The position numbers were made by a program, and so were the translations under genes. A DNA stretch of 64,000 nt from an uncultured Bdellovibrionales bacterium (GTDB lineage Bacteria > Patescibacteriota > Minisyncoccia > Moranbacterales > UBA1568): NCBI GenBank assembly GCA_964436855.1, contig CAYTED010000005.1, positions 2,539 through 66,538 of the forward strand, written 5' to 3'. Below are positions 1 to 64,000 of this stretch, piece after piece. The notes below the pieces were generated by a model that saw only the letters and a program-made list of their open reading frames with translations, was not told where the DNA came from and ran no database searches. Numbering within the stretch: position 1 is the first letter of the stretch; each line of letters begins with the position of its first letter.

Positions 1-90
1 CGCTTTCCATAAATAATAAACAGCTGAGGATCACCAGATTCCCACCTCTCATTCAATGCCACCAATTCACTTATCCGATTGATGAATTTC
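1..90 (-). CDS. hypothetical protein, N-terminal fragment (gene continues past the window start)
   Basis: ATG at 90 on the minus strand opens a frame that reads MKFINRISELVALNERWESGDPQLFIIYGK to the window edge. No recognisable motif. Confidence 0.25.
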
Positions 91-136
91 ATACTCGTAA
101 TTATATTAAATAGTTTTTATAGAGATACTTTTCAAC

Positions 137-171
137 AGTATACTTACGATTAGTATACTCATGAGTATACT
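137..171. promoter_or_regulatory. operator-like repeat: three copies of AGTATACT, including a perfect 20-bp palindrome at 152-171
   Basis: AGTATACT occurs at 137-144 and 152-159, and inverted at 164-171. The palindrome is agtatactca|tgagtatact. It lies in an AT-rich intergenic region. Confidence 0.35.
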
Positions 172-363
172 ATATGTCAATATCTCTATTCATACCTCAT
201 TTGAGCCAAAATACTGCTTACCTACGGATCCGTTTTTTCTTGCTTTTTCGACGGTTTTTTTCTATAATAGAGGTACTTATTTCACGTATGTTTTCCAAAA
301 AATCATTCACCTCAATATCACTATACGGAATGCTTTTTTCGCATGTTTTTGCCGTTTTTGCAT

Positions 364-413
364 TGACAAACTGTACATTCATGGATATATTGCCTATAGG
401 CAATATATCCATG
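364..413 (+). promoter_or_regulatory. sigma70-like promoter (TTGACA, 16-17 nt spacer, TATATT) overlapping a perfect 34-bp palindrome
   Basis: TTGACA at 364-369; TATATT/ATATTG at 386-392. Palindrome catggatatattgccta|taggcaatatatccatg spans 380-413. Confidence 0.35.
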
Positions 414-533
414 AAATAACGTACAATAGCATATTTATGAATATACAAGGATCTAACGGTCTTTTTTGTTTATATCCTTTCACTCCCCCGAGTATACCAA
501 AAACCTGCAGAAAAAATATTCTCCGTCAATATG

Positions 534-564
534 AAAAAAACAGTGGGCTTGCCACTGTTTTCTT
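534..564 (-). terminator. rho-independent terminator downstream of pepA
   Basis: Hairpin cagtgg-gcttg-ccactg at 541-557. It is flanked by A7 at 534-540 (a U-run on the minus-strand RNA) and TTTT at 558-561. Confidence 0.55.
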
Positions 565-570
565 ATCCCT

Positions 571-1956
571 CTATCGAGATTCGATCAGCCTCACAAGAAG
601 CCTCACCGGAGCACCGACAGCGCCTTTGGCCAAGTGCTCCCCCTCGATCGCCGTCATGCGCGGCGCGATGTCGAGATGCACCCACGGATACCCTTCGGCA
701 AACTGCTTGAGAAACGCAGCCGCGGTGATCGCACCACCCCATCGATCTTTTCCGGTATTGCTCCAGTCACCAAAAGTGCCTTTGATATCTTCATCGTATT
801 CCTCCCAGAGCGGAAGCGGCCAAACGTAGTCTCCTGATTGTTCGCCAAGTTCTCGGAATTCTTGTTCGAGTTTTTCGTCCGTCGTAAAAAGCGCGCTCGC
901 CCGCTCGCCAAGCGCGACAACCGCAGCGCCGGTCAGTGTCGCCACGTCGACAACAAGCGACGGTTTGTATTTCTTCGCATATGTAAGAGCATCCGCAAGG
1001 ATAATGCGTCCTTCTGCATCCGTATTGTCGACCTGAATTGTTTTCCCCGACATCGATCGGAGAATATCACCCGGTCGATACGCCGACCCGGACGGCATAT
1101 TTTCGACTGCAGGGACAAGCGCAATAATATTTTTCTTGATCCTTAATTTCGCCGCCGCCGCAAGCGCGTGCATAACTGCCGCGCCGCCCGACATATCCAT
1201 ATTCATCCCGAGGATCGACTGTTCGGGTTTCAAATTGATTCCGCCCGTATCGAAGGTTACGCCTTTGCCAACAAGAACAATCGGATCAGCATTCTTGTTC
1301 GCGGCGCCAAAATATTCGAGAATAATAAATTTCGGTTTATCGTCCGATCCCTTTCCGACACCGAGGACACCGCCCATTCCGAGTTTTTCCATTTCTTTCA
1401 TGTCGAGGATTTTCACCTTCACACCCGGAATGGACTTCGCGATTTTTTTCGCCTCTTCGGCAAGCGTCGATGGTGTCACATCGCCTCCCGGAAGATTGGC
1501 AATTCTCCGACACGCATTCACTTCTTTCCCAATAACCATCCCCCGCTTTACGCCTTCCGCAAATTCTTTCGATGCGTGTTCGATAATACATTCTTTCACT
1601 TCCGGAAAACCTTCTTGTGGTTTGGTCAGGTGCTCGGTAAAAGAATGCGCCGCCATCAAAGTATTGACCGCGACCAGTTCGCCGAGTTCACGCTCGGAGA
1701 TCTTGATATTTGGAAAAGTGAATAATGTCGCATCGCACACAATCCGCTCAAAGCGCCTCGCTTTTGCCGTCGCGACGATTTTCCGCATAAAAAGAATAAG
1801 TTTGCGACGGTTTACTTTCTCTGGCTCGGCGACACCCATGGAAAGTTCTCTCGTGTCATTTGTCAGTTTCAAGACCTCATCGAATTTTTCCTCCGAACGC
1901 GACACTCGTACCAGTCCCTTTTTCTTCTCTCCTTTTGCGATCGCGGTGATATTCAT
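571..1956 (-). CDS. pepA: leucyl aminopeptidase (M17 family)
   Basis: M17 signature NTDAEGRIILADALTYA plus Mn/Zn-site motifs. Start moved to the internal ATG at 1956 (MNITAIAKG...); the ORF-track start is further upstream. Confidence 0.85.
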   Translation of the reverse strand: MNITAIAKGEKKKGLVRVSRSEEKFDEVLKLTNDTRELSMGVAEPEKVNRRKLILFMRKIVATAKARRFERIVCDATLFTFPNIKISERELGELVAVNTLMAAHSFTEHLTKPQEGFPEVKECIIEHASKEFAEGVKRGMVIGKEVNACRRIANLPGGDVTPSTLAEEAKKIAKSIPGVKVKILDMKEMEKLGMGGVLGVGKGSDDKPKFIILEYFGAANKNADPIVLVGKGVTFDTGGINLKPEQSILGMNMDMSGGAAVMHALAAAAKLRIKKNIIALVPAVENMPSGSAYRPGDILRSMSGKTIQVDNTDAEGRIILADALTYAKKYKPSLVVDVATLTGAAVVALGERASALFTTDEKLEQEFRELGEQSGDYVWPLPLWEEYDEDIKGTFGDWSNTGKDRWGGAITAAAFLKQFAEGYPWVHLDIAPRMTAIEGEHLAKGAVGAPVRLLVRLIESR

Positions 1957-2420
1957 ACCATTCTGCCATACAAAGTTAGTGAGGTATTGTATCAAAAAAG
2001 CAGAAAAGAAAAAAGACCTACCGGACTCCGCTTCGCGAAGTACTGATCGGCAGGCCGAAGGGCGCGTTGCGCCCAACCCCTCCTCACCCCTCCTTTTGGC
2101 GGGGCATTACGTTCCCATCAGGCGGATACCGCCGCCCGGCGCAAGTAATGCATTCTTGCTCCACCGGGAGTCAGCAATCCATCGCCCGAACAACTCCCCC
2201 TCATCACTGTCGGGATCTGCGACTAAATAGAAGGCGCTTACCAAACCGAAGAGGTAAACGTCTCGAAAAACGAAATCGCCAAACTGAAAATTCACCGGTG
2301 CTCCTTGTAATATTAAGTTACTCAAACAAAAAAACGGCCTATCGGACTATCGTCCTTTTTGGTCGCTATGATGCGCAACAACACACCACCAGAAGATCGT
2401 ACCACAAAGAAAATTCCGTG

Positions 2421-3680
2421 TCAATGATCCTCAAACCGGATATATGTTCTGTCTTTGAGTTTTTCGGGGAGATAGTCTTGCTTGGCGTCTTCTTTGTTTT
2501 TGAAATCCGGTGTGTATTTATAGTCTTTTCCATAGCCGATTTCTTTCATCAGTTTCGTCGGCGCATTGCGGAGATGAAGCGGGACGGGCTCATTGGGAAA
2601 TGCGACGATATCTTCTTTGACTTTCCCGTAGCCGACATACAGCGCATTGGATTTCTTGGACTTCGCGAGATAAACGACCGCTTGCGCGAGCGCGAGCTCA
2701 CACTCGGGCATACCGATATTTTTCGACGCCTCATACGCCGCGACCGCTTGCGGGAGTGCAAACGAATTCGCGAGTCCCACGTCTTCCGAAGCAAATCGGA
2801 TAAGCCGTCGCGCCACGTAGAGCGGGTCTTCCCCCGCCTCAAGCATCCGTCCAAGCCAATAGAGCGCGGCACTGGCATCTCCGCCACGCATGGATTTGTG
2901 CAGAGCGGAAATGATGTCATAGTGCCATTCGCCTTTCTTATCAAAAAGAAGATGCGAGCGCGCCATCACTTCTTCGATCAATGCGACAGAAATTTTCTTC
3001 GCACGCATCGAGCAAGCCTCGAGTGCCGAAAGTGCTTGCCTCGCATCGCCGCCAGACGCCTCGGCGAGAAATCCGAGCCCACTCTCTTCGACGGAAATTT
3101 TCTGCGATTTCAAAACTTCGTCTTCTTCGAGTGCTCGTTCGAGAAGTTTCATGATCGCCTCCGTCGGTAATTTTTCGAGTACGAGAACACGCGTCCGCGA
3201 CAGGAGTGCCGCGTTCACCGAAAAACTCGGATTTTCCGTCGTCGCACCGATCAGAATAACCGTCCCGTTTTCAACATACGGGAGAAGTGCGTCTTGCTGC
3301 GCCTTGTTCCACCGATGAATTTCATCGAGAAAGAGAAGGGTTGATCGTCCCTCCTTTCGATATTCTTTCGCTTGTTCCACCGTTTCTTGTAATATTTTTT
3401 TTCCGCTTTCGACCGCGGAGAGTTGAAAAAACGCCGCGTCGAGTTCGGACGCGATAATCCGCGCGAGCGTCGTCTTGCCGCTTCCCGGAGGACCCCAGAA
3501 AAGAAGTGAGGGGATCTGTTTTTCCGCAAGCGCACCACGGAGAAACGACCCCTCGCCGAATATTTTTTCCTGCCCGAAAAATTCGGCGATTGTTTTCGGT
3601 CGCATTCGTTCCGCAAGCGGTACGCGAGAAGCAGTGTGCGGTGTTGATGTTGACTTCATATGGTACACCTCAAGATTCAA
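2421..3680 (-). CDS. rarA: replication-associated recombination protein A (AAA+ ATPase)
   Basis: Walker [16 protein letters not shown], Walker [19 protein letters not shown], and a MgsA-type C-terminal domain. Confidence 0.85.
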
Positions 3681-4255
3681 GTTCTCAAAATTTTCTGTTT
3701 TCCTTCACGCAGAATAGTTATATGATTTTCGAAGAGCGCGACTATGGTTGACGGTTCGCTCGCAAGCGTACCACCATTATGATAAAAATCAACTCTTCCG
3801 CCAAAATATCGTTTCGCTTGAGCAATTGTGTCCGCCGGTGGTGCACCTTGAGGATTGGCGCTGGGCGCAACAAGCGGACCGGTTCGGCGGAGCAGCGCCC
3901 GTAACCACAAAGGCTCGGGCACGCGAAAAGCAATCGTCTGCGTGCCGCGATGAAGGTACTCGTACGACGGTTCGCCACACGGCAACACAACACTTACCGC
4001 GCCGGGCCAATGTTGCCGAAAAAATTTTTCTTCCCAATCGGTTGTCCTGACGCCGAATTTCGACAATTCCGTGCTATCGGACAAAAGCACAATACACGGC
4101 TTCCCTATATCGCGTCCCCGCACGGTATAGACGCGCTCTACCGCTCGCGCATCCATCGCACGTGCGACAAGACCATAGAGCGTATCGGTTGGAAGAATAC
4201 CGATACCTCCTTTCTCAAGCAAAGAAATGATCGTTTCGTTCCGGTGTTTTTTCAC
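3677..4255 (-). CDS. tsaC: L-threonylcarbamoyladenylate synthase (YrdC/Sua5 family)
   Basis: LPTDTLYGL motif and YrdC-length protein. Overlaps rarA by 4 nt. Confidence 0.75.
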   Translation of the reverse strand: MKKHRNETIISLLEKGGIGILPTDTLYGLVARAMDARAVERVYTVRGRDIGKPCIVLLSDSTELSKFGVRTTDWEEKFFRQHWPGAVSVVLPCGEPSYEYLHRGTQTIAFRVPEPLWLRALLRRTGPLVAPSANPQGAPPADTIAQAKRYFGGRVDFYHNGGTLASEPSTIVALFENHITILREGKQKILRT

Positions 4256-4261
4256 GATGTT

Positions 4262-6853
4262 TTAGATACGCGTTGAAGATTTCTTCAGTACGCGTTTCAA
4301 GTATTTTCCCGTATGCGAATGCTCGTTCTTCGCGACTTGTTCCGGCGTGCCGTGCGCGACAATATGCCCACCACCGACACCGCCTTCGGGACCGATGTCA
4401 AGAATATAGTCCGCCGATTTCACCAGGTCCATATTGTGTTCGATCACGAGCACGGTATTTCCCTTGTCGACAAGCTTGTCGAGAATTTCAATAAGTTTTT
4501 TCACGTCTTCGTAGTGGAGGCCGATCGTCGGTTCATCGAGGAGATAGATTGTTCGCTCGATGTGCCGTCGGTAGAGCTCGCTTGAAATTTTCACGCGCTG
4601 CGCTTCGCCACCCGAGAGCGTCGTTGCCGACTGCCCAAGCTTCAGGTAGCCGAGCCCGACTTCGTTCAGCGTTTTTAATCGATCCGCGATCGCCGGAATA
4701 TCTTTGAAAAAAACATACGCTTCTTCGATTGTCATTTCGAGCACTTCGTGAATATTTTTGTGCTTGTACGTTACCTCGAGCGTTTCTTTCATAAATCGTT
4801 TGCCATCACAAACATCGCAGGGAACGTATACCGTCGGCAAGAAGTGCATCTCGACTGCGATAAATCCGTTTCCCTCGCACGTTTCACAGCGCCCACCCGG
4901 ACGATTAAACGAGAACCGCCCCGCGCGCCACCCGCGCACACGCGCTTCTTCGGTTGTCGCAAAGAGATCACGAATATGTCCGAATGCGCCCGTATAGGTT
5001 GCTGGATTTGATCGCGGCGTCCGGCCAATCGGCGACTGATCAATCAAGACCGCACGCGACAAATATTCCGTTCCGGTAAACGATGAACAGTGAAACACCT
5101 CATTCGACCGATATCGACGATCAAATCGCGCCTGCAGATTTTTGTGCACCACTTCGTAAAGAAAGGTGGATTTTCCCGAACCGGACACACCGGTAATCGC
5201 CACAAATCGACCGAGTGGAATATCGGCATTTTCATTTTTGAAGTTAAAGATATTCATATTGCGAACCCGAAGCGTTCCCTTGTCTTTGTCGCGTCGCGTC
5301 GCGGGCACTTCGACCGCTTCCTCGCCGCGCAGGTACGCGAGCGTGAGCGATCCCGATTCGTTTTTCTTTGCCGTCAGAAGCGGCTCCAAAAAATCTGCAG
5401 CCACGATATGTCCTCCGTGCACACCCGCGCCCGGTCCGATATCCACAAGATAATCCGATGAAAAAATCGTGTCCTCGTCGTGTTCGACCACGAGAATTGT
5501 ATTCCCGAGGTCGCGAAGATCTTTGAGTGTCGCGATGAGTCGGTCATTATCCCTTTGATGAAGGCCAATCGTCGGTTCGTCGAGTACGTAGAGCGCGCCG
5601 ACCAATCGCGAGCCAAGCTGCGACGCGAGCCGAATACGCTGCGCTTCACCTCCGGAAAGTGTGTTCGCCCGACGATCAAGCGCGAGATAATCAAGTCCGA
5701 CATTGAGGAGAAAATCGAGTCGGCTGCCGATTTCCTTTAATACAACGGCGACGATTTGTTTTTCCCGGTTCGTGAGTTCAACCGATGTGAAAAAGTTCAC
5801 CGCATCCGCAACCGTCATGGCGGAAAGTGCCACAATATTTTTCTTCCCCACCAACACATGCAATGCCTCCTCGCGAAGCCGTGATCCGTGACAGCTCTCG
5901 CACAGTTCCTCGCCGAAAAAGTGTTTCGTCCCGAGTCCGTTACAGGTCGGACACGCACCATATGGTGAGTTGAATGAAAACAATCTCGGCTCCACCTCCG
6001 GATACGAAAACCCATCATTCGGACATGAGAATTTCGACGAAAGAAGAAACGATTCGTTGCCAAATGAGACTCGAACAAGTCCATCGGATTCTTCGAGCGC
6101 GCGCTCTACGGACTCGCGCAACCGTTCCTCGCTCTCTTTTTCTTTCTTTGCAAGCGAAAGCGCGCCGATTTCATCCACCACGAGATCGATATCATGTTTT
6201 TTGTTTTTTGAAAGGAGAATTTTTTCACGGAGACTATGCCGCTCGCCATCAATCACAACCCGGTTAAATCCCTTGCCGAGCGCATCATAGAGGAGTTGAT
6301 AATATTCCCCTTTCCGTCCGCGCACCACTGGTGCAAGAATGGATACCTCTCCTTCCTTTGAAATTTTTTTCTTGTGAAGCGAAACATCCAGCCGTTCAAA
6401 CACGAGCCGTATCATTTCTTCAAGCGACAGTTTCTCGATTTCATTTCCACAGACGAAGCAATGCGGTCGGCCGATCCGCGCATAGAGCACACGGAGATAA
6501 TCGTAAATTTCCGTAATGGTTGCAACGGTCGAACGTGGATTCGATGAGCGGGATTTTTGATCAATCGAGATCGCTGGTGAAAGACCGGAAATTTCATCAA
6601 CATCCGGCTTCTGCATCGTATTCAAGAATTGCCGGGCATACGCGGACAGTGATTCCACGTACCGACGCTGCCCCTCGGCAAAAATCGTATCGAAGGCAAG
6701 CGAAGACTTCCCAGAACCCGAAAGTCCGGTAAAGACTACCATTTTCCCCCGTGGCATCGCGACCGTCACATTTTTCAAATTGTGCGTACGCGCCCCCTTA
6801 ACGGTAATCCAATCCGACGGGGACAAGTTGTCCGCCTTTTCTTTCTTTGCCAT
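4262..6853 (-). CDS. uvrA: excinuclease ABC subunit A
   Basis: Two ABC ATPase modules with GLSGSGKSS / GVSGSGKST Walker A motifs, LSGGEAQR signatures and zinc-finger CxxC motifs. Start at ATG 6853 (MAKKEKADNL...). Confidence 0.95.
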   Translation of the reverse strand: MAKKEKADNLSPSDWITVKGARTHNLKNVTVAMPRGKMVVFTGLSGSGKSSLAFDTIFAEGQRRYVESLSAYARQFLNTMQKPDVDEISGLSPAISIDQKSRSSNPRSTVATITEIYDYLRVLYARIGRPHCFVCGNEIEKLSLEEMIRLVFERLDVSLHKKKISKEGEVSILAPVVRGRKGEYYQLLYDALGKGFNRVVIDGERHSLREKILLSKNKKHDIDLVVDEIGALSLAKKEKESEERLRESVERALEESDGLVRVSFGNESFLLSSKFSCPNDGFSYPEVEPRLFSFNSPYGACPTCNGLGTKHFFGEELCESCHGSRLREEALHVLVGKKNIVALSAMTVADAVNFFTSVELTNREKQIVAVVLKEIGSRLDFLLNVGLDYLALDRRANTLSGGEAQRIRLASQLGSRLVGALYVLDEPTIGLHQRDNDRLIATLKDLRDLGNTILVVEHDEDTIFSSDYLVDIGPGAGVHGGHIVAADFLEPLLTAKKNESGSLTLAYLRGEEAVEVPATRRDKDKGTLRVRNMNIFNFKNENADIPLGRFVAITGVSGSGKSTFLYEVVHKNLQARFDRRYRSNEVFHCSSFTGTEYLSRAVLIDQSPIGRTPRSNPATYTGAFGHIRDLFATTEEARVRGWRAGRFSFNRPGGRCETCEGNGFIAVEMHFLPTVYVPCDVCDGKRFMKETLEVTYKHKNIHEVLEMTIEEAYVFFKDIPAIADRLKTLNEVGLGYLKLGQSATTLSGGEAQRVKISSELYRRHIERTIYLLDEPTIGLHYEDVKKLIEILDKLVDKGNTVLVIEHNMDLVKSADYILDIGPEGGVGGGHIVAHGTPEQVAKNEHSHTGKYLKRVLKKSSTRI

Positions 6854-6908
6854 AGAAACAGAATGATACCTTTTTTTCTCAAAAGGAGCAACCAGGAAAC
6901 ACCATTTT

Positions 6909-7616
6909 TCACCGAAGTCGCTCAAGTACAACGTACTCTTCCTTCCGTTCAGGATGAAAGGTGATCTCGACTATTTTTCCGTTCGCGCGCCTTTCGATAT
7001 CATCAATATTTTCAAACCAATCGAAGCTCGAAAAAAACTCCGAGGTTTTAAAAGATTTTCTTTCCGAAAGAAAGTGTCCGATATTTTTTTTCCAGAGAAT
7101 CTTCAATATTTTTCCAACCAAGGATTCCGGATCTCCGGTCAAAATACCTTTCTCTCCGAAACGGACGTATGGTATTCCATACGACATCGCAAGAGTGGTA
7201 TAGACCCGAAAAAAAGTCGGAAAATAATGAATATGTTCGTGTGAGTTGAGTCCATCCGGAAACCGACCAAACATTTCTCGAAAGAGTTCGATTTGCCGTC
7301 TCCACTCGTTTGTTACTTTTTTTGTCGTTACAAAGCCGAAGATATATCGAATAAAAAACTTTACGCCACGAAAAATCGGACTTTCTTTCTCCTTTTCACC
7401 GCTTTTGATGAGGTGGATCAACTCGAGGTGAAGATCAATCGAGACACCATTCACCAACAGCAAATCCTCTACTTCTTTTCGGGAAACATAATTAATGAGC
7501 ACGGATACCCGATTGAGTTTCCCCGCTTTCGCCAAACGAAGAATCGGCTCCGATGTTTTTCGGATCCCGTAATCGTCCGCGCTCACGACAATATTGTCAT
7601 TCAGGACTTTCGACAT
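6909..7616 (-). CDS. YdjC/ChbG/HpnK-family carbohydrate deacetylase-like protein
   Basis: N-terminal IVVSADDYGIRK...NRVSVLIN resembles the YdjC fold signature. His-rich HEHIHYF motif. Confidence 0.5.
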   Translation of the reverse strand: MSKVLNDNIVVSADDYGIRKTSEPILRLAKAGKLNRVSVLINYVSRKEVEDLLLVNGVSIDLHLELIHLIKSGEKEKESPIFRGVKFFIRYIFGFVTTKKVTNEWRRQIELFREMFGRFPDGLNSHEHIHYFPTFFRVYTTLAMSYGIPYVRFGEKGILTGDPESLVGKILKILWKKNIGHFLSERKSFKTSEFFSSFDWFENIDDIERRANGKIVEITFHPERKEEYVVLERLR

Positions 7617-7930
7617 ACTTTTTCACCTCTCAAGGAAACACCTTCCAACTTCAGTTTTTTCATTTTTATCATCGACCCCCCGGTATTGTATTCGCCAACG
7701 TATCCATCCGAGCAAATCACCCGATGACAGGGAATATTCGGGTCGTGATTTTTCTTCATAAGTGTCCCGACCGCTCGTGCCGCTCCGGGAAACCCGGCGC
7801 GGCGTGCCACCTCGCCATAGCTCAATACCGATCCCCTCGGAATCTCCGAGACAACCCGAAGCACACTTTTTTCAAACAGTGTCGATTTTCCCATTTTTTC
7901 TCTATTCTTGTTTTTCCCTGAAACAGACAA
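7601..7930 (-). CDS. ogt: methylated-DNA-protein-cysteine methyltransferase, minimal C-terminal domain only
   Basis: Active-site PCHRVI motif with the cysteine retained; helix-turn-helix YGEVA. Only 109 aa. Confidence 0.7.
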   Translation of the reverse strand: MSVSGKNKNREKMGKSTLFEKSVLRVVSEIPRGSVLSYGEVARRAGFPGAARAVGTLMKKNHDPNIPCHRVICSDGYVGEYNTGGSMIKMKKLKLEGVSLRGEKVCRKS

Positions 7931-7971
7931 ACCCCGGGCGAATACCCGAGGTTTTTCTGATATTGCGTCGA

Positions 7972-8841
7972 TTACTCGTTCGTTGCCGATTCGGTTGTTT
8001 CGGACGTCGTTCCAAACGCTTTTTTCAAATCGACACGCGCCGATTCCATCGTTTTTTGAAATTCATCCATCGCCGCTTTGATCACTGTTCGTTTCGTTTC
8101 GGCAAGCGATTTCACCGTCGCACCGACTTTCTCCATATCCTTCCGATCGCTCGTTAACTTCTCTCGCGCAAGTTGCATGCTCGATCGAAACGATACCCGA
8201 ACGTCTTCTGGAGATTTCCCGCTATCGCACAGAGATTTCGCACTCGATATCGCCGAATTCACCGCTGTTTTGAATGCAGATACCGCCGAGCCCATCGAAT
8301 CCTTTCGCTTCGATACTGCCGAATCCACACCCTTTCGAAACTCTTCGATCGCCGCATCCACCGATTCGCGACGCTTTTCGACCGCTGTTTCCACGGTTTC
8401 CTCAAATTTTTTCACTGCCTCTTTCTGTTCATCGGTTTTCGCGCGTTCTTCCAATTTTGAATACATTTCTTCACGCTTCGCGTCCTGTTCGGTCCGATTC
8501 TCGGAGAGTTTCGTGCTCCGCTCATCGCGCTTTGTTTCAAATTTTTCCACACGATTTTCCTTCCAATCGGAAAATTTCGATTCTCGATCACTCATTCGTT
8601 CAGTCATCTTTGACATTAAATCGGAAAACCGACTGCAAAACATTCCTTGACGCGCCTCTTGTCGCTCTTCTTTTGCGGCAGTTCGTTCTTCCATTCTCGC
8701 TTCACGGGCGGCCTGTATTTCGGCCTGTTTTGCCGCGCGTTCTTCCGGCGTGAACGCAAAAACAACATTTGCGGAAAGAAAAACTCCCACTCCGAAAAAC
8801 ACAAGCGTGTTAATAGTTTGTTTCTTCATATACTGTTCCAA
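7972..8841 (-). CDS. secreted coiled-coil protein (hypothetical)
   Basis: N-terminal signal or TM segment FFGVGVFLSANVVFA, followed by about 250 aa of E/K/R/A-rich heptad-like sequence. Confidence 0.5.
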   Translation of the reverse strand: MEQYMKKQTINTLVFFGVGVFLSANVVFAFTPEERAAKQAEIQAAREARMEERTAAKEERQEARQGMFCSRFSDLMSKMTERMSDRESKFSDWKENRVEKFETKRDERSTKLSENRTEQDAKREEMYSKLEERAKTDEQKEAVKKFEETVETAVEKRRESVDAAIEEFRKGVDSAVSKRKDSMGSAVSAFKTAVNSAISSAKSLCDSGKSPEDVRVSFRSSMQLAREKLTSDRKDMEKVGATVKSLAETKRTVIKAAMDEFQKTMESARVDLKKAFGTTSETTESATNE

Positions 8842-9160
8842 AGTCGCTTACCGAGTCCTCTTCCGATTGAATACTATTTGTCTCGCCAAGCTCCTCATCA
8901 TTTAACGTTGAATTATCGAGATCCGCTTCTTTTGAAATTTCATCCACGACCGCATCCGGCGTATCCGGAGTTGTTTTTTTCTGATCGCCCATCGATGTCT
9001 GCCCTGTTTTTTTCTCCGAAATCGTCTGCGGCACAATATTTTTCACCGTCGCCGGTACCGGCGTTCGCGATACGACAGACATTTGACGATACACGAGTAC
9101 ACCAAGCGCGAGAATCACGACAAGCGCGACTCCGACGATAACCCCTTGTTTTCCTGTCAT
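8810..9160 (-). CDS. small membrane-anchored acidic protein (hypothetical)
   Basis: Single N-terminal TM helix VIVGVALVVILALGVLVY, then an acidic and T/S-rich tail. Co-oriented between uvrB and the coiled-coil gene. Confidence 0.4.
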   Translation of the reverse strand: MTGKQGVIVGVALVVILALGVLVYRQMSVVSRTPVPATVKNIVPQTISEKKTGQTSMGDQKKTTPDTPDAVVDEISKEADLDNSTLNDEELGETNSIQSEEDSVSDFGTVYEETNY

Positions 9161-9232
9161 AAAATAAATGTATATTTGATTTTAGTACGAGAGGCACGAC
9201 CGATACCCCTCTCATAAGACACTTCTAGTATA

Positions 9233-11287
9233 TCACAACATTTTCTTCACTTGCGAGCGTTTCGATGCGGCACGTTTTCCGATTTTCCGCTCGAGTTCAA
9301 ATATTTCATCGCGAATAACCGCCGCCGTTTCAAAATCGAGCGTCTGTACCGCTTCTTTCATCTCGCGTTCTTTCAGGCGAATAAGTTTTTCCGGATTTTT
9401 CCGAAACACTTCTTCATCAAGGAGAAGATTTGCTCGTACCGCTTTCGAATGATCGCTTTCGAGTCGCTCGGTAATATCGTGAATTTTTTTCTCGATCGTT
9501 TTCGGCGTAATACCATATTCTTTGTTGTATGCGATCTGCCGTTCGCGACGCCGCGTCGTTTCGTTCAACGCATATTGCATCGAATCGGTAACACTGTCGG
9601 CATAGAGAATGACTCGTCCCGCAGCATTGCGTGCCGCACGACCGATAATCTGAATGAGCGATGTTTCCGATCGCAAAAATCCTTCTTTGTCCGCGTCAAG
9701 AATACCGATAAACGATACCTCCGGAAGATCGAGTCCTTCGCGCAAGAGGTTCACCCCGACAAGACAATCAAATTCCCCTTTTCGAAACGCCGTCAGGATC
9801 TTGATCCGGTCGATCGTTTTTATTTCGCTGTGCAGATATTCCGCTTTTACATTTTTTTCTTTCAGATATCGACTCAAATCTTCCGCCATTTTTTTGGTCA
9901 ATGTTGTTGCGATAACCCGACCTCCTTTTGTAATTTCGGTTTCGGCTTCATTGATAAAGTGCCCGATCTGCCCTTCATACGCACCTTCCGAGCGCACCGG
10001 TTGAACCGATACCTCCGGATCGGTCAGTCCGGTCGGGCGAATCACTTGTTCGGCGATATTTTCGCTTATTTTTCGTTCATATTCCGCCGGTGTCGCCGAT
10101 GTAAAAAGAATCGGTCCGACGCGATCGAGAAATTCTTCGTATTTCAACGGTCGATTGTCGAGTGCAGACGGTAAACGAAACCCGTATTCAACAAGGTTTT
10201 CTTTCCGCGACCGATCCCCCGCGTACATACCTCGCAATTGCGGCAGCGTCACATGTGATTCATCGATAATGGTGAGAAAATCCGGTGTACCGTCCGCAAG
10301 GTGCGGAAAATACTCAAGGAGCGTATCCGGAGCTTCTCCCGGCGCTCGTCCCGAGAGGTGTCGCGAATAATTTTCGATACCGGAACAATACCCGATTTCC
10401 TCGATCATCGAAAGGTCGTAATTCGTCCGGCGTTTCAAACGTTCGTATTCGAGCGGCTTACCAAGACGTTCCAATTCCTTTAATCGCTCGTCAAGTTCGA
10501 GCCGAATCGAAACAAGCGCTCGATCTCGCGCATCCTTGTCGGTGATAAAATGCTTTGCCGGAAAAAGAAAAATATCTTTCGGTTCGTCGAGCACCACTTG
10601 CGACACCGGATCTATTGTTGCAATGTGTGCGATTGTTCCATTTTCAATTTCGATCGAATACGAAAACCGCTCCGAAATCGGCATCACTTCCACCCGATTT
10701 CCAAGCGCGCGAAATGTCCCCGGGCCAAGGTCGGCATTCGTCCGTTCAAAAAAAATCGCAACCAGCTTGCGAAGGAGCGTATCACGCGAATATTCCATCC
10801 CGCACGAGAGTCGGAGATTTTCCTCCTCATATTCCTTCGGCGACCCGAGACCGTAAATACACGACACCGACGCGACAATAATCGTATCGCGACGCGTGAG
10901 AAGCGCCTGCGTCGAGGCGTGCCGCAACCGATCGATTTCCTCATTGATCGAGGCATCTTTCTCGATATAGGTGTCCGTCGCGGCGACATAGGCTTCCGGC
11001 TGATAGTAATCGTAATAGGAAACAAAGTAATGCACGGCATGATCAGGAAAAAATTCCTGATATTCCTGCGCGAGTTGCGCCGCAAGCGTTTTGTTATGCG
11101 CGATCACGAGGGTCGGTTTCCCCACATTCGCGATCACATTCGCCATGGTAAATGTTTTCCCCGACCCCGTTACGCCAAGAAGAGTCTGAAACCGGTTCCC
11201 GCGCGACAAACCATCCGAGAGCGATTCGATCGCCTTCGGTTGATCCCCGGCCGGCTTCCAATTTGATTGTATGTGAAACGTTGACAT
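9233..11287 (-). CDS. uvrB: excinuclease ABC subunit B
   Basis: Helicase motifs GVTGSGKT and DESH, beta-hairpin region, and the C-terminal UVR domain AAVIRDEIFELERK. Confidence 0.95.
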   Translation of the reverse strand: MSTFHIQSNWKPAGDQPKAIESLSDGLSRGNRFQTLLGVTGSGKTFTMANVIANVGKPTLVIAHNKTLAAQLAQEYQEFFPDHAVHYFVSYYDYYQPEAYVAATDTYIEKDASINEEIDRLRHASTQALLTRRDTIIVASVSCIYGLGSPKEYEEENLRLSCGMEYSRDTLLRKLVAIFFERTNADLGPGTFRALGNRVEVMPISERFSYSIEIENGTIAHIATIDPVSQVVLDEPKDIFLFPAKHFITDKDARDRALVSIRLELDERLKELERLGKPLEYERLKRRTNYDLSMIEEIGYCSGIENYSRHLSGRAPGEAPDTLLEYFPHLADGTPDFLTIIDESHVTLPQLRGMYAGDRSRKENLVEYGFRLPSALDNRPLKYEEFLDRVGPILFTSATPAEYERKISENIAEQVIRPTGLTDPEVSVQPVRSEGAYEGQIGHFINEAETEITKGGRVIATTLTKKMAEDLSRYLKEKNVKAEYLHSEIKTIDRIKILTAFRKGEFDCLVGVNLLREGLDLPEVSFIGILDADKEGFLRSETSLIQIIGRAARNAAGRVILYADSVTDSMQYALNETTRRRERQIAYNKEYGITPKTIEKKIHDITERLESDHSKAVRANLLLDEEVFRKNPEKLIRLKEREMKEAVQTLDFETAAVIRDEIFELERKIGKRAASKRSQVKKML

Positions 11288-11368
11288 TCGGATTAGATAA
11301 TGATAAAATATTTTTTCGATCTTTAACAGATTTTATCATCGTAGCACAACAACTGGAGGAGGGTAATC

Positions 11369-12169
11369 GTGGGAAACACCTTTCTTGATTTTCTAGATAA
11401 GGAAGCGCCATGGATCGTGTGCGGGATCATTCTTCCGCTCATCCTGATCCCTCGTGAGATGCATGGGATTGCGCTTGGCGTCGCAGGCGCAACCTTTCTC
11501 GGAGTCCCGCAATTTCTTCTGTGGTTCACCCAGATGAAAATTTTCGTAACGGCGCGAAGGCCGGAGCTTCCGAAGGATAGCACGGCCTCCGAATCGACGG
11601 TTATCTTCATTGGCGATTCCATCATTGCCGGATACGGCGCTTCCGGTCCGCCGGCGACGCTCTTCGGTTACTGCGTGCAAGCAGAATATCCCGTTACCAT
11701 CCAAGCTGTTCCATTCAAGGGAACGGTCGCGTTTCTTGAGCCGGCCTTTAACATTCCAAGACTCCCGGAGGGAAAGCGGTATCGCGCGGTCATTCTCACG
11801 GTTGGCGGAAACGATGCCATCCCAATCGTGAGCGGATCAACCCGGGCGATCAAGACTGCATTCAGCAATCTCCTGAATCGCGCAACAGCGATCGGGAAAA
11901 AAACGATTGTCCTTGCGAACTTCGAAGGACTCGGGGAAATATATCCTGTGTGGTGGCTTCGAATCGTTTTCCGCTGGCGCGGACAGAAAGTTCGCGCGAT
12001 ATTCGAGCAGGTGTTGCGCACCAAGCAGTTATCAGAATGCAAGATCGAAGTCGAAGTAATCGATATCGCCCCGATCATCACCGGCTCGGGTCGCCAAGCC
12101 GCCGATGGCGTTCATCCGAACGACAGAACGTATGAGGATATCTGGCGGGCAATAAAAGACTTCCTCTAA
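11369..12169 (+). CDS. SGNH/GDSL-family hydrolase
   Basis: GDS(I) block VIFIGDSIIAGYG and a C-terminal DGVHPN block. GTG start preceded by GGAGGAGGG. Confidence 0.7.
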   Translation: MGNTFLDFLDKEAPWIVCGIILPLILIPREMHGIALGVAGATFLGVPQFLLWFTQMKIFVTARRPELPKDSTASESTVIFIGDSIIAGYGASGPPATLFGYCVQAEYPVTIQAVPFKGTVAFLEPAFNIPRLPEGKRYRAVILTVGGNDAIPIVSGSTRAIKTAFSNLLNRATAIGKKTIVLANFEGLGEIYPVWWLRIVFRWRGQKVRAIFEQVLRTKQLSECKIEVEVIDIAPIITGSGRQAADGVHPNDRTYEDIWRAIKDFL

Positions 12170-12229
12170 GAGGGTTAAGCCTGCCACCAATCCAGGCCGA
12201 GCACATACAATGCTCGGTCGTTTTTTTGA

Positions 12230-12925
12230 TCAATTTTTCCGATCAAACCATCGGCAAGCGCAATGCCATATATGTCGTCCTTTATGCCGATGTTCGTAGA
12301 GAAAAAAGAAAAACCAGACAATCGCAATACCGACCGCGATATCGATAAACTGTTTCACGAAGGCGATATCTTTCCATATATTTTCGATCGCCGCAAATCC
12401 GAAGTACCCGATCGCGATGTATCCGACATCTTTCAGAAAATACCCGCCGAATGTCGCGCCGAGAAAGACTCGCCAATTCATCTTGAAAATTCCGCAGACG
12501 ATCGAAACCGGCGTCGTCGGAAGAAACGGAAATACGCGAATGAGAAACAGCATACCGCCGTCTTTCCAATGATGCCCCGTAAAACGCTTGCCGACGTTTT
12601 CTATTTCTGTATGACGAACACCGATCCACTTTCCGACCGTTCCAATAAGAAGATCTTCCAATGTGTCGCCGATAAAATAATAGACATACGCTCCGATTGT
12701 TTTTCCAACACTCGCAAGCATCGCAAGAGTCCCAATATGCCCCCACGTATCTCCCGAGGCGAGCGCGAGGGCGCCGGTAATACCCGTTACAAGCATCGCC
12801 GGAATCGGACTTATGATTTCCTCTGCGAGCGACCCGAGAAACACAAACCATTCGGGCGATACACTTTGAGACAATGTGCGCAACCATATTTCCGACGTTT
12901 CCACAAAAAACATAATTCCTGCCAA
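12230..12925 (-). CDS. DedA/VTT-domain membrane protein
   Basis: VTT motif LIRVFPFLPTTPVSIVCGIFKMN and multiple TM helices. Confidence 0.65.
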   Translation of the reverse strand: MAGIMFFVETSEIWLRTLSQSVSPEWFVFLGSLAEEIISPIPAMLVTGITGALALASGDTWGHIGTLAMLASVGKTIGAYVYYFIGDTLEDLLIGTVGKWIGVRHTEIENVGKRFTGHHWKDGGMLFLIRVFPFLPTTPVSIVCGIFKMNWRVFLGATFGGYFLKDVGYIAIGYFGFAAIENIWKDIAFVKQFIDIAVGIAIVWFFFFLYEHRHKGRHIWHCACRWFDRKN

Positions 12926-12963
12926 AAATCGAATTGATTCCCTTATGATACAATGAATCCACT

Positions 12964-14817
12964 ATGATTTCCACGATGCTTTCGCGATGCCTTCGGCCAA
13001 CCTTTCTCCTCTCCGCCGTCCTTGCGGCGTATTTTTTGTTTGGACTCTCGCATCTCGAAAAATTCATCACCGCCGACGAACACTATTGGATCTACGAGCG
13101 CATTCCGGCGTATTTTGACGCAATCGGCGATGGCAAATGGAAAAAAACGCTCGTAAGCGACAAGCCCGGTGTTACCCTCGCGCTTATTTCCGGGCCAGCG
13201 CTTTTTTTCTTCGATCACCCCGAATCGCATTGCGCGGAAGGACAGGATAAAATCATCCGCTGCGATATCGCGCAGTCAGAATCTTTGTTATTCGCATTTC
13301 GATTTCCTCTTCTTCTTGCAAATCTCTTCTTCCTTCTCGTTTCATTTTTTCTTTTGCGAACCGCGTTCCAAAGCGATTGGGTCGCCCTTCTTGCCACTCT
13401 CTTCACCGCCACCTCACCGATTCTCGTCGGCATTTCACAAATTTCCAATCCCGACGCAATCCTTTGGTCGATCGGATTTGCCGCGATCGCCGGATACCTC
13501 GCGTGGCTTCGAACATATCGCTTTCGATTTCTTTTTTTTGCCGCACTCTTTTTTGGCTTCGCACTCCTTGCTAAATACGCCGCACTCATACTTCTTCCGT
13601 TCTTTCTCTTCTTTTCACTCGTGTTCTTTCTGTTCGAAAAAAATGACGATGCATCATTTCACAAAATATTCCGAGAACACCTCCTTTTCTTTCTTGCTCT
13701 TCCCATCATCGCATGCTGCGTGTTTGCATTCTTCCTTCCGGCGGTTCTCGTAAACCCCGATGGATTTTCAAAAACTTTGGCAGAAAATTTTCCGAAATTC
13801 AACCCGAAAACGCTCGGAATCGGGCTTCTGCTTTTTACCCTCCCCTTCCTTGACGCATTTCTTTTCCGGAGCCGAATATTCCTCGCGATCAAGCGCTTTT
13901 GGACAAAAAAACCATACACCGGCATTCGTCCCCTGCCGCTTGTTTTCTTGTTTGCCGCGCTCGTCGGCATGCGGTACGCTTTTCCGCAATGGGACATTTT
14001 CTCCGCCATTCCTTTTGATATGAAGGATCTCTCGAATGCGCGCTATTATGCCAAGAGTCCTCTCAATATCTGGGAAAAGATTTTCCTCGAAACGAATCCG
14101 TTTCTTTTCTCTCTCGCCCCGCTCACACTCTTTGGGATATTCGTCTCGTGGATCCTTGCAACCTTCCAAAAGAATTTTCGATTTCTCTTCGAAGTTACGG
14201 TGCTTTCGCTTTCCTTTTTTTATTTCCTCCTCGTGCTCATTATCGGCAACACGCTTGGCACGCCGCGATACCTTGTGCTTCTCTATCCTCTCGCCGCGCT
14301 TATTGCCGCGATCGGTTATGTCAATATTTTCTCTCTCTTGAAAGCTCGCGTATATTCTTTTCGATGTGTACGTGAGAAAGCTTTTTTCTTCCTCCTTATC
14401 GGATCTCTTATTCCGCTTTTTTCCACTACGCCGTTTTTCTTGAATTATTCAAACATTCTTCTTCCGCGACACGCACTCATAAGCGATGCGTGGGGCTATG
14501 GCGGATACGAAGCCGCGCAATATTTGAACGCTTTGCCGAATGCGAAAAACCTGACCGTCTGGTCGGATTACTACGGCGTGTGTGAATTTTTCATCGGTCA
14601 TTGCGTGACCGCGTACACCTTCGACCGCGAGACCATAAAACCGGATTATTATATCCTCACCCGTCGTGGAAAAATTCGCTATATGCCGCGTTTTGAACGA
14701 TGGGAACGAATCTCCGGCTTGCAAGCATATCGTTTCTACGACCGAACCGACCCCAATTGGTCGCTTTCTATCAATGGAAATCCAAACAATTCCATCCGCA
14801 TCTTCAAAACCCTCTAA
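12964..14817 (+). CDS. glycosyltransferase family 39 (ArnT/PMT-like) polytopic membrane protein
   Basis: More than 10 TM helices, a DE motif in the first extracytoplasmic loop (ITADEHYW), and a C-terminal soluble domain. Confidence 0.55.
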   Translation: MISTMLSRCLRPTFLLSAVLAAYFLFGLSHLEKFITADEHYWIYERIPAYFDAIGDGKWKKTLVSDKPGVTLALISGPALFFFDHPESHCAEGQDKIIRCDIAQSESLLFAFRFPLLLANLFFLLVSFFLLRTAFQSDWVALLATLFTATSPILVGISQISNPDAILWSIGFAAIAGYLAWLRTYRFRFLFFAALFFGFALLAKYAALILLPFFLFFSLVFFLFEKNDDASFHKIFREHLLFFLALPIIACCVFAFFLPAVLVNPDGFSKTLAENFPKFNPKTLGIGLLLFTLPFLDAFLFRSRIFLAIKRFWTKKPYTGIRPLPLVFLFAALVGMRYAFPQWDIFSAIPFDMKDLSNARYYAKSPLNIWEKIFLETNPFLFSLAPLTLFGIFVSWILATFQKNFRFLFEVTVLSLSFFYFLLVLIIGNTLGTPRYLVLLYPLAALIAAIGYVNIFSLLKARVYSFRCVREKAFFFLLIGSLIPLFSTTPFFLNYSNILLPRHALISDAWGYGGYEAAQYLNALPNAKNLTVWSDYYGVCEFFIGHCVTAYTFDRETIKPDYYILTRRGKIRYMPRFERWERISGLQAYRFYDRTDPNWSLSINGNPNNSIRIFKTL

Positions 14818-14821
14818 CATA

Positions 14822-14855
14822 CAAAGGACCGTCCTTAGCAAAGGACGGTCCTTTG
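14822..14855. repeat. REP-like palindromic hairpin (caaaggaccgtcctt-agca-aaggacggtcctttg)
   Basis: Perfect 15-bp stem. The same core caaaggaccgtcctttg recurs on the other side of the transposase gene. Confidence 0.6.
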
Positions 14856-14869
14856 TTAATCAGACTTTG

Positions 14870-15544
14870 TTAATCATGACAACTACCATACGAAAGCCAG
14901 TATTTGTGAAATTTTTCAAAACTCCCCTTGTCTTGAAAAAAATCTGGAAATTCTTTTTTATTCAAAATACTTGATTCAAGTCGCTCTATACCAAGATAAT
15001 CCATATAACTTGAGTATGGATATTGATGTAAATATTCCACAGCACCATCTATCGATTTCAGTCCAACTTTTTTCCAATTTGGCTCGATTATCTTTATAGG
15101 ATTCAAATGGATGTACGAATACAAATAATGAAAATAATTTTCTGTATGTACGTGTTCTGATTTAAACCTTCCTTCAAAAAGCACGCCAGATCGCTCATGT
15201 TTCTTATTTATATACATTGAAAATCCAGTAAGAAGCTTTTTCATAAATAAACTCGTTCCACCATCAACAATCTCGTGAACAAGGATATGAAAGTGATTTG
15301 GCATCAAACAATACGCGCCAATAGCAACCAATGGCTCTCCGCGATCCAAAGAAAATACATCCTTATATTCAATGTCTCCACTTTTTAATTTCCGCATATC
15401 AACCAACTCTGATCCATTGCATAAATAAAGCAGCACAAGAAATCGTCTATAATCTCGCTCATCCCAAAAAATCTTGCGTTTGTCGACGCCACGATTATAG
15501 AGATGATAGAACTCGTTTACTGCAAGCGGAATTCTTCTTTTCAT
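14870..15544 (-). CDS. REP-associated tyrosine transposase / IS200-like HUH-Y1 transposase (COG1943)
   Basis: YHLYNRG N-terminal motif, HUH motif LMPNHFHILVHE, GRFKSE block, and catalytic-Tyr motif YIHLNP. Confidence 0.8.
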   Translation of the reverse strand: MKRRIPLAVNEFYHLYNRGVDKRKIFWDERDYRRFLVLLYLCNGSELVDMRKLKSGDIEYKDVFSLDRGEPLVAIGAYCLMPNHFHILVHEIVDGGTSLFMKKLLTGFSMYINKKHERSGVLFEGRFKSEHVHTENYFHYLYSYIHLNPIKIIEPNWKKVGLKSIDGAVEYLHQYPYSSYMDYLGIERLESSILNKKEFPDFFQDKGSFEKFHKYWLSYGSCHD

Positions 15545-15559
15545 AATTATCTTCAGTAT

Positions 15560-15655
15560 ATTACAAAGGACCGTATATTACAAAGGACCGTCCTTTGCAA
15601 AGGACGGTCCTTTGTTGGTGGGGTCAGCCTACATTACAGCGGTCTTTCCGCTGTA
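15560..15655. repeat. REP-like repeat cluster: partial copy, a 17+17 bp perfect hairpin, and a subterminal 8-bp hairpin
   Basis: tattacaaaggaccgt occurs twice at 15560-15592. Hairpin caaaggaccgtcctttg / caaaggacggtcctttg at 15581-15614. Hairpin tacagcgg-tcttt-ccgctgta at 15635-15655. Confidence 0.55.
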
Positions 15656-15703
15656 TTGAAATCCAAACAATTCCATCCGTGTTTTTTCCACCGAAGGGCA
15701 AGA

Positions 15704-18700
15704 TTACCGCCCCTGATTATAGAGACTTCCGATCTCCGAAGAAGAAAGTGCTCGATTGTAAATACGAACTTCATCGATCGATCCGTCAAACGGATTTGAC
15801 CCATCGTCCGCTTCGGCACCGATACGCAGGTTGTATGTTCCGCTTGAATATATATTCCCGCTCGTCGATGAGGCAATACTACTCACATCCGTTCCGTTTA
15901 CATAAATCTTACAGTCGGAACCGTCATATGTGCCGACAAGAAAGTACCACTGCCCCGCCGTATACGTTGAGGTTGTGTCACATATTTCATTTGCTGTCGC
16001 CCCATCGGAAGAAACGGAAAAAGTAAATTTATTTGAAGAAGTATTGTCTACCGCAAGTAAGTACTGCCTCGAACCGCTTGCTCCCCATTTGGAAACAATT
16101 CTTTTATTCAGCGTCGTAACATCCGGCTTGACCCACGCCGATACGGTGATATTCGACGGCTCCACCGCATCTCCCATATCGATATAATCATCCGTTCCAT
16201 CAAAAGAAATTCCTTGCCCTATCCTGCCGATCGTCTTCACCGGACCACCTGTCAATGTTCCATTGTTCCCCCTTCCAGAACGATCGATCGTTACCGTACT
16301 GCTCGAAAAGCCTTTCCCATTAAACGGCCAGTAGCCCACAAGTCCGGTATCCACACCGCTCGGCGCCGTGGTACGGTAGAGACGTAACACTTCCTCAACA
16401 GAAAGAGGTCGATTATACAAACGAATATCGTCAAGTTTTCCATCAAACGGATTTCCCGCATCGGATTCGGCTCCAAAGTTAAGCGCCACCGCATTCGCAA
16501 GACTATTCACATTGCCAAATGTTCCCGTATTGGTTGTTGATTGTTCGATACCATTAATATACATCTTTGAAAGCGAGGAGGATGAGTCATTCCATATGAT
16601 TGTAAAATAATTCCACCCGGTAGATGTAAATGTGGAACTTGACTCCATCTGATACTCATCGGTTCCATCGGACACTTCGAAGGTAAGTTTATCGGTCGCA
16701 TCATCAACATAAACGATATAACCGGTATCGGTTGACGCGATTCCATTTCGTTTGGCGAGAATCGTATCATCGGTAGTAAAGGTATCCCGATTAAACCAAC
16801 CGGTTACAGTGAAATTCGCAGAATCCGCAATATCAAGAACCCCCGAAGCAGGATCGGAAACAGTGATATAATCATCCGTTCCATCAAAATCTACCGCGCC
16901 GTTGATCTGTCCTGTTGTCCATGAAGGACCGCCCGTGAGTGTTCCGGTGTTTGCATTTCCGGTTGCATCTGCGGCGCTCGTCCCGCTTCCGTCGTCGAGT
17001 TTCCAGTACCCGAGAAGACCCTCGGAAAGTGGCGTTGTCGACGAGGTATTTATTTTCGCCGGAGCTCCCTCGCGATACAACTGGTACATTTCCGATGCGG
17101 TAAGTCCCCGATTGAACACTCTGATTTCATCGACACTTCCGGTAAAGAACTGACTTGATCCATTGGTTGATCCGATGGTATCCGCCCCCGTAGGAGACCC
17201 CTGCGTGTATGTGGCATTGCCAAACGTAACCGATTGCGTTACAAGAAGCACTCCATCGAGATACAAATAAATCGTATCATTGGGAATATCGAGAACGCCG
17301 CTCACCAAGTGCCACTCATTGAGCGATGGCGCGGTTGCCGTTGCCTGCTGAAAAGAATCCCCCGATCCGCTCCGCCCCCCAACAGCGATTTTCCCGTTGT
17401 CATATAAACCAAGAAGTCCACCCGTCGATCCGGTCGCCACATCGTACGACAATACTCGAGCGTACGATGCCGCTGAAGGATGAGCGCTTGGTTTCATCCA
17501 TGCCGCAAGCGTAATCTGCGAGGCACCGCTCACATCCGGCCCGATTGCATTCGCCCCTAAACTCACATATTGATTCGATCCGTTCAGCGTCAGCGATTGA
17601 CCAACCGTTCCCACACTCTTCGTCGGGGTATTTGTAAGGGTGCCGTTATTCGCTGCTCCACTCCAATCTATTGTTCCTGTGGAAGTCGCGTAGCTTTCTC
17701 CGTCAAAAGACCAGTATCCTTTCAAGGCAGTATCGAGCGCGGTTGGTGCTGTCGTCTGATACAATCTTTCCGCCTCCTCATCCGATAATGCTCGATTGTA
17801 GAGCCTTGCCTCATCCACCTTTCCATTAAAATAATTTCCATAGGTGTCATATCCGATGCGCAATTCATCTGCATCGGTAATAATATTTCCTGAAATCGCC
17901 TGACTTCCAGTTCCGGAACGTCTCCCATTGATATATATCCGAACAAATCGCCCATCATATACACCCATAAGATGATACCACTGACCAGTCGAGAGCGTTT
18001 CCGAAGCATCCACACGCGTGCCGGTTGAGTACCATGTATTATTTGTTGTCGCCACGACAAAATGTACAGCACCAGTCGAATCAATATTCAAACGGTATTG
18101 TCCGACAGTATTTGATTTCGAGATTGGCATATAATTTGTCGCCGGCAAAGCATCCATATTGATCCATATTGAAAGCGACATCTGCGACATTCCCTCGTGA
18201 ATCGATTGATCCCCCATCGTGATATAGTCGTTCGTTCCATCGAGATCAACTCCTCCTCCGATTTGTCCCGTTGTCCATGTCGGACCATTTGTCAGTGTCC
18301 CATTCTTTGCATGTATACTTGAATCTGTTGCCGTCGTTCCACTTCCATCATCAAGTTTCCAATATCCCGCGAGACCATAGCTTAATGAATCGTTCTGCGG
18401 GGAATTATTGACAGTATTTGATCCAGCTTTCACATAGAGTTGTTGCACCTCGGTTGCCGAAAGCGCACGACTGTACACCCGAACATCGTCTATATACCCC
18501 TGAAAAGGGGTAAGGAGAGATCCTCCGTTCCGCCATGTCCCCACAAGCGGCTCATCTCCGGCATCAATATTTCCATTGGCAGCATCGCTGGTAGCCGCCA
18601 ATACACCATCAACATAAAGTTTGAGACGTTTCGATGAAAGCGTTTTGTCGAATGTCGTGCAAACGTGATACCACTTGCTATTCCATGTTCCTGTAGACTT

Positions 18701-19222
18701 TGCCAGAGAAACAGAATATGCCGTCGAGCTAATGCGAATATAACTGGAAAGCACAGTGCTATTTGTCGTCAGATATCCGGAGATGGTTACATAATCGCCG
18801 GTTGAATTTCCATGAGAAAATCCAGCTTTTGACGATTGCGTCGCGGTTGAGTAAAACCAGTGACACCAACTTCCCGCCGCCCCCACATCAAAAGTGGCGG
18901 CATCGGTGATAGCAACCCGGTCGTCACTTCCATCAAGACTGACCGCCTGGCCGACTTGCCCGCGAGTCAGTGTTGGTCCGTTCGTGAGCGTTCCGTTATG
19001 TCCGCCGCTTGACCGGTCATATGCCGTCGTACCGCTCACGTCGTCGCCATCAAATGTCCAATATCCTATCAAACCATTCGATGCATCTACGTTTGTTGAC
19101 TGTTGCAGTTTTACCGCCGCACGCGTCTTCGCCCATTCATACACCCCAAAACCGACCGACACGGTAATGGCGATAATAAAAACATATTGGAAGGCGCGGT
19201 GCCAAACGAGAGGGAGAGGCAT
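15704..19222 (-). CDS. giant cell-surface protein with about 6-7 tandem LamG/concanavalin-A-like domains
   Basis: N-terminal TM anchor. The block D(G)SG..A.D.S..GN.GTLTNGPT...GQ.G.A..FDG.DDY recurs throughout, with LY(N)RAL...E(V/I)..LY at the domain ends (Laminin_G_3-like). Confidence 0.75.
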   Translation of the reverse strand: MPLPLVWHRAFQYVFIIAITVSVGFGVYEWAKTRAAVKLQQSTNVDASNGLIGYWTFDGDDVSGTTAYDRSSGGHNGTLTNGPTLTRGQVGQAVSLDGSDDRVAITDAATFDVGAAGSWCHWFYSTATQSSKAGFSHGNSTGDYVTISGYLTTNSTVLSSYIRISSTAYSVSLAKSTGTWNSKWYHVCTTFDKTLSSKRLKLYVDGVLAATSDAANGNIDAGDEPLVGTWRNGGSLLTPFQGYIDDVRVYSRALSATEVQQLYVKAGSNTVNNSPQNDSLSYGLAGYWKLDDGSGTTATDSSIHAKNGTLTNGPTWTTGQIGGGVDLDGTNDYITMGDQSIHEGMSQMSLSIWINMDALPATNYMPISKSNTVGQYRLNIDSTGAVHFVVATTNNTWYSTGTRVDASETLSTGQWYHLMGVYDGRFVRIYINGRRSGTGSQAISGNIITDADELRIGYDTYGNYFNGKVDEARLYNRALSDEEAERLYQTTAPTALDTALKGYWSFDGESYATSTGTIDWSGAANNGTLTNTPTKSVGTVGQSLTLNGSNQYVSLGANAIGPDVSGASQITLAAWMKPSAHPSAASYARVLSYDVATGSTGGLLGLYDNGKIAVGGRSGSGDSFQQATATAPSLNEWHLVSGVLDIPNDTIYLYLDGVLLVTQSVTFGNATYTQGSPTGADTIGSTNGSSQFFTGSVDEIRVFNRGLTASEMYQLYREGAPAKINTSSTTPLSEGLLGYWKLDDGSGTSAADATGNANTGTLTGGPSWTTGQINGAVDFDGTDDYITVSDPASGVLDIADSANFTVTGWFNRDTFTTDDTILAKRNGIASTDTGYIVYVDDATDKLTFEVSDGTDEYQMESSSTFTSTGWNYFTIIWNDSSSSLSKMYINGIEQSTTNTGTFGNVNSLANAVALNFGAESDAGNPFDGKLDDIRLYNRPLSVEEVLRLYRTTAPSGVDTGLVGYWPFNGKGFSSSTVTIDRSGRGNNGTLTGGPVKTIGRIGQGISFDGTDDYIDMGDAVEPSNITVSAWVKPDVTTLNKRIVSKWGASGSRQYLLAVDNTSSNKFTFSVSSDGATANEICDTTSTYTAGQWYFLVGTYDGSDCKIYVNGTDVSSIASSTSGNIYSSGTYNLRIGAEADDGSNPFDGSIDEVRIYNRALSSSEIGSLYNQGR

Positions 19223-19259
19223 AATGTATACAGCTCAAAATTCAACTTTCAACATTCAT

Positions 19260-19270
19260 TGTAACACAGG
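19260..19270 (-). promoter_or_regulatory. extended -10 promoter element (TGTTACAAT) for the LamG gene
   Basis: On the minus strand TGtTACAAT lies about 40 nt upstream of the ATG at 19222. Confidence 0.3.
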
Positions 19271-19297
19271 CAACTATCTTGTTTTGCGTACAGTTTG

Positions 19298-19425
19298 TTG
19301 ACAATTGAAATTTTTTCTGCTATTCTTTCTTTACAAACGGCTTCGGCCTCGGGATGTCCGAAAGGGCATCTCAGACAAATTCAGTAAAAGCGGTTACCAA
19401 AGCAATGCGGCAACCGCTTTTCTTA
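19298..19425 (+). ncRNA. candidate small RNA: promoter, structured ~90-nt transcript and terminator hairpin
   Basis: TTGACA at 19298-19303, 17 nt spacer, TATTCT at 19321-19326. The transcript contains a GAAA-capped 7-bp hairpin (gaugucc-GAAA-gggcauc). It ends in the hairpin aaaagcggtt...aaccgctttt followed by a T-rich tail. Confidence 0.25.
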
Positions 19426-19786
19426 ATTCTTGAAACTGTTTTTCCGGCAAAACCGCCAATTTCTTTTTCAATCGTTTTACATCAACCAATCGAAGCTGCG
19501 ACAGAATAGCCTGCCGTTCTCGATCGTCACTCAAATCAATGTCGAAATAATATTTCCCCTTTTTTATTTTCGTCGTCAATGGAATCGCCCAGAACACCTC
19601 TTTATTGAATTGTTTCAAAATGATGACCGGTCGCATAAAATCTTCTCCCTTGCCGTCCTGTTCATACCCAACATTAACACCCAAAGCACACCACCATATT
19701 TCACGTTCATTGAAATACACTCTCACTTGAGTGTTCTTATGCAAATTTTCTTTTTTCGTATGCCAGGGCTGAAAATCTTTTTTCAT
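19394..19786 (-). CDS. MazF/PemK-family endoribonuclease toxin-like protein with a ~20-aa N-terminal extension
   Basis: IWWCALGVNVGYEQDGKGEDFMRPVIIL...AIPLTTK aligns with the MazF/EndoA core (GsEQ.G.RPvlVI...P.T). Confidence 0.65.
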   Translation of the reverse strand: MKKDFQPWHTKKENLHKNTQVRVYFNEREIWWCALGVNVGYEQDGKGEDFMRPVIILKQFNKEVFWAIPLTTKIKKGKYYFDIDLSDDRERQAILSQLRLVDVKRLKKKLAVLPEKQFQELRKAVAALLW

Positions 19787-20049
19787 CTTTCAGTTTGAAC
19801 ATTTTTCCCTCCTTGAAAGATAGGTGTCTTTGACCTTTCACTCTTTTGTTCGTACTTGAGTTCTTTTTCTGTTTGAGCCTTCCGCTCATCGAGACGAACA
19901 ATGGGAGAGTTCGTGACATCTTCTACGATACTTTCCGACTTGCCGACGACATACCATGAAAGGAGTACCGAAAGAAGCCCCACAAGCACAAACGCGAGTC
20001 CGCCGGATATATTTTGGCGAGGATTGAGATTATAGAAAGTCTTTTGCAT
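19783..20049 (-). CDS. small membrane protein, putative partner of the MazF-like gene
   Basis: ATGA overlap with the downstream MazF-like gene. One TM helix GGLAFVLVGLLSVLLSWYVV and a charged tail. No MazE/AbrB or RHH features. Confidence 0.35.
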   Translation of the reverse strand: MQKTFYNLNPRQNISGGLAFVLVGLLSVLLSWYVVGKSESIVEDVTNSPIVRLDERKAQTEKELKYEQKSERSKTPIFQGGKNVQTER

Positions 20050-20097
20050 TCTATTTTGTTTATTTTTTATGATTCTTGTTTTCTTCTTTTTAGAATA

Positions 20098-21330
20098 TCA
20101 TTTTTTGTTTTTTAGGATATTCTCCAAAATCTCTTCGTCTTTGCACTCGAACTCATCGTTCGGCGCGTAGAAGTGCGTCGTCGGACCATAACACCCTCCA
20201 TTGTCCCCGTGAAGCCGCGCGAGCACCGGAAGAAGAAATCCGTGCCCGCGAGAAGTAAAATATTCGTACAGATTCTCAAGCGTTTGTTTTCGCTTGCTCC
20301 GATTCATTCGCGAAAACCTCGCCATATCGTCATTTTTCTTTCCGCTCCAATCAAGATGAAGCAATACATTTTTCGCTTTTTTCGCATACCGATCGTTCCA
20401 CAGAAGCGCCCAACACCAATCCCCCTCTTCTTGATACCATCTCGGATGACAAGCATCGTCTTTCGGAAAATCACCGTCATCATTGATACCAACGCCGCCT
20501 TCGATATAGTCAAACAGTCGGAGATACCGCTCATCTTCGATATCGTTCGTCTGCGCGCCAATCACGATTTTCATCCCGAGCCAATCCGCGTATGCGTGCA
20601 TATCGGCGATCACATCGCGCACCCAGTATCGCTTCAGCCCCGCCGACTCTTGGTAGAAAATCTGTCCGAACAAAAACGATTGCACGCCGCGATCCATCGC
20701 TTCGCGGGTAATCGCCCGAAGGTATTTCCGATACTCGCTTTTCTCAAATGACGGCTTGCACGTATGTTCTCCCCAAAAATTATTCGACCCATCCCGACAC
20801 ATTTCACTAAATTCAAAATCCCGATTCTCCTCCTCAAAGGAGTAATCCGCCTTCTTATCAATCGCCTCGGCGATAAACATCCCATAAACGATATCTTTTT
20901 TCTTGATCTGTTTTTTTACCTTGTCAATCTCTTTCCAGTCCGGCGGCTCAAGCCATGTCTCAATCGCGCGATGAAGATAATAACAATCCGATCGATTGAT
21001 ATATTTCGCCATTCGCTCTTCTTTTTTTCCGTATCCGCTTAAAAGTCCATCCGCGATACACCCTTCTTTTTTCATCCGTTCCATATCGGGTGGCGGTGGC
21101 GGCGTCAGAAACGGTCTCTTTTTTTCATTCAATACTTCAATCGGCTTTGGCGGTTCTTTTTTGGGAATCGGCTGCATTTCAGCGAGTGTTTTGTCTGTTT
21201 CTTTCGCAAGATTCCGAACATCGTTCGATACCCACAATACCCACGCCAAAACAATACTTGCCACACCAAGTATGAGCGCTATCGCTCCCCATTTTTGAAC
21301 TTCGATTCTTTGCATACCCGTTTCTTCCAT
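20098..21330 (-). CDS. membrane-anchored hypothetical protein with a Pro-rich linker and a large extracytoplasmic domain
   Basis: N-terminal TM helix, a PPPPP linker, and a Trp/Asp-rich C-terminal domain. No confidently recognised family. Confidence 0.45.
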   Translation of the reverse strand: MEETGMQRIEVQKWGAIALILGVASIVLAWVLWVSNDVRNLAKETDKTLAEMQPIPKKEPPKPIEVLNEKKRPFLTPPPPPDMERMKKEGCIADGLLSGYGKKEERMAKYINRSDCYYLHRAIETWLEPPDWKEIDKVKKQIKKKDIVYGMFIAEAIDKKADYSFEEENRDFEFSEMCRDGSNNFWGEHTCKPSFEKSEYRKYLRAITREAMDRGVQSFLFGQIFYQESAGLKRYWVRDVIADMHAYADWLGMKIVIGAQTNDIEDERYLRLFDYIEGGVGINDDGDFPKDDACHPRWYQEEGDWCWALLWNDRYAKKAKNVLLHLDWSGKKNDDMARFSRMNRSKRKQTLENLYEYFTSRGHGFLLPVLARLHGDNGGCYGPTTHFYAPNDEFECKDEEILENILKNKK

Positions 21331-21419
21331 TTTACACCCGAATCAATGGTCTCGACAGTTGCGTATATTTATTTCCTTTCGTATAATGAATACAAAGACA
21401 AAAAGAGAAATACAAAACT

Positions 21420-22349
21420 ATGTCATCTCATTCCACCGCTCACCAACCGGAAACCCACGAAGAGTCCGATCGATTACAAAAAGTCCAATCGCTCCGAGAA
21501 ATGATCGCGCACGCCGAACGTACCATGCAAAGCGCCAAGGCGATGCTTCTTCAGCTTGAGGGCAAAAAGAAAACCGGTCGACCGCGAAAGGTCGAATCGG
21601 GCGATGGCTCTGTCATCGAGGGTACCTTCGACGGTCAATTGATGCTCGGTACCGATGGAAAACAGTATCCCGTCCCCGCAAACTACGCCTCGAAGTCAAA
21701 ACTCGTCGAGGGCGATATGCTCAAACTCACCATCACCAGCGATGGAACGTTTCTCTATAAACAAATCGGTCCCACCGATCGCCGGCATCTCCTCGGTGTT
21801 GTTACGCAAGATGAAAAGGGAAATTATTATGTCGTCGCCGAAGGGACGCCGTATCGGATTCTCCTCGCTTCCATCACTTATTTTCGCGCCGAACCGGGCG
21901 ATGAAGTCGCCATCGTTGTCCCCCGGGATCTCCCCTCGCAATGGGCCGCGCTTGAAAGCATCATTCAAAAAAGCCGACATCAGCTCGACGATCTACCGCT
22001 CCCGCGCGTAACCGGCGATCAGGTGTACGGCAGTTGGAAACACGGCCTCCGAGATACGCCGACCGAGGAAATCGATTCCGAACTCTCGTCGAAGAGCGCT
22101 CCAAAAAAACACGATACCAATATGCTCGATGATTGGGTAAAAGATATGGAAGAAATCGAGAAAGCGGTTCAAAAAGACGCCGAAACCACTTCCGATACAC
22201 ACTCTGCGGGAACCGAGACTTCCGCGTCAACATCAAACGATGCCAATGATCAAAACTTCCTTGACCAATGGATCAAGGATATGGAAGTTATCGAGCAGGA
22301 AATTAAGAAAGAAGAGGCTTCCACCAAAGAACCCGCGCAAAGCGAATAA
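21420..22349 (+). CDS. hypothetical acidic protein with a C-terminal tandem repeat (DDWVKDMEEIEKAVQKD / DQWIKDMEVIEQEIKKE)
   Basis: Clean ORF with an internal approximate repeat. No known domain recognised. Confidence 0.45.
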   Translation: MSSHSTAHQPETHEESDRLQKVQSLREMIAHAERTMQSAKAMLLQLEGKKKTGRPRKVESGDGSVIEGTFDGQLMLGTDGKQYPVPANYASKSKLVEGDMLKLTITSDGTFLYKQIGPTDRRHLLGVVTQDEKGNYYVVAEGTPYRILLASITYFRAEPGDEVAIVVPRDLPSQWAALESIIQKSRHQLDDLPLPRVTGDQVYGSWKHGLRDTPTEEIDSELSSKSAPKKHDTNMLDDWVKDMEEIEKAVQKDAETTSDTHSAGTETSASTSNDANDQNFLDQWIKDMEVIEQEIKKEEASTKEPAQSE

Positions 22350-22354
22350 CAATT

Positions 22355-22969
22355 ATGAATACCCTAGCTCTCCGCGATCTTCTTTTTGCCGCAATCAATG
22401 GTGCCTTTATCGGACTTCTCGCTCCGTTTATTTTTCGCAACTTGTTTTCCGGTTCGCTTGCGCACATTCCGGTTATCGCTTTTGTGATCGTGCTCTCGAT
22501 ACTGTCGGCTCTTGGTATTGCCATTGGATACCTTCTCGGAAAATACATTCGATCATTTTTCTATCAACTCTCCAAATTCGGATTGATCGGCGTCGCAAAT
22601 ACCGTCATCGATCTCGGTATTTACAATTTGTTTATCTATTTCAGTGATGTTTCAAGCGGATATCTTATTTCAGTCTTCAAAAGTTTCTCCGTCCTTGCCG
22701 CAATTATCAACAGCTATATCTGGAACAAATTTTGGTCATTCGAGAAAAAAGAAGGGAAAAACATCGGTGAAGAATTTACGCAATTTCTCGCGGTCAGCCT
22801 GATCGGACTTCTCCTTAACGTCGGTATTACTTCACTGGTTGTAAATGTTATCGGCACGCCGGCCAGTATGAACGATAAGGCATGGGCAAATGTCGGCGGC
22901 CTTACCGCCTCGATCCTCGTCCTCACCTGGAATTTTGTGGGGTATAAGTTTTTCGTGTTTAAAAAGTAG
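22355..22969 (+). CDS. GtrA-family membrane protein, apparently duplicated GtrA fold
   Basis: GtrA C-terminal signatures appear twice: IWNKFWSFEK and WNFVGYKFFVF. About 6 TM helices. Confidence 0.55.
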   Translation: MNTLALRDLLFAAINGAFIGLLAPFIFRNLFSGSLAHIPVIAFVIVLSILSALGIAIGYLLGKYIRSFFYQLSKFGLIGVANTVIDLGIYNLFIYFSDVSSGYLISVFKSFSVLAAIINSYIWNKFWSFEKKEGKNIGEEFTQFLAVSLIGLLLNVGITSLVVNVIGTPASMNDKAWANVGGLTASILVLTWNFVGYKFFVFKK

Positions 22970-22991
22970 ATTGATTTTGAGTCATAAAGTC

Positions 22992-23014
22992 AATCCCTCT
23001 TCGGAGGGATTTTT
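22992..23014 (+). terminator. rho-independent terminator after the GtrA-like gene
   Basis: aatccctc-ttcg-gagggatt followed by TTTT. Confidence 0.55.
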
Positions 23015-23022
23015 GCTATAAT
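23014..23022 (+). promoter_or_regulatory. extended -10 element TGcTATAAT upstream of dnaX
   Basis: Perfect TATAAT with an upstream TG, about 50 nt before the dnaX ATG at 23072. Confidence 0.35.
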
Positions 23023-23071
23023 TTGAGCATTGGAATGTGAATTGAAATTCAAAATTATACGTTTATTTCTT

Positions 23072-24682
23072 ATGTCTTTCTACCGAAAATACCGTCCACA
23101 GTTTTTCTCCGAAGTTGTCGGACAGGAATCGATCGTTCGAATCCTCTCCAATAGCCTTCTCTCCGGAAAGCCCGGGCAGGCCTATCTCTTTACCGGACCG
23201 CGCGGTACCGGGAAAACCACTCTCGCTCGACTTTTCGCCAAGGCCGCAAATTGCGCGAAACAAAAAAACGGCGAGGCGTGCGGGACATGCGATCACTGCC
23301 TTGCGATGAACGAAGGACGATCCTTTGATGTCATCGAAATCGATGCCGCATCGAATACCGGCGTCGACAATATCCGCGAACTCCGCGAAACGGTCAAGCT
23401 CCCCCCGACACTCGCCCCCTACAAGGTCTATATCATCGACGAGGCGCATATGCTCTCGATCGGCGCGTGGAATGCACTCTTGAAAACACTTGAAGAGCCT
23501 CCGGCGCACGTTATCTTCATTCTCGCCACCACCAATCCGAAAAAAGTTCCCGAGACTATCATTTCGCGCTGTCAGCGATTCGATCTTACCGGATTTCCGG
23601 TTTCAAAAATCGTCGAAAAATTGAAACGTATCGCGAAAGAAGAAAAACTCAAGATCGAAGATGGCGCCCTTGCCCTCGTTGCGAGTGCGGCACGCGGCGG
23701 AATGCGCGATGCTGAATCGCTCTTCGGTCAGGTTGCCGCGCTCTCCGGCAAAGAAATTACCGCCGAAGAAGTTTCCGCGCTCCTCGGACTCACCAACCGC
23801 GAAACGATTGAAGAGTTTCTCGACACCGTTACCACCCGCGGACTCCTCGATTCACTTTCACTCATTCGAACCTTTCCGGATAAAAATATCTCAACAGTCG
23901 ATTTCCTCGAAGCAACCCTCGAACATCTTCGTCTCGTACTGCTTGCCCACTCCGGAGCGATTGCGGATCATCCGGCATTCAACACTCTCACGAAAGAAGA
24001 ATCTTCTCGACTTTTTGATCGCGCGAAAACACTTTCATTCGATACAATCGTCTCCCTCCTTGAACATTTTCAAACCGCGCTCGAGGAATCCAAACACTCA
24101 TCTCTTCCCGAACTCGCGCTCGAAATCGCCGTCGCAAAACTCTCCTTTCCAATGAAAAATATTTCCCCTTCAGATACGCCTCATGGAAACCCTGTTTCCG
24201 AAAAAGAAAAAAAAGAAATTGCTCCTTCCAAAGAATCATCCCTTTCCACATCAACAAAACAAAGCGAGATCCCGCCTTCTCCTATGCCTTCACAACAAAT
24301 CACAAACACGCAGACTCCTCCTGAAACAGCCCCCTCTATCGACATCGAAACAGTCCGCGCGCGTCTTTCGGAAATCGAACGCGAAGCGCTCCGCTTGAAT
24401 GCCTCTCTCACTCTTGGTCTGACAAACAGCTTTCTCACCAAAATCGAAGGAAAAACCGTTTTCTTCGCGGCAAAGTTCCCTTTTCATCGCGACCAACTTA
24501 TGAAACAAGAGAACCGATTGACGCTTGAGAAAGCCTTTGCTACTATCCTCGGATACGAGCTTTCAGTTACGGTCATCCTTGAAAAAGATCTCGAGCAACC
24601 GAAGAAAAGCGACGCCAGTAATCCCCTCCTCTCCAAAGCGATGGAAATGCTCGGCGGAAAGCTCGTCCCGGAGGGAAATTAG
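23072..24682 (+). CDS. dnaX: DNA polymerase III subunit gamma/tau
   Basis: MSFYRKYRPQ.F..VVGQE N-terminus, Walker A GPRGTGKTT, zinc module CGTCDHC, SRC motif. Start moved to the internal ATG at 23072. Confidence 0.9.
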   Translation: MSFYRKYRPQFFSEVVGQESIVRILSNSLLSGKPGQAYLFTGPRGTGKTTLARLFAKAANCAKQKNGEACGTCDHCLAMNEGRSFDVIEIDAASNTGVDNIRELRETVKLPPTLAPYKVYIIDEAHMLSIGAWNALLKTLEEPPAHVIFILATTNPKKVPETIISRCQRFDLTGFPVSKIVEKLKRIAKEEKLKIEDGALALVASAARGGMRDAESLFGQVAALSGKEITAEEVSALLGLTNRETIEEFLDTVTTRGLLDSLSLIRTFPDKNISTVDFLEATLEHLRLVLLAHSGAIADHPAFNTLTKEESSRLFDRAKTLSFDTIVSLLEHFQTALEESKHSSLPELALEIAVAKLSFPMKNISPSDTPHGNPVSEKEKKEIAPSKESSLSTSTKQSEIPPSPMPSQQITNTQTPPETAPSIDIETVRARLSEIEREALRLNASLTLGLTNSFLTKIEGKTVFFAAKFPFHRDQLMKQENRLTLEKAFATILGYELSVTVILEKDLEQPKKSDASNPLLSKAMEMLGGKLVPEGN

Positions 24683-24762
24683 AAGAGATCAATTTAAAGA
24701 ACACAATAAAAAACGAGGCGGATATGCGTGAAGAGTTCTACAAGAAAAACTGAAAAAATTAT

Positions 24763-24837
24763 TGGGGAGTAGCCAAGTGGTAAGGCAGGGGCCTTTGAAG
24801 CCTCCATGCGTAGGTTCGATCCCTACCTCCCCAGCCA
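24763..24837 (+). tRNA. tRNA-Gln (anticodon UUG)
   Basis: Manual cloverleaf: acceptor tggggag/ctcccca, D-arm gcca...ggc, anticodon stem ggggc/gcctc, anticodon loop cTTTGaa, T-arm gtagg-ttcgatc-cctac, discriminator G, encoded CCA. Confidence 0.8.
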
Positions 24838-24861
24838 TCTTGCCAAAATTATAGTACGATT

Positions 24862-25554
24862 ATGAACAGCACCGTTCACTTCAAGGCAAGTCAATCTCTT
24901 CGTGAATTTCAAGAAACAATCAAAATTATTTATGGCCTTCCTGATGATCGGATGTACTCTACCGAAGATATTTTGACACAACAACGCTTTGCCATGAGGA
25001 CACTCAAAGGCATTCGAAAGAACGATCCCGAAAAAATAACACTCAATCTCATGATAGCCCTCTCGTGGCTCATGACGCTATCCAACCGATTGCAAATCGA
25101 TACTACAAAAGAAGTATGGAAACGTTTTCCTGGAATCTGCTCCTATTGCGGGGAAAAACCGTGTGTCTGCAAAAAAGTAAAAGTTCTGCAACGGAAAAAA
25201 ATCGATACAAATATTTCCCGAGAGCCGGTCACGATTCAAAAATTTCAAGAAATGTTTGAGACAATCTACCCTTCTTCCAAGAGGACACTAGCCGATGCTG
25301 GAATCCACTTCGCTGAAGAAGTCGGAGAAGTGAGCGAAGCTATTCATAATTATCTCGGACAACACCTCGAAAAACAATTTAATGATATTGAGCTCGAAAT
25401 AGCTGACGAGATATCCTGCATTTTCGGAGTAGCCAATTCAGCTCATATAAATATTGCCGAGGAGCTTGCAGTCATGTTTGCTGATGGATGCCACATCTGT
25501 CATCATGCTCCATGTGAATGTAGCTTCAGTTTTGTCTCACAAATCAAGACATAG
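24862..25554 (+). CDS. tandem MazG-like (all-alpha NTP pyrophosphohydrolase-like) domain protein with two Cys-rich knuckles
   Basis: Second half carries the EExGE motif (HFAEEVGEVSEAI) and EIADEI. The first half is a similar helical unit. The Cys clusters are CSYCGEKPCVC and CHICHHAPCEC. Confidence 0.5.
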   Translation: MNSTVHFKASQSLREFQETIKIIYGLPDDRMYSTEDILTQQRFAMRTLKGIRKNDPEKITLNLMIALSWLMTLSNRLQIDTTKEVWKRFPGICSYCGEKPCVCKKVKVLQRKKIDTNISREPVTIQKFQEMFETIYPSSKRTLADAGIHFAEEVGEVSEAIHNYLGQHLEKQFNDIELEIADEISCIFGVANSAHINIAEELAVMFADGCHICHHAPCECSFSFVSQIKT

Positions 25555-25655
25555 CAATCTTGATAAAATACAAAAAATTCTCACAAAAATTCTTTCATAA
25601 TCATTTTGCTAGAATAACAGAACTCCATGAGAATGACTCCTTTCAACAAAAAAAT

Positions 25656-25823
25656 ATGCAAAAGAAAATTATTTACGGGATGATGTTTGTCGGTTCAATG
25701 CTCGGAAGCTTTATTCCTCTTCTCTGGGGAGCAAGTACGTTCTCGTTTTCCTCTCTCCTCTTTTCTGGCGCCGGGGCGCTTTTTGGAATATGGTTCGGAT
25801 ATAAACTCGCCAAATCTCTGTAA
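25656..25823 (+). CDS. small hydrophobic protein (hypothetical)
   Basis: MQKKIIYGMMFVGSMLGSFIPLLWG... carries two predicted TM helices and G-rich GxxxG motifs. Start is uncertain. Confidence 0.25.
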   Translation: MQKKIIYGMMFVGSMLGSFIPLLWGASTFSFSSLLFSGAGALFGIWFGYKLAKSL

Positions 25824-25830
25824 AAAAAAT

Positions 25831-26196
25831 ATGGACCGAATATTTATCGAAAAATTGCATATCATCGGGCGACACGGCGTACTCAATCATGAACGAACAT
25901 ACGAGCAGAAGTTTCTCGTCGATATTTCCGCGGATTTCGACACACGAAAGAGTTCGGAGTCAGACAAACTCGAAGATACCCTTGATTATGGAAAAATTCG
26001 CGATATCGCCTGTGATGTTTTTCAGACTCAATCCGTCTATCTCATCGAAAAGCTCGCGCATACGATCGCCGGACGTATCCTCGCGGAAGAGAATCGCATC
26101 ACAAGCATCACTCTGACCATTCGCAAGCCATCTATTTTCCCGAGCGGCATTCCCGGCGTTACCATTGTTCGTACTCGAAAGGATTTTTCTCTCTAG
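25831..26196 (+). CDS. folB: dihydroneopterin aldolase (FolB family)
   Basis: 121 aa. IFIEKLHIIGRHGVLNHER...DYG.I resembles the FolB/tunnel-fold family. Start set to the ATG at 25831. Confidence 0.65.
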   Translation: MDRIFIEKLHIIGRHGVLNHERTYEQKFLVDISADFDTRKSSESDKLEDTLDYGKIRDIACDVFQTQSVYLIEKLAHTIAGRILAEENRITSITLTIRKPSIFPSGIPGVTIVRTRKDFSL

Positions 26197-26255
26197 CACT
26201 CCCTTCAAAAAATGCTTTGCTCTTTTCTTTGTGAGAGCGTAAAATAGAGGAAAAT

Positions 26256-26753
26256 ATGGATTTCTTTCTTGTTTGCATCAATACACTTGGCATGATATTT
26301 GGTGTCGGATCATCGACCTATGCCATCACTTTTTTTCATCAGTCTATCGCTGACGGCGTGATTGATAATACGGAAAAACGCTTTCTTCGTACCGTCTATT
26401 CCCTTCTCCGCGCGGGAATGCTGTTTCTATTCGTCAGTTTCGCTGCGCAAGGCTCTCTCATCGCCACCGGATCGGAATCCGCGATTCTCGTCGGTCGCGA
26501 CACTCTTGCCGTACAAGCAACCCTCCTCATCGCCATTTTCGCAAACGCCCTCCTGATGGATGCTCGAAAAATCCCGATGTGGCTCGGGCCCGCCCTCGCT
26601 GGTGCTTCGTGGTACGGCATTTTCTTTGCCTCCGTCCTTGATATGTATCACTTCCCCTATCCAATGCTCATGCTGTGGTATCTCGTTCTCATTGTCATAT
26701 TCATCATTCTCCTTCGAATAATTCGAGAATATATCATTACAAAAAGAGTATGA
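26256..26753 (+). CDS. integral membrane protein (hypothetical, 4-5 TM)
   Basis: Hydrophobic helices throughout. No recognisable family. Confidence 0.45.
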   Translation: MDFFLVCINTLGMIFGVGSSTYAITFFHQSIADGVIDNTEKRFLRTVYSLLRAGMLFLFVSFAAQGSLIATGSESAILVGRDTLAVQATLLIAIFANALLMDARKIPMWLGPALAGASWYGIFFASVLDMYHFPYPMLMLWYLVLIVIFIILLRIIREYIITKRV

Positions 26754-26950
26754 TCGACCCGGAGCTGCAAATAAAACTCGACGAGCAAAAACAAAAGCTC
26801 GACGCGATTTACGTTTCGGTTGAAAAAACACGGAAATATTTTCTTTGGACACTCGTCGCAACACTCGTTACCTTTGTCCTCCCGCTCATCGCTGTGATCG
26901 CGATCATTCCGTGGTTTCTCTCCACCATGCTCAAATCATATTCTCTCTAA
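26750..26950 (+). CDS. small membrane protein (hypothetical)
   Basis: ATGA overlap with the upstream gene. MIDPELQIKLDEQKQK... followed by one TM helix. Confidence 0.3.
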   Translation: MIDPELQIKLDEQKQKLDAIYVSVEKTRKYFLWTLVATLVTFVLPLIAVIAIIPWFLSTMLKSYSL

Positions 26951-26978
26951 TTCAAAGCGAAAGGCTCTAGGGAGATCC

Positions 26979-28436
26979 TTAGAGCTGTGCAAGATCGAGC
27001 TCTTCGTCGATTCTAATCTGCGCGACGAAGTCGGGAACGTGTGAAACGAGAATCATCGCCCCGGTGTAGTTATTCAGTGCTTCCGCAATCACTGGAATGT
27101 GACGGAAATTGATATGGTTCGTCGGTTCATCGAGAATGAGGAGGCTTGGCTCTTCTGCAACCAGTCGCGCAAAGAGAAGCAATCCTTTCTGTCCCTCTGA
27201 AAGCGTTTCCACTTTGTTTTGCAAGAGTTCCGCTGGGATAAGAAATCGCGCCGCGATTTTGTACACATCTTCTTTGATTCCCTTTTCCATCACTTCTTCG
27301 ATCGCCTCGAAAGCCGTCCGATTGAAATCGAGCGTCGAGAAATCCTGCCGATAATATCCCACTTTTACGCCGGACATAACCTCTACGCGCTCCGGATCGC
27401 CATTCGCAAGCGCTTCAAGAAAGGTTGATTTCCCGATCCCGTTTGGCCCGGAGACAAGCAAATGCATATTTTTCTTCAAAATAAGATCAACCGGCTTCAC
27501 CTTCGGCCCGGCATGATGATCGATCACGGAAACGGTTTTGATATGAACAATCGGACCCACCACGTCGGGCGCGGGAATTGTAAATGACGGAAGGGTCTTA
27601 TCCTCGCGTCGAATATCAACTTTGTTTTCTTCAAGTTCATCCGCGAGATCACGCATACGCTTTGCGACCGCGCGAAGCTTTCCACCCTTGTTCGCAAACA
27701 CATTCGCCTGATCTTTTTTCTCGCGAATGGTTCGCTCGAGACGAACGTTTTCACTTTGTTCTTTCTCGATTCGCCGCTTGATTTCTTCGACCACATCATA
27801 GTAGTCGCCCGTGTACTGCTCGAGCGTATGCGTGTGGACATCGAGATAGAGAACGCCGTGCGTAAAGGCGTTCAAAAAATCCGCGTCGTGCGAAATCACG
27901 AGGACGGTTTTTTCATACTCCATAAGAAACTGCGTCAGGTGCGCGATCCCATCGTAGTCGAGATTATTCGTCGGCTCATCAAGCAAAAGAATATCCGGAT
28001 TTTGTATGAGTGCGGATGCAAGAAGGATGCGCGCCTGCTGCCCGCCGGAAAACTCACTCACCTTCTTTTCCATGGAGGGAAGCGGGAGATTCACCACATT
28101 GAGCACTTCTTTAATTTTTTTTTCGAGTTCCCAGTGCTCACCCTGAAAGTACTTTTCAAAAAAATCTTTTACCGAAAGAATCAGTTCATCGCGCGGAATT
28201 ACTTGGCGACCAATCGCCACGGTCGCGCCGCGATCAATCGATATTCGCCCGCTTTTTGGCTGAAGATCTCCGGTAATAAGTTTGAAGAGAGAGCTTTTCC
28301 CGGCGCCGTTTTGCCCCATAAGTGTCAATTTCGCCCCATTTCGAACCGAAAAACTCACCTCGTCGAGCAGAGGCTTTTTGTGCGCGTATTCGAATGTAAC
28401 GTTTTCAAAACGAAGAACGACACTGTCTTTTGCCAT
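26979..28436 (-). CDS. ABC-F family ATPase (two tandem ABC domains, no TMD)
   Basis: Two Walker A motifs (GQNGAGKSSL, GPNGIGKST), two LSGGQ-like signatures, and an inter-domain charged linker. Confidence 0.8.
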   Translation of the reverse strand: MAKDSVVLRFENVTFEYAHKKPLLDEVSFSVRNGAKLTLMGQNGAGKSSLFKLITGDLQPKSGRISIDRGATVAIGRQVIPRDELILSVKDFFEKYFQGEHWELEKKIKEVLNVVNLPLPSMEKKVSEFSGGQQARILLASALIQNPDILLLDEPTNNLDYDGIAHLTQFLMEYEKTVLVISHDADFLNAFTHGVLYLDVHTHTLEQYTGDYYDVVEEIKRRIEKEQSENVRLERTIREKKDQANVFANKGGKLRAVAKRMRDLADELEENKVDIRREDKTLPSFTIPAPDVVGPIVHIKTVSVIDHHAGPKVKPVDLILKKNMHLLVSGPNGIGKSTFLEALANGDPERVEVMSGVKVGYYRQDFSTLDFNRTAFEAIEEVMEKGIKEDVYKIAARFLIPAELLQNKVETLSEGQKGLLLFARLVAEEPSLLILDEPTNHINFRHIPVIAEALNNYTGAMILVSHVPDFVAQIRIDEELDLAQL

Positions 28437-28451
28437 AGTTTCATTTCCAAT

Positions 28452-28473
28452 AAAAAAACCGGGAACTTCTCGG
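28452..28473 (-). terminator. rho-independent terminator after the hyf-like operon
   Basis: Minus-strand hairpin ccgagaagttcccgg followed by U7. Confidence 0.45.
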
Positions 28474-28553
28474 TTGCTTTTTATACTAGCATAATTATCC
28501 CAAAAACATCAAGAAAAAAACAGCGACCTCTCCACTGTTTTTTCCTGTTTTTT

Positions 28554-30137
28554 TCAGAGATCGTTTCCCGAATACGAGAGATTGAAACTCTTGTTGATAA
28601 GCGGGAAATCCGGAAGCATATCGTTCGGGAAAACGTATGGGAATATCTGCCAGTTTAGAGACGAAGGATCCCGAACCTTCACGCGAGCGATATACCCCTC
28701 CCGGTCCGTTGCAACAAAGTATACGATATCTCCGCGCCACCCTTCGGCAATACCGATTGCCATTCCTTTCGCGCGAAGCGGTTTTTGTTCCACGCGCAGC
28801 ATACCGTCCGTTTCATACGGAAGCAGTGTCAACACTTGATTCAAAATCCGGAATGACTCTCGGATTTCGCGAATTTTAACAAGAAAGCGTGCATACACAT
28901 CGCCCGCTTCTTCGGTCGGAATACCGAACTGCACCGAACCGTATTCCGCATATGGAAAATCCGCTCGCGCGTCATTCGCTTCGCCAAGCGCCCGAATCGG
29001 CACTCCGGTCACTCCGTGGTCAAGAGCGATATTTTTCGCGAGCGCGCCTGTTCCTTTTAATCGATTGAGAAGCGAATCACTCTCCATGGACGCATCGTAC
29101 ACTTCCTCAAAATCATTTTCGATCCGTTCGAGATCATCGGCAAGCATATCGGCAAGCGCTTCCGGAATATCCGTCATCACCCCGCCCACGACAACCGCGC
29201 CACGGAAATATCGATTTCCGGAAATTCGCTCATTCCACTGCATGATTCGCTCACGAAGCCGCGCGCCATTTGAACCGCCGAAGGAAAATCCGGTATCGAG
29301 CATAATAAATCCGATGTCGTTGAAATGATTGGCGAGTCGTTCCATTTCCGCAAAGATCATCCGAAGAAATCCGGCGCGCTTGGAAATCGAAATGTCCGAA
29401 AGCGATTCGATCGCCTGCGCGTAAGAAAGCGCGTGCGCCACGGTACTATCTCCCGACACTCGCTCGGCAAGCGCGATTTTCTTTTCCATTGGAAGCGTTT
29501 CAAACAGTTTTTCCACACCCTTATGAACCCAGCCGAGCTGCGCCTCGAACTTTACCACTTCTTCACCGAGCAAGCTGAAACGAAAATGCCCCGGTTCGAT
29601 AATTCCCGCGTGCACCGGCCCGACCGGCACCACATACACCCCTTCCCCCTCCATTTTTCCAAATGCATACGATTCTTTTGACATTTCAGGGCGCGTCGTT
29701 CCATTGAAATCCTTTCGGAGCGGATACACTCCCTTCGGCCAATTTCCATGCAAATTTATTGGGCGAGAATCCGGATTCCCCTCCGGTTCCAATCCGAAAA
29801 ATGTCCGAATCTCTCGCTCGTATCCGCCCGCCTGATGCAGTGTCGCCACCAGCGATGGAAACTTCGGAACATTCGGATCAATGGTAAGATACGGGACAAG
29901 AAAAATATTTTCTTTCGGAACGCCGAAAACATAACACACGCGGAACATTCCCGTATCTTTTCGGTCATCCATCGCGCTCAACGTTTTTAAGGGAAGTCCG
30001 TGAATTTTCACCAGGTTTTCACACATCGAAACGATTTCCCGCGCATCAACACGAAATGGAATAACACCCCCAACTTCAACATCGGAGACATAACGCTCAA
30101 GACCGAATTGCTTCAATATTTCAAATGCTCGTTTCAT
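28554..30137 (-). CDS. fused NuoC-NuoD / HyfG-HycE-like large subunit lacking all [NiFe]-ligating cysteines
   Basis: NuoC-like N-domain (EREIRTFFGLEPEGNPD, PLRKDF), then a NuoD/NiFe large-subunit fold (GPVHAGIIEPGHFRF). The N-terminal RxCGxCxxxH motif is present as ERVSGDSTVAH. The C-terminal DPCxxCxxH motif is present as DPSSLNWQ. Confidence 0.8.
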   Translation of the reverse strand: MKRAFEILKQFGLERYVSDVEVGGVIPFRVDAREIVSMCENLVKIHGLPLKTLSAMDDRKDTGMFRVCYVFGVPKENIFLVPYLTIDPNVPKFPSLVATLHQAGGYEREIRTFFGLEPEGNPDSRPINLHGNWPKGVYPLRKDFNGTTRPEMSKESYAFGKMEGEGVYVVPVGPVHAGIIEPGHFRFSLLGEEVVKFEAQLGWVHKGVEKLFETLPMEKKIALAERVSGDSTVAHALSYAQAIESLSDISISKRAGFLRMIFAEMERLANHFNDIGFIMLDTGFSFGGSNGARLRERIMQWNERISGNRYFRGAVVVGGVMTDIPEALADMLADDLERIENDFEEVYDASMESDSLLNRLKGTGALAKNIALDHGVTGVPIRALGEANDARADFPYAEYGSVQFGIPTEEAGDVYARFLVKIREIRESFRILNQVLTLLPYETDGMLRVEQKPLRAKGMAIGIAEGWRGDIVYFVATDREGYIARVKVRDPSSLNWQIFPYVFPNDMLPDFPLINKSFNLSYSGNDL

Positions 30138-30147
30138 AGGAAAAATA

Positions 30148-31605
30148 CTAGTGTCTACTCGTTAGAATATCCGCTCCGCCGGAAAGAATATGCTCAAGCG
30201 GCGGAACAAGCCACCACGAGAAAATCACCGAAAAAAGAAACAAGAGAATAACCGGCCACACCGTCAAACGATTGCTTTCCCCTATGGTTACCCCTTCCGG
30301 AACCGGACCGAAAAGCATCCCCGTAACACTCCGGATAAATCCAAAAAAAAGAACGGCGAGGAAAAACAATGCGAATGACACAAGATACGGATGCTCGACA
30401 AATCCGCTCGAGAGAATACCGAACTTCGTGAAAAACATTCCGAATGGAGGCATACCGAGAAGCGCGAGCGAAGTGGCAAAAAAGACGACCCCGGTCGACG
30501 GAAGCGCCTGAAGAACACCGCGAATATTCTCGATCTTGGTCGAACCGTATTTCAAGAAAATATTTCCCGCCGAAAAAAAGAGGAGCGACTTCAGAATCGA
30601 ATGATAGAAAAGATGAAGCAAAGCCGGTAACACCGCCGCCCCGCCGAATCCAAAACCAAGCGCCGCGATTCCCATATGATCAACGCTCGAATACGCAAGC
30701 AAACGTTTGTAATTTTTCTGAACAAGAATGATAAGCGCGGAAAGTCCGAGAGAGAGAAAACCGAAAAAAAGAAGCGTCTGATTGACAAACTCGACTCCAT
30801 TCGCCGCTTCCATCACCTCACGAAATCGAAGGATCGCAAAAAAAGCCACATTCAAGAGCACCCCCGACAGAAGCGCCGATATCGGCGATGGAGCTTTGCT
30901 ATGACCATCCGGAAGCCACGTATGCATCGGCGCGAGCCCAACCTTTGTTCCAAAACCAACAAGCACAAAGACAAACGCGATTTTTGCGGCAAGCGGCGAC
31001 AGTCCATTTTTCGCAGCAAGTTCGAGGCCGCTCCAATTTGGAATCGACACGCCATTGTACGGGAGCGAAAGGAACAACATTGTCCCAAGAAGACCGAGAA
31101 GAAGTCCGAGCGAGTTCAACAAAAGATATTTCCATGCCGCTTCGGTCGCGGACTGCTTGTTGTAAAAACTGATCAGAAATACCGTCGAGAGCGTAGTCGC
31201 TTCGATCGCGATCCACAAAAGAATCGGGTAATCCGCAAGAACCGCAACCAGCATTGCGAACAAGAAAAGCTCAAAGAGCAGATAATATTGCCGGACCCGC
31301 GCAAGACCGATAATTCCTTTTTTTGTTTCCTCGCGAAGATACCCAACCGAATGAAACGCGGCAAAAAGTCCGATCCCCGAAACAATCAAAAGAAACCACG
31401 CGCCGAGCGGATCGAGACGGAAAAGATCTCCAAGGATAACCGTTTCTCCTCGCGAAACCGCCAATGTGGCCGATATCGACGCGAGAAACGACACTCCTTG
31501 CGCGCCAAGGGCGACGCATTCAACCAAAAAACGCGCCTCCTTCCGAAGGAAGAGAATCATCAAAGCGGCGAGAAATGGAGCAAAGAGAACAAAAAAGAGT
31601 GTCAT
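30148..31605 (-). CDS. NuoM/N-HyfF-like proton-pumping antiporter subunit
   Basis: 14-TM Proton_antipo_M fold with conserved Lys/Glu-containing helices; similar to hydrogenase-4 subunit F. Confidence 0.75.
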   Translation of the reverse strand: MTLFFVLFAPFLAALMILFLRKEARFLVECVALGAQGVSFLASISATLAVSRGETVILGDLFRLDPLGAWFLLIVSGIGLFAAFHSVGYLREETKKGIIGLARVRQYYLLFELFLFAMLVAVLADYPILLWIAIEATTLSTVFLISFYNKQSATEAAWKYLLLNSLGLLLGLLGTMLFLSLPYNGVSIPNWSGLELAAKNGLSPLAAKIAFVFVLVGFGTKVGLAPMHTWLPDGHSKAPSPISALLSGVLLNVAFFAILRFREVMEAANGVEFVNQTLLFFGFLSLGLSALIILVQKNYKRLLAYSSVDHMGIAALGFGFGGAAVLPALLHLFYHSILKSLLFFSAGNIFLKYGSTKIENIRGVLQALPSTGVVFFATSLALLGMPPFGMFFTKFGILSSGFVEHPYLVSFALFFLAVLFFGFIRSVTGMLFGPVPEGVTIGESNRLTVWPVILLFLFSVIFSWWLVPPLEHILSGGADILTSRH

Positions 31606-31616
31606 AATCGTTGCCG

Positions 31617-32276
31617 TTATTCTTCAATAAGTTTTTTCATATCGGCGGTCGAGAGCGATCCGAATTGTCGATAGATAATCGATACAAACGCCGTCGCCAC
31701 AAGAATCCACACGAAAAGATCGAACAAAATACCGATATCGAGACCAATCGAAGTTTTGACACCGGCAAGCGCCGACAGAAAAACAATACTGTTTTCAAGC
31801 GACAAAATGCCCACGATCTGCGTCAGCACACCGCGCCGATTGATAAGGAGAAAAATCGATACGAGCACCATCGCCAAATTTATGGAAAACATTCCAATCG
31901 TCTCCGGGACGCTCGTCCCCAATGGTACGATAATCTTCGAATGAGCCACCGCGACAATCAGAAGAATCACCCCGAGAGTAATCGGCGTATTCGCGTAATT
32001 CGTTCCGGACATCGCCCCGCTTCCAATACGACGAAAAAGACGGAAAAAGAATGCCGGGGCAAGTATACCCTTCACAAAAAATGAAAGAAGGGCGACCCAT
32101 AAAAACCCCTTCTCCGATTCAGACAAACCAAGTAAAAAAAGCAATCCTGAAAGAAGAATCGATTGCATCACGTAGAGGAAGACCAGACTCGCGTTTCGAT
32201 GCACGACGTTCATAAGCAGCACCGAAACAAAAGCAGCGATGTCGATGAGAAAAAGAATGCCGTACCAAGTTTCCAT
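31617..32276 (-). CDS. HyfE-like small membrane subunit
   Basis: 219 aa with 6-7 TM helices. Its size and position between the NuoH-like and HyfF-like genes match the hyf/hyc operon layout. Confidence 0.5.
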   Translation of the reverse strand: METWYGILFLIDIAAFVSVLLMNVVHRNASLVFLYVMQSILLSGLLFLLGLSESEKGFLWVALLSFFVKGILAPAFFFRLFRRIGSGAMSGTNYANTPITLGVILLIVAVAHSKIIVPLGTSVPETIGMFSINLAMVLVSIFLLINRRGVLTQIVGILSLENSIVFLSALAGVKTSIGLDIGILFDLFVWILVATAFVSIIYRQFGSLSTADMKKLIEE

Positions 32277-32288
32277 ATGATGGATTCC

Positions 32289-33236
32289 TTAAATCGTAAT
32301 AATAATAACGAGCGCGATCACCGCAAGTACAAACGAGGTAAAAAGGAGATCGGGTACTCGGAAAATACGGAATTTTGCGATTGTCGATTCAAGGAGCGCG
32401 ATCACCATAAGGAATCCGAATGATTTTACAAGAAAAAGAGCCACCGAAAAAACGATTTCTTTCAACTCAAATGTCAACGAAAGTCCCCATGGGAAGAATA
32501 TATTCGCTCCGAGCGCGATAAAGATGAGTAATTTATTCGCCGCCGCCCACTCCAAAAGAGCGAGACGCTTTCCGGAGTACTCGAGAATCATCGCTTCGTG
32601 AATCATTGTCAGTTCAAGGTGTGTTGCCGGATTATCGACCGGAAATCTGGCATTTTCGGCGAGAAGAGCGATAAAAAACGCAATAAATGCGACAAATATC
32701 GGGAGAAGATTCTGAAGAGGAAAACCGGAAAGCTCAACCGAAATCGCCGCGAGATTCGTCGTTCCGGCCGCGAACGATGGCACGAGAAGAGCAAAGAACA
32801 GGCCTCCTTCGGCGAGCGCCGCCACCATCATTTCCCGACTGGACCCAAATCCTCCAAACGCACTCGCGGCATCCATACCGGCAAGCGCAAGAAAAAAAGT
32901 TCCCAACAAGAGAAGGTACACAACGATCAGAAAATCTCCCGCCGGAGCATACGGCGTGATTGCCGAGAAAATCGGAATACTCGCACCGATACATACCGTT
33001 ACACCAAATACAATATATGGCGCGACACGAAAAATCCATGAAGCGCTCTCCGAAATCACCTCGTCTTTTCGGAAGAGTTTTCGTAAATCAAAGTACGGCT
33101 GCAACACGCTCGCTCCTTCACGATTCTGCATTTTCGCTTTTATCTTTCGGATAATGCCGATCGCAAGCGGCGACAATGCCGGAATGACAATAATCTGCAA
33201 GAGAAAAAAGAAAATGTTTTGAGACAAGGAAGTCAT
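32289..33236 (-). CDS. NuoH / HyfC-HycD-like membrane subunit
   Basis: 8-TM NADH-dehydrogenase subunit-1 fold (ELTMIHEAMILEYSG region). ATG at 33236 preceded by AAGGAAG; the ORF track uses GTG at 33251. Confidence 0.75.
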   Translation of the reverse strand: MTSLSQNIFFFLLQIIVIPALSPLAIGIIRKIKAKMQNREGASVLQPYFDLRKLFRKDEVISESASWIFRVAPYIVFGVTVCIGASIPIFSAITPYAPAGDFLIVVYLLLLGTFFLALAGMDAASAFGGFGSSREMMVAALAEGGLFFALLVPSFAAGTTNLAAISVELSGFPLQNLLPIFVAFIAFFIALLAENARFPVDNPATHLELTMIHEAMILEYSGKRLALLEWAAANKLLIFIALGANIFFPWGLSLTFELKEIVFSVALFLVKSFGFLMVIALLESTIAKFRIFRVPDLLFTSFVLAVIALVIIITI

Positions 33237-33254
33237 ATTTTTTCGATACACTAT

Positions 33255-35303
33255 TTATTGTCGTACCGCCCACAACAGCAGAAACAGGAGCGTGAGAAAA
33301 CTGTAAAAAAAATACGTATTGATATTTCCCGTTTGAATTCGTTTCGCTCGCCGCCCCATCCACTCAAGAAATTTTTCAAACGGCCGATAGAGATACCCGC
33401 GATACACATCGAAGAGTCCGGTTTCCAATGACTGCGACTGGATAAAATACCGCATATGCTCGTCATGATATTCCACATCAAGCTGTCTTGTTGGTCGGAG
33501 AAGTCCCCGAAAAATCGTCACGAGCGACCGAGAAAAGCCCGCCGCGGTAATTTCCATCGACGCGTCGATCGGCGCACCGCAATCCCATGTCTGAAAAACA
33601 GTTACTGTTCGTTTGCGCGTGAAAAAATACACTCCTCCGCACACCAGTATCATTGTTATAACAAATCCGGCCGCCACCCATTCAAGCGGAAGCACCGTAG
33701 AAAAAACCTCTCGATTCTCAATCAACTCCATAAACGCAAACTGAAGTGATTCTCCCGACCCTCCCGCGACACTCCCGACAACACCGAGAATACCAGCAAT
33801 CACCGTCGTCGAAAACACCCCAAGAAGAACGGTCAGCCCGGCAAGAATTCCCATTGAAAAAAGCATCGACCATGAAAGTTCTTTTGCTTCTCTTGCCTCG
33901 TCCGTTCTCGGCTTTGCGAGAAACGTTACTCCAAACGCTTTTACAAAGCACGCGGCGGCGAGCCCTCCCGAAAAAACAAGAACGCCGATAGCAAACAGAA
34001 ACACTCCTTTCACAAGAATACTCGGAGACGCGATACCGATAAAAAGCGACTGAAAAGTAAACCACTCGCTCGCAAATCCGGAAAGCGGCGGCAACGCGGA
34101 AATCGCCATCGATCCGATCAAGAAAAAGAATCCCGTCCACGGAAGCGCCTTCAGAAGTCCGCCGTACGATTCCATATTTCTTGTTCCCGTGGACGCGACA
34201 ACCGAACCCGCTCCAAGAAAAAGGAGCGATTTGAACATCGCGTGATTCATCGTATGGTAGAGCGCCGCAGCAAGTCCGAAAAACGCCAATTGCTCTTTTC
34301 CGTATCCGATCGCGACTACCGCGCTCCCCACACCGAGAAGAATGATTCCGATATTTTCCACGCTCGAATACGCGAGCATTTTTTTGATATCGGAATTGGA
34401 CAGCGCATACAAAATACCGAACAAGACCGTAAAGCCGGCAAGTACCAATATGAACAATCCCCATTCCATACGTGCCCCCGGAAAAAAATCAAAAAATATG
34501 CGAATAATCATCAGAATAGCCGTCTTGATCATGACTCCGGAAAGAATCGCCGAAACATGCGACGGTGCGGCCGGGTGTGCTTCCGGAAGCCAGATATGCA
34601 ACGGGATAATGCCGGCCTTTGTACCAAATCCGATCAGCGCGAAAAAATATATCATATTCAACGCGACATCGGAAACCGTTCCATATGACGCCCTCCATAT
34701 ATCAAAATCGAAACTTCCGGTCGCCGAGAACGCGACAAAAAACGACAAGATGACAAAAACAGTCCCGAAGTGCGTCATTAAAAGATACTGAAATCCAGCA
34801 AAGACACCGTCTTTATTCGATCGGTCGGCGATAATAAGAAAATATGAAACGATCGACATCAACTCCCACACCAGTAAAAAGAAAATGCCATTGTTCGCCA
34901 TTGACACAAGAAAAAGCGACGCGATAAATATCGGATACGAGAAACCGAACAATTCCGTCCGAAAATGATCCGCCGTTTTTCGAAAATACCCGAATCCGTA
35001 GAGCGAAGCAACGGTGGTTACTCCGGACAATATCAGAAGGAAAAACGCCGACAGACCATCGATTCGAAACGCGAAATCAAAATAGGCAAGCCGCCCCGGA
35101 AGAAAAAAGGAAATTCCTTCTCCCCGGAAGAGAATATTCGACGAAAACACCGCCATCCAAAGAGAGCCGATGAAGCTGAATCCGTGCGAGAGTTCAATCG
35201 CCACTGCTTTGGAAAATCGTCCGCCGAGAAACGAAAGAAATCCCGCGGTGACAAGAAGCCCGAGAATCGAAAACAGTTCCGTGATTGTTGCGGTATGCTC
35301 CAT
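33255..35303 (-). CDS. NuoL / HyfB-like antiporter subunit
   Basis: HIWLPEAHPAAPSHVSAILSG motif (the WLPDAH...PVSAL block of complex-I antiporter subunits). 682 aa. Confidence 0.8.
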   Translation of the reverse strand: MEHTATITELFSILGLLVTAGFLSFLGGRFSKAVAIELSHGFSFIGSLWMAVFSSNILFRGEGISFFLPGRLAYFDFAFRIDGLSAFFLLILSGVTTVASLYGFGYFRKTADHFRTELFGFSYPIFIASLFLVSMANNGIFFLLVWELMSIVSYFLIIADRSNKDGVFAGFQYLLMTHFGTVFVILSFFVAFSATGSFDFDIWRASYGTVSDVALNMIYFFALIGFGTKAGIIPLHIWLPEAHPAAPSHVSAILSGVMIKTAILMIIRIFFDFFPGARMEWGLFILVLAGFTVLFGILYALSNSDIKKMLAYSSVENIGIILLGVGSAVVAIGYGKEQLAFFGLAAALYHTMNHAMFKSLLFLGAGSVVASTGTRNMESYGGLLKALPWTGFFFLIGSMAISALPPLSGFASEWFTFQSLFIGIASPSILVKGVFLFAIGVLVFSGGLAAACFVKAFGVTFLAKPRTDEAREAKELSWSMLFSMGILAGLTVLLGVFSTTVIAGILGVVGSVAGGSGESLQFAFMELIENREVFSTVLPLEWVAAGFVITMILVCGGVYFFTRKRTVTVFQTWDCGAPIDASMEITAAGFSRSLVTIFRGLLRPTRQLDVEYHDEHMRYFIQSQSLETGLFDVYRGYLYRPFEKFLEWMGRRAKRIQTGNINTYFFYSFLTLLFLLLWAVRQ

Positions 35304-35311
35304 ATTCTTGA

Positions 35312-35974
35312 TTATTGCGTCTCTTTTTTCTCCTCTCTTGTTTTCTTTCGATCTATTTTATCTCCCTCTTCAAAGAGAGAAAAAAGCGAGGCAATCACTT
35401 GTTTTGGCGATGGCGGGTCCCCGGGAATACAAAAATCAACCGGGATAACATCCGATACCGAGTCGTATATCGCGTATGATCCGCGAAAAATCCCCCCATT
35501 GATCGCTCCATCTCCGACCGCCACCACAATTTTTGGTGTTGGCATCGCTTCGTATGTCTTTCGGAGCGCTTCTCCCATATTGCGCGAAACTGGTCCGGTT
35601 ACCATAAGCATATCCGCGTGTCGTGGCGAAGCGACAAATTTGATTCCAAATCGCTCCACATCGTAATAACAATTGGAAAGCGCGGTCAATTCCTGCTCTT
35701 CGGCGTTCGACGAACCGGCCGCCACTTCCCGAATGGCGAGTGATCCATTAAAAAGTTCCGATATTTTCCCTTTGAGTCTCTCGCCAATGACCTCAACCTC
35801 ATCAGAAAGAAGCTCTCCTAGAGGAAGGATTGTTTTCGGGGTCGTCGCCATTTTTCGTAAGATGCCGTACATAGAAAATACAGAAAAACAGAGAATTCCC
35901 TCCATTCCCTGCATTACTTCAAAAATTGTCGAGGAAATACTGAAATATCCTACTCTTTCGGGAAAATTTGTCAA
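35312..35974 (-). CDS. NuoB / HycG-like small subunit with every [4Fe-4S] N2-cluster cysteine substituted
   Basis: Aligns to NuoB blocks. SCCYVEM appears as SSNAEEQ. SPRQADLM appears as SPRHADML. GACANSGG appears as GDGAINGG. PVDVYIPGCPP appears as PVDFCIPGDPP. Start uncertain (track TTG at 35974; ATGs at 35914 and 35851). Confidence 0.8.
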   Translation of the reverse strand: MTNFPERVGYFSISSTIFEVMQGMEGILCFSVFSMYGILRKMATTPKTILPLGELLSDEVEVIGERLKGKISELFNGSLAIREVAAGSSNAEEQELTALSNCYYDVERFGIKFVASPRHADMLMVTGPVSRNMGEALRKTYEAMPTPKIVVAVGDGAINGGIFRGSYAIYDSVSDVIPVDFCIPGDPPSPKQVIASLFSLFEEGDKIDRKKTREEKKETQ

Positions 35975-36603
35975 TTTTCAGACCGATCGGTTACGAAAAC
36001 GTTTCTTTCTTTTCGACGTTCAACCACATATCGATGCACCACAGGAAGAAATGAAATAAAGACGATACCGAGAATAATCGGGAGAAGGTATCTGTCGACG
36101 TCAATCACACTCCCAAGGAAATACCCCGCAAGAATAAGACCGAAAACCCACAAAAATCCTCCCAAAAGACTGAATAAAAGAAACGGTTTTCGATTCATTT
36201 TCGCCACACCGGCAATAATTGGCGCAAAGGTCCGAATAATTGGCATAAACCGTGCAAGAAGAATCGTTTTCCCGCCGTTTTCTTCGTAAAACATCCGCGC
36301 ACTTTCCGCGTGTTTTTTCTTGAAAAAAAATGAATCTTCTCGGGCAAACAGTCTCTCACCGACACGATGGCCAAATTCGTATCCGGCAATATTTCCGAAA
36401 ATCGCGGACAAAAACACCGCGATCAACAATATTGGAAGCGAAAAAAGATCCTGTGACGCAAGAAAGCCCGCAACAAACAAAAGACTATCTCCCGGCAGAA
36501 AAAATCCCAAAAAAAGTCCCGTCTCCGCAAACACAATAAAGCAAACCCCGACAAGCCCAATTGTCGTAATAAAATGTGGAAGACTGATACCAAAAAATTC
36601 CAT
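35971..36603 (-). CDS. DedA/VTT-domain membrane protein (second paralog), 4-nt overlap with the NuoB-like gene
   Basis: FAETGLFLGFFLPGDSLLF and LARFMPIIRTFAPIIAGVAKMN VTT motifs. Confidence 0.75.
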   Translation of the reverse strand: MEFFGISLPHFITTIGLVGVCFIVFAETGLFLGFFLPGDSLLFVAGFLASQDLFSLPILLIAVFLSAIFGNIAGYEFGHRVGERLFAREDSFFFKKKHAESARMFYEENGGKTILLARFMPIIRTFAPIIAGVAKMNRKPFLLFSLLGGFLWVFGLILAGYFLGSVIDVDRYLLPIILGIVFISFLPVVHRYVVERRKERNVFVTDRSEN

Positions 36604-36668
36604 ATAAAAAACAATAGCCTTTCCTCTTAGTATACTAGTATACCCGAAATCCCGCCGAAAAGAAAATT

Positions 36669-38750
36669 CTAATACCTCGATTCCCTATAGAGAAGATTGG
36701 CGATTTTTTGCGGGATCATTCCTTTTCGAACGAGCTCCGAAACACCATCTTCAAACGCTTTCTCCATGCTCCGCTCACCGAATGATGCATCTATTTTCTC
36801 AAGCTCCTCCGCATGTGTCGAAAAAATAACTTCCGCGCGTTTTTTTGAATGCGCGAAAAAATCCCGATAGAGAGAAAGAATGCGATCGACGGTACCAATA
36901 TACTCTTCGGACTCCAGTCGGGATCGTTCTTTCAGTCGGGAAAGTTCTTTGGTGGTTTTCTGCGCCATAACCTGTTGCGCCCGATAATACGCGTATTGTT
37001 CCGACAGCGTTTCCGTATCGCTCAACTCTTGTCCCAGCAGTTTTTTTCCGATATGAACAATATATTCGAACCAGTCCGGATCATACGCATGCTCATTTTC
37101 CGGAACTTGCGATTCGCCCCGCTCCACGCGATCCGATTGTATTTCCAATTTTGATTCGAGACGACGAAATACATGGTCCGGAATTTCCCGATACATAAAC
37201 AAGAGTTTCAGAACATACCTCTCGGTTCCAATCGCATAGAGACGGATCGCGCGCTCGAACGCAAGCGCATCATTCGAGAGAACAATGCCGCACTCCTCGC
37301 ATTCTCGATTGAAATTCGATCGATATTTTTCCTTGAGCGTATCATACACGGAATTTCGCAAATATCCCTTCTCAAAAAATCCCTCAAGCTTGGAAAGCGC
37401 ATGCGAAAATGCATACGCCCGACTCTGTCGATACTCCGCATTTTCCACGGAAGAAAGCGTGTCCAATCGGTATTTTCGGATCAGTCGCCCGATTGTCGTC
37501 GCTTTCACGAAAAGGGTAAAATAAATACATCCGATCGTCAGCGTCATCAGAAATTCCCTCACAGAAAAATCATAGGTCCACCCCGGAACAGAAAGATCGT
37601 TTGGAACAAGAAGAACCATCGTAACCGCAAGCGCGCCTCGCAAGCTTCCCCACGACAAAAGATGCTGCCAGAGAATGGGAATATGATCTTCCCACTTGAA
37701 TCGATTGAGAACCATCACTACCGGATAAATCGAGAATGCTCTCGCTATCATCACTACCACAACCGTAATCAAAATAGGAACGGCAAACGCCCGAAAATCA
37801 ATCGGGAGCCCCGCAAACAAAAGTCCCATAGAAATAAAAACAAGCGAGTTCGCAAGAAACGCGAAATATCCCCAATACCGTTCAAGAAACGATTCTACCC
37901 GGGGAGAAATCTTTGAGCGCCCATAATTTCCAATCACCATCGACGCCATCACGGTCGCAACAATAGACGAGAGATGGATGGTATGCCCGCCGAAAGAAAA
38001 AAGATGAGCAAGTGCTTCTGAAAGAATAAAGGTGAGATGCGACACCAGCATGGTAATCGTTACCTCGGCGTGCTCGTCCTCTTCAACCCTTTCGAGGATC
38101 TTCGCAAACAAAAATCCCATCAAAAGACCAAAAAGCACTCCGCCGGCCACCATGATCGAGAATGAAATTATGCCGGCAAAAATTGTCTCGGCTCCATGAA
38201 ACCCGTTTGTTGCCACGCCCAGCACAACAAAAAAAAGCGCGAGCGATGTTCCATCATTAAAAAGACTCTCCCCTTCGAACAGAAACGAGAGGCGTCTTGG
38301 CACGCCATATTCTTTAAACAGTGCGAGTACCGCAACCGGATCCGTCGCCGAAATCAACGCGCCAAAAAGAAACAAAACGACCATCGGCACATCCAACCCA
38401 AATGAAGAAAGCGCGTACCACAGCACTATTCCGATAAAACCAGCAGAAAGCAACAAACTCAACACCGACAACAATGAAACGGCGCGGATATTTCGCTGCA
38501 GTTCCCGAATTTTCATATTGTATGCGGACTCGAAGATAAGAATCGGGAGAAAAATATAAAACAAGAGTTCCGGCGTCAGCGTAAATTCACGCAAAAACGA
38601 AAACGGACCGATATGCGAAAGCGGCACAAGAAGCGAACCCACCAACACAAGAAGCACCGTATACGGCGCCTTGATTTTCCGTGCGAGGTAGAATGTCCCC
38701 ACGGAAGTAAGGAGGAGAATAAAAAGAGAAAGTGTGTATTCAAGAGACAT
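36669..38750 (-). CDS. CPA1-family Na+/H+ antiporter (NhaP-type) with a ~300-aa cytoplasmic C-terminal domain
   Basis: ATDPVAV and GESLFNDG transport motifs, 12-13 TM helices, and a long charged helical tail. Start at ATG 38750; the track begins at an upstream GTG. Confidence 0.8.
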   Translation of the reverse strand: MSLEYTLSLFILLLTSVGTFYLARKIKAPYTVLLVLVGSLLVPLSHIGPFSFLREFTLTPELLFYIFLPILIFESAYNMKIRELQRNIRAVSLLSVLSLLLSAGFIGIVLWYALSSFGLDVPMVVLFLFGALISATDPVAVLALFKEYGVPRRLSFLFEGESLFNDGTSLALFFVVLGVATNGFHGAETIFAGIISFSIMVAGGVLFGLLMGFLFAKILERVEEDEHAEVTITMLVSHLTFILSEALAHLFSFGGHTIHLSSIVATVMASMVIGNYGRSKISPRVESFLERYWGYFAFLANSLVFISMGLLFAGLPIDFRAFAVPILITVVVVMIARAFSIYPVVMVLNRFKWEDHIPILWQHLLSWGSLRGALAVTMVLLVPNDLSVPGWTYDFSVREFLMTLTIGCIYFTLFVKATTIGRLIRKYRLDTLSSVENAEYRQSRAYAFSHALSKLEGFFEKGYLRNSVYDTLKEKYRSNFNRECEECGIVLSNDALAFERAIRLYAIGTERYVLKLLFMYREIPDHVFRRLESKLEIQSDRVERGESQVPENEHAYDPDWFEYIVHIGKKLLGQELSDTETLSEQYAYYRAQQVMAQKTTKELSRLKERSRLESEEYIGTVDRILSLYRDFFAHSKKRAEVIFSTHAEELEKIDASFGERSMEKAFEDGVSELVRKGMIPQKIANLLYRESRY

Positions 38751-38885
38751 ATAAAAAACCGAGATACGCGATAAAAAAGATTTTGAAAACGGACTCAAAA
38801 AAAACGCGGACGAGGCCACTCGACCGCACCGGCACAGAGATGTATGACAACCATTCCGTTATACTCCTTCTCAAAATTCTCGTCA

Positions 38886-38925
38886 AACAAAAATCGCCCC
38901 GCATGGTATCGGAGCGATTTTTTTA
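38886..38925. terminator. bidirectional rho-independent terminator downstream of rplL
   Basis: Hairpin atcgcccc-gcatggtat-cggagcgat with A5 on one side and T7 on the other. Confidence 0.5.
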
Positions 38926-38939
38926 CGAAACAAAAACAC

Positions 38940-39347
38940 TTACTTAAGAGTGACGGTCGCACCGGCTTCCTCAAGCTTCTTCTTTATCGCTTCAGCATCG
39001 GCCTTCGCGACTTTTTCCTTCACGACTTTCGGCGCGGCATCCACAATATCCTTCGCTTCCTTGAGCCCAAGTCCGGTTACTTCACGAACGGCCTTAATCA
39101 CGTTAATTTTTTGGTCGCCCGTTGCCGTCAATTCGACATCGAAGTCCGACTTTTCCTCGGCTGCTTCCGCAACCGCTCCGGCTGCCGGCATCGCCCCCAT
39201 CATCATCGGAGCCGCTGCCGAAACACCAAATTTCTCTTCGAGAACCTTCACGAGCTCGGAGAGATCAAGCACGCTCATCTTTTCGATTTCCTCGACAAGT
39301 TTCGCAAATTTCTCCGGCACCACTACTTCCTTCTTTTCTTCGGTCAT
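38940..39347 (-). CDS. rplL: 50S ribosomal protein L7/L12
   Basis: Ala/Gly-rich hinge, C-terminal domain [22 protein letters not shown]. Confidence 0.9.
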
Positions 39348-39385
39348 ATGTTTACCTTAGATTAAAATTATTTATCTCTCATGAA

Positions 39386-39450
39386 ACATAGAACATGGAA
39401 CAGAAAACAAAATACTCTTTGTTCTTTGCTCCATGTTCTCTGCTCTATGA
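39386..39450 (-). other. conserved-looking RNA hairpin in the rplJ-rplL intergenic region
   Basis: agaacatgga at 39390-39399 pairs perfectly with tccatgttct at 39431-39440. The flanking imperfect pairing extends the stem to about 20 bp. Confidence 0.3.
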
Positions 39451-39453
39451 AAA

Positions 39454-39975
39454 TTACTTCTTGCTTTCCGCCACCGCATTGAGCACCCGAACAAAACCGC
39501 CATAGGTCCCCGAAAGCGTCCGAACAAAACCGGCAACCGAAGCCTGAAGCGTGCCCGCAAGCGTCGCACGAAGTTCATCCCGACTTGGAAGTTTCGCGAG
39601 TGCCCTCACTTCTTCCACCGAAAGCGCCTTCATTTCAAGCGATCCGCCAACAATCGACAGTTTCGTATCTTTGTTTTCCTTCACGTGTTGCGCGATAACT
39701 TTCGCCGCCGCAACCTCATCGGAAGAAAACGCGACACCGACTTGTCCATCGAGCTTTCTCGCGTTCACGGGGATACCAACCTCCGAAAGCGCAACGTTCA
39801 GAATCGATTTTTTTAGGATTTGCCATCGCGACCCGGTTTCTCGAAGTGACTTCCGCACCCTTTCAATCTCCTTGACCGTTACTCCTTTGTAATCCGCAAA
39901 GACAAGCGCTTTTGAGGACTTAATTTTCTCCACCACTTCGTCTTTCAGTGCTACTTTTTCATTTTTTCGCATCAT
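39454..39975 (-). CDS. rplJ: 50S ribosomal protein L10
   Basis: L10 fold: ALVFADYKGVTVKEIERVRKSLRE..., with a C-terminal L12-binding helix. Start at the ATG-ATG pair (39975). Confidence 0.85.
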   Translation of the reverse strand: MMRKNEKVALKDEVVEKIKSSKALVFADYKGVTVKEIERVRKSLRETGSRWQILKKSILNVALSEVGIPVNARKLDGQVGVAFSSDEVAAAKVIAQHVKENKDTKLSIVGGSLEMKALSVEEVRALAKLPSRDELRATLAGTLQASVAGFVRTLSGTYGGFVRVLNAVAESKK

Positions 39976-40133
39976 AATCTTTTCTAAAAAAAATCGCGAA
40001 CCACCAGGGCCCGCAGAGCAAAGAAATCCGACCATTCATCTTTCGATGAAAAATTCTTTCCTCGTGAGGACTTCTCGCACCTTTCGATACGCGCCTCATT
40101 TCTACGGAACCTATTCACTTTTCCCACCCAAAT

Positions 40134-40529
40134 TCATTCCCCCTCTTTCGTCTCTGTTTCCGCTATAACCGGAGCTTCCTCCTTCTTTTCTTCGGTCGGC
40201 GTTTCTTCAGATTTCATTTCTTCAGCTGGAGTTTCCACGCTCTCTGCGACTTCTTCTTGTTTCGGTCGTTCCATTTTGACAGCTTTCTTCTCGCCCTTGA
40301 CCACGCCTTCTTTCACGAGAAGGTTGTGCACGGTATCAGAGAGCTGTGCTCCCGCACCAATCCAGTGTTTGATTCGCTCTGTTTTCAGTACCGTCTGTTT
40401 TGTGTGCGGGTTATGACTCCCGAGCACTTCAACATGTCGTCCTCCCGGAGCGATGGTATGTTCCTGCAAAACCAAGCGAAAACTCGCTTGATTTCTCTTT
40501 CCTGTTCGGTTGAATCGAATTTTGAGCAT
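40134..40529 (-). CDS. rpsP: 30S ribosomal protein S16 with an acidic C-terminal extension
   Basis: MLKIRFNRTGKRNQASFRLVL N-terminus is diagnostic. E/K-rich tail. Confidence 0.85.
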   Translation of the reverse strand: MLKIRFNRTGKRNQASFRLVLQEHTIAPGGRHVEVLGSHNPHTKQTVLKTERIKHWIGAGAQLSDTVHNLLVKEGVVKGEKKAVKMERPKQEEVAESVETPAEEMKSEETPTEEKKEEAPVIAETETKEGE

Positions 40530-40603
40530 ATCGGTCTACAAATACCAACAAAAAAAGCCTTTACAGAGCTATGGGGACATAGTAAGGCAAAAATAAAATA
40601 CTG

Positions 40604-41029
40604 TCAACTACACTTTTCACAACGGCAACCAACCCCTTTAATCATATCTTGAAAATACTCTTTTCCATAATCATACGAGAGTTCTTCCCCTGCCAAAATA
40701 TTCCGCCGGGAAACGATAAACACTCGTCCTTTCCGATTGATCGCCTCGCAATTCGGGCGACAGGAATGATTGATATACCGCGCCGTGTTCCAACGCGGAC
40801 TCCCATCGATATCAAAGCGATTGTTTACATTGAATACATATTTATTGAACAAGGTATCTCCGACACTTTTCGGAACCCGGTGTCCGACATACTCAATGAC
40901 TGTTTTTCCGCGAGGGATGTGTTCCAGCGCGAAGAGCCCAAGTCCGGCACTCGATTTTTTTACCTTCACCTTAAATTTTCCTTCTGATTTCCGAGCCATA
41001 ATCGATACTACAAACAAAAAATCGTCCAA
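40604..41029 (-). CDS. SET-domain protein (putative protein-lysine methyltransferase)
   Basis: Core motifs NHSCRPNCEA (SAM and pseudoknot) and ELSYDYG, plus a post-SET Cys cluster CRCEKC. Confidence 0.7.
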   Translation of the reverse strand: MDDFLFVVSIMARKSEGKFKVKVKKSSAGLGLFALEHIPRGKTVIEYVGHRVPKSVGDTLFNKYVFNVNNRFDIDGSPRWNTARYINHSCRPNCEAINRKGRVFIVSRRNILAGEELSYDYGKEYFQDMIKGVGCRCEKCS

Positions 41030-41163
41030 CTGGACAATTCCGTATGCCTCACCCTATCAGTATCCGAATAAAAAATCAATGTCAATGGAGTGATCGGAAA
41101 AAAAGAAGTGAAATGAACGAAAAAATGATATACTAATACGGAGCGTAATGATGAATTTCCCGT

Positions 41164-42351
41164 ATGAAGCTTCGCCTCATTCTCACTTTTGTTCTGCGCG
41201 ATATCTCCAAAAACGCGATTGTTTTGAGTCTCATTATTCTGACGCTCGCGCTCGGCTGTCTTGCCATCCTTCTCACCGGAAGCGTCCTTGATGGTTTTCA
41301 AACCATGCTTAGCAATAGCGCCCGCGGGTGGCTCGGCGATATCGTTCTCTTGCCTCCCAACGACCGGAAAACCATTTCCCATGCGCAGGATGTTTCCAAT
41401 ATGCTCCTCTCAAGAGATGATATTGTCGCCACAAGCACTCGAAGCTATGGAAATCTTAGTGTGCAGTTTGAAGAAAAAATCTCCTTTCCCTATACCGTTA
41501 TCGGTATTAATCCAAAAGAGGAGCAGCAGGTATCGACTCTTCCTTTCCAAATGATTGAGGGCTCATTTTTTGATGAAGCAAAAAGTCCCGATGAAATCAT
41601 TCTTGGAACTTCGATTGCGGACGATCTTGCCCAGGGTTCAGGCGATGGTATTCGTGTTCATAAAAATGATACAGTGCAAGTTCTTTTCCCAAATGGAACT
41701 TCTCAAAATTTCCGGGTGAGAGGTGTACTGGATGCGAAAACATTTTATCCAAATTTTTCCGTTTTTTTTCAGAAAGATATTTTGGATAATTTTCCAGAAA
41801 CGGCTCGAAATAAAAGCATCATAGTCAAAAGTACTCCAAAGTCAAATATTCATAATATACAACAGTCCCTGCAACAATCCTTTCCTTCGCTTACTATACA
41901 CACATGGCTTGATGAGAGTAGTTATATCGAGGATATTCTTGATGCAACATCATTTATCACAAAGAGCATCATTCAAATCCTCATTGTCTCCATTTCAGTT
42001 ATCATCGCGATCATTATCTACATCAACATCATTCAGAAACGCCGGCAAATCGGCATCCTCAAATCCATGGGCGTTTCGAATCACTTTATTTTCACCGCAT
42101 ATCTCTTCGAGGCAATCGCATATTTTTTGATCGCATTCTTTCTCGGGCTTCTCTTGTTCTTTGGTATATATTCCTATTCCATACACCACCCGATTTCCAT
42201 GCCGATCGGAGATTTTCATACCGTCATATCACCATTTGTCATTCTCATATACTTCCTCATTATCTTGAGCGCCACTCTCCTTGGAAGCATTATTCCAACA
42301 CATATAGCGACACGCACCAATATTATTGATGTTCTCCGAAATACTCTATGA
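41164..42351 (+). CDS. ABC exporter permease, FtsX/MacB-like with a periplasmic domain
   Basis: N-terminal TM, about 220-aa periplasmic domain, and a C-terminal 3-TM FtsX bundle. Confidence 0.8.
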   Translation: MKLRLILTFVLRDISKNAIVLSLIILTLALGCLAILLTGSVLDGFQTMLSNSARGWLGDIVLLPPNDRKTISHAQDVSNMLLSRDDIVATSTRSYGNLSVQFEEKISFPYTVIGINPKEEQQVSTLPFQMIEGSFFDEAKSPDEIILGTSIADDLAQGSGDGIRVHKNDTVQVLFPNGTSQNFRVRGVLDAKTFYPNFSVFFQKDILDNFPETARNKSIIVKSTPKSNIHNIQQSLQQSFPSLTIHTWLDESSYIEDILDATSFITKSIIQILIVSISVIIAIIIYINIIQKRRQIGILKSMGVSNHFIFTAYLFEAIAYFLIAFFLGLLLFFGIYSYSIHHPISMPIGDFHTVISPFVILIYFLIILSATLLGSIIPTHIATRTNIIDVLRNTL

Positions 42352-43058
42352 CCACACCTTTGATATCGTTTGCAAATGTTTGCCGAACCTATACCGTCGG
42401 ATCGCTTTCCATTCCGGCAGTACAAGGCGTCAGCTTTGATATTCGCGAGCGAGAATTTGTCGCGATTACCGGTCCGTCGGGATCGGGGAAAAGTACTCTT
42501 CTTCATATGATCGGCCTCCTTGACACCCCTTCATCCGGAATATTCGCATTCAATGGAAGCAACGCTTCGACTCTCAGTGAGCGCGAAAAGACCCGCCTCC
42601 GTCTCGAACACATCAGCTTCGTTTTCCAATTTTTCAACCTTATCGAAAACTACACCGCCACCGAAAATATCGCATTTCAACTCGAACTTCAAGGAGTACC
42701 CCGGGGTGAAGCGACCCAAAAAGCCCTAGAGGTTATACAATTCCTCGGACTTGGACATCGGGCACATCTTTTTCCAAATGAACTCTCGGGCGGCGAACAA
42801 CAACGGGTTGCAATTGGTCGCGCCGTCGCCAAAAACTCCAAAATTATCCTTGCTGACGAACCAACCGCGCACCTTGACTCTTCCAATGCCGAAAAAATTA
42901 TCCAACTCCTCCGCAATGTGAACCAAACCTATGGGAGAACCGTCATCCTCGTCACACACGAACCGAGTGAAGCAAGCCAAGCAAGCCGAACCATCACCCT
43001 TCGAGATGGAAAAATTATCACCGATTCCGGCGTCCCAAAATTCCCCAGAGACCTATAG
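42348..43058 (+). CDS. ABC transporter ATP-binding protein (MacB/LolD-type)
   Basis: Walker A GPSGSGKSTLL, signature LSGGEQQRVAIGRA, Walker B ILADEPT. 4-nt overlap with the permease. Confidence 0.9.
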   Translation: MTTPLISFANVCRTYTVGSLSIPAVQGVSFDIREREFVAITGPSGSGKSTLLHMIGLLDTPSSGIFAFNGSNASTLSEREKTRLRLEHISFVFQFFNLIENYTATENIAFQLELQGVPRGEATQKALEVIQFLGLGHRAHLFPNELSGGEQQRVAIGRAVAKNSKIILADEPTAHLDSSNAEKIIQLLRNVNQTYGRTVILVTHEPSEASQASRTITLRDGKIITDSGVPKFPRDL

Positions 43059-43137
43059 TCGCCGAATCGCTCTCGCGGTATAATAGAATCACACTCGAAA
43101 AAAACACTCATTTCAAAAAAGGCAGCGCTTTTCTTTT

Positions 43138-44688
43138 ATGAATACCCGACTCGTTATTCTTATCTTTGTCGTCGCCGCTCTTGGTATCGCGGTATTTTTC
43201 GGCGGTTCACTGCTTCTTCAAAAATTACGCGACACCTCTTCGAAAACCACCGAAGCATACCTCGCCACTCTCGAAAAAACAATTGTCGTTCAAAATGCTC
43301 GTATCGTGCCCGAAAATGAATACGAACTCTCATTCCCTTTTTCCGGTATCGTCGAATCCTTTTCCGTTCACGAGGGCGATACCGTTCAGAGCGGAGATCC
43401 TCTGCTCAAAATCGAAACCATTTCCCTTGAAATCGAAAGACAGAAGGCTCAAAACACCGTCCTCGAAGCACAGGCTTCATATACCAAGGTAACCACCGCA
43501 CCACGCAAGGAAGAACTCGATATTACCACCGGAAAAAAGAAAGAGTCGAAAACCTCGTATGGTGGAACGAAAACTCTTCTGATCGATGCGATTCGTTCGA
43601 TGTACACGGAAAGCGATAACGCGATTCGAAATGTCGCCGACAATCTGTTTGAAAACCCGCGCACGGACTCTCCAACGCTCGCTTTCACTCTTTCCGATAC
43701 CTCGCTTGAAGCCGAACTCCTGTCCGATCGAAAGGATATCGAGGATATGCTCGAAGAGTGGAAAGACGACACCGACTCGCTTAAAACCGAATCCTCTCTT
43801 GAAAAAGCATCCGATACATCTCGCTCTCGAGCAAAGAATGTTCGGAAATTTATCGAACGGCTCTCCTTTGCGGCAAATGGCGTTACTGCAAGCGGCGCTG
43901 GCGTCAGTCAAGATACGCTCGATACATGGAAGGGTGCTCTTTCGGCCGTACGGACTACCATTGAGGCGACACAGGCATCTTTGAGCGAGGCAAATACCAA
44001 TTTTCTTGCCGCCAAAAAAACGCTGGCAACCGCAGAAAACGAAGTAACTTTAAAAGAGGCCGGATATGAAGCATCAGATCGCGATATTGCAGAATATCGG
44101 CTCGATGAAGCAAAACAATCCGTCAAACTCATCGAGGAAGAAATTCGAAAGGCGACTCTCACTGCCCCGGAAAACAATCTCATCATTCGAAAAATATATC
44201 CCAAGAAGGGAGAATTTATCCCGGGGAGCGAACAAGCTATTCTTCTCTCCTCCCAAGATCTTGAGATACGAATCGATATTCCCGAAGATGATTTTGCAGG
44301 TATCAAGGTGGGTGATTCGGTAACATTTTTCCCGGAATTACATCCGGGGTCGCCCATATCAGGCATCATTACTGCTATTGAACAGAAAGAGATTCTCAAA
44401 AACGAAGTAACGTATTTTCGCGTCCGCGCGCGTATGGACACCGCTCCTTCCGATGATTTTCGGCCTGGTCTCTCTGGCGAAGTACACGCTCTCGTTCGTT
44501 TCAACGAAACACTCCCCCTCGTTCCAACAAGCGCGATCTTCTTCAAAGGGAATACTCGTTATGTTCGCCTTTCGAGCGGCGACGATGTCGAGGTGACCAT
44601 CGGCTATGGCAATGGTTCGGAAACACAAATTCGCTCCGGAATTGAAGCCGGAGCAAAAGTCGTACGCTTTCCCTTTTCAGAACAATAG
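43138..44688 (+). CDS. HlyD/MacA-family periplasmic adaptor with a long coiled coil
   Basis: N-terminal TM anchor, lipoyl-like halves flanking an ~250-aa coiled-coil hairpin, and a C-terminal beta-barrel domain. Confidence 0.7.
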   Translation: MNTRLVILIFVVAALGIAVFFGGSLLLQKLRDTSSKTTEAYLATLEKTIVVQNARIVPENEYELSFPFSGIVESFSVHEGDTVQSGDPLLKIETISLEIERQKAQNTVLEAQASYTKVTTAPRKEELDITTGKKKESKTSYGGTKTLLIDAIRSMYTESDNAIRNVADNLFENPRTDSPTLAFTLSDTSLEAELLSDRKDIEDMLEEWKDDTDSLKTESSLEKASDTSRSRAKNVRKFIERLSFAANGVTASGAGVSQDTLDTWKGALSAVRTTIEATQASLSEANTNFLAAKKTLATAENEVTLKEAGYEASDRDIAEYRLDEAKQSVKLIEEEIRKATLTAPENNLIIRKIYPKKGEFIPGSEQAILLSSQDLEIRIDIPEDDFAGIKVGDSVTFFPELHPGSPISGIITAIEQKEILKNEVTYFRVRARMDTAPSDDFRPGLSGEVHALVRFNETLPLVPTSAIFFKGNTRYVRLSSGDDVEVTIGYGNGSETQIRSGIEAGAKVVRFPFSEQ

Positions 44689-44694
44689 CTCCCG

Positions 44695-46968
44695 TTATTC
44701 GTTCACCTGATCGAACTTCACTGAAAGTAATTTTGAAACGCCATCCTCTCCCATTGTCACACCATAGAGGAGCGAAGCTTGTCGCATAGTTTCGCGATTA
44801 TGCGTGATCGCGATAAATTGCGTGTGTGTTCCAAGATCTTGGAGTACACGACTGAATCGGCGGGAATTCGCCTCATCAAGCGCTGCTTCAACCTCGTCAA
44901 GCACAGCAAACGGCGGCGGATTGTGTGAAATAATCGAAAAAAGAAGCGCGAGCGACGTAAGCGACCGTTCACCCCCAGAAAGCATTGAAAGATTCGCGAT
45001 ACGCTTTCCCGGAGGACAAGCAGAAATCTCTATTCCAAGCTCCCCTTCCGTCTCGTTTTCTTCCGGCACTTCACTATCCATATCTCCATCATCTTCCGCT
45101 CGCCTGCGCGGTCGAATGCGAATTTTTTTCAATTCCGCTTTCCCGCCATTGAAAATAATTCCGAAGTATCGTTCAAACTCTTTTGCAATCGAATCAAACG
45201 CTTCTTCAAACGCGTGGTCGATTTTCTCGTCCATTTCCGCGATCACCCCTTCGAGCGATTCCATCGCCTTTTTCAAATCCTCGCTTTCCTTCGAGAGAAA
45301 CTGAAAACGTTTTTCCGTTTCCTCATACTCTTCAAGCACGAAAGGATCGATACCGCCCGCTTGCTCCGACTCCACCTTGAGTCGGGAAATTTCCCTTGTC
45401 AGACGATCCCGATCTTTCGGCTCTCCGTCCCAAGCAAGACTTGCCGGATCCATCGCAAGTTCCGCGCGAACCTCGGCCAATACATCTTCTTCGCGCACTT
45501 CGACGCGCGCAAGCCTCACTTTCGTTTCGTTCAGAGCATCCTTCTCTCTCTGCAGCATTTGTTCCTTCTCGCGCAATTCGCGTTCCGTATGAAAAAATTT
45601 CTCGCGAGCTTCGCGCCCCTTCTCGCGAGCGAGGCGAATCAATTCTTCTTTTTCCGCAATCGACGTATCAAACACTGCGATGGATTGCTCGAGCGTTTTT
45701 TGTTCCATTGCCAACGCCGCGAGCTTTTCCTCGATTGCTTTTCGCTCCTCTTCGGGAAGCGAGATGATTTTCTTTTCCATGACTGTCCCCGCCCCGGCCT
45801 TTTCGTCGAGCTCCCGAAGCGAGCGCGCAATACCGGATGCGGCATCTCGAATGACGCCCAATTCCGAAAGATCTTTCACGTCGGATATTTTTTGAATCAG
45901 TATTTTCTGCTCTTTCTCAATTGTCCCGATCGCGCCGCGAACATACGGAAGATCAACCGGAATTACGGTTACCTCTTCGCGATCTTTTTTCTTTTCTTCT
46001 TCAATTTCAATCCGCCCCGAAAGAATAGCGAGCGAGCGCTCATTCGTATTTTTTTCCGCACGAAGCGTCTCGATCTCTTCAGAAAACGTGTCTGTCGATC
46101 GATCCTCCTCGACCGATTTCGAAAGCATTTCCACGTCTTGTCGCAGTGCCTCTACCGATCGTTCAAGAGCTTCCGTTTTTGCCGTCGATGCGTCGCGATC
46201 GTGCATCAGCGCCTCACGCTCGTGTTGAAATTCCGCCCACAGAAATCCATACAGCTCCACTTGTTTCGCTCGAAGACGCTCGACGAGCGTTTTCGCTTGC
46301 GACGCTTTTTCCGCCTGCCTCCGCAAGTGCTTCAGATGCGGTTCGATTTCTACGAGCAGAGTTTCAACGCGTGTGATATTCTCTCTCGTCGATTCAAGCT
46401 TCCGGCGCGCACGATCTTTTTCGATCTGATACGGTTTCACCCCTGCTGCATCTTCGAATATCGATCGGCGTTCGAGTGGCGTCGCCTGAAGAACTGCGTC
46501 CGACATCCCCTGGGTAATCACGCAGTAACTCTCTCGTCCAACGCCCGCCCGAGCAAGAAGGTCGACAACATCAAGCAAACGCACGTGGTTTCCATTGATA
46601 AAATATTCACCTTCGCCATTCCGATAAACTTTCCGTGCAATGGAGACATCGGAATATTCGATCGGAATCCGCTTATCGGAATTATCAAAATAAAGCGTTA
46701 CCGCAGCACTTCCGAGGCGTGCCTTCTTTCCCGATCCCGAAAAGATAACGTCTTCCGATTTTTTCCCGCGAAGATTTTTTGACGATTGCTCGCCAATCGC
46801 CCACCGAATCGCGTCTGCCACATTCGACTTTCCGGAACCATTCGGCCCGACGATCGCCGTAATACCACACCGCTTGCCATTGGAAATATCGCACTCGGGC
46901 AAAAAGTCGAGCACGGTCTTATTCGCAAATGATTTGAATCCATTTATTTCAAGACGCTTTAAGTACAC
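44695..46968 (-). CDS. smc: SMC-family chromosome-condensation ATPase, short form (757 aa)
   Basis: N-terminus (M)YLKRLEINGFKSFANKTVLDF...IVGPNGSGKSNVADAIRWAIGE. C-terminus has LSGGERSLTSLALLFSI and AVLDEVEAALDEAN. GTG start. About 400 aa shorter than canonical Smc. Confidence 0.75.
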   Translation of the reverse strand: MYLKRLEINGFKSFANKTVLDFLPECDISNGKRCGITAIVGPNGSGKSNVADAIRWAIGEQSSKNLRGKKSEDVIFSGSGKKARLGSAAVTLYFDNSDKRIPIEYSDVSIARKVYRNGEGEYFINGNHVRLLDVVDLLARAGVGRESYCVITQGMSDAVLQATPLERRSIFEDAAGVKPYQIEKDRARRKLESTRENITRVETLLVEIEPHLKHLRRQAEKASQAKTLVERLRAKQVELYGFLWAEFQHEREALMHDRDASTAKTEALERSVEALRQDVEMLSKSVEEDRSTDTFSEEIETLRAEKNTNERSLAILSGRIEIEEEKKKDREEVTVIPVDLPYVRGAIGTIEKEQKILIQKISDVKDLSELGVIRDAASGIARSLRELDEKAGAGTVMEKKIISLPEEERKAIEEKLAALAMEQKTLEQSIAVFDTSIAEKEELIRLAREKGREAREKFFHTERELREKEQMLQREKDALNETKVRLARVEVREEDVLAEVRAELAMDPASLAWDGEPKDRDRLTREISRLKVESEQAGGIDPFVLEEYEETEKRFQFLSKESEDLKKAMESLEGVIAEMDEKIDHAFEEAFDSIAKEFERYFGIIFNGGKAELKKIRIRPRRRAEDDGDMDSEVPEENETEGELGIEISACPPGKRIANLSMLSGGERSLTSLALLFSIISHNPPPFAVLDEVEAALDEANSRRFSRVLQDLGTHTQFIAITHNRETMRQASLLYGVTMGEDGVSKLLSVKFDQVNE

Positions 46969-47146
46969 AATGGGGAATCAGGAATTATGAATCAGGAATA
47001 AAAAATAAAAACTATTCAGAGAAACCAAAAAATGGCTCTTTTCTGAATCTTGATTCTTTATTCTTCATTCTACATTCTCCCCTCATTTCAGGCAAAAAGA
47101 AAAGCCGAGAGAATTTCTCGGCTTGATTTCGGAGCCTTCACTTCAT

Positions 47147-47275
47147 CTAGTCCTCACCGAGGAGGTATTTCCACACATCCTTCATCCGCAGACCGCAAAA
47201 GATGAGACAGAGGATGAGAATGAGGAGGAGGAGGAGGAGAATGAAAATACCTACACCCACAACCCATTTTAGCAT
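47147..47275 (-). CDS. candidate 42-aa hydrophobic micro-protein (MLKWVVGVGIFILLLLLLILILCLIFCGLRMKDVWKYLLGED)
   Basis: Manual translation of the minus strand; absent from the ORF track because it is under 60 aa. Single TM helix with a poly-Leu core. Confidence 0.25.
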   Translation of the reverse strand: MLKWVVGVGIFILLLLLLILILCLIFCGLRMKDVWKYLLGED

Positions 47276-47288
47276 TTCGCCCTCCCCT

Positions 47289-47420
47289 TTACCGCCAAAA
47301 GCCTTGCTTGAATGAATTCAGGAACCACGCCCAGGCGTTCTCGATGCGCGGAATGGCAAGCAGGAGAACCATGACGAGCGCAACGATAATTGTAAGCGTA
47401 TCCGGCGACACCTCAAACAT
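47289..47420 (-). CDS. candidate 43-aa membrane micro-protein (MFEVSPDTLTIIVALVMVLLLAIPRIENAWAWFLNSFKQGFWR)
   Basis: Manual translation. Sits in tandem 13 nt upstream of the 42-aa ORF on the same strand. Confidence 0.25.
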   Translation of the reverse strand: MFEVSPDTLTIIVALVMVLLLAIPRIENAWAWFLNSFKQGFWR

Positions 47421-47569
47421 TTCGAGTCTCCTCTTGTTGATTGGAACAAATTGTTACGGAACAGCATTCCTCACTTTTCTCTCTTTTCAAGAAAAAAGTC
47501 AAGCCGAACTTTGAAAGAGGCTTCCCTCGTCCATTATTCTTAATTCCTGATTCTTGATTCTTCCGAAAC

Positions 47570-48262
47570 CTACCACCCTTTCGCGAGGAGGCCTTTTTTG
47601 GCGGCGTCGCGCTGCGCTTCTTGCTTGGATTTCCCCTCTCCCTCCGCAATAAGTTCTTCGTCAAGATACACGCCGGCGACAAAATGCCGGTCATGATCCG
47701 GACCGGATTCACGCAATACGCGGTACGATGGTGTGATATTTACTTTTTCCTGCGCGATTTCCTGAAATCGACTCTTCGGATCGGCGTATGATCCTTCTTT
47801 CAATACTTCCGGCAAATGCGTCACGACATTTTTCAAAATAAAATCTTTTGCGGCTTCGTACCCCTGATCGAGATAGAGCGCACCAATAACCGATTCCATC
47901 GCATTCGCAAGAAGATATTGTCGCGCGCGACCGGTATCTTTCGCCTCGCCACGGCTCATCAAGAGAAACTCCTCGATACCGAGATCCTTTGCGATACCCG
48001 CGAGCATTTCGCCATTTACAAGCGCCGCGCGCCATGCCGTGAGCTCCCCTTCCGGATTGTCGTAGTGATGATAGAGATATTCCGTCACCACAAGCTCAAG
48101 CACCGCGTCGCCGAGAAATTCGAGGCGTTCGTTGTGATTCAGTTTGTACCCTCGATGTTCATTGAGATACGATCGATGCGTAATCGCTTCCTGAAAAAAA
48201 ACCGAGTTCTTGATATCGATCCCGAGATGCTTCCCGAATGTTTCGGGAGAAAAAAGTTCCAT
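47570..48262 (-). CDS. rnc: ribonuclease III
   Basis: RNase III signature ERLEFLGDAVLELVV and a C-terminal dsRBD. Confidence 0.9.
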   Translation of the reverse strand: MELFSPETFGKHLGIDIKNSVFFQEAITHRSYLNEHRGYKLNHNERLEFLGDAVLELVVTEYLYHHYDNPEGELTAWRAALVNGEMLAGIAKDLGIEEFLLMSRGEAKDTGRARQYLLANAMESVIGALYLDQGYEAAKDFILKNVVTHLPEVLKEGSYADPKSRFQEIAQEKVNITPSYRVLRESGPDHDRHFVAGVYLDEELIAEGEGKSKQEAQRDAAKKGLLAKGW

Positions 48263-48386
48263 AGGAGCTTCGACTCCTCGATTGCGAATGACGAATTACG
48301 GAAAGGCACCGCATACCACGCCATTCGCAAGAGAGAAATGCCCGTTTATATTATTTCATTAACTCCCTCCTTCACCAAAAAAAACG

Positions 48387-48965
48387 CTATTCACTCTTCT
48401 TTTTTTTCTTTGTGACCGTTTTGGATTTTTCGTTTTTTTCAGACGGTGCTTCGGAAGAATTTTTTTTCTTTCCTTTCTTTTCCTTGTCTTCTTTTTTCTC
48501 CTCCAAGCGCGCCTTGTGTTTTTCCGAGTCATCATCCCTCATTGGCTCGCCCATCTCGCGATAAATCGTCCCCAAGACACCGTTCACAAATCGTGGGCTT
48601 GAATCGCTCCCGAATGATTTCGCAAGCTCAATCGCTTCGTTAATCGCCACCTTCGGCGGAACCTCGTCGTAATTTCCAAACATCAATTCAAAAATTCCGA
48701 GCCGCAGGACATTCCGATCCACGACCGCTACCTGATCAACCGGCCACTCGGGCGCGCACTTTTCAATCAATTTGTCGATTATCGGAAGCTCGCGGATAGT
48801 TCCCAAAAATAAATTTTCGGCAAAATCCGACGCCTCAATCCCCGGGGCAAATTCTTCCACATTGTGTCGAAGAATCGGGTCGACATTTTCGTCCTTCCGC
48901 CCTCGAAAATCCCACTCAAAAAGACACTGCATCGCGAGTGAACGTTGGAGGTGTCGATTGGCCAT
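48387..48965 (-). CDS. nusB: transcription antitermination factor NusB with a Lys-rich C-terminal tail
   Basis: [13 protein letters not shown] and the NusB all-alpha fold, plus a KEKKGKKKN tail. Confidence 0.75.
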
Positions 48966-49017
48966 AGGATTTTTGTTTTTGAAGGAAACGGTTTTGAGGG
49001 AAAATTTTGGCTTTTAT

Positions 49018-49233
49018 TCAGCCTTTTTTTGAAGATGTTTTTTTCAATTTCGGTGTCGCAGCCTTTTTTGCGATATCGCGACCACGATACGAACCGCACT
49101 TCGGACAGGCCCGATGCGGAACAACCGGAGAACTGCATTTCTCACAAGAAATGGTCTTCGTTGCGCGAAGTCGGAGTTCTTTACGCGCCCGGTCACGGCG
49201 CTGTTTGGTATGTCTCTGTTTTGGCAATGCCAT
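49018..49233 (-). CDS. rpmF: 50S ribosomal protein L32
   Basis: MALPKQRHTKQRRDRAR N-terminus and a C4 zinc ribbon (CEKC...CPKCGSYRG). Confidence 0.75.
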   Translation of the reverse strand: MALPKQRHTKQRRDRARKELRLRATKTISCEKCSSPVVPHRACPKCGSYRGRDIAKKAATPKLKKTSSKKG

Positions 49234-49382
49234 AGTGTTTTCCTTACGAATCGGTTAAACAAGAACGAAGTCAATGTAACACACAAGAAAGATGCAGGCA
49301 AGTTCCTCTTTCACCTCGTGGCTCCTTCTACCAAAAAGGAATGGAACCCCTCCTTTCAGAATGCATTTTCATAGGATCTTTC

Positions 49383-50960
49383 CTACTTATGACCGAGAAA
49401 ACCCTGTGCAATTGCACGAAATTCCTTTTCCTCTTCTTGCTTCCATATCTCATCTCGTCCCAATTCATCAGACAGTATATCAAGTACCAAGGGAATGCTT
49501 TCGATTGCTGCCTTGATATTCAGAAAGGTGGCACGAGTCCTCCGGGAAAGAATATCATCGAGTGTTCGAGCCATTTCACAACGTATAGCAAACAGTACTT
49601 CAGCAATAGTTATTGGAAGGTCAGGATGAATCTTATCCTTCCAGTCCGGGTGTATACCAATCCATTCTTCGAGTACCATTGCGTCCGAACCATACTGCCC
49701 AAATACTCCCAGCTGTTCTGGATGTTGGTGGTACCCATGTATATTCAGTGTTTTGGTCACGCATGGACGACTCTCCAGTGAGGCAAGGATTGCCGCTTGA
49801 TCAACACACTCTTCTGCCATTTTCCGATACGTTGTCCATTTTCCTCCAGCAACGGTTATGAGCCCCGATGATGTAATATCAATGACAAAATCACGAGAAA
49901 GCGCCGCGGTATCCCTCCCTGATCCACTTCGTACGAGAGGGCGAATCCCCGCAAAAACACTCAATATATCTTTTCGAGTCGGGGTATTCGCAAGATAAGG
50001 AGCCGCCGTTTCGAGAATAAAATCAATTTCTGATTCCAGGGGTACCGGATCAATAGATACTGTTTCAAGAGGAGTATCCGTTGTGCCAAGCAGCGTCGTA
50101 CCATGCCATGGAATCGCAAACATAAGCCTCCCATCCCGAGTATGCGGCACCATAATAGCCGCATCCCCCGGAAGAAATTTTTTTGGAAGCACGATATGCG
50201 TTCCCTGACTGGGGGCAATCATCTGTTGAGAGGAGATCCCTTCCATCTTTCGAATAGAGTCACTCAACGGCCCCGTCGCATTGATCACACTGTGAGCGTA
50301 TATGTTGTATTCCCTGCCCGTTTCTCTATCAAGCACCGATACGCCACTGACCATCCCCTCATGATTATGCTGAATGCCCGTTACTGACATTCCATTTACC
50401 ACAACTGCCCCTTCGTCAACTGCTGTCCGAATAATATTGATCAACAAACGCGCATCATCAAATTGTCCGTCATAATACACTACTCCCCCCAGAAGGCCAT
50501 CCGTGTTGAGCGTGGGAATATGCTTGAGCACTTCCGATTTCGAAAGCATTTCCGACTTCCCAAAACCATATTTTCCGGCAAGCAAATCATACACTTTCAT
50601 TCCAATCCCATAAAATGGCCCTTCCCACCAGGAATATTCCGGGACGATGAAGGGGCATTTTCGAACCAAGTGCGGCGCATTCTGATGCAATAATCCCCGT
50701 TCATGGAGTGATTCAATAACCAGCGGAATATTCCCTTGTTCCAAATAACGCACTCCGCCATGGATTAATTTTGTCGATCGGCTTGACGTCCCTTTTCCAA
50801 AATCACTCTGCTCGAACAAGCAGACTGCGTATCCGCGAGATGCCGCGTCAAGCGCAATACCAGCTCCAGTCACTCCGCCGCCAATGATAATCATATCCCA
50901 AGGGAGGCTTCGTTCCGTGAGCTTTTTTAATTGTCTGTCGCGCTGCATATGGGTCGGCAT
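49383..50960 (-). CDS. glpD: FAD-dependent glycerol-3-phosphate dehydrogenase/oxidase
   Basis: DMIIIGGGVTGAGIALDAASRG Rossmann motif, GGKWTTYR, and a GlpD-type C-terminal domain. Start at ATG 50960 to avoid overlap with the HAD gene. Confidence 0.85.
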   Translation of the reverse strand: MPTHMQRDRQLKKLTERSLPWDMIIIGGGVTGAGIALDAASRGYAVCLFEQSDFGKGTSSRSTKLIHGGVRYLEQGNIPLVIESLHERGLLHQNAPHLVRKCPFIVPEYSWWEGPFYGIGMKVYDLLAGKYGFGKSEMLSKSEVLKHIPTLNTDGLLGGVVYYDGQFDDARLLINIIRTAVDEGAVVVNGMSVTGIQHNHEGMVSGVSVLDRETGREYNIYAHSVINATGPLSDSIRKMEGISSQQMIAPSQGTHIVLPKKFLPGDAAIMVPHTRDGRLMFAIPWHGTTLLGTTDTPLETVSIDPVPLESEIDFILETAAPYLANTPTRKDILSVFAGIRPLVRSGSGRDTAALSRDFVIDITSSGLITVAGGKWTTYRKMAEECVDQAAILASLESRPCVTKTLNIHGYHQHPEQLGVFGQYGSDAMVLEEWIGIHPDWKDKIHPDLPITIAEVLFAIRCEMARTLDDILSRRTRATFLNIKAAIESIPLVLDILSDELGRDEIWKQEEEKEFRAIAQGFLGHK

Positions 50961-50968
50961 TTTAAAAA

Positions 50969-51781
50969 TTATTCGATCGCATAAGGAAGAATGTGCCACT
51001 TATTCTTTCTTGCTTCATCAGAAAGTCCATTCTTTCGATCTACTGCCACTCGAATATGAGCATAGGTCAGTAAAGAAAAATCATTCATGCTGTCTCCAAC
51101 TGCGAGTATTGGGCGAACCGTCGGATGAATCTTCTCTTGTAAACAAACAATCTTTCCATCTTCAACCGGCATTGGCTCCAGGGTTTCATTCATATACACT
51201 CCCTCTGATTCTTTCAGACAAATACCAAAACAATCCGTGAAAGGAAGTTTGTACTGTTGAAGTGCCGCTCGTACCAATACTTCCGGCGAAGCTGAAATGA
51301 TAAAAACTTTCATTTTTCGATCGAGACATTCCTGTAGAAGATGTGCGACAGATTTTCGCACACACAAACCCTTGGTAATCGGTACCCCGAGATATGTTTC
51401 AGTATCTAAAGTCGTTCCTTGGTCTCGAATGATTGCTTCGACCAGAGCGGGAATTTCATCAACACGAAACCCTGAAAGCGCTCGTAATAAAAACACGAAG
51501 GCATCCTTGGTCACTCCCTGTGACAATAGCTCATAGTAGTGGCGAAAAAAGGCATCGTGATATGCCTCAATATCTTCTCCAAGTACTGCATCATACAGGA
51601 GGGCCCGATTGCGGATCAGGCGATGTCGACACATATACGCAATGCAGGCTTGCTGAATATCATGCGCAATACATGTATCATCAAAATCAAATACTGCAAA
51701 ATGTGGATCTTCACACCCCTCTCGTATGACGCTATCGACATGATCAAGGATGGGTTGTGTCGATGATGTGAGATATTGCAC
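50969..51781 (-). CDS. HAD-superfamily phosphatase (subfamily IB-like)
   Basis: Motif I AVFDFDDTCI, motif II S/T, a conserved Lys, and motif IV GDSMND. Confidence 0.6.
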   Translation of the reverse strand: MQYLTSSTQPILDHVDSVIREGCEDPHFAVFDFDDTCIAHDIQQACIAYMCRHRLIRNRALLYDAVLGEDIEAYHDAFFRHYYELLSQGVTKDAFVFLLRALSGFRVDEIPALVEAIIRDQGTTLDTETYLGVPITKGLCVRKSVAHLLQECLDRKMKVFIISASPEVLVRAALQQYKLPFTDCFGICLKESEGVYMNETLEPMPVEDGKIVCLQEKIHPTVRPILAVGDSMNDFSLLTYAHIRVAVDRKNGLSDEARKNKWHILPYAIE

Positions 51782-51848
51782 AGAAACAGAAATTCACCAG
51801 AGATTACTTAAGGGAAGCATATCAGACAAGCACATCAATGAATAGGGA

Positions 51849-52511
51849 CTATTTTCCAAAGAATCGCTTGTTTGCATTTTCTGGGATAGCAAGAAAGACG
51901 GGTCGAAACGATATCCGATGAATTGGTGAGGGGCCAAAACGTCGAAGTGCATCCAGATGGAGATTCGTGCCATACCCCTTATGTTGCGCAAATCCGTACT
52001 GCGGAAATTTCTGATCATACTCACTCATCATCCGGTCACGCGTTACCTTCGCGATAATCGATGCCGCCGCGATCCCCTTCACTTTCGCATCTCCATCCAC
52101 CACTGCTTCCTGTTCGTACGATATATGCGGGATGGGCTGGTTTCCATCTACCAGTATTTTAAGTTTTTGAGTTTTTGGTCCCGATTTTTGATGCATTATT
52201 ACTCGCTGTAACTCCGAAATCGCAGCCCGCATCGCAAGAAATGTCGCCTCGAGAATATTTACTCGATCGATCGTCTCCGAATGAATAAGCCCTACGCCGA
52301 CAAGAAAATGCTCTTGTATGAATCCGAACATTCTTTCCCTCTGTTTTTCCGAAAGTCTTTTGGAATCACGAATATATTTCCACTCCGGAGACTCCGTCAA
52401 TTTCTCTTCCAATTCACGAAAACACACTGCCGCTGCGACAACCGGTCCGGCAAGCGGCCCCCGTCCCGCTTCATCAACCCCGACAATGATTGTTTCATTT
52501 TTTTCTTCCAT
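51849..52511 (-). CDS. rnhB: ribonuclease HII
   Basis: VGVDEAGRGPLAGPVVAAAV catalytic DEDD motifs. Confidence 0.9.
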   Translation of the reverse strand: MEEKNETIIVGVDEAGRGPLAGPVVAAAVCFRELEEKLTESPEWKYIRDSKRLSEKQRERMFGFIQEHFLVGVGLIHSETIDRVNILEATFLAMRAAISELQRVIMHQKSGPKTQKLKILVDGNQPIPHISYEQEAVVDGDAKVKGIAAASIIAKVTRDRMMSEYDQKFPQYGFAQHKGYGTNLHLDALRRFGPSPIHRISFRPVFLAIPENANKRFFGK

Positions 52512-52836
52512 ACGGATATTGTGCCAGAGGTTCCGTTCTTTGCAAATTTTTCATTGTATAGCATCATTTCGGGTATCAGCTTGGTTCCAGAAACCTTTCC
52601 TGCCTTCTTCCTTTTGTTCGGAGGAACAGTTCTCCTCGTTCTTACGTCTCCCATTGCTGCATTTGCAGCATTCTGGAAAAGCATCGTTGGCAGATCCTCA
52701 CACGGACTTCGTGCTACCCAAAGGCCCGTCTTCGGGTGGGCTGTTTTCTTTCTCGAAATCCCGCTATACTGAAATTGATTTTTCTTCCCTGCAAAACCCA
52801 AGGAGTAATCCGGGAAATGAGGGAAACGCCACTGCA

Positions 52837-52864
52837 ATGCCAAATTTCAAATGCCAAATTTCAA
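52837..52864. repeat. tandem 14-bp direct repeat (atgccaaatttcaa, two copies) inside a 510-bp AT-rich non-coding region
   Basis: Read directly from the sequence. Further caaaatttcaaat and ttcaaa(a)tt iterations follow up to 53020. Confidence 0.3.
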
Positions 52865-53023
52865 ATGACCTCACTCCTTTCGGTGTGGTTTTTTGTTGCC
52901 AAAAATTTCGAATTTCCAATTTTGAATTTTGAATCAATGTTGAAAAACGAATGTTTAAAATTTCAAATATTAAGATTTGAAACATTCATTCAAAGTTCAG
53001 AATTCAAAATTTAAAATTACTCT

Positions 53024-56000
53024 ATGCCCTTCACTCATCTCCACGTCCACTCGCACTATAGCTTCCTTACCGCCGTCGGAAAAATCGATGATCTTTTGGA
53101 TCGCGCGAAAGAGCTTGGGATGACATCGCTCGCACTTACCGATTACACCGGTCTTTACGGCGCGGTCGAGTTTTATATGCACGCGAAAGAAAAAGGGATC
53201 AAGCCGATCATCGGCGCCGAAGTCTATGTCGCGAAAAATCATCTCGACAAAAACAACACGTCCGAAAACCGGCGACGCCACACCCTCGTTCTCCTCTGTG
53301 AAAACGAAACTGGGTATCAGAACCTGATGAAGCTCATTTCGGTCGCGCATCTCGAGGGATTCTACTACAAAGCGCGCGTCGACCGAGAGCTCCTCCGAAA
53401 ATATCACGAAGGACTTGTCGCGCTTTCCGGATCACTCACCGGAGAAGTACCATCCGAAATGGTGTACGGGAATTACGATCGCGCCAAAGCCGCCGCTCTC
53501 GAGTACGAAGAAATTTTCGGAAAGGGAAATTTTTTTCTTGAGATCCAACCACACCCGGATTACGAAAATCAGGACACGGCCAATCAGGGATTGATCGCGC
53601 TCTCGAAGGAAACCGGGATTCCGCTTGTCGCGACCGTCGACGTGCACTATGTGCGACCGGAAGATAAAGCGACGCAAGATATTCTCCTCTGTATCCGCGA
53701 TAACAAAAAAGTAAACGATACCGATCGCGCAAGCTATACCCATCTTGATCTCTCGCTTCGCTCACCGGAATCGATGATGGAGGCATTGAAAAATTTCCCC
53801 GAAGCGATTGAGAACACGCAAAAAATCACTGAACGATGCAATCTCGAGATTCCTCTCGGACAAACCCAACTCCCTCACTTCGAGGTTCCCGAGACCGAAA
53901 CCCCCGAGAGTTATCTCCGAAAACTCTGCGAAGTTGGACTCGTCAAACGGTATGGCGATGCTGTTGAACCAAAGCATCGCGAACGAATGGAATATGAACT
54001 TTCCGTCATTGAAAAAACCGGTTTCGCATCGTACTTCTTGATCGTGCAGGATTTCGTCAACTGGGCGAAAGATAACGGCGTCGTCGTCGGACCGGGACGC
54101 GGTTCCGCCGCCGGATCATTCGTCGCCTATCTCACTGGTATCACAAACATCGACCCGCTCGAATACAAACTCCTCTTCGAACGATTTCTCAATCCCGAAC
54201 GTATCTCGATGCCCGATGTCGATATGGACTTCGCCGATACGCGTCGCGACGATGTGCTCGCCTATGTCCGAAAAAAATACGGCGAAGATCATGTCGCGCA
54301 GATCATCACTTTCGGAACTATGGCCGCAAAAGCCGCGGTGCGCGACGTCGGTCGGGCGCTTGGTTATCCGTATGCGTTCTGCGATCAGATTTCAAAAATG
54401 ATCCCCATGTTCACCTCGCTCAAAAAATCGATTGCCGAAGTTCCGGACTTGAAAAAAATGTATGAGGAAAACATGGACGCGAAAAAGTTGATCGACAACG
54501 CAATGAAACTCGAGGGAAACGCGAGGCACTCATCGATGCATGCCTGCGGTGTCGTGATTACAAACAAACCGGTTACCGAATACACGCCGCTCCAAAACGT
54601 CTCCGGCGCGAAACAAGGTGTCGTCACCCAATACGCCTCCTCCACCAAATCAAGCGCCGTCGAAAAAATCGGGCTTCTGAAAATGGACTTTCTCGGGTTG
54701 AAAAACCTCACCATTATGCAAAACGCGTTTCGGATTATCCGAGCGCTCAAAAAACTTCCCTCACTCGCGGAGAAGCTCGGCCTCGATCCGGAGACTGCTT
54801 CCGTCTCGGACTTTCTCGACAAACTTCCCCTTGACGACGAACCCACGTTCAAACTTTTTCAAGACGCCCGCACAACCGGCATTTTCCAGCTTGAATCAAA
54901 CGGGATGAAACGCTACCTGAAACAACTGAAGCCCACCGTTCTCGAAGATATCATCGCGATGGTCGCTCTCTACCGACCGGGGCCGATGGAGTGGATCCCC
55001 GATTTCGTCGATGGGAAACACGGCCGAAAAGAAGTGAAATATCTTCATCCGTCGCTTGAACCGATTCTCCGCGATACCTATGGCGTCGCCGTGTATCAGG
55101 AACAAGTCATGCAAATCGCGCGCGATCTTGCCGGTTTCACTATGGGCGAGGCCGATGTGCTCCGTAAGGCGATGGGGAAAAAAATCATCGACCTCATTCA
55201 GGAGCAACGGATAAAATTCGTGAATGACGCGCACGAAAAAAAACAGGTTCCGAAGGCGATCGCGGAAAAAGTATTCTCTTTCATCGAGCCGTTCGCCGGA
55301 TACGGATTCAACCGATCACATGCCGCCTGCTACGCGCTCATCGGATACCAAACCGCATTCTTGAAAGCGCACTACCCCGCCGAATTTATGGCGGCGCTCC
55401 TCACAAGCGATCAACACGACACCGATCGTATCGCAATCGAGGTGCGCGAGTGTCGCGAAATGGGAGTCCCGGTGTTGCCTCCCGACGTAAACGAGAGTTT
55501 CGAAGAATTTGCCGTCATCGTCGGAGAAGATCATGTCGAGCGAATCCGGTTCGGACTGAATGCCATCAAAAATGTCGGCGAAACGGTCGTCGCGGAAATC
55601 GTCGCCGAACGAAAACGAAACGGGAAATTCCAAGACCTCACGGATTTTGTCGAACGCGTCCATCACAAAGACCTGAACAAAAAATCGCTCGAAGCGCTTG
55701 CGAAAGTCGGCGCGCTCGATCAGTTTGGCGAGCGAAACCAGCTCCTCGCGAGTGTTGATGACATTCTCAAATATTCCAAAAATCTCGAGAAAGTCCGCGA
55801 CTCGCATGCGGAGAGTCTCTTCGGCGATTTGCCGGTCGTCGCCTCCACGCTCCGACTTGCAAGTGCCGCGCCGGCAAGTAAACGAGAACGCCTCGGCTGG
55901 GAAAAAGAACTCCTCGGACTCTATGTCTCCGACCATCCGGCAAACGATTACAAAGACTATCTCGAAAAAAACGCGAAACCGATCGCGGATATCGAAAAAG

Positions 56001-56569
56001 CCGAAGAAAATTCCGTGGTAAATATCGGCGGCGTTGTCGCGAGCGCGCGCAAAGTCATTACCAAACAGGGCGGCTCTATGTTCTTCGTTTCACTCGAAGA
56101 TCTCTCCGGTCGCGTCGAACTGGTCGTCTTTCCCCGCACCGCCGAACAAACCGAGCAGTTTTGGAAAGAAGATGAGATGCTCTTCGTCGGGGCGAAAATC
56201 TCGCACAAAGACGGTCTCCTCCGCGCTTCCGTTGAAACGGTGAAAAAACTCTCTCCCGAAGAACTCATTCTCTTCCGGCGTATCGAGGCAACCAAAGCGA
56301 AAAACGGAGAAGAAAAAAATATTCCCAATCCGACGGAAACTCCGCGCAAACAAAACAACGGGATTATCGTCCTCGTCCGGAACGACGCTCCAGCGCATTT
56401 TCTCGACGCGCTCTCGCAAACGCTCCGCTCGTGCCCGACCGGATCCGAAAAAGTTTTCGTCTCTCTCTACGGACAAAAAATCGAAACATCTTTTTCCATC
56501 ACTTCAGATAATGCCATCCTCGATTCCCTCCGCGGCGTGGAAGGGGTTGAAGGGGTGCGAGCAGTGTAG
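53024..56569 (+). CDS. dnaE: DNA polymerase III alpha subunit
   Basis: PHP domain MPFTHLHVHSHYSFL, polymerase core, OB fold. 1181 aa. Confidence 0.95.
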   Translation: MPFTHLHVHSHYSFLTAVGKIDDLLDRAKELGMTSLALTDYTGLYGAVEFYMHAKEKGIKPIIGAEVYVAKNHLDKNNTSENRRRHTLVLLCENETGYQNLMKLISVAHLEGFYYKARVDRELLRKYHEGLVALSGSLTGEVPSEMVYGNYDRAKAAALEYEEIFGKGNFFLEIQPHPDYENQDTANQGLIALSKETGIPLVATVDVHYVRPEDKATQDILLCIRDNKKVNDTDRASYTHLDLSLRSPESMMEALKNFPEAIENTQKITERCNLEIPLGQTQLPHFEVPETETPESYLRKLCEVGLVKRYGDAVEPKHRERMEYELSVIEKTGFASYFLIVQDFVNWAKDNGVVVGPGRGSAAGSFVAYLTGITNIDPLEYKLLFERFLNPERISMPDVDMDFADTRRDDVLAYVRKKYGEDHVAQIITFGTMAAKAAVRDVGRALGYPYAFCDQISKMIPMFTSLKKSIAEVPDLKKMYEENMDAKKLIDNAMKLEGNARHSSMHACGVVITNKPVTEYTPLQNVSGAKQGVVTQYASSTKSSAVEKIGLLKMDFLGLKNLTIMQNAFRIIRALKKLPSLAEKLGLDPETASVSDFLDKLPLDDEPTFKLFQDARTTGIFQLESNGMKRYLKQLKPTVLEDIIAMVALYRPGPMEWIPDFVDGKHGRKEVKYLHPSLEPILRDTYGVAVYQEQVMQIARDLAGFTMGEADVLRKAMGKKIIDLIQEQRIKFVNDAHEKKQVPKAIAEKVFSFIEPFAGYGFNRSHAACYALIGYQTAFLKAHYPAEFMAALLTSDQHDTDRIAIEVRECREMGVPVLPPDVNESFEEFAVIVGEDHVERIRFGLNAIKNVGETVVAEIVAERKRNGKFQDLTDFVERVHHKDLNKKSLEALAKVGALDQFGERNQLLASVDDILKYSKNLEKVRDSHAESLFGDLPVVASTLRLASAAPASKRERLGWEKELLGLYVSDHPANDYKDYLEKNAKPIADIEKAEENSVVNIGGVVASARKVITKQGGSMFFVSLEDLSGRVELVVFPRTAEQTEQFWKEDEMLFVGAKISHKDGLLRASVETVKKLSPEELILFRRIEATKAKNGEEKNIPNPTETPRKQNNGIIVLVRNDAPAHFLDALSQTLRSCPTGSEKVFVSLYGQKIETSFSITSDNAILDSLRGVEGVEGVRAV

Positions 56570-56608
56570 ACTGTTCAAGGTTTAAAATTCGTGGCATACT
56601 TTTCGATT

Positions 56609-57622
56609 ATGAAAACATTGCCTGAAATGATCGCTGTCGTGGGACCGACGGCTTCCGGAAAGTCAGATCTCGCCATTGCTTTGGCGAAACGATATGACGG
56701 CGAAATTCTTTCCGCTGACAGTCGACAGGTGTACCGCGGGATGGATGTAGGAACTGGAAAAGTAACTCGGGACCCCCTTCCTCCTCCCCTTTCTAAGGGA
56801 AGGGTGGGGAGGGGTTTGAGAAGCATTTCCAAAACCCCCTCTCAATCCCCCTCTTTGAAAGAGGGGGAGGTGTATTATTCCGAAGGAATAGTCCATCACT
56901 TAATCGACATTGCATCGCCGAAACGGGAATACAATATCGCGCATTTTCTTCGCGATGCGAAACAAGCGATCACCGACATCAAAAAACGCGGGAAACTTCC
57001 TATCGTCTGCGGCGGCACGCACTTCTGGATTCAAGCGCTTCTTGAACATCAAACACTCCCTGAAGTAAAACCAAACAAAGCGCTCCGGGCAACACTTGAA
57101 AAAAAATCAGCGGGAGAACTCCTCTCAATACTCGAAGAAAAAGATTCCGAACGCGCGGAAATGATTGATCCGAAAAATAAAATACGATTGATACGGGCGA
57201 TTGAAATTTGCGAAGCTATCGGAAAAGTCCCCAAGGCAACCAACAGTCAGCAGTCAGCAATCAACAAAGAAAAGAACCTTGTCATCGCGCTCAATCCTCC
57301 CAAAGAGGTTTTGCGCAAACGAATACAATCCCGTCTTGATAGACGGTTTTCCGAAGGGATGACCGAAGAGGTGGAACAACTCTACGCAAACGGTGTATCA
57401 TACAAAAGACTTGAGGGCTTCGGTCTCGAGTACCGATATATCGCACAGTTTCTCCAGAAAAAAATTTCCGAAACGGAAATGCAGGAGAAACTCTTCTTCG
57501 AAATCTGGCATTATGCCAAGCGCCAACTCTCGTGGCTTCGCCGGTGGGAAAAGCAAGGCGCGAAAATCCATTGGGTCAAGAATCAGGAAGAGGCGCTTCG
57601 ATACTGCAAAGATATTTTTTGA
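56609..57622 (+). CDS. miaA: tRNA dimethylallyltransferase carrying an in-frame ~35-aa insertion
   Basis: P-loop GPTASGKS, DSRQVYRGMDVGTGK, HHLIDI, and the MiaA C-terminal helical domain. The extra segment RDPLPPPLSKGRVGRGLRSISKTPSQSPSLKEGEV lies between GTGK and HHLIDI. Confidence 0.85.
   Translation: MKTLPEMIAVVGPTASGKSDLAIALAKRYDGEILSADSRQVYRGMDVGTGKVTRDPLPPPLSKGRVGRGLRSISKTPSQSPSLKEGEVYYSEGIVHHLIDIASPKREYNIAHFLRDAKQAITDIKKRGKLPIVCGGTHFWIQALLEHQTLPEVKPNKALRATLEKKSAGELLSILEEKDSERAEMIDPKNKIRLIRAIEICEAIGKVPKATNSQQSAINKEKNLVIALNPPKEVLRKRIQSRLDRRFSEGMTEEVEQLYANGVSYKRLEGFGLEYRYIAQFLQKKISETEMQEKLFFEIWHYAKRQLSWLRRWEKQGAKIHWVKNQEEALRYCKDIF
56768..56873. repeat. G/C-rich quasi-palindromic element that encodes the miaA insertion
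   Basis: cccccttcctcctcccctttctaagggaagggtggggagggg, then a perfect 10-bp inverted repeat ccccctcttt-g-aaagaggggg at 56847-56867. Local GC content is far above the surroundings. Confidence 0.4.
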
Positions 57623-57753
57623 AAAAGACTCCGGAATTCTTTTCCGAAAAAAATTCTTTTTTCGATGTTCGATCTCGCCGTCTGCGGCGAAGGGAAAAGG
57701 CAAGAAAAAAGAATTTTTTCGGAAATATAAAAACACACACCACAAGAACTCCT

Positions 57754-58860
57754 ATGACACCCGAGCCACTTTACTTTCACGCGCTTCGACTCATTCCTGG
57801 TATCGGCGCGAAAACCCTCGTCTCGCTCATTGAACGGTTCGGCTCCGCGGAAGCGATCTGGAACGCAACCGAAAGCGAACTCTCCGAATCCAAACTCATC
57901 GGACCGAAAGCAATCGCAGCGCTTCTCGATATACGTCGGTCTTTTTCTTTCGAACGCGAACAAGAATTGCTTGAAAAAGAAAGTATCGCCCTCCTCCCCT
58001 GTACCGATTCCTCCTATCCGAAACTCCTTCGAGAAATCCCCGATTTTCCCCCGCTTCTCTATATCCGCGGCAATTTTTCCGGTTGGAATGAAAAACATTT
58101 CCTCACCGTTATCGGATCGCGGAAATTCACCCGCTATGGAAAAGAAGTCGCCGAAAAATTCGCAGCCGATGCCGTCCGGGTCGGATTTGTTGTTACAAGC
58201 GGACTCGCTTTCGGTATCGATGCGATCGCACATACGACCGCACTTGATTCGGGCGGGGAAACCGTGGCCGTGCTCGGAAGCGGTATCAATGATACCCATA
58301 TCACCCCGCAAACAAATCTTTCCCTCGCAAAACGCATCTTAACGCGTGGCGCGCTCGTTTCGGAATACCCACCCGGTACGGAAGCAAACAAAGGAACTTT
58401 CCCGGCCCGCAACCGCATTATGGCGGGACTTTCCTTTGGGACACTGGTTATCGAAGCCGCGGAAAAAAGCGGAACACTCATTACCGCGCGACTCGCGCTT
58501 GATTACAATCGCGATGTCTTTGCCGTTCCCGGATCGATCTTCTCTCCTCTTTCGATCGGCTGTCACAAACTCCTCCGAGAGGGCGCGAAGTTCACCGGAA
58601 GCATCGAAGATGTCCTCGAGGAATGCGCGACCTTTTTTTCACCGCAAAGAGACTCTCTCGCGGAAAAAACCCTTCCGGAAAATCTCTCTTCGCACGAACG
58701 CCTCCTCGCAAAACACCTCTCCCACGAACCCCTCCACATTGACAATCTCGTAAAACTCTCTACACTCGATACGTCCGATATTCTTGCCGCCCTCACTCTC
58801 CTCGAGCTCAAGGGACTTGCCAAAAACATCGGCGGGCAACAATATATAAGAAGCCGATGA
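57754..58860 (+). CDS. dprA: DNA processing protein DprA (Smf)
   Basis: N-terminal SAM-like domain, Rossmann-like DprA domain (GSRKFTRYGKEVAEKFA...SGLAFGIDAIAH...GTLITARLALDYNRDVFAVPG), and a C-terminal wHTH domain. Start at ATG 57754. Confidence 0.8.
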   Translation: MTPEPLYFHALRLIPGIGAKTLVSLIERFGSAEAIWNATESELSESKLIGPKAIAALLDIRRSFSFEREQELLEKESIALLPCTDSSYPKLLREIPDFPPLLYIRGNFSGWNEKHFLTVIGSRKFTRYGKEVAEKFAADAVRVGFVVTSGLAFGIDAIAHTTALDSGGETVAVLGSGINDTHITPQTNLSLAKRILTRGALVSEYPPGTEANKGTFPARNRIMAGLSFGTLVIEAAEKSGTLITARLALDYNRDVFAVPGSIFSPLSIGCHKLLREGAKFTGSIEDVLEECATFFSPQRDSLAEKTLPENLSSHERLLAKHLSHEPLHIDNLVKLSTLDTSDILAALTLLELKGLAKNIGGQQYIRSR

Positions 58861-58863
58861 ATA

Positions 58864-58965
58864 AAGAATCTAGAATCAAGAATCTAGATTTAAAAAATAC
58901 AAGAAATGTTATTTCCCTATCCCTTCCTAAAAATCCAGATTCTAAATTCCAGATTCCAGATTCTT
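58864..58965. repeat. GAATC-rich imperfect inverted repeats in the dprA-topA intergenic region
   Basis: aagaatctagaatc at 58864-58877 and gattccagattctt at 58952-58965 (reverse complement aagaatctggaatc; 13 of 14 match). Internal repeats aagaatctag (two copies) and ccagattc (three copies). Confidence 0.4.
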
Positions 58966-58970
58966 CATAT

Positions 58971-61148
58971 ATGAAGTTACTCATCGTCGAATCTCCCTCG
59001 AAAGCGAAAACCATTGAAAAATATTTGCAGGGCGACTATAAGGTGGTGGCTTCGGTTGGTCATATCCGCGATCTCCCGAAGTCAAACAAAGACGCTATCG
59101 ATATCGAAAACGGTTTCAAGCCGCGTTATGTTATCACGCCCGGAAAAGAGGCGGTTGTCGAACAACTCCGAACTCTCGTAAAAAAAAGCAAAGAAGTTCT
59201 CCTTGCAACCGACCCCGACCGCGAAGGAGAGGCGATCGCCTGGCATGTCGCCGATGTGTGCGATTTAAAAAAACCGCGACGCGTTCTTTTTTACGAAATC
59301 ACCGAAAACGCCGTGAAGGGAGCCGTTACGCATCCGCGCGCGCTCGATCGGAACCTCCGCAAAGCGCAAGAAGCGCGCCGCGTTCTCGACCGTCTCGTCG
59401 GCTACGATCTCTCCGGACTCGTCTGGAAAAAAGTACGCTACGGACTTTCTGCCGGACGCGTACAATCCCCGGCACTTCATATTCTCGCCGAGCGCGAACG
59501 AGAGATTCGCGCCTTTGTCCCGGAAACGTATTTCACCATTACCGCCGACACGGAAACAAAGAAAAAAGAACGTATCCGTTTTGTCTGCAGCGTGGAACCG
59601 AAAGAAAAGAAAGAGTCTGACAAAATCCTTTCCAACGCTCGCAAAAAAGAGTGGGTCATTACCGATGTAACGACAACCGAAGCGAAACGACGGCCGAACG
59701 CGCCATTCACCACCTCGACCCTCCAACAGTCCGCCAGCTCCCGTTTTGGAATGTCGCCATCACGCACAATGCGCGCCGCACAGAAACTCTACGAAAAAGG
59801 GTACATTACATATATGCGCACCGATTCGGTTTCACTTTCGGAAGAAATCCTTCCAAAACTCGCGACGATCATCGAGAGAGAATTCGGCGAAAAATATCTT
59901 TCTGTCCGACGCTACCAAACAAAATCCAAAAACGCCCAGGAAGCGCATGAGGCAATTCGCCCCACCGACCCCGGGAAAAAAGCCGCCGGATTTTCGGATG
60001 ATGAAAAGAAACTCTATGTTCTTATTCGAACACGCACCCTCGCCTCGCAGATGAGCGACGCGGAAATACTCCGGACAAAAATCATCGCGAATACCACGGA
60101 CAAAAAACTTCCCGACTTTACGGCGAACGGGTCCCATCTCCTTTTTCCCGGTTGGCTCGCGCTCGACACTGCCGCGCGCGGGGACGATGTCGAAGTCCCG
60201 CAGGTTGCCACAAATGATCCGCTCGTCCTCAAGGGTATCGACGCGGAAGAAAAACAAACCGAGCCGCCAAAACGCTATACGGAAGCCGGTCTCGTCAAAG
60301 AATTGGAAAAACGAGGAATTGGCCGACCGTCTACGTATGCCGCCATCGTCAAAACCATTCAGGATCGCGGTTATGTGGAAAAAGACGGAAAATCCCTTGT
60401 CGTTACCGACACAGGCATCGTCGTCGACGATTTTCTCTTCAAACATTTCAGCGAAATCGTGTCCGAACAATTCACCGCGGATATGGAAAACAAGCTCGAC
60501 GATATTGCCAATGGCGATCGGGAATACGAGAAGACGCTCAAAGAATTCTACACGCCGTTTAAAAAAGAAGTGAAGTCAAAAGACAAGGTCGACAAGGTTA
60601 CGACAATGGGCGATGCGCCGAAAGAAATGAAGTGTCCGAAGTGCGGGTCAGGCATGGTTATCAAACTTTCTCGTAGTGGAAAATTTTTCTCTTGTTCGCG
60701 ATTCCCCGATTGCGACGGTGCACTCACCGAAGAAGGAAAAGTTGTCGAACCGCCGAAAGAAACCGGGGAACTGTGTCCCGATTGCAAGACCGGAAAACTC
60801 GTCGAGCGCGACGGCAAATACGGAAAGTTCATCGCCTGCTCCAATTTTCCCAAGTGCAAATACGTCCGCAATGACGAAAAATCCGTCGTCTCCTCGGGCG
60901 TACAATGCCCCGTCTGCAATTCGGGCGAAATGGTCGAACGACGTGGCCGCTTCGGCACATTTTATTCGTGCTCAAATTATCCAAAATGCAAAAACGCGAT
61001 CAAGGCGAAACCGACCGGCAAACTTTGCAAAATGTGCGGATCGCTCATGATGGAAGGAACCAAAACCATTCCCGAGCGCTGCTCAAAAAAAGAGTGCCCC
61101 AATCACAATCCGCACAAACTGAAAGGAAGCTCCGCTTCGAAAAAGTAG
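58971..61148 (+). CDS. topA: DNA topoisomerase I with C-terminal C4 zinc ribbons
   Basis: TOPRIM MKLLIVESPSKAKTIEKYL, active-site Tyr region, and three or four CxxC...CxxC zinc-ribbon repeats. Start at ATG 58971. Confidence 0.95.
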   Translation: MKLLIVESPSKAKTIEKYLQGDYKVVASVGHIRDLPKSNKDAIDIENGFKPRYVITPGKEAVVEQLRTLVKKSKEVLLATDPDREGEAIAWHVADVCDLKKPRRVLFYEITENAVKGAVTHPRALDRNLRKAQEARRVLDRLVGYDLSGLVWKKVRYGLSAGRVQSPALHILAEREREIRAFVPETYFTITADTETKKKERIRFVCSVEPKEKKESDKILSNARKKEWVITDVTTTEAKRRPNAPFTTSTLQQSASSRFGMSPSRTMRAAQKLYEKGYITYMRTDSVSLSEEILPKLATIIEREFGEKYLSVRRYQTKSKNAQEAHEAIRPTDPGKKAAGFSDDEKKLYVLIRTRTLASQMSDAEILRTKIIANTTDKKLPDFTANGSHLLFPGWLALDTAARGDDVEVPQVATNDPLVLKGIDAEEKQTEPPKRYTEAGLVKELEKRGIGRPSTYAAIVKTIQDRGYVEKDGKSLVVTDTGIVVDDFLFKHFSEIVSEQFTADMENKLDDIANGDREYEKTLKEFYTPFKKEVKSKDKVDKVTTMGDAPKEMKCPKCGSGMVIKLSRSGKFFSCSRFPDCDGALTEEGKVVEPPKETGELCPDCKTGKLVERDGKYGKFIACSNFPKCKYVRNDEKSVVSSGVQCPVCNSGEMVERRGRFGTFYSCSNYPKCKNAIKAKPTGKLCKMCGSLMMEGTKTIPERCSKKECPNHNPHKLKGSSASKK

Positions 61149-61233
61149 CCTTTGCGAAAAGCAGACGCCCTGATCTCCTTGTATTGAAATCTCTGTCGCC
61201 GTATTATAGAGGGGGTATCCTCTCTTTTCTTTT

Positions 61234-62622
61234 ATGACACACTCTCAAGAAAATCCCTTTCAAGCGGTTTTTGAAAAACAAAAACGGTTCTTTGCGAGCG
61301 GCGCTACTCGCTCGATCGAATTCCGCATCGAACAAATTCGGAAACTTGAAGACGCTCTCCAAAACAAGGAGGACGAAATATTTGATGCCTTGCAAAAAGA
61401 CTTTCAAAAATCCCCCATCCCTTCGTACACCGGAGAACTTGGCTTGCTTTTTGAGGAGTGTCGAATTGCCCGAAAAAATCTCTCTTCCTGGATGCGACCA
61501 CAGAAAGTTTCTGCACCGAAATTTCTTCCATTCACTCGGAGTTTCTTTGTTCGTGAGCCGTATGGCACACTGCTCATTATCAGTCCCTTCAATGTACCCT
61601 TCGTCGGCCCGCTCCTTCCGCTCATTGGAAGTATTGCCGCCGGAAATTGCAGCGTCCTCAAAATATCCGATCAGGCAAAAGCATCTGAAAAAATTGTCGA
61701 AGATATTATTCGCAGCACCTTCTCGGAAGAATTTGTCGCCGTCGTTACCGGCTCGAGAGTCGAAACCGAGGCTTTGCTTGAGCTTCCATTCGGGCATTTC
61801 TTTTTTATGGGCGGCACCGAGACTGGAAGAGCCGTACTTGCCGCAGCAACAAAACATCTTGCCCCAGCGACACTCGAACTTGGCGGAAAATGTCCCGCCA
61901 TTGTCGATGCCAACACTTCACTCGAAACCGCCGCTCGAAGGATTATCTGGGGACGATTTTTCAATGCCGGACAAGAGTGCGTCTCGATTGATCATGTCTA
62001 TGTGCCGACCGAAACAAAAGAAACGTTCGTTGAACTTCTCAAGAAATATATCGTGGAATTTTTTGGAAAGAATCCGAAAGAAAGTCCCGACTATGAGCGA
62101 ATTGTGAGCGAGCGTCATTTTGATCGTATCGTTCGATTTTTGGGCGAAGGACGCGTTCTGTTTGGCGGTGAGACCGATCGAGAAGAGCGATACATCGCTC
62201 CGACACTCATAGACTCACTTCCGGAAAATTCTCTGGCCCTGCAAGAAGAAATATTCGGTCCCATCCTTCCCATTATCGAGTACGACTCTCTTGATTCCGT
62301 TCTTTCTGATATACAAAATCGCCCAAAGCCACTTGCCGTGTATATTTTCTCTCATGATAGAGCATTTCAGAAAAATATCATCGAAGGCACGCAGTCTGGC
62401 AGTGTCTGTATCAATGACTCTCAAATTCAAAACGTTCTCTCCGCTCTTCCAATCGGCGGCATCGGACAAAGCGGATTTGGACGAATTCACGGTCGGTTTA
62501 CTTTTGAGGCGTTTTCACAAACCCGTTCGATCGTGAAGCAAATTTTTTCTTTCGATCCTCCGGGACGATTTCCTCCCTACAATGAAAAATTTCTTTTCTT
62601 TATCAAAAAACTGCTTGGATAA
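61234..62622 (+). CDS. aldehyde dehydrogenase family protein (class-3-like)
   Basis: ELGGKCPAIV Glu-active-site block and catalytic Cys in FFNAGQECVSIDHVYV. Confidence 0.85.
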   Translation: MTHSQENPFQAVFEKQKRFFASGATRSIEFRIEQIRKLEDALQNKEDEIFDALQKDFQKSPIPSYTGELGLLFEECRIARKNLSSWMRPQKVSAPKFLPFTRSFFVREPYGTLLIISPFNVPFVGPLLPLIGSIAAGNCSVLKISDQAKASEKIVEDIIRSTFSEEFVAVVTGSRVETEALLELPFGHFFFMGGTETGRAVLAAATKHLAPATLELGGKCPAIVDANTSLETAARRIIWGRFFNAGQECVSIDHVYVPTETKETFVELLKKYIVEFFGKNPKESPDYERIVSERHFDRIVRFLGEGRVLFGGETDREERYIAPTLIDSLPENSLALQEEIFGPILPIIEYDSLDSVLSDIQNRPKPLAVYIFSHDRAFQKNIIEGTQSGSVCINDSQIQNVLSALPIGGIGQSGFGRIHGRFTFEAFSQTRSIVKQIFSFDPPGRFPPYNEKFLFFIKKLLG

Positions 62623-62633
62623 AGGAAAAATCG

Positions 62634-62657
62634 AAGGCCTCACCCGAGGCCTTTTTC
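62634..62657. terminator. bidirectional rho-independent terminator between two convergent genes
   Basis: Perfect hairpin aaggcctc-accc-gaggcctt flanked by A-rich and T-rich runs. Confidence 0.6.
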
Positions 62658-62676
62658 GTTTTAATATGCGTATTTT

Positions 62677-63834
62677 TTAAAGCGGTGCAAGCGGCGTGTC
62701 GTGTTCGATATAATATCGGACGATCTTCGGAAGGTACTCTCGGAGCGGTGGGATAGTGACACCTTTCGACGCGAGGAAATCGCGCGTGTTTTTTGTCGCC
62801 ACATTGACATCGACAAAATAAAATTTCAGAAAATTTCGCTGCGAGTTCATCTGCGAACGAACCAATCCCCATGTGAAGGGCAATACGATAGAAAAGAGAA
62901 TGTAAATGAGTTTTGGCGAAAGAGAAGGACGGATCGACTGCTCTTTTCCCGAAATATCCCGATAGATCGACTGGAGCAAACGGAGAAATTCCGGCAACGA
63001 AACAAAATTTTCTCTTCCCGAACTGATATGATACACGCGACCGATCGCTTCCGGCGCATCGAAAAGAACACATATCGACTTGGCGACCGCATCCACCGAA
63101 ACCGCATCTATTTGCAAGCGATTATTCACGGGAATCACCGGCGTTTGCGGACGGAGAAAAAGATCCCGGATCATATAGTACAATCCCTGTGGATTGAGTA
63201 TTTTTCCACTTTGCGAATCGCCGACGATCATCCCGGGACGAACAATAGTGAGCGGAAGCCCCTCCTCATCCATTCGACGCTTCAAAGACGTTTCCGCTTC
63301 CGCCTTCGCGTATTCGTATGTATTGAAATATTCGTTCTCATTTCGCAACGGAAGAAAATCTTCCGGAACATCGCCATGAAGCGGGATCGCAATCTCTTCC
63401 GTACTCACATAGACAAATCGACGGAACGAATCGCTCGCTCGCATACAGTGTCTCGCGAAATCCGCAAGATATTCCGTTCCGGTCACAATGCTCTTTCTCG
63501 CATCCTCAAGAGGGAGGTCCAGTCTGAAATTTGCGGCGCAGTGAATAATATGCGTCGTTTCCCGCGAGAGACGAAGTGTCGCTTCGGAAGAAAGCCCGAG
63601 ATCGGAACGCGTAATATCGCCAAGAAAAATCTCGACTCGATCCCGAAAATACTCCGCGGAATCATCCCAAAACGCAATCGCGTCTCGAACGGATCGCTCC
63701 GCCTCTTCTTGATTTTCGGCTCGAACCAACAATTTGAAACGAGCCTCGGGATCCCGAAGCAACTCTCGCATCAGTCGAGAACCGAGATTTCCGGTAACGC
63801 CGGTCAAGAAAATCGTTTTCTGATTCGTATTCAT
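62677..63834 (-). CDS. SDR-family thioester-reductase-like NAD(P)-dependent reductase (NAD_binding_4 / male-sterility type)
   Basis: Rossmann FLTGVTGNLGSRL and catalytic YEYAKAEAE (YxxxK). Confidence 0.7.
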   Translation of the reverse strand: MNTNQKTIFLTGVTGNLGSRLMRELLRDPEARFKLLVRAENQEEAERSVRDAIAFWDDSAEYFRDRVEIFLGDITRSDLGLSSEATLRLSRETTHIIHCAANFRLDLPLEDARKSIVTGTEYLADFARHCMRASDSFRRFVYVSTEEIAIPLHGDVPEDFLPLRNENEYFNTYEYAKAEAETSLKRRMDEEGLPLTIVRPGMIVGDSQSGKILNPQGLYYMIRDLFLRPQTPVIPVNNRLQIDAVSVDAVAKSICVLFDAPEAIGRVYHISSGRENFVSLPEFLRLLQSIYRDISGKEQSIRPSLSPKLIYILFSIVLPFTWGLVRSQMNSQRNFLKFYFVDVNVATKNTRDFLASKGVTIPPLREYLPKIVRYYIEHDTPLAPL

Positions 63835-64000
63835 ACGCCAATATCCTTTTTGCCTAATCCAAGCCGCTTGAGCGACTCTTCGATCGACTTCGATAAAAAT
63901 CTGTCTGTTTTCGCCGCATATTCAACCAGTTCAAAAACATTCCGCCAAAATTTTTTGTCCGCACGTCCCGAGCGAATCATCCTCGTAAACTCCGGTTCCC
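63831..64000 (-). CDS. hypothetical protein, C-terminal fragment (gene starts beyond the window end)
   Basis: Open frame ...MIRSGRADKKFWRNVFELVEYAAKTDRFLSKSIEESLKRLGLGKKDIGV. Its TGA stop overlaps the ATG of the downstream reductase (ATGA). Confidence 0.3.
   Translation of the reverse strand, partial: EPEFTRMIRSGRADKKFWRNVFELVEYAAKTDRFLSKSIEESLKRLGLGKKDIGV

What the first reader, a model, noticed from the sequence alone, without database searches (positions are those of the whole stretch)
14777..15679. REPtron-like mobile unit: HUH-Y1 (RAYT/IS200-like) transposase flanked by REP hairpins and a perfect 22-bp duplication
The 224-aa protein carries the hallmarks of COG1943 transposases: YHLYNRG, the HUH motif HFHILVH, and the catalytic-Tyr motif YIHLNP.

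It is flanked by palindromic units that share the core caaaggaccgtcctttg, at 14822-14855 on one side and 15560-15614 on the other. A separate subterminal 8-bp hairpin lies at 15635-15655.

The whole unit is bracketed by an exact 22-nt direct repeat, GAAATCCAAACAATTCCATCCG (14777-14798 and 15658-15679). The left copy lies inside the 3' end of the GT39-like gene, so the element appears to have inserted at, or duplicated, the gene terminus.

RAYT/REP systems are best known from Proteobacteria, so finding one in this CPR-like context is notable.

Classical IS200/IS605 elements do not make target duplications. The 22-bp duplication therefore hints at a different insertion or capture mechanism, or at a recombination event.
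Basis: seen in the sequence. Interest (0 to 1): 0.65.

Follow-up and report, generated by a model that had tools for sequence, protein, structure and literature searches.

The report
CPR RAYT-like gene with cognate hairpins
A single-copy, domesticated-looking HUH tyrosine "transposase" gene of an ultra-small (CPR) bacterium sits between two copies of its own DNA hairpin, and the 22-base repeat around it is a stray copy of the neighbouring gene's end joined at the foot of a hairpin, not a classical insertion footprint.

Summary
The 224-aa protein is a Y1 HUH enzyme of the RAYT/TnpA_REP class; its best solved-structure match is E. coli TnpA_REP bound to a REP hairpin. It belongs to a very large CPR-wide family.

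In 57 of 79 loci surveyed, the gene is flanked by a lineage-specific hairpin. 49 of those 57 hairpins share the apex AGG-N5-CCT. So "REPtron-like" is supported.

"Mobile unit with a target duplication" is not supported:
- The gene looks single-copy; one homolog sits at the same place in every contig read.
- No further hairpin copy occurs in the other 63 kb of the window.
- The left 22-mer is native glycosyltransferase coding sequence that runs on natively to its stop codon.
- The right 22-mer is an orphan fragment of that gene end. It starts at the foot of an extra small hairpin.

Three other family loci (4 of 88 in all) show the same layout: complete gene, unit, hairpin foot, then an in-frame orphan 3' fragment of that gene. 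Their differences are mostly synonymous. The repeat is therefore best read as a scar of hairpin-ended DNA joining or exchange.

The same 17-mer palindrome is dispersed in other CPR genomes, often in frame inside housekeeping genes.

The parts
12964..14817 (+). GT39/PMT_2-like glycosyltransferase gene. Its native 3' end (...NGNPNNSIRIFKTL*) holds the left repeat copy.
   Evidence: Pfam PMT_2. The family C-terminus consensus is ..GN[FY][IV][KR]V[VF][KR]V; the nearest ortholog P0122 ends NSIRIFKLR*. L006 is collinear up to 14817.
14777..14798 (+). Left copy of the 22-mer: native GT coding sequence.
14821..14856 (.). Left cognate palindrome (doublet of CAAAGGACSGTCCTTTG; 16-bp stem, loop AGCA), 3 nt after the GT stop and 13 nt after the tnp stop.
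14870..15544 (-). RAYT-like Y1 HUH gene, 224 aa. HUH motif at H84/H86; catalytic-type Tyr144 in YIHLNP.
   Evidence: Pfam Y1_Tnp 24.9 bits (cutoff 23); NCBIfam REP_Tyr_transpos 40 bits (cutoff 80). Motifs are invariant in alignment A1. AlphaFold model pLDDT 89; best PDB match 4ER8.
15557..15590 (.). Perfect 17-nt tandem duplication (GTATATTACAAAGGACC x2) that makes a truncated third palindrome copy. With the palindrome edge it forms a promoter-like TTGTAA-17-TATACT on the minus strand, just upstream of the tnp start.
   Evidence: the promoter is a consensus match only
15580..15615 (.). Right cognate palindrome: perfect 36-nt palindrome, 97% inverted repeat of the left one.
15635..15655 (.). 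Small extra hairpin TACAGCGG-TCTTT-CCGCTGTA. The orphan GT fragment begins at its foot.
   Evidence: Its loop and closing pairs resemble the commonest family hairpin class GG-TCTTG-CC.
15655..15691 (+). Orphan copy of the GT 3' end. 25 nt match with 1 mismatch (exact 22-mer at 15658-15679). Four more codons are similar at the protein level (IRVFST versus IRIFKT).
   Evidence: confirmed in independent contig L165
15704..19222 (-). LamG/Laminin_G_3 surface-protein gene (1172 aa), immediately upstream of the unit on the same strand. Context only. Part of a block absent from the nearest relative L006.
   Evidence: The same gene order occurs in relatives L003, L074 and L077; L080 and L002 have an FG-GAP gene instead.

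Best explanation
The locus is a REPtron-like module. It consists of a single-copy, domesticated-type Y1 HUH enzyme of the RAYT/TnpA_REP class and two copies of the hairpin it presumably recognises as single-stranded DNA.

By analogy with E. coli TnpA_REP and IS608 TnpA, the likely chemistry (inferred) is this: the enzyme binds the extruded hairpin, cuts one strand near its foot through Tyr144 and the HUH-bound metal, and re-joins the ends. This would occasionally move or copy hairpins and join them to other single-stranded DNA.

The 22-base repeat is not an insertion footprint. The left copy is the native end of the glycosyltransferase gene. The right copy is an orphan fragment of a GT gene end, joined at the foot of an extra hairpin on the far side of the unit.

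The most likely origin (inferred) is a hairpin-ended joining event. A DNA segment carrying a GT 3' end plus the unit was exchanged or integrated, with homology in GT on one side and a non-homologous joint at a hairpin foot on the other. The joint landed a few dozen bases upstream of the resident gene's stop codon, so a short stretch was duplicated.

Whether the joint was made by the HUH enzyme, or merely ended at a nuclease-resistant hairpin, is open.
For: **Enzyme class.** HUH (N83-H84-F85-H86) and Y144-x3-N148-P149 are invariant in 28 homologs. Foldseek's best PDB match is 4ER8, TnpA_REP bound to a REP hairpin (E = 1.9e-6), followed by the IS608 and ISDra2 transposases.

**Cognate hairpins across the family.**
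- All nine closer homolog loci examined carry AAGGACSGTCCTT-type palindromes (or, in L074, a variant) on both sides of the gene.
- In 69 metagenome loci, 45 share an inverted word of at least 11 nt between the two flanks, against 4 in controls.
- 57 of 79 loci have a shared flanking hairpin. 49 of those 57 have the apex AGG-N5-CCT; about 2 are expected from shuffled stems.

**Domesticated behaviour.** Homolog P0055 has the same neighbours in all 24 contigs read. There is one copy in the window.

**Dispersal of hairpins.**
- 8 of 33 loci carry a further copy of their own hairpin more than 250 nt from the gene.
- The exact 17-mer lies on 3-5 contigs in each of several CPR genomes. One MAG has it both around its tnp gene (L017) and inside glmS on another contig (L050).

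**The repeat in the window.** The left copy is native. The orphan starts 0-2 nt from the hairpin at 15635-15655.

**The same layout elsewhere.** Three more loci show it, with orphans starting 0-6 nt from a hairpin foot, in frame and ending at the same stop codon:
- L159: 207 nt, 85% identity.
- L144: 123 nt, 70% identity, the pheT end.
- L154: 44 nt, 82% identity; 7 of 8 differences are silent (six synonymous codon changes plus TAA/TAG).

**Precedent.** Ton-Hoang et al. (PMC3333891) showed cleavage and strand transfer by TnpA_REP and noted that such units can sequester flanking gene fragments.
Against: - No biochemical data exist for this family.
- The hairpins lack the GT[AG]G guide of canonical REPs.
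- The NCBIfam RAYT model scores 40 bits, below its cutoff of 80.
- The window shows no dispersed hairpin copy in 63 kb.
- Only 4 of 88 loci have orphans, and no common sequence motif was seen at the four joints.
- In the window the orphan is short and identical to its source, unlike the three diverged cases, so it may have a different origin, such as a short templated patch.
- Close relatives place the unit directly after a LamG or FG-GAP gene. This fits vertical inheritance of LamG-unit adjacency better than import of the unit together with the GT gene.
Confidence: 0.6

Rival explanations
1. An autonomous IS200/IS605-like insertion sequence recently inserted into the end of the GT gene and produced a 22-bp target duplication.
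For: - The unit is compact (about 0.8 kb), with one Y1 gene and hairpins at both ends.
- An exact 22-nt direct repeat flanks it.
- The nearest GT ortholog has no unit downstream.
Against: - Native GT sequence continues for 19 nt beyond the left copy, and the ortholog shares CATCTTCAA there. The repeat therefore does not mark the insertion point.
- The Y motif is Y-x3-NP, not the IS200 Y-x3-Q (Table 1 of PMC6006769).
- No second copy exists in the window.
- A homolog sits at a fixed location in all 24 contigs read.
- 84 of 88 family loci have no such repeat.
- The block missing from L006 is about 5 kb (unit + LamG + MazF-like gene), not the unit alone.
Confidence: 0.07
2. The repeat is a scar of ordinary recombination, and the HUH enzyme plays no part. 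Options include homology-facilitated illegitimate recombination of imported DNA, or a short templated repair patch. In this view the stable hairpins merely act as exonuclease blocks or break sites that define DNA ends.
For: - The orphan fragments in L144, L154 and L159 differ from the intact gene ends mainly at synonymous sites. They are therefore alleles from other lineages, not decayed local copies.
- The hairpins are very stable, -19 kcal/mol.
- CPR bacteria are reported to carry competence and homologous-recombination genes (PMC12455944).
- No shared cleavage motif was seen at the four joints.
Against: - The joints lie within 0-6 nt of a hairpin foot in 4 of 4 cases. That position is close to where Y1 enzymes are known to cut.
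- The unit always lies at the heterologous end of the duplicated segment.
- Neither point excludes a passive role for the hairpin.
Confidence: 0.25
3. The palindromes are transcription terminators or operator sites, and the protein is a fully domesticated DNA-binding regulator that has no DNA-cutting or DNA-moving activity today.
For: - The gene is single-copy and, for homolog P0055, at a fixed location.
- The palindromes sit 3-13 nt after the stops of the convergent GT and tnp genes.
- A promoter-like site overlaps the right palindrome.
Against: - The HUH and Tyr catalytic residues are invariant.
- No T-tract follows the stems, and the terminator scan does not call them.
- Identical 17-mers are inserted in frame in LigA, RecG, AlaRS, GlmS, PheT, CysRS, UvrC and a Mur ligase of other CPR genomes, and inside tnp genes themselves. 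Both facts imply movement.
Confidence: 0.08

Closest known systems
E. coli TnpA_REP (RAYT) and its REPtron (Nunvar 2010; Ton-Hoang 2012, PMC3333891; structure 4ER8, PMC3479197)
   Same: - Y1 HUH fold; it is the best structural match.
- Y-x3-NP tyrosine motif.
- Single-copy gene flanked by its cognate palindromes in inverted orientation.
- Palindrome doublets resembling BIME/REPIN units.
- Capture of flanking gene fragments has been noted for REPtrons.
   Different: - Only about 11% sequence identity.
- NCBIfam RAYT score is 40, below the cutoff of 80.
- It has about 70 extra C-terminal residues.
- The hairpins have no GT[AG]G foot and are perfect palindromes with an AGG-N5-CCT apex.
- Hairpin copy number appears low: none elsewhere in 63 kb here, roughly one per 25 kb in other loci.
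- Many copies are intragenic rather than extragenic.
TnpA_Y1 subclass 2.1 of Quentin et al. 2018 (= Bertels Group 1 RAYTs; partly the TIRYTs of Di Nocera 2013)
   Same: - Key motifs match the second motif set of subclass 2.1: NH[YF]H, an FQ-like LFEGRF, and Y[IV]HLNP.
- Length is about 224-238 aa, with a C-terminal extension.
   Different: - Subclass 2.1 was reported to have no REP-like sequences near the gene, whereas this CPR family has them in most loci.
- The TIRYT inverted-repeat consensus GGGG[AT][CG]A[CG] is absent.
- The assignment rests on motif comparison only; no joint phylogeny was made.
TnpA_Y1 subclass 2.4 (Bertels Group 4) and the intragenic REPs of Di Nocera et al. 2013 (PMC3733652)
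   Same: [quoted passage not shown]
- Hairpins also lie inside replication and repair genes such as LigA, RecG and UvrC.
   Different: - The Y motif of subclass 2.4 is YIxNNP, and its REPs carry GT[AG]G, sometimes as a 'double foot'. This family has neither.
IS200/IS605 insertion sequences (IS608, ISDra2)
   Same: - Y1 HUH fold (Foldseek E about 2e-3).
- Sub-terminal hairpins recognised as ssDNA.
- No classical target duplication.
   Different: - Those enzymes have a Y-x3-Q motif, are about 150 aa, occur as many near-identical copies per genome, and have different imperfect hairpins at the two ends.
- None of these features is seen here.

Membership tests
RAYT / TnpA_REP (class 2 TnpA_Y1) | Y1 HUH nuclease fold with an HuH motif and a single catalytic Tyr in a Y-x3-NP motif | tested here: met
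   NHFH and YIHLNP are invariant in alignment A1. Pfam Y1_Tnp scores 24.9, above its cutoff of 23. The best PDB fold match is 4ER8.
RAYT / TnpA_REP (class 2 TnpA_Y1) | Reaches the curated NCBIfam equivalog score for REP_Tyr_transpos (80 bits) | tested here: not met
   40 bits, E = 3.4e-10, covering residues 72-151 only. It is a distant relative, not an equivalog.
RAYT / TnpA_REP (class 2 TnpA_Y1) | Gene flanked by cognate palindromes in inverted orientation (REPtron) | tested here: met
   Window: 36-nt arms, 97% complementary. Family: 57 of 79 loci have a shared flanking hairpin.
RAYT / TnpA_REP (class 2 TnpA_Y1) | Canonical REP: conserved 5' GT[AG]G tetranucleotide at the hairpin foot | tested here: not met
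   No GTAG or GTGG lies at the foot of either palindrome. The family hairpins instead conserve the apex AGG-N5-CCT.
RAYT / TnpA_REP (class 2 TnpA_Y1) | Cognate palindromes dispersed through the same genome, mostly extragenic, at high copy number | tested here: inconclusive
- In other CPR genomes the same 17-mer lies on 2-5 contigs.
- 8 of 33 loci carry a distant copy of their own hairpin.
- However, 28 of 38 copies lie in long open frames.
RAYT / TnpA_REP (class 2 TnpA_Y1) | Single or low copy, stable location (housekeeping-like distribution) | tested here: met
   One copy in the window. P0055 has the same context in all 24 contigs read. Most homolog clusters were seen on 1-3 contigs.
IS200/IS605 insertion sequences | Y-x3-Q tyrosine motif and a core-only protein of about 150 aa | tested here: not met
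   The motif is YIHLNP and the protein is 224 aa (criteria from PMC6006769).
IS200/IS605 insertion sequences | Several near-identical copies per genome in different contexts | tested here: not met
   No second copy in 64 kb. No homolog was found in more than one context. The whole genome was not available.
Integrative element using an att duplication of a gene 3' end | Encodes a tyrosine or serine recombinase, and carries an att core identical at both ends that includes the replaced gene end | tested here: not met
   The only gene between the repeats is the Y1 HUH gene. The layout (complete gene, insert, orphan 3' fragment) resembles attL/attR, but no integrase is present.
TIRYT (RAYT homologs with long terminal inverted repeats, Di Nocera 2013) | Flanking TIRs with the consensus GGGG[AT][CG]A[CG] | tested here: not met
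   The flanking inverted repeats are the palindromes themselves. L074 and L077 have 39-41-nt inverted repeats, but the consensus is absent.

The most novel reading that the evidence does not exclude
The CPR RAYT-like enzymes may act on single-stranded DNA entering or replicating in the cell. They would join the foot of their cognate hairpin to a nearby single strand. This would let a DNA segment that has homology on only one side be integrated. The by-products would be orphan gene ends, and hairpins would be seeded in frame into essential genes.

If so, the unit is a recombination module that drives exchange of neighbouring variable genes, here large LamG and FG-GAP surface proteins. The orphan junctions would be natural in vivo footprints of RAYT activity, which has never been observed in vivo.
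Probability: 0.15. Interest if true: 0.8.

Novelty: new variant of a known kind. Interest (0 to 1): 0.55.

Why it matters
What RAYTs do in living cells is an old open question. The only activity data come from in vitro work on a few proteobacterial enzymes.

This locus belongs to a very large, undescribed CPR clade with several useful properties:
- The gene-hairpin pairing is clear.
- The hairpins co-vary with the protein but keep a fixed apex, AGG-N5-CCT. That gives a concrete recognition hypothesis.
- Hairpins have been inserted in frame into essential genes.
- A few loci preserve junctions between a hairpin foot and a stray gene end.

These junctions give testable predictions about where the enzyme cuts and joins. 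They may also bear on how reduced genomes exchange DNA.

For annotation, the point is practical: these genes should not be read as active insertion sequences, and the 22-bp repeat should not be read as a target duplication.

Tried and rejected
**REP census of the source genome.**
- The overall number of hits (67) is about what I calculate for chance. Only the CPR enrichment and the multi-contig genomes are informative.

**Weak palindrome match at 23311.** It lies in dnaX and encodes what I recognise as the conserved DnaX stretch ..EGRSFDVIEIDAAS... Rejected as a REP.

**20-nt match of the spacer to 26815-26834.** It lies inside a coding region and is marginal (E = 0.009). Treated as chance.

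**Sequence search of the PDB.** The protein alone gave nothing, and the profile gave only E of about 0.6 for ISDra2 TnpA and 4ER8. The relationship needed a fold comparison.

**Classical TSD, tandem duplication followed by deletion, and Campbell integration through the repeat.**
- The TSD fails because native sequence follows the left copy.
- The tandem-duplication route needs two extra coincident events.
- Campbell integration through 22 nt, or through 70%-identical stretches (L144), is below what homologous recombination normally uses.

**Hairpin 537-561.** It resembles the small hairpin 15635-15655 (ACAGTGG versus ACAGCGG, with a compensating change). It is followed by a T-run after the aminopeptidase gene and is most simply a terminator. 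Not counted as a second REP family.

**A shared cleavage motif at the four orphan joints.** None was found. 'CCG|T' recurs at two junctions in the window, but that is anecdotal.

**'Large surface-protein gene upstream' as a family rule.** It holds only for relatives at 67% identity or more. It does not hold for the 42-55% relatives.
Full report
**1. Observation**

- The 22-mer GAAATCCAAACAATTCCATCCG occurs exactly twice in the window, at 14777-14798 and 15658-15679. No shuffle gave even one match. With one mismatch the repeat is 25 nt, starting at 14774 and 15655.
- The left palindrome (14821-14856) folds as single-stranded DNA into a 16-bp stem (-19 kcal/mol, z = -11).
- The right one (15580-15615) is a perfect 36-nt palindrome.
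- A perfect 17-nt tandem duplication (15557-15590) adds a truncated third copy.
- The small hairpin at 15635-15655 has an 8-bp stem (z = -6).
- The 224-aa ORF (14870-15544, minus strand) carries EFYHLYNRG, NHFHILVH and YIHLNP.
- Two contigs of an independent assembly of the same sample each contain one repeat copy in the same context. Both end inside the right palindrome. The structure is therefore not an assembly artefact.

**2. The protein**

- Pfam Y1_Tnp is just above its cutoff (24.9 versus 23).
- The NCBIfam RAYT equivalog model matches but stays well below its cutoff (40 versus 80).
- In an alignment of 28 homologs at 50-77% identity, the HuH motif (N83 H84 F85 H86), Y144-I-H-L-N148-P149 and an N-terminal E-x-Y-H-x-Y-x-R-G are invariant.
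- An AlphaFold model (pLDDT 89) matches E. coli TnpA_REP bound to a REP hairpin best (4ER8, E = 1.9e-6). The IS608 and ISDra2 transposases follow.
- Against Table 1 of Quentin et al. 2018, the motifs NHFH, LFEGRF and YIHLNP fit class 2 (RAYT). Within class 2 they fit the second motif set of subclass 2.1 (Bertels Group 1). For that group those authors found no associated REPs. This placement rests on motifs only.

**3. The family and its hairpins**

The search returned 5,739 homologs at E <= 0.001.

Closer homologs:
- The nine closer homolog loci I inspected are flanked on both sides by AAGGACSGTCCTT-type palindromes. One (L074) has a variant, TCAAGGTCWGACCTTGA.

Metagenome survey (80 loci, 42-55% identity):
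- The exact core is rare, but the architecture holds.
- 45 of 69 loci share an inverted word of at least 11 nt between the upstream and downstream flanks, against 4 of 69 in an internal control.
- 57 of 79 loci have a perfect-stem hairpin upstream whose apex recurs downstream.
- The stems differ from lineage to lineage, but 49 of 57 hairpins keep the apex AGG-N5-CCT. Shuffled stems give 2.2 on average and at most 6.
- The window's AAGG-ACCGT-CCTT fits this pattern.
- This is the pattern expected for a protein that reads the hairpin tip while the stem co-evolves.

**4. Is it mobile?**

The gene itself does not behave like an insertion sequence.
- There is one copy in 64 kb.
- Homolog clusters are typically seen on one to three contigs.
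- The most widely sampled homolog, P0055, has identical neighbours in all 24 contigs read.

The hairpins do appear to spread.
- 8 of 33 loci with enough flank carry another copy of their own hairpin more than 250 nt from the gene, about one per 25 kb. One of the eight is an AT-rich 13-mer and may be chance.
- The exact 17-mer of the window lies on 3-5 different contigs in each of several CPR genomes. CPR genomes account for about 40 of the 67 hits in a collection where, from my own knowledge, they hold only a small share of the bases.
- One MAG has the 17-mer both around its tnp gene (L017) and inside glmS on another contig (L050).

Unexpectedly, 28 of 38 CPR copies lie in long open reading frames.
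- Pfam confirms in-frame copies in the LigA adenylation domain, RecG (the same site in two distant lineages), AlaRS, GlmS, PheT, CysRS, UvrC and a Mur ligase.
- The palindrome is free of stop codons in all six frames.
- Copies also occur in frame inside tnp genes (L159, L017, L021, L027).
- Both traits are known from other RAYT groups.

In the window itself no dispersed copy exists. The one weak match, in dnaX, is native coding sequence.

**5. The 22-mer**

The GT39-like family ends ...GN[FY][IV][KR]V[VF][KR]V. The window's ...NSIRIFKTL* fits this, and the 81%-identical ortholog P0122 ends ...NSIRIFKLR*.

In that relative (L006):
- The DNA reads GAAATCCAAACAACTCCATCCG-CATCTTCAA..., that is, the 22-mer with one change plus the same next nine bases.
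- No unit follows.
- L006 is collinear with the window up to 14817 and again from about 19885. The window-specific block is therefore about 5 kb: the unit, the LamG gene and a PemK/MazF-like ORF.

Because native sequence continues past the left copy, the repeat cannot be a target duplication of the 0.8-kb unit. The right copy is an orphan.
- Similarity starts abruptly at 15655, at the foot of the small hairpin.
- It runs through the 22-mer.
- It continues only at the protein level for four codons (IRVFST versus IRIFKT).
- It then reads on to its own stop, overlapping the LamG stop.

**6. The same layout elsewhere**

A sensitive comparison of both flanks in 88 loci found non-hairpin repeats in three more.

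| Locus | Orphan length, identity | Source gene | Orphan position |
|---|---|---|---|
| L159 | 207 nt, 85% | tRNA-binding-protein gene | directly after the downstream hairpin |
| L144 | 123 nt, 70% | pheT end | about 6 nt after the hairpin |
| L154 | 44 nt, 82% | DEAD-box helicase | 1-2 nt from the hairpin |

- L144 also carries a second copy of the gyrB upstream region.
- In every case the order is: complete gene, (cargo), unit, hairpin foot, orphan 3' fragment, native downstream DNA.
- Every orphan is in frame and ends at the same stop codon. The differences are mostly synonymous or conservative; in L154, 7 of 8 are silent (six synonymous codon changes plus TAA/TAG).
- The two copies are therefore alleles that diverged as working genes in different lineages. 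They are not local duplicates that decayed.

**7. Mechanism**

Shown:
- A RAYT-class enzyme with intact catalytic residues.
- Cognate hairpins with a conserved apex.
- Hairpin spread, including in-frame insertions.
- Orphan gene ends joined at hairpin feet.

Inferred:
- The enzyme binds the extruded hairpin on single-stranded DNA and cuts and re-joins near its foot, as TnpA_REP does in vitro.
- The repeats arise when a segment that ends at such a hairpin is integrated with homology only on the gene side. The non-homologous joint then falls slightly upstream of the resident stop codon.

A passive variant is not excluded: the hairpin may only protect or define a DNA end. The window's orphan is short and identical to its source, so it could also be a small templated patch.

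One point argues against import of GT together with the unit. Relatives at 67% identity or more place the unit directly after a LamG or FG-GAP gene on the same strand. That rule does not hold for the more distant relatives.

**8. Comparison and novelty**

The locus works like a REPtron. It differs in these respects:
- It fails the curated RAYT equivalog score.
- It lacks the GT[AG]G guide.
- Its motifs resemble those of a subclass reported to lack REPs.
- Its hairpins are low-copy and often intragenic.

Full-text searches found no paper linking RAYT, PF01797 or COG1943 with CPR bacteria. The only near hit is a passing mention of a KEGG-annotated copy in an archaeon.

I rate it a new variant of a known kind.

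Noticed in passing
L059:5449-5491; L061:6981-7022; L033:2446-2462; L056:3465-3481; L050:6486-6502; L018:7011-7027; L051:5359-5375; L048:5217-5233; L024:1215-1254: The same 17-mer palindrome that flanks the window's gene lies in frame inside housekeeping genes of other CPR genomes: the LigA adenylation domain, RecG (the same site in a Saccharibacteria and a Kaiserbacteria genome), AlaRS, GlmS, PheT, CysRS, UvrC and a Mur ligase. It encodes KGPSF, KDGPL, KDRPL or QRTVL. The palindrome has no stop codon in any of the six frames.
   Followed up: partly
L159:1359-1379 (also L017:735-751, L021:6032-6065, L027:2843-2863): A copy of the cognate hairpin sits in frame inside the RAYT-like gene itself. 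In L159 it lies just after the HuH motif and adds about 17 residues. This trait has been described for TnpA_Y1 subclass 2.4.
   Followed up: partly
window 15557-15590: A perfect 17-nt tandem duplication (GTATATTACAAAGGACC x2) ends at the apex of the palindrome half-site. Together with the palindrome edge it forms a promoter-like TTGTAA-17-TATACT upstream of the tnp start on the minus strand.
   Followed up: partly
window 15704-19222 (-); L003:2144-4936; L074:494-3943; L077:2-2689; L080:28-2400; L002:1-4951: In all relatives at 67% identity or more, the RAYT-like gene lies immediately downstream of a very large LamG or FG-GAP surface-protein gene, on the same strand. More distant relatives do not follow this rule.
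   Followed up: partly
window 19394-19786 (-): A PemK/MazF-like toxin ORF (130 aa) lies in the ~5-kb block that the nearest relative (L006) lacks. No partner antitoxin was looked for.
   Followed up: no
window 100-565: A non-coding, AT-rich region of about 450 nt holds an 18-bp-stem perfect palindrome (378-415) and nested TAGTATACT inverted repeats (137-172). A terminator-like hairpin (537-561) has a stem, ACAGTGG/CCACTGT, that resembles the small hairpin at 15635-15655 with a compensating change.
   Followed up: no
L144:3905-3945 and L144:5019-5058: In L144 the gyrB upstream region (40 nt, 90% identity) is duplicated as well as the pheT end. Two diverged versions of the whole pheT-gyrB spacer therefore flank the unit. 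One version contains a 112-aa ORF that the other lacks.
   Followed up: partly

Follow-up and report, generated by a model that had tools for sequence, protein, structure and literature searches.

Energy-converting or Ech-hydrogenase-related (Ehr) complexes, a family defined by Coppi 2005 and Marreiros et al. 2013 and exemplified by GSU0739-45 of Geobacter sulfurreducens, comprise the same set of six subunits as the operon described here. In both, the NiFe-ligating cysteines are replaced, the motifs R[IV]SGD..H and NLSY[SA]GxD are present, and the function is unknown. In Mycobacterium tuberculosis, Rv0082-Rv0087 are six genes with the small subunit first, as in our operon. This 'hyc' or Ehr locus, which is regulated by Rv0081, has been classed as Ehr with an undetermined function (PMC6728331). 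In the tree, high-GC loci whose first gene encodes the small subunit group beside the Patescibacteria (CPR) clade, but differ from our operon in keeping all four small-subunit cysteines (CCDCC; the M. tuberculosis sequence was not included). Many ordinary Ehr operons further encode a NuoI-type 2x[4Fe-4S] domain fused to NuoB (our locus survey and PMC6349859, supplement), which our operon lacks. According to Jaffe 2020 (PMC7304191), Ehr includes a monophyletic CPR clade without the metal-binding cysteines, for which an interaction with H2 was judged improbable; as far as the large subunit is concerned, our operon is the same thing.

More distantly, the formate hydrogenlyase (FHL; Hyc, 7z0s) and Hyf of E. 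coli and the MBH (6cfw) and MBS (6u8y) of Pyrococcus share the architecture coupling a peripheral to a membrane arm. FHL and MBH, however, carry a NiFe site at the interface of the large and small subunits that is missing here, and MBS reduces sulfur at the proximal cluster. This cluster, the HycF/MbhN ferredoxin subunit and the electron-input modules of the Hyc/MBH/MBS type are all missing from our complex. Within the superfamily, only the Mrp multisubunit cation/proton antiporter (6z16, 7qru, 7d3u) is known to function in the absence of redox chemistry. The operon's HyfB matches MrpA and its HyfF matches MrpD, the Lys/Glu residues included, whereas Mrp has neither the peripheral arm nor the NuoH-like subunit that are both present here. 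We treat Mrp as the nearest functional parallel to the mechanism that we propose below; the likeness is one of mechanism, not of family membership.

Operon boundaries and membrane arm

In the 64-kb stretch of DNA analysed (the window), six co-directional ORFs on the minus strand, between 28554 and 35974, form one tight operon with intergenic gaps of 8-18 nt. They lie at the coordinates of the first-pass annotation, and profile searches with Pfam and NCBIfam confirmed its gene content, the order being a NuoB-like small subunit, HyfB, a NuoH/HycD-like subunit, HyfE, HyfF and a fused NuoC-NuoD/HycE-like large subunit. The closest named homologues belong to Candidatus Moranbacteria and other Patescibacteria, and for five of the six subunits the closest solved structures come from E. 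coli Hyc and Pyrococcus MBH. The proposed Ehr membership holds as well, as the two large-subunit motifs are common to ~90 Ehr loci. The operon thus encodes an Ehr-family membrane complex of six subunits, in a clade specific to Patescibacteria, the ultra-small bacteria to which the source of the window belongs.

The small-subunit ORF is open to a TTG at 35974, which had been taken as its start. This is probably wrong, since the TTG belongs to a promoter-like site (TTGACA-16-TAGGAT, 35947..35974, minus strand) and homologues start at the position of M35; M35 (35872, 186 aa) or M21 (35914) is the more probable start. The promoter-like site lies 5' of the small-subunit gene, overlaps the stop codon of the preceding DedA gene and is the best of the region, with 10 of 12 consensus matches. 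It remains a consensus match only, as the region holds just as many sites of this kind in total as chance predicts. At the other end, an intrinsic-terminator-like hairpin (28512..28546, minus strand) with a 15-bp stem and a following T run lies 8 nt past the large-subunit stop codon and marks where the operon ends.

The membrane arm is encoded by four genes, all on the minus strand. The HyfB/HycC-like antiporter-like subunit of the NuoL/MrpA class (33255..35303, 682 aa; HyfB, 626 bits) matches HycC best (7z0s_C, E=2e-63), and its TM5 Glu (E147), TM7 Lys (K229), TM8 Lys (K260) and TM12 Lys (K358) are invariant in 21 CPR-type sequences. In the HyfF-like subunit (30148..31605, 485 aa), which belongs to the NuoN/M, MrpD, MbhH class and matches MbhH with E=1e-32, E135, K221 and K339 are invariant in the same set. 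Both subunits thus carry the canonical TM5 Glu, TM7 Lys and TM12 Lys, while the TM8 Lys is found in HyfB only, HyfF having an Asn there. Three antiporter-like pumps had been counted at first, but PF00361 is found in these two subunits only. The NuoH/HycD-like subunit (32289..33236, 315 aa; NADHdh/NuoH; HycD 7z0s_D, E=2e-48) forms the junction of the membrane and peripheral arms. Its residues E140, E148, E199, D206, E213 and E219 occupy positions equivalent to the E-channel of complex I and are again invariant in the 21 sequences, as are K69 and E161 of the HyfE-like small membrane subunit (31617..32276, 219 aa). The latter is identified by NCBIfam only ('hydrogenase 4 membrane subunit', 56 bits, under the curated cut-off); Pfam and PDB searches with it gave no match, and its relatives show a weak match to Oxidored_q2 (NuoK).

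Metal ligands of the peripheral arm

The large subunit (28554..30137, minus strand, 527 aa; Complex1_30kDa and Complex1_49kDa) matches HycE best (7z0s_E, E=8e-66). In the alignment to this structure, RVCGICGFAH of HycE corresponds to RVSGDSTVAH and the C-terminal DPCYSCTD to NLSYSGND at the very C-terminus, so that none of the four NiFe cysteines is left (S228, S231, S521 and G524 take their places), in agreement with their reported loss. The C-terminal motif had been read as DPSSLNWQ, which lies ~30 residues upstream of the true one; the absence of cysteine was noted correctly. The same substitutions are found in 120 of 120 closest large subunits. The quinone ligands of complex I are also without equivalent, H38 and Y87 of Thermus Nqo4 aligning with I180 and G229, respectively.

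For the small subunit (35312..35872, minus strand; Oxidored_q6/NuoB), the best structure-sequence matches are MbhJ (E=2e-25) and HycG (2e-23). Here SGSCNGCDIE of MbhJ aligns with AGSSNAEEQE, GACPTGG with GDGAINGG and PGCPP with PGDPP. The four [4Fe-4S] ligand positions are occupied by S55, E58, G122 (preceded by D121) and D152 in the 186-aa numbering, and the alignments to solved MbhJ and HycG bear out that 4/4 ligands are substituted. An AF2 model of the subunit (mean pLDDT 78.5, core 85-95) superposes best on MbhJ (6cfw_J; TM 0.87, rmsd 2.2 A), so the fold is kept despite the loss of the cluster.

No ferredoxin-type subunit is encoded in the window, as had been claimed for the cluster and its flanks: the motif CxxCxxCxxxC is absent from all six frames of the 64 kb and from every credible ORF across 15 related loci. 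The window's CxxC-rich ORFs encode UvrA and topoisomerase I (TopA). Fe-S, flavin or NAD(P)-binding domains were found neither in the window nor in any CPR-type locus. As the NiFe site, the proximal [4Fe-4S] cluster and a NuoI/ferredoxin domain are all missing, the complex is shown to have no canonical site for any redox cofactor, although a partner encoded outside the 64 kb is not excluded. A conventional hydrogenase or NADH:quinone oxidoreductase, which the first-pass annotation had also rejected, is ruled out because all eight metal-ligating cysteines are replaced.

The loss of the small-subunit cysteines is clade-wide. They are lost in 23/23 CPR-type and Chloroflexota loci, including all CPR-type small subunits examined, whereas ordinary, non-CPR Ehr loci keep all four (53/53 surveyed). 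The view that the operon goes further than Ehr is supported to this extent; a missing NuoI gene is not distinctive, as a separate one is also absent from many cluster-containing Ehr operons (e.g. L016, L039 and L046). Only two alignment columns of the large subunit separate the partners of Cys-less from those of Cys-containing small subunits, and the cluster therefore seems dispensable for the role of the large subunit. Since the CPR clade and its missing NiFe cysteines were published, the novelty is narrower than first implied. The parts of PMC7304191 consulted, among them its hydrogenase section, mention neither the loss of the small-subunit Fe-S cluster with the resulting absence of any redox site, nor adjacency to ATP synthase, NhaP or DedA. 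We found no report of the clade-wide cluster loss or of the ATP synthase adjacency in six CPR-type loci described below.

Conservation, genomic neighbourhood and possible function

With every catalytic ligand gone, the locus could be a decayed, non-functional hydrogenase or Ehr remnant, or the substitutions a sequencing or assembly artefact. Neither can seriously be maintained. All six ORFs are intact, and the genes show dN/dS values of ~0.06-0.12 (small subunit 0.058) against a relative with dS >1, similar to adjacent ribosomal protein genes. The independent runs SRR12229868 and SRR30303844 gave large subunits that are 100% identical, which together with the 120 large subunits sharing the substitutions excludes an artefact. 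Dozens of loci and thousands of homologues share the architecture, and the proton-channel residues are invariant; selection and conservation have already refuted this explanation.

What is retained is the two antiporter-like Glu/Lys chains, the NuoH-like acidic residues, the membrane Glu of HyfE and the beta1-beta2 coupling loop PVGPVHAGIIEPGHFRF of the large subunit, which is invariant in CPR-type and cluster-containing Ehr alike. The whole complex-I-type apparatus for ion translocation is thus kept under strong purifying selection. As all known redox metal sites are lost in spite of this conservation, the complex probably moves ions without electron transfer. We put at roughly 45% the reading of the complex as a cation/proton translocator that works independently of redox chemistry and is tied to the homeostasis of the proton-motive force, a mechanism that is inferred without transport data. 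As in Mrp-type secondary transport, ion gradients would power the complex or be converted into one another by it. Fermentative cells without a respiratory chain would use it, together with the F1Fo ATPase and, in the present genome, NhaP, to keep proton-motive force, pH and Na+ in balance. The cofactor-free peripheral arm would then cap the NuoH channel, either as a structural element or as a gate. Against such a translocator stand the absence of MrpB, E, F and G, which are believed to carry Na+ in Mrp, and the lack of any transport measurement on an Ehr complex, the family being of unknown function across the literature. The roles suggested in the first-pass annotation, namely redox-independent ion translocation, ion sensing and partner docking, all fit the evidence as hypotheses.

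An invariant coupling loop together with the SGD and NLSYSG motifs is unexpected for a mere cap and hints that some event takes place where the active site used to be. A conformational cycle that generates proton-motive force for the adjacent ATP synthase might instead be driven by a soluble partner or small-molecule substrate, as yet unidentified, in the former NiFe pocket (RxSGD..H/NLSYSGxD, beside the beta1-beta2 loop), or by a cofactor or metal on the Asp/Glu/Ser replacements. The active-site motifs are as invariant as the loop in CPR-type and cluster-containing Ehr, the replaced cluster positions are strongly biased to Asp/Glu (TCDDD, SEDGD, DCDDD) with the fourth nearly always D, and Geobacter Ehr subunits are up on formate, suggesting a metabolic link of the family (PMC7894505). 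The replacement residues nevertheless differ among sub-clades (S/T/D/N; C/E/A/V; G/D/E/A; D/N/S), which argues against a defined metal site. With no electron path, no conserved extra gene in the operons of related loci and no known precedent of a non-redox reaction driving a member of the complex-I-like superfamily, we consider such chemistry unlikely, if still worth keeping in mind.

In six CPR-type loci an F1Fo ATP synthase operon directly adjoins the Ehr operon on the same strand, upstream in some and downstream in others, compared with 0/53 cluster-containing Ehr loci; the loci are not phylogenetically independent. In L031, L086 and L090 the gap from atpC to the small-subunit gene is < ~100 nt, and by this spacing the two operons are probably co-transcribed. 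Together with NhaP and DedA upstream of our operon, the adjacency ties the complex to membrane energetics and so counts for the translocator reading; it would also suit a chemistry-driven generator of proton-motive force. Its recurrence and the probable co-transcription, with coupling elements kept in the absence of catalytic cofactors, would also be compatible with a gradient sensor, in which protonation of the membrane arm moves the peripheral arm, which signals to or modulates another machine, e.g. the ATP synthase. Such a regulator has no direct support and is improbable: no subunit has a signalling or interaction domain, and for a ~1 Mb genome it would be costly to keep both antiporter-like subunits complete, Lys/Glu chains included, merely as a sensor.

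Regarding the ion used by a translocator, the c-subunits of the adjoining ATP synthases look H+-type when compared with the reference motifs for H+- and Na+-type c-subunits, and hence nothing here points to a Na+ cycle. Directly upstream of our operon lies a DedA/VTT-family membrane protein (35971..36603, minus strand), whose functional tie to the complex is uncertain. It is found upstream in nine related loci, with the synteny kept in Moranbacteria-type loci. Upstream of DedA, an NhaP/CPA1-type Na+/H+ exchanger (36669..38819, minus strand) is shared with only some relatives (L009, L014 and L017), another gene taking its place in the close relative L104; the synteny of NhaP and DedA is loose.

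Gene content and loss of the metal ligands

The operon consists of six minus-strand open reading frames between window positions 28554 and 35974, with intergenic gaps of 8-18 nt. It starts with a NuoB-like small subunit (35312-35974, ORF of 220 aa, Oxidored_q6), followed by HyfB (33255-35303, 682 aa, 626 bits against the hydrogenase-4 subunit B model), a NuoH/HyfC-like subunit (32289-33236, 315 aa), a HyfE-like subunit (31617-32276, 219 aa), HyfF (30148-31605, 485 aa) and a HycE-type large subunit in which NuoC and NuoD are fused (28554-30137, 527 aa). The assignments rest on Pfam and NCBIfam, that of the HyfE-like protein on NCBIfam only (56 bits). ORFs and domain matches confirm the six genes and coordinates of the first-pass annotation; of the three antiporter-like subunits it had counted, only HyfB and HyfF remain (PF00361). 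A terminator-like hairpin with a 15-bp stem (28546-28512, minus strand) lies 3' of the last stop codon.

The start previously given for the small subunit, the TTG codon at 35974 of the mechanical ORF call, is probably wrong. This codon sits inside TTGACA-16-TAGGAT (35947-35974, minus strand), the best sigma-70-like match in the region, which overlaps the DedA stop codon, and hence probably belongs to a promoter-like site. Homologues start at the equivalent of M35 (35872, 186 aa), and an independent gene call in the related locus L017 starts at M21; the true start is probably located ~60-100 nt downstream of the TTG. Upstream of the operon, no credible match to a riboswitch or ion-sensing RNA was found in Rfam at a permissive threshold.

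The metal ligands were compared in HMMER alignments to solved structures, which run without gaps across every motif. In the small subunit, SGSCNGCDIE, GACPTGG and PGCPP of MbhJ appear as AGSSNAEEQE, GDGAINGG and PGDPP, and the [4Fe-4S] ligand positions are now occupied by S, E, G and D, as judged from the alignment and from homologues. In the large subunit, RVCGICGFAH of HycE is replaced by RVSGDSTVAH, and its C-terminal DPCYSCTD by NLSYSGND at the very C-terminus, which places S228, S231, S521 and G524 at the NiFe-ligand positions. The first-pass annotation had described the replacement of all small-subunit cluster cysteines and a cysteine-free N-terminal NiFe motif; the ungapped alignments to MbhJ and HycG bear out the former, that to HycE the latter. 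For the C-terminal motif it had named DPSSLNWQ, a stretch ~30 residues upstream of the true motif, while the absence of cysteines holds. The possibility that conserved cysteines are merely offset by indels was checked and rejected, as the MbhJ, HycG and HycE alignments are ungapped over the motifs and relatives share the same columns; the cysteines are truly replaced.

A six-frame scan of the 64-kb window detected no CxxCxxCxxxC ferredoxin motif in any frame and, together with a Pfam search of the Cys-rich ORFs, gave no sign that the flanks conceal a ferredoxin or other redox partner. The only CxxC-rich ORFs encode UvrA and topoisomerase I; the Cys-rich ORFs also include a 230-aa protein without CxxCxxCxxxC. 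No NuoI-, NuoE-, NuoF- or NuoG-like ORF is present in the window, consistent with the earlier statement that ferredoxin, NuoI and NuoEFG genes are missing there. A Pfam scan of 31 ORFs of the window (64 kb only) identified none of the Hyp maturation proteins that, like a C-terminal processing protease, are expected in genomes with group 4 hydrogenases. The 230-aa protein (24862-25554, plus strand) is conserved, contains 9 cysteines, has no Pfam match and also adjoins the operon in the related loci L017 and L018; its 'EEVGEVSEA' motif is reminiscent of MazG-type pyrophosphohydrolases.

Group 4 [NiFe]-hydrogenases (Ech/Hyc/Hyf/Mbh) require four NiFe cysteines, which the large subunit does not have, and they contain a proximal cluster and a ferredoxin-type 2x[4Fe-4S] subunit (HycF/EchF/MbhN), both missing here. 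Complex I (Nuo/Nqo) carries N2 in NuoB, N6a/b in NuoI and the NuoEFG module, none of which was matched in the window. Its NuoD quinone head-group ligands, His38 and Tyr87 in Thermus Nqo4, have no counterpart either: in the ungapped alignment to this protein (2fug_4), H38 is opposite I180 and Y87 opposite G229. With NiFe, cluster and quinone ligands replaced, the complex cannot be a conventional hydrogenase or NADH:quinone oxidoreductase, as had been proposed. Three small corrections aside (antiporter count, start codon and C-terminal motif), the initial observation stands confirmed, and its interpretation is supported.

Missing ligands could also be the mark of a sequencing or assembly artefact or of a decayed relic. 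An identical large subunit is found on contigs from two unrelated sequencing runs and relatives share the substitutions, which excludes the artefact that the first-pass annotation had considered as a refutation. Compared to the syntenic relative L104 (small subunit 86% identical), dN/dS is 0.058 for the small subunit, 0.087 for HyfB, 0.074 for the NuoH-like subunit and 0.12 for both HyfE and HyfF; neighbouring ribosomal protein genes range from 0.02 to 0.08. As dS is close to saturation (1.2-1.7), the ratios are only approximate; the operon genes are unambiguously under purifying selection. The two independent assemblies, the intact ORFs and dN/dS values of 0.06-0.12 rule out a pseudogene, and the relic or artefact explanation is refuted. 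The AlphaFold2 model of the small subunit has a core pLDDT of 85-95 and superposes best on MbhJ (TM 0.87, rmsd 2.2 Å, 137 columns); the fold is thus predicted to persist without the cluster.

Placement in the Ehr family

The nearest named homologues belong to Candidatus Moranbacteria and Patescibacteria (CPR), with 55-64% identity. The gene order is common to 15 genome loci, and the six-gene set was found in about 60. With three exceptions, the large subunits recovered in a survey of 103 additional genomic and metagenomic loci carry R[IV]SGD..H and NLSY[SA]GxD, and this cysteine-free signature extends to high-GC proteobacterial- and actinobacterial-like loci. The loci bearing it are the Ehr family (energy-converting/Ech-hydrogenase-related complexes), which lacks the NiFe cysteines and whose function is unknown (PMC6349859, PMC10284858, PMC3569383, PMC10432482, PMC6728331).

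Phylogenetic placement, previously suggested as a check, was carried out with a crude neighbour-joining distance tree of large subunits without support values. The window large subunit is nested in Ehr, apart from HycE and from relatives that keep the NiFe cysteines. This agrees with Jaffe et al. 2020 (PMC7304191), according to which CPR sequences form a monophyletic subclade inside Ehr, lack the large-subunit metal-binding cysteines and 'likely cannot interact with H2'. The operon meets the Ehr criteria of a group 4-type large subunit without the L1 (RxCGxCxxxH) and L2 (DPCxxCxxH) cysteines, of NuoB-, NuoH- and HyfE-like plus two Mrp/Nuo antiporter-like subunits, and, as far as the crude tree allows, of a large subunit within the Ehr clade. 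The operon departs from Ehr in one trait that is typical of the family, though not confirmed as belonging to its published definition: a small subunit that binds the proximal [4Fe-4S] cluster through four cysteines.

The small subunit divides the family sharply, with all four cluster cysteines retained in 53 loci and absent from 23. The former show the patterns CCDCC and CCACC; their GC content is mostly 0.5-0.72, and a NuoI-like extension is present in many of them. The Cys-less loci are low-GC and CPR-type with the small subunit first in the operon, together with one Chloroflexota MAG (L019), and their patterns include SEDGD, TCDDD, DCDDD and DADAD. When 1.8 billion representative proteins were searched, the top 150 matches included about 25 Cys-less clusters, and in a profile search 120 of the 120 best matches were Cys-less, most frequently with TCDDD. 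The replacing residues are mostly acidic but vary among sub-clades, so that a defined replacement metal site is not supported. The earlier claim that the complex goes beyond ordinary Ehr stands for the small-subunit cluster, which 53 of 53 non-CPR loci keep. It fails for the separate NuoI gene, whose absence is not special: many cluster-containing Ehr operons are without it, and others have a NuoI-NuoB fusion.

In the tree, the main CPR clade is monophyletic, and its neighbours are the Chloroflexota locus and a group of high-GC loci whose operons begin with the small subunit. Another clade of low-GC Cys-less loci (L086, L090, L096) is placed elsewhere, which suggests, within the limits of this tree, that the cluster was lost more than once, at least 2-3 times. 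Together, these data show a CPR-clade Ehr complex without a canonical NiFe or Fe-S site that is under strong purifying selection; neither a flavin- nor an NAD(P)-binding domain was detected in it.

Several related loci deviate in other ways. Two Ehr-related operons (L020:8310-10882 and L023:8370-10558), both of which follow an ArsR-type HTH gene, retain all four NiFe cysteines in the large subunit (ERICGVCALSHA...FELCYACCD and EHVCGMCSYAHS...FNLCYACVD), while most proximal-cluster cysteines of their small subunits are gone (ECDED, CEDGD), an odd combination for a hydrogenase; in L020, a 2x[4Fe-4S] NuoI-like domain is joined to the small subunit in one protein. The proteins P0242, P0255, P0264 and P0265 are high-GC NuoI-NuoB fusions without N2 cysteines in the NuoB part and with a half-degenerate ferredoxin part (a single CxxCxxC, and a lone 'CP' in 3 of 4). 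Two complete or near-complete Ehr operons stand in tandem on the same contig in L079:1-21467 and L092:1-11644, which points to whole-module duplication. Many of the loci L002-L015 are titled 'uncultured Bdellovibrionales bacterium', yet they share synteny and 56-60% identity with Moranbacteria/Patescibacteria loci; these third-party MAGs appear to be taxonomically mislabelled.

Ion-translocation machinery and possible function

HyfB retains the TM5 glutamate E147 and the lysines K229 (TM7), K260 (TM8) and K358 (TM12), and HyfF retains E135, K221 and K339, with an asparagine at the TM8 lysine position. These Glu/Lys residues are invariant in 21 CPR-type sequences, as are E140, E148, E199, D206, E213 and E219 of the NuoH-like subunit (2e-48 against HycD) and one membrane glutamate of HyfE, E161. 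The MrpA- and MrpD-like subunits of Mrp antiporters carry the same TM5 Glu, TM7 Lys and TM12 Lys. Mrp antiporters, however, also contain MrpB, C, E, F and G and no peripheral arm, whereas the operon has only six genes, among them those for NuoB-, NuoCD- and NuoH-like subunits. For HyfE no solved homologue was found, even at E=10; from weak Oxidored_q2 matches in relatives it may correspond to MrpC/NuoK. We favour, with a probability of roughly 0.45, a redox-independent cation/proton translocator, its transport activity being inferred. Such a complex would be Mrp-like in its energetic logic, and fermentative cells that have no respiratory chain could use it to maintain proton-motive force and ion homeostasis.

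In complex I, the beta1-beta2 loop passes active-site events to the membrane arm. In the large subunit, the sequence of this loop, PVGPVHAGIIEPGHFRF, does not vary among CPR and Chloroflexota, and the former active site is likewise invariant. This favours the main alternative, in which pumping is still powered at this site by some non-redox chemistry or by an unknown partner; there is no cofactor-binding domain at all and no conserved extra gene, though, and we regard this alternative as less likely. Only two alignment columns separate, weakly, the large subunits with Cys-less from those with Cys-containing partners. The role of the large subunit thus seems independent of the neighbouring cluster, and compensatory changes tracking the cluster loss, such as charge pairing, were set aside. 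A sensor or regulator in place of a transporter is possible but has no direct support and appears improbable.

Genomic link to membrane energetics

The setting of the proposed translocator was compared across loci. A DedA/VTT gene is located directly upstream of the operon in this genome and in Moranbacteria-type relatives, preceded here and in some Moranbacteria-type loci by an NhaP Na+/H+ exchanger and in L104 by another gene. In six other CPR-type loci, the Ehr operon directly adjoins a complete F1Fo ATP synthase operon of the same orientation. The ATP synthase genes are upstream in L022:929-9714, L031:3-4297, L086:131-4134 and L090:1-4292, with gaps between atpC and the small subunit below about 100-290 nt, and downstream in L021:17353-20540 and L032:9173-14084. 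This adjacency occurs in 6 of 23 Cys-less and 0 of 53 cluster-containing Ehr loci (Fisher's exact p 5e-4, an indication and not a probability, since the loci are related). The adjacent c-subunits look H+-type by comparison with reference motifs, and a Na+-coupled ATP synthase was set aside on these grounds. The remaining neighbours of the CPR operons were uninformative. The data show intact proton-translocation residues, an intact coupling loop and a genomic link to membrane-energetics genes.

A wider reading is possible, if tentative. Within the complex I/membrane-hydrogenase superfamily, it would be the first complex to keep both arms in full yet work without any redox cofactor, an ion machine driven by a gradient or by non-redox chemistry. 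It would be one of the core elements of a minimal CPR bioenergetics and genetically coupled to the F1Fo ATPase. Ehr function in general, including that of M. tuberculosis Rv0082-87, would then be independent of small-subunit electron transfer.

The Ehr family and its CPR clade are known already. Two points appear to be unreported: that the last redox centre has disappeared throughout the clade, so that a full complex I-type coupling machine is left without cofactors, and that the operon is linked to ATP synthase. No statement on small-subunit cluster loss or a fully cofactor-free complex was found in the searchable literature, which does not cover Coppi 2005 and Marreiros 2013, the two founding Ehr papers. 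In every known model of complex I, MBH, MBS or FHL, redox chemistry at the NuoB/NuoD interface sets off the coupling cycle. A strongly conserved coupling apparatus without redox centres is evolution's own experiment; it could reveal how the conformational and electrostatic machinery behaves by itself and bridge Mrp antiporters and redox-driven pumps mechanistically. CPR bacteria lack a respiratory chain, and the running direction of their ATP synthase is debated. With thousands of sequences, often encoded next to the atp operon, the CPR-type Ehr complex is therefore a candidate for a missing piece of CPR membrane-potential management. For the Ehr family, which includes a hypoxia-regulated M. 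tuberculosis locus and has been without a known function since 2005, this provides a concrete functional hypothesis.

Two further features of the window were recorded. Between rplJ (39454-40035) and rplL (38940-39347), a palindromic element (39388-39441) weakly matches mir-379 on both strands (27 bits, gathering score 56); it is probably a plain hairpin or attenuator that received the Rfam name by chance. GC skew is negative in all 2-kb bins over 1-64000 and the cumulative skew falls monotonically, which places the entire window on one replichore without an origin or terminus inside.
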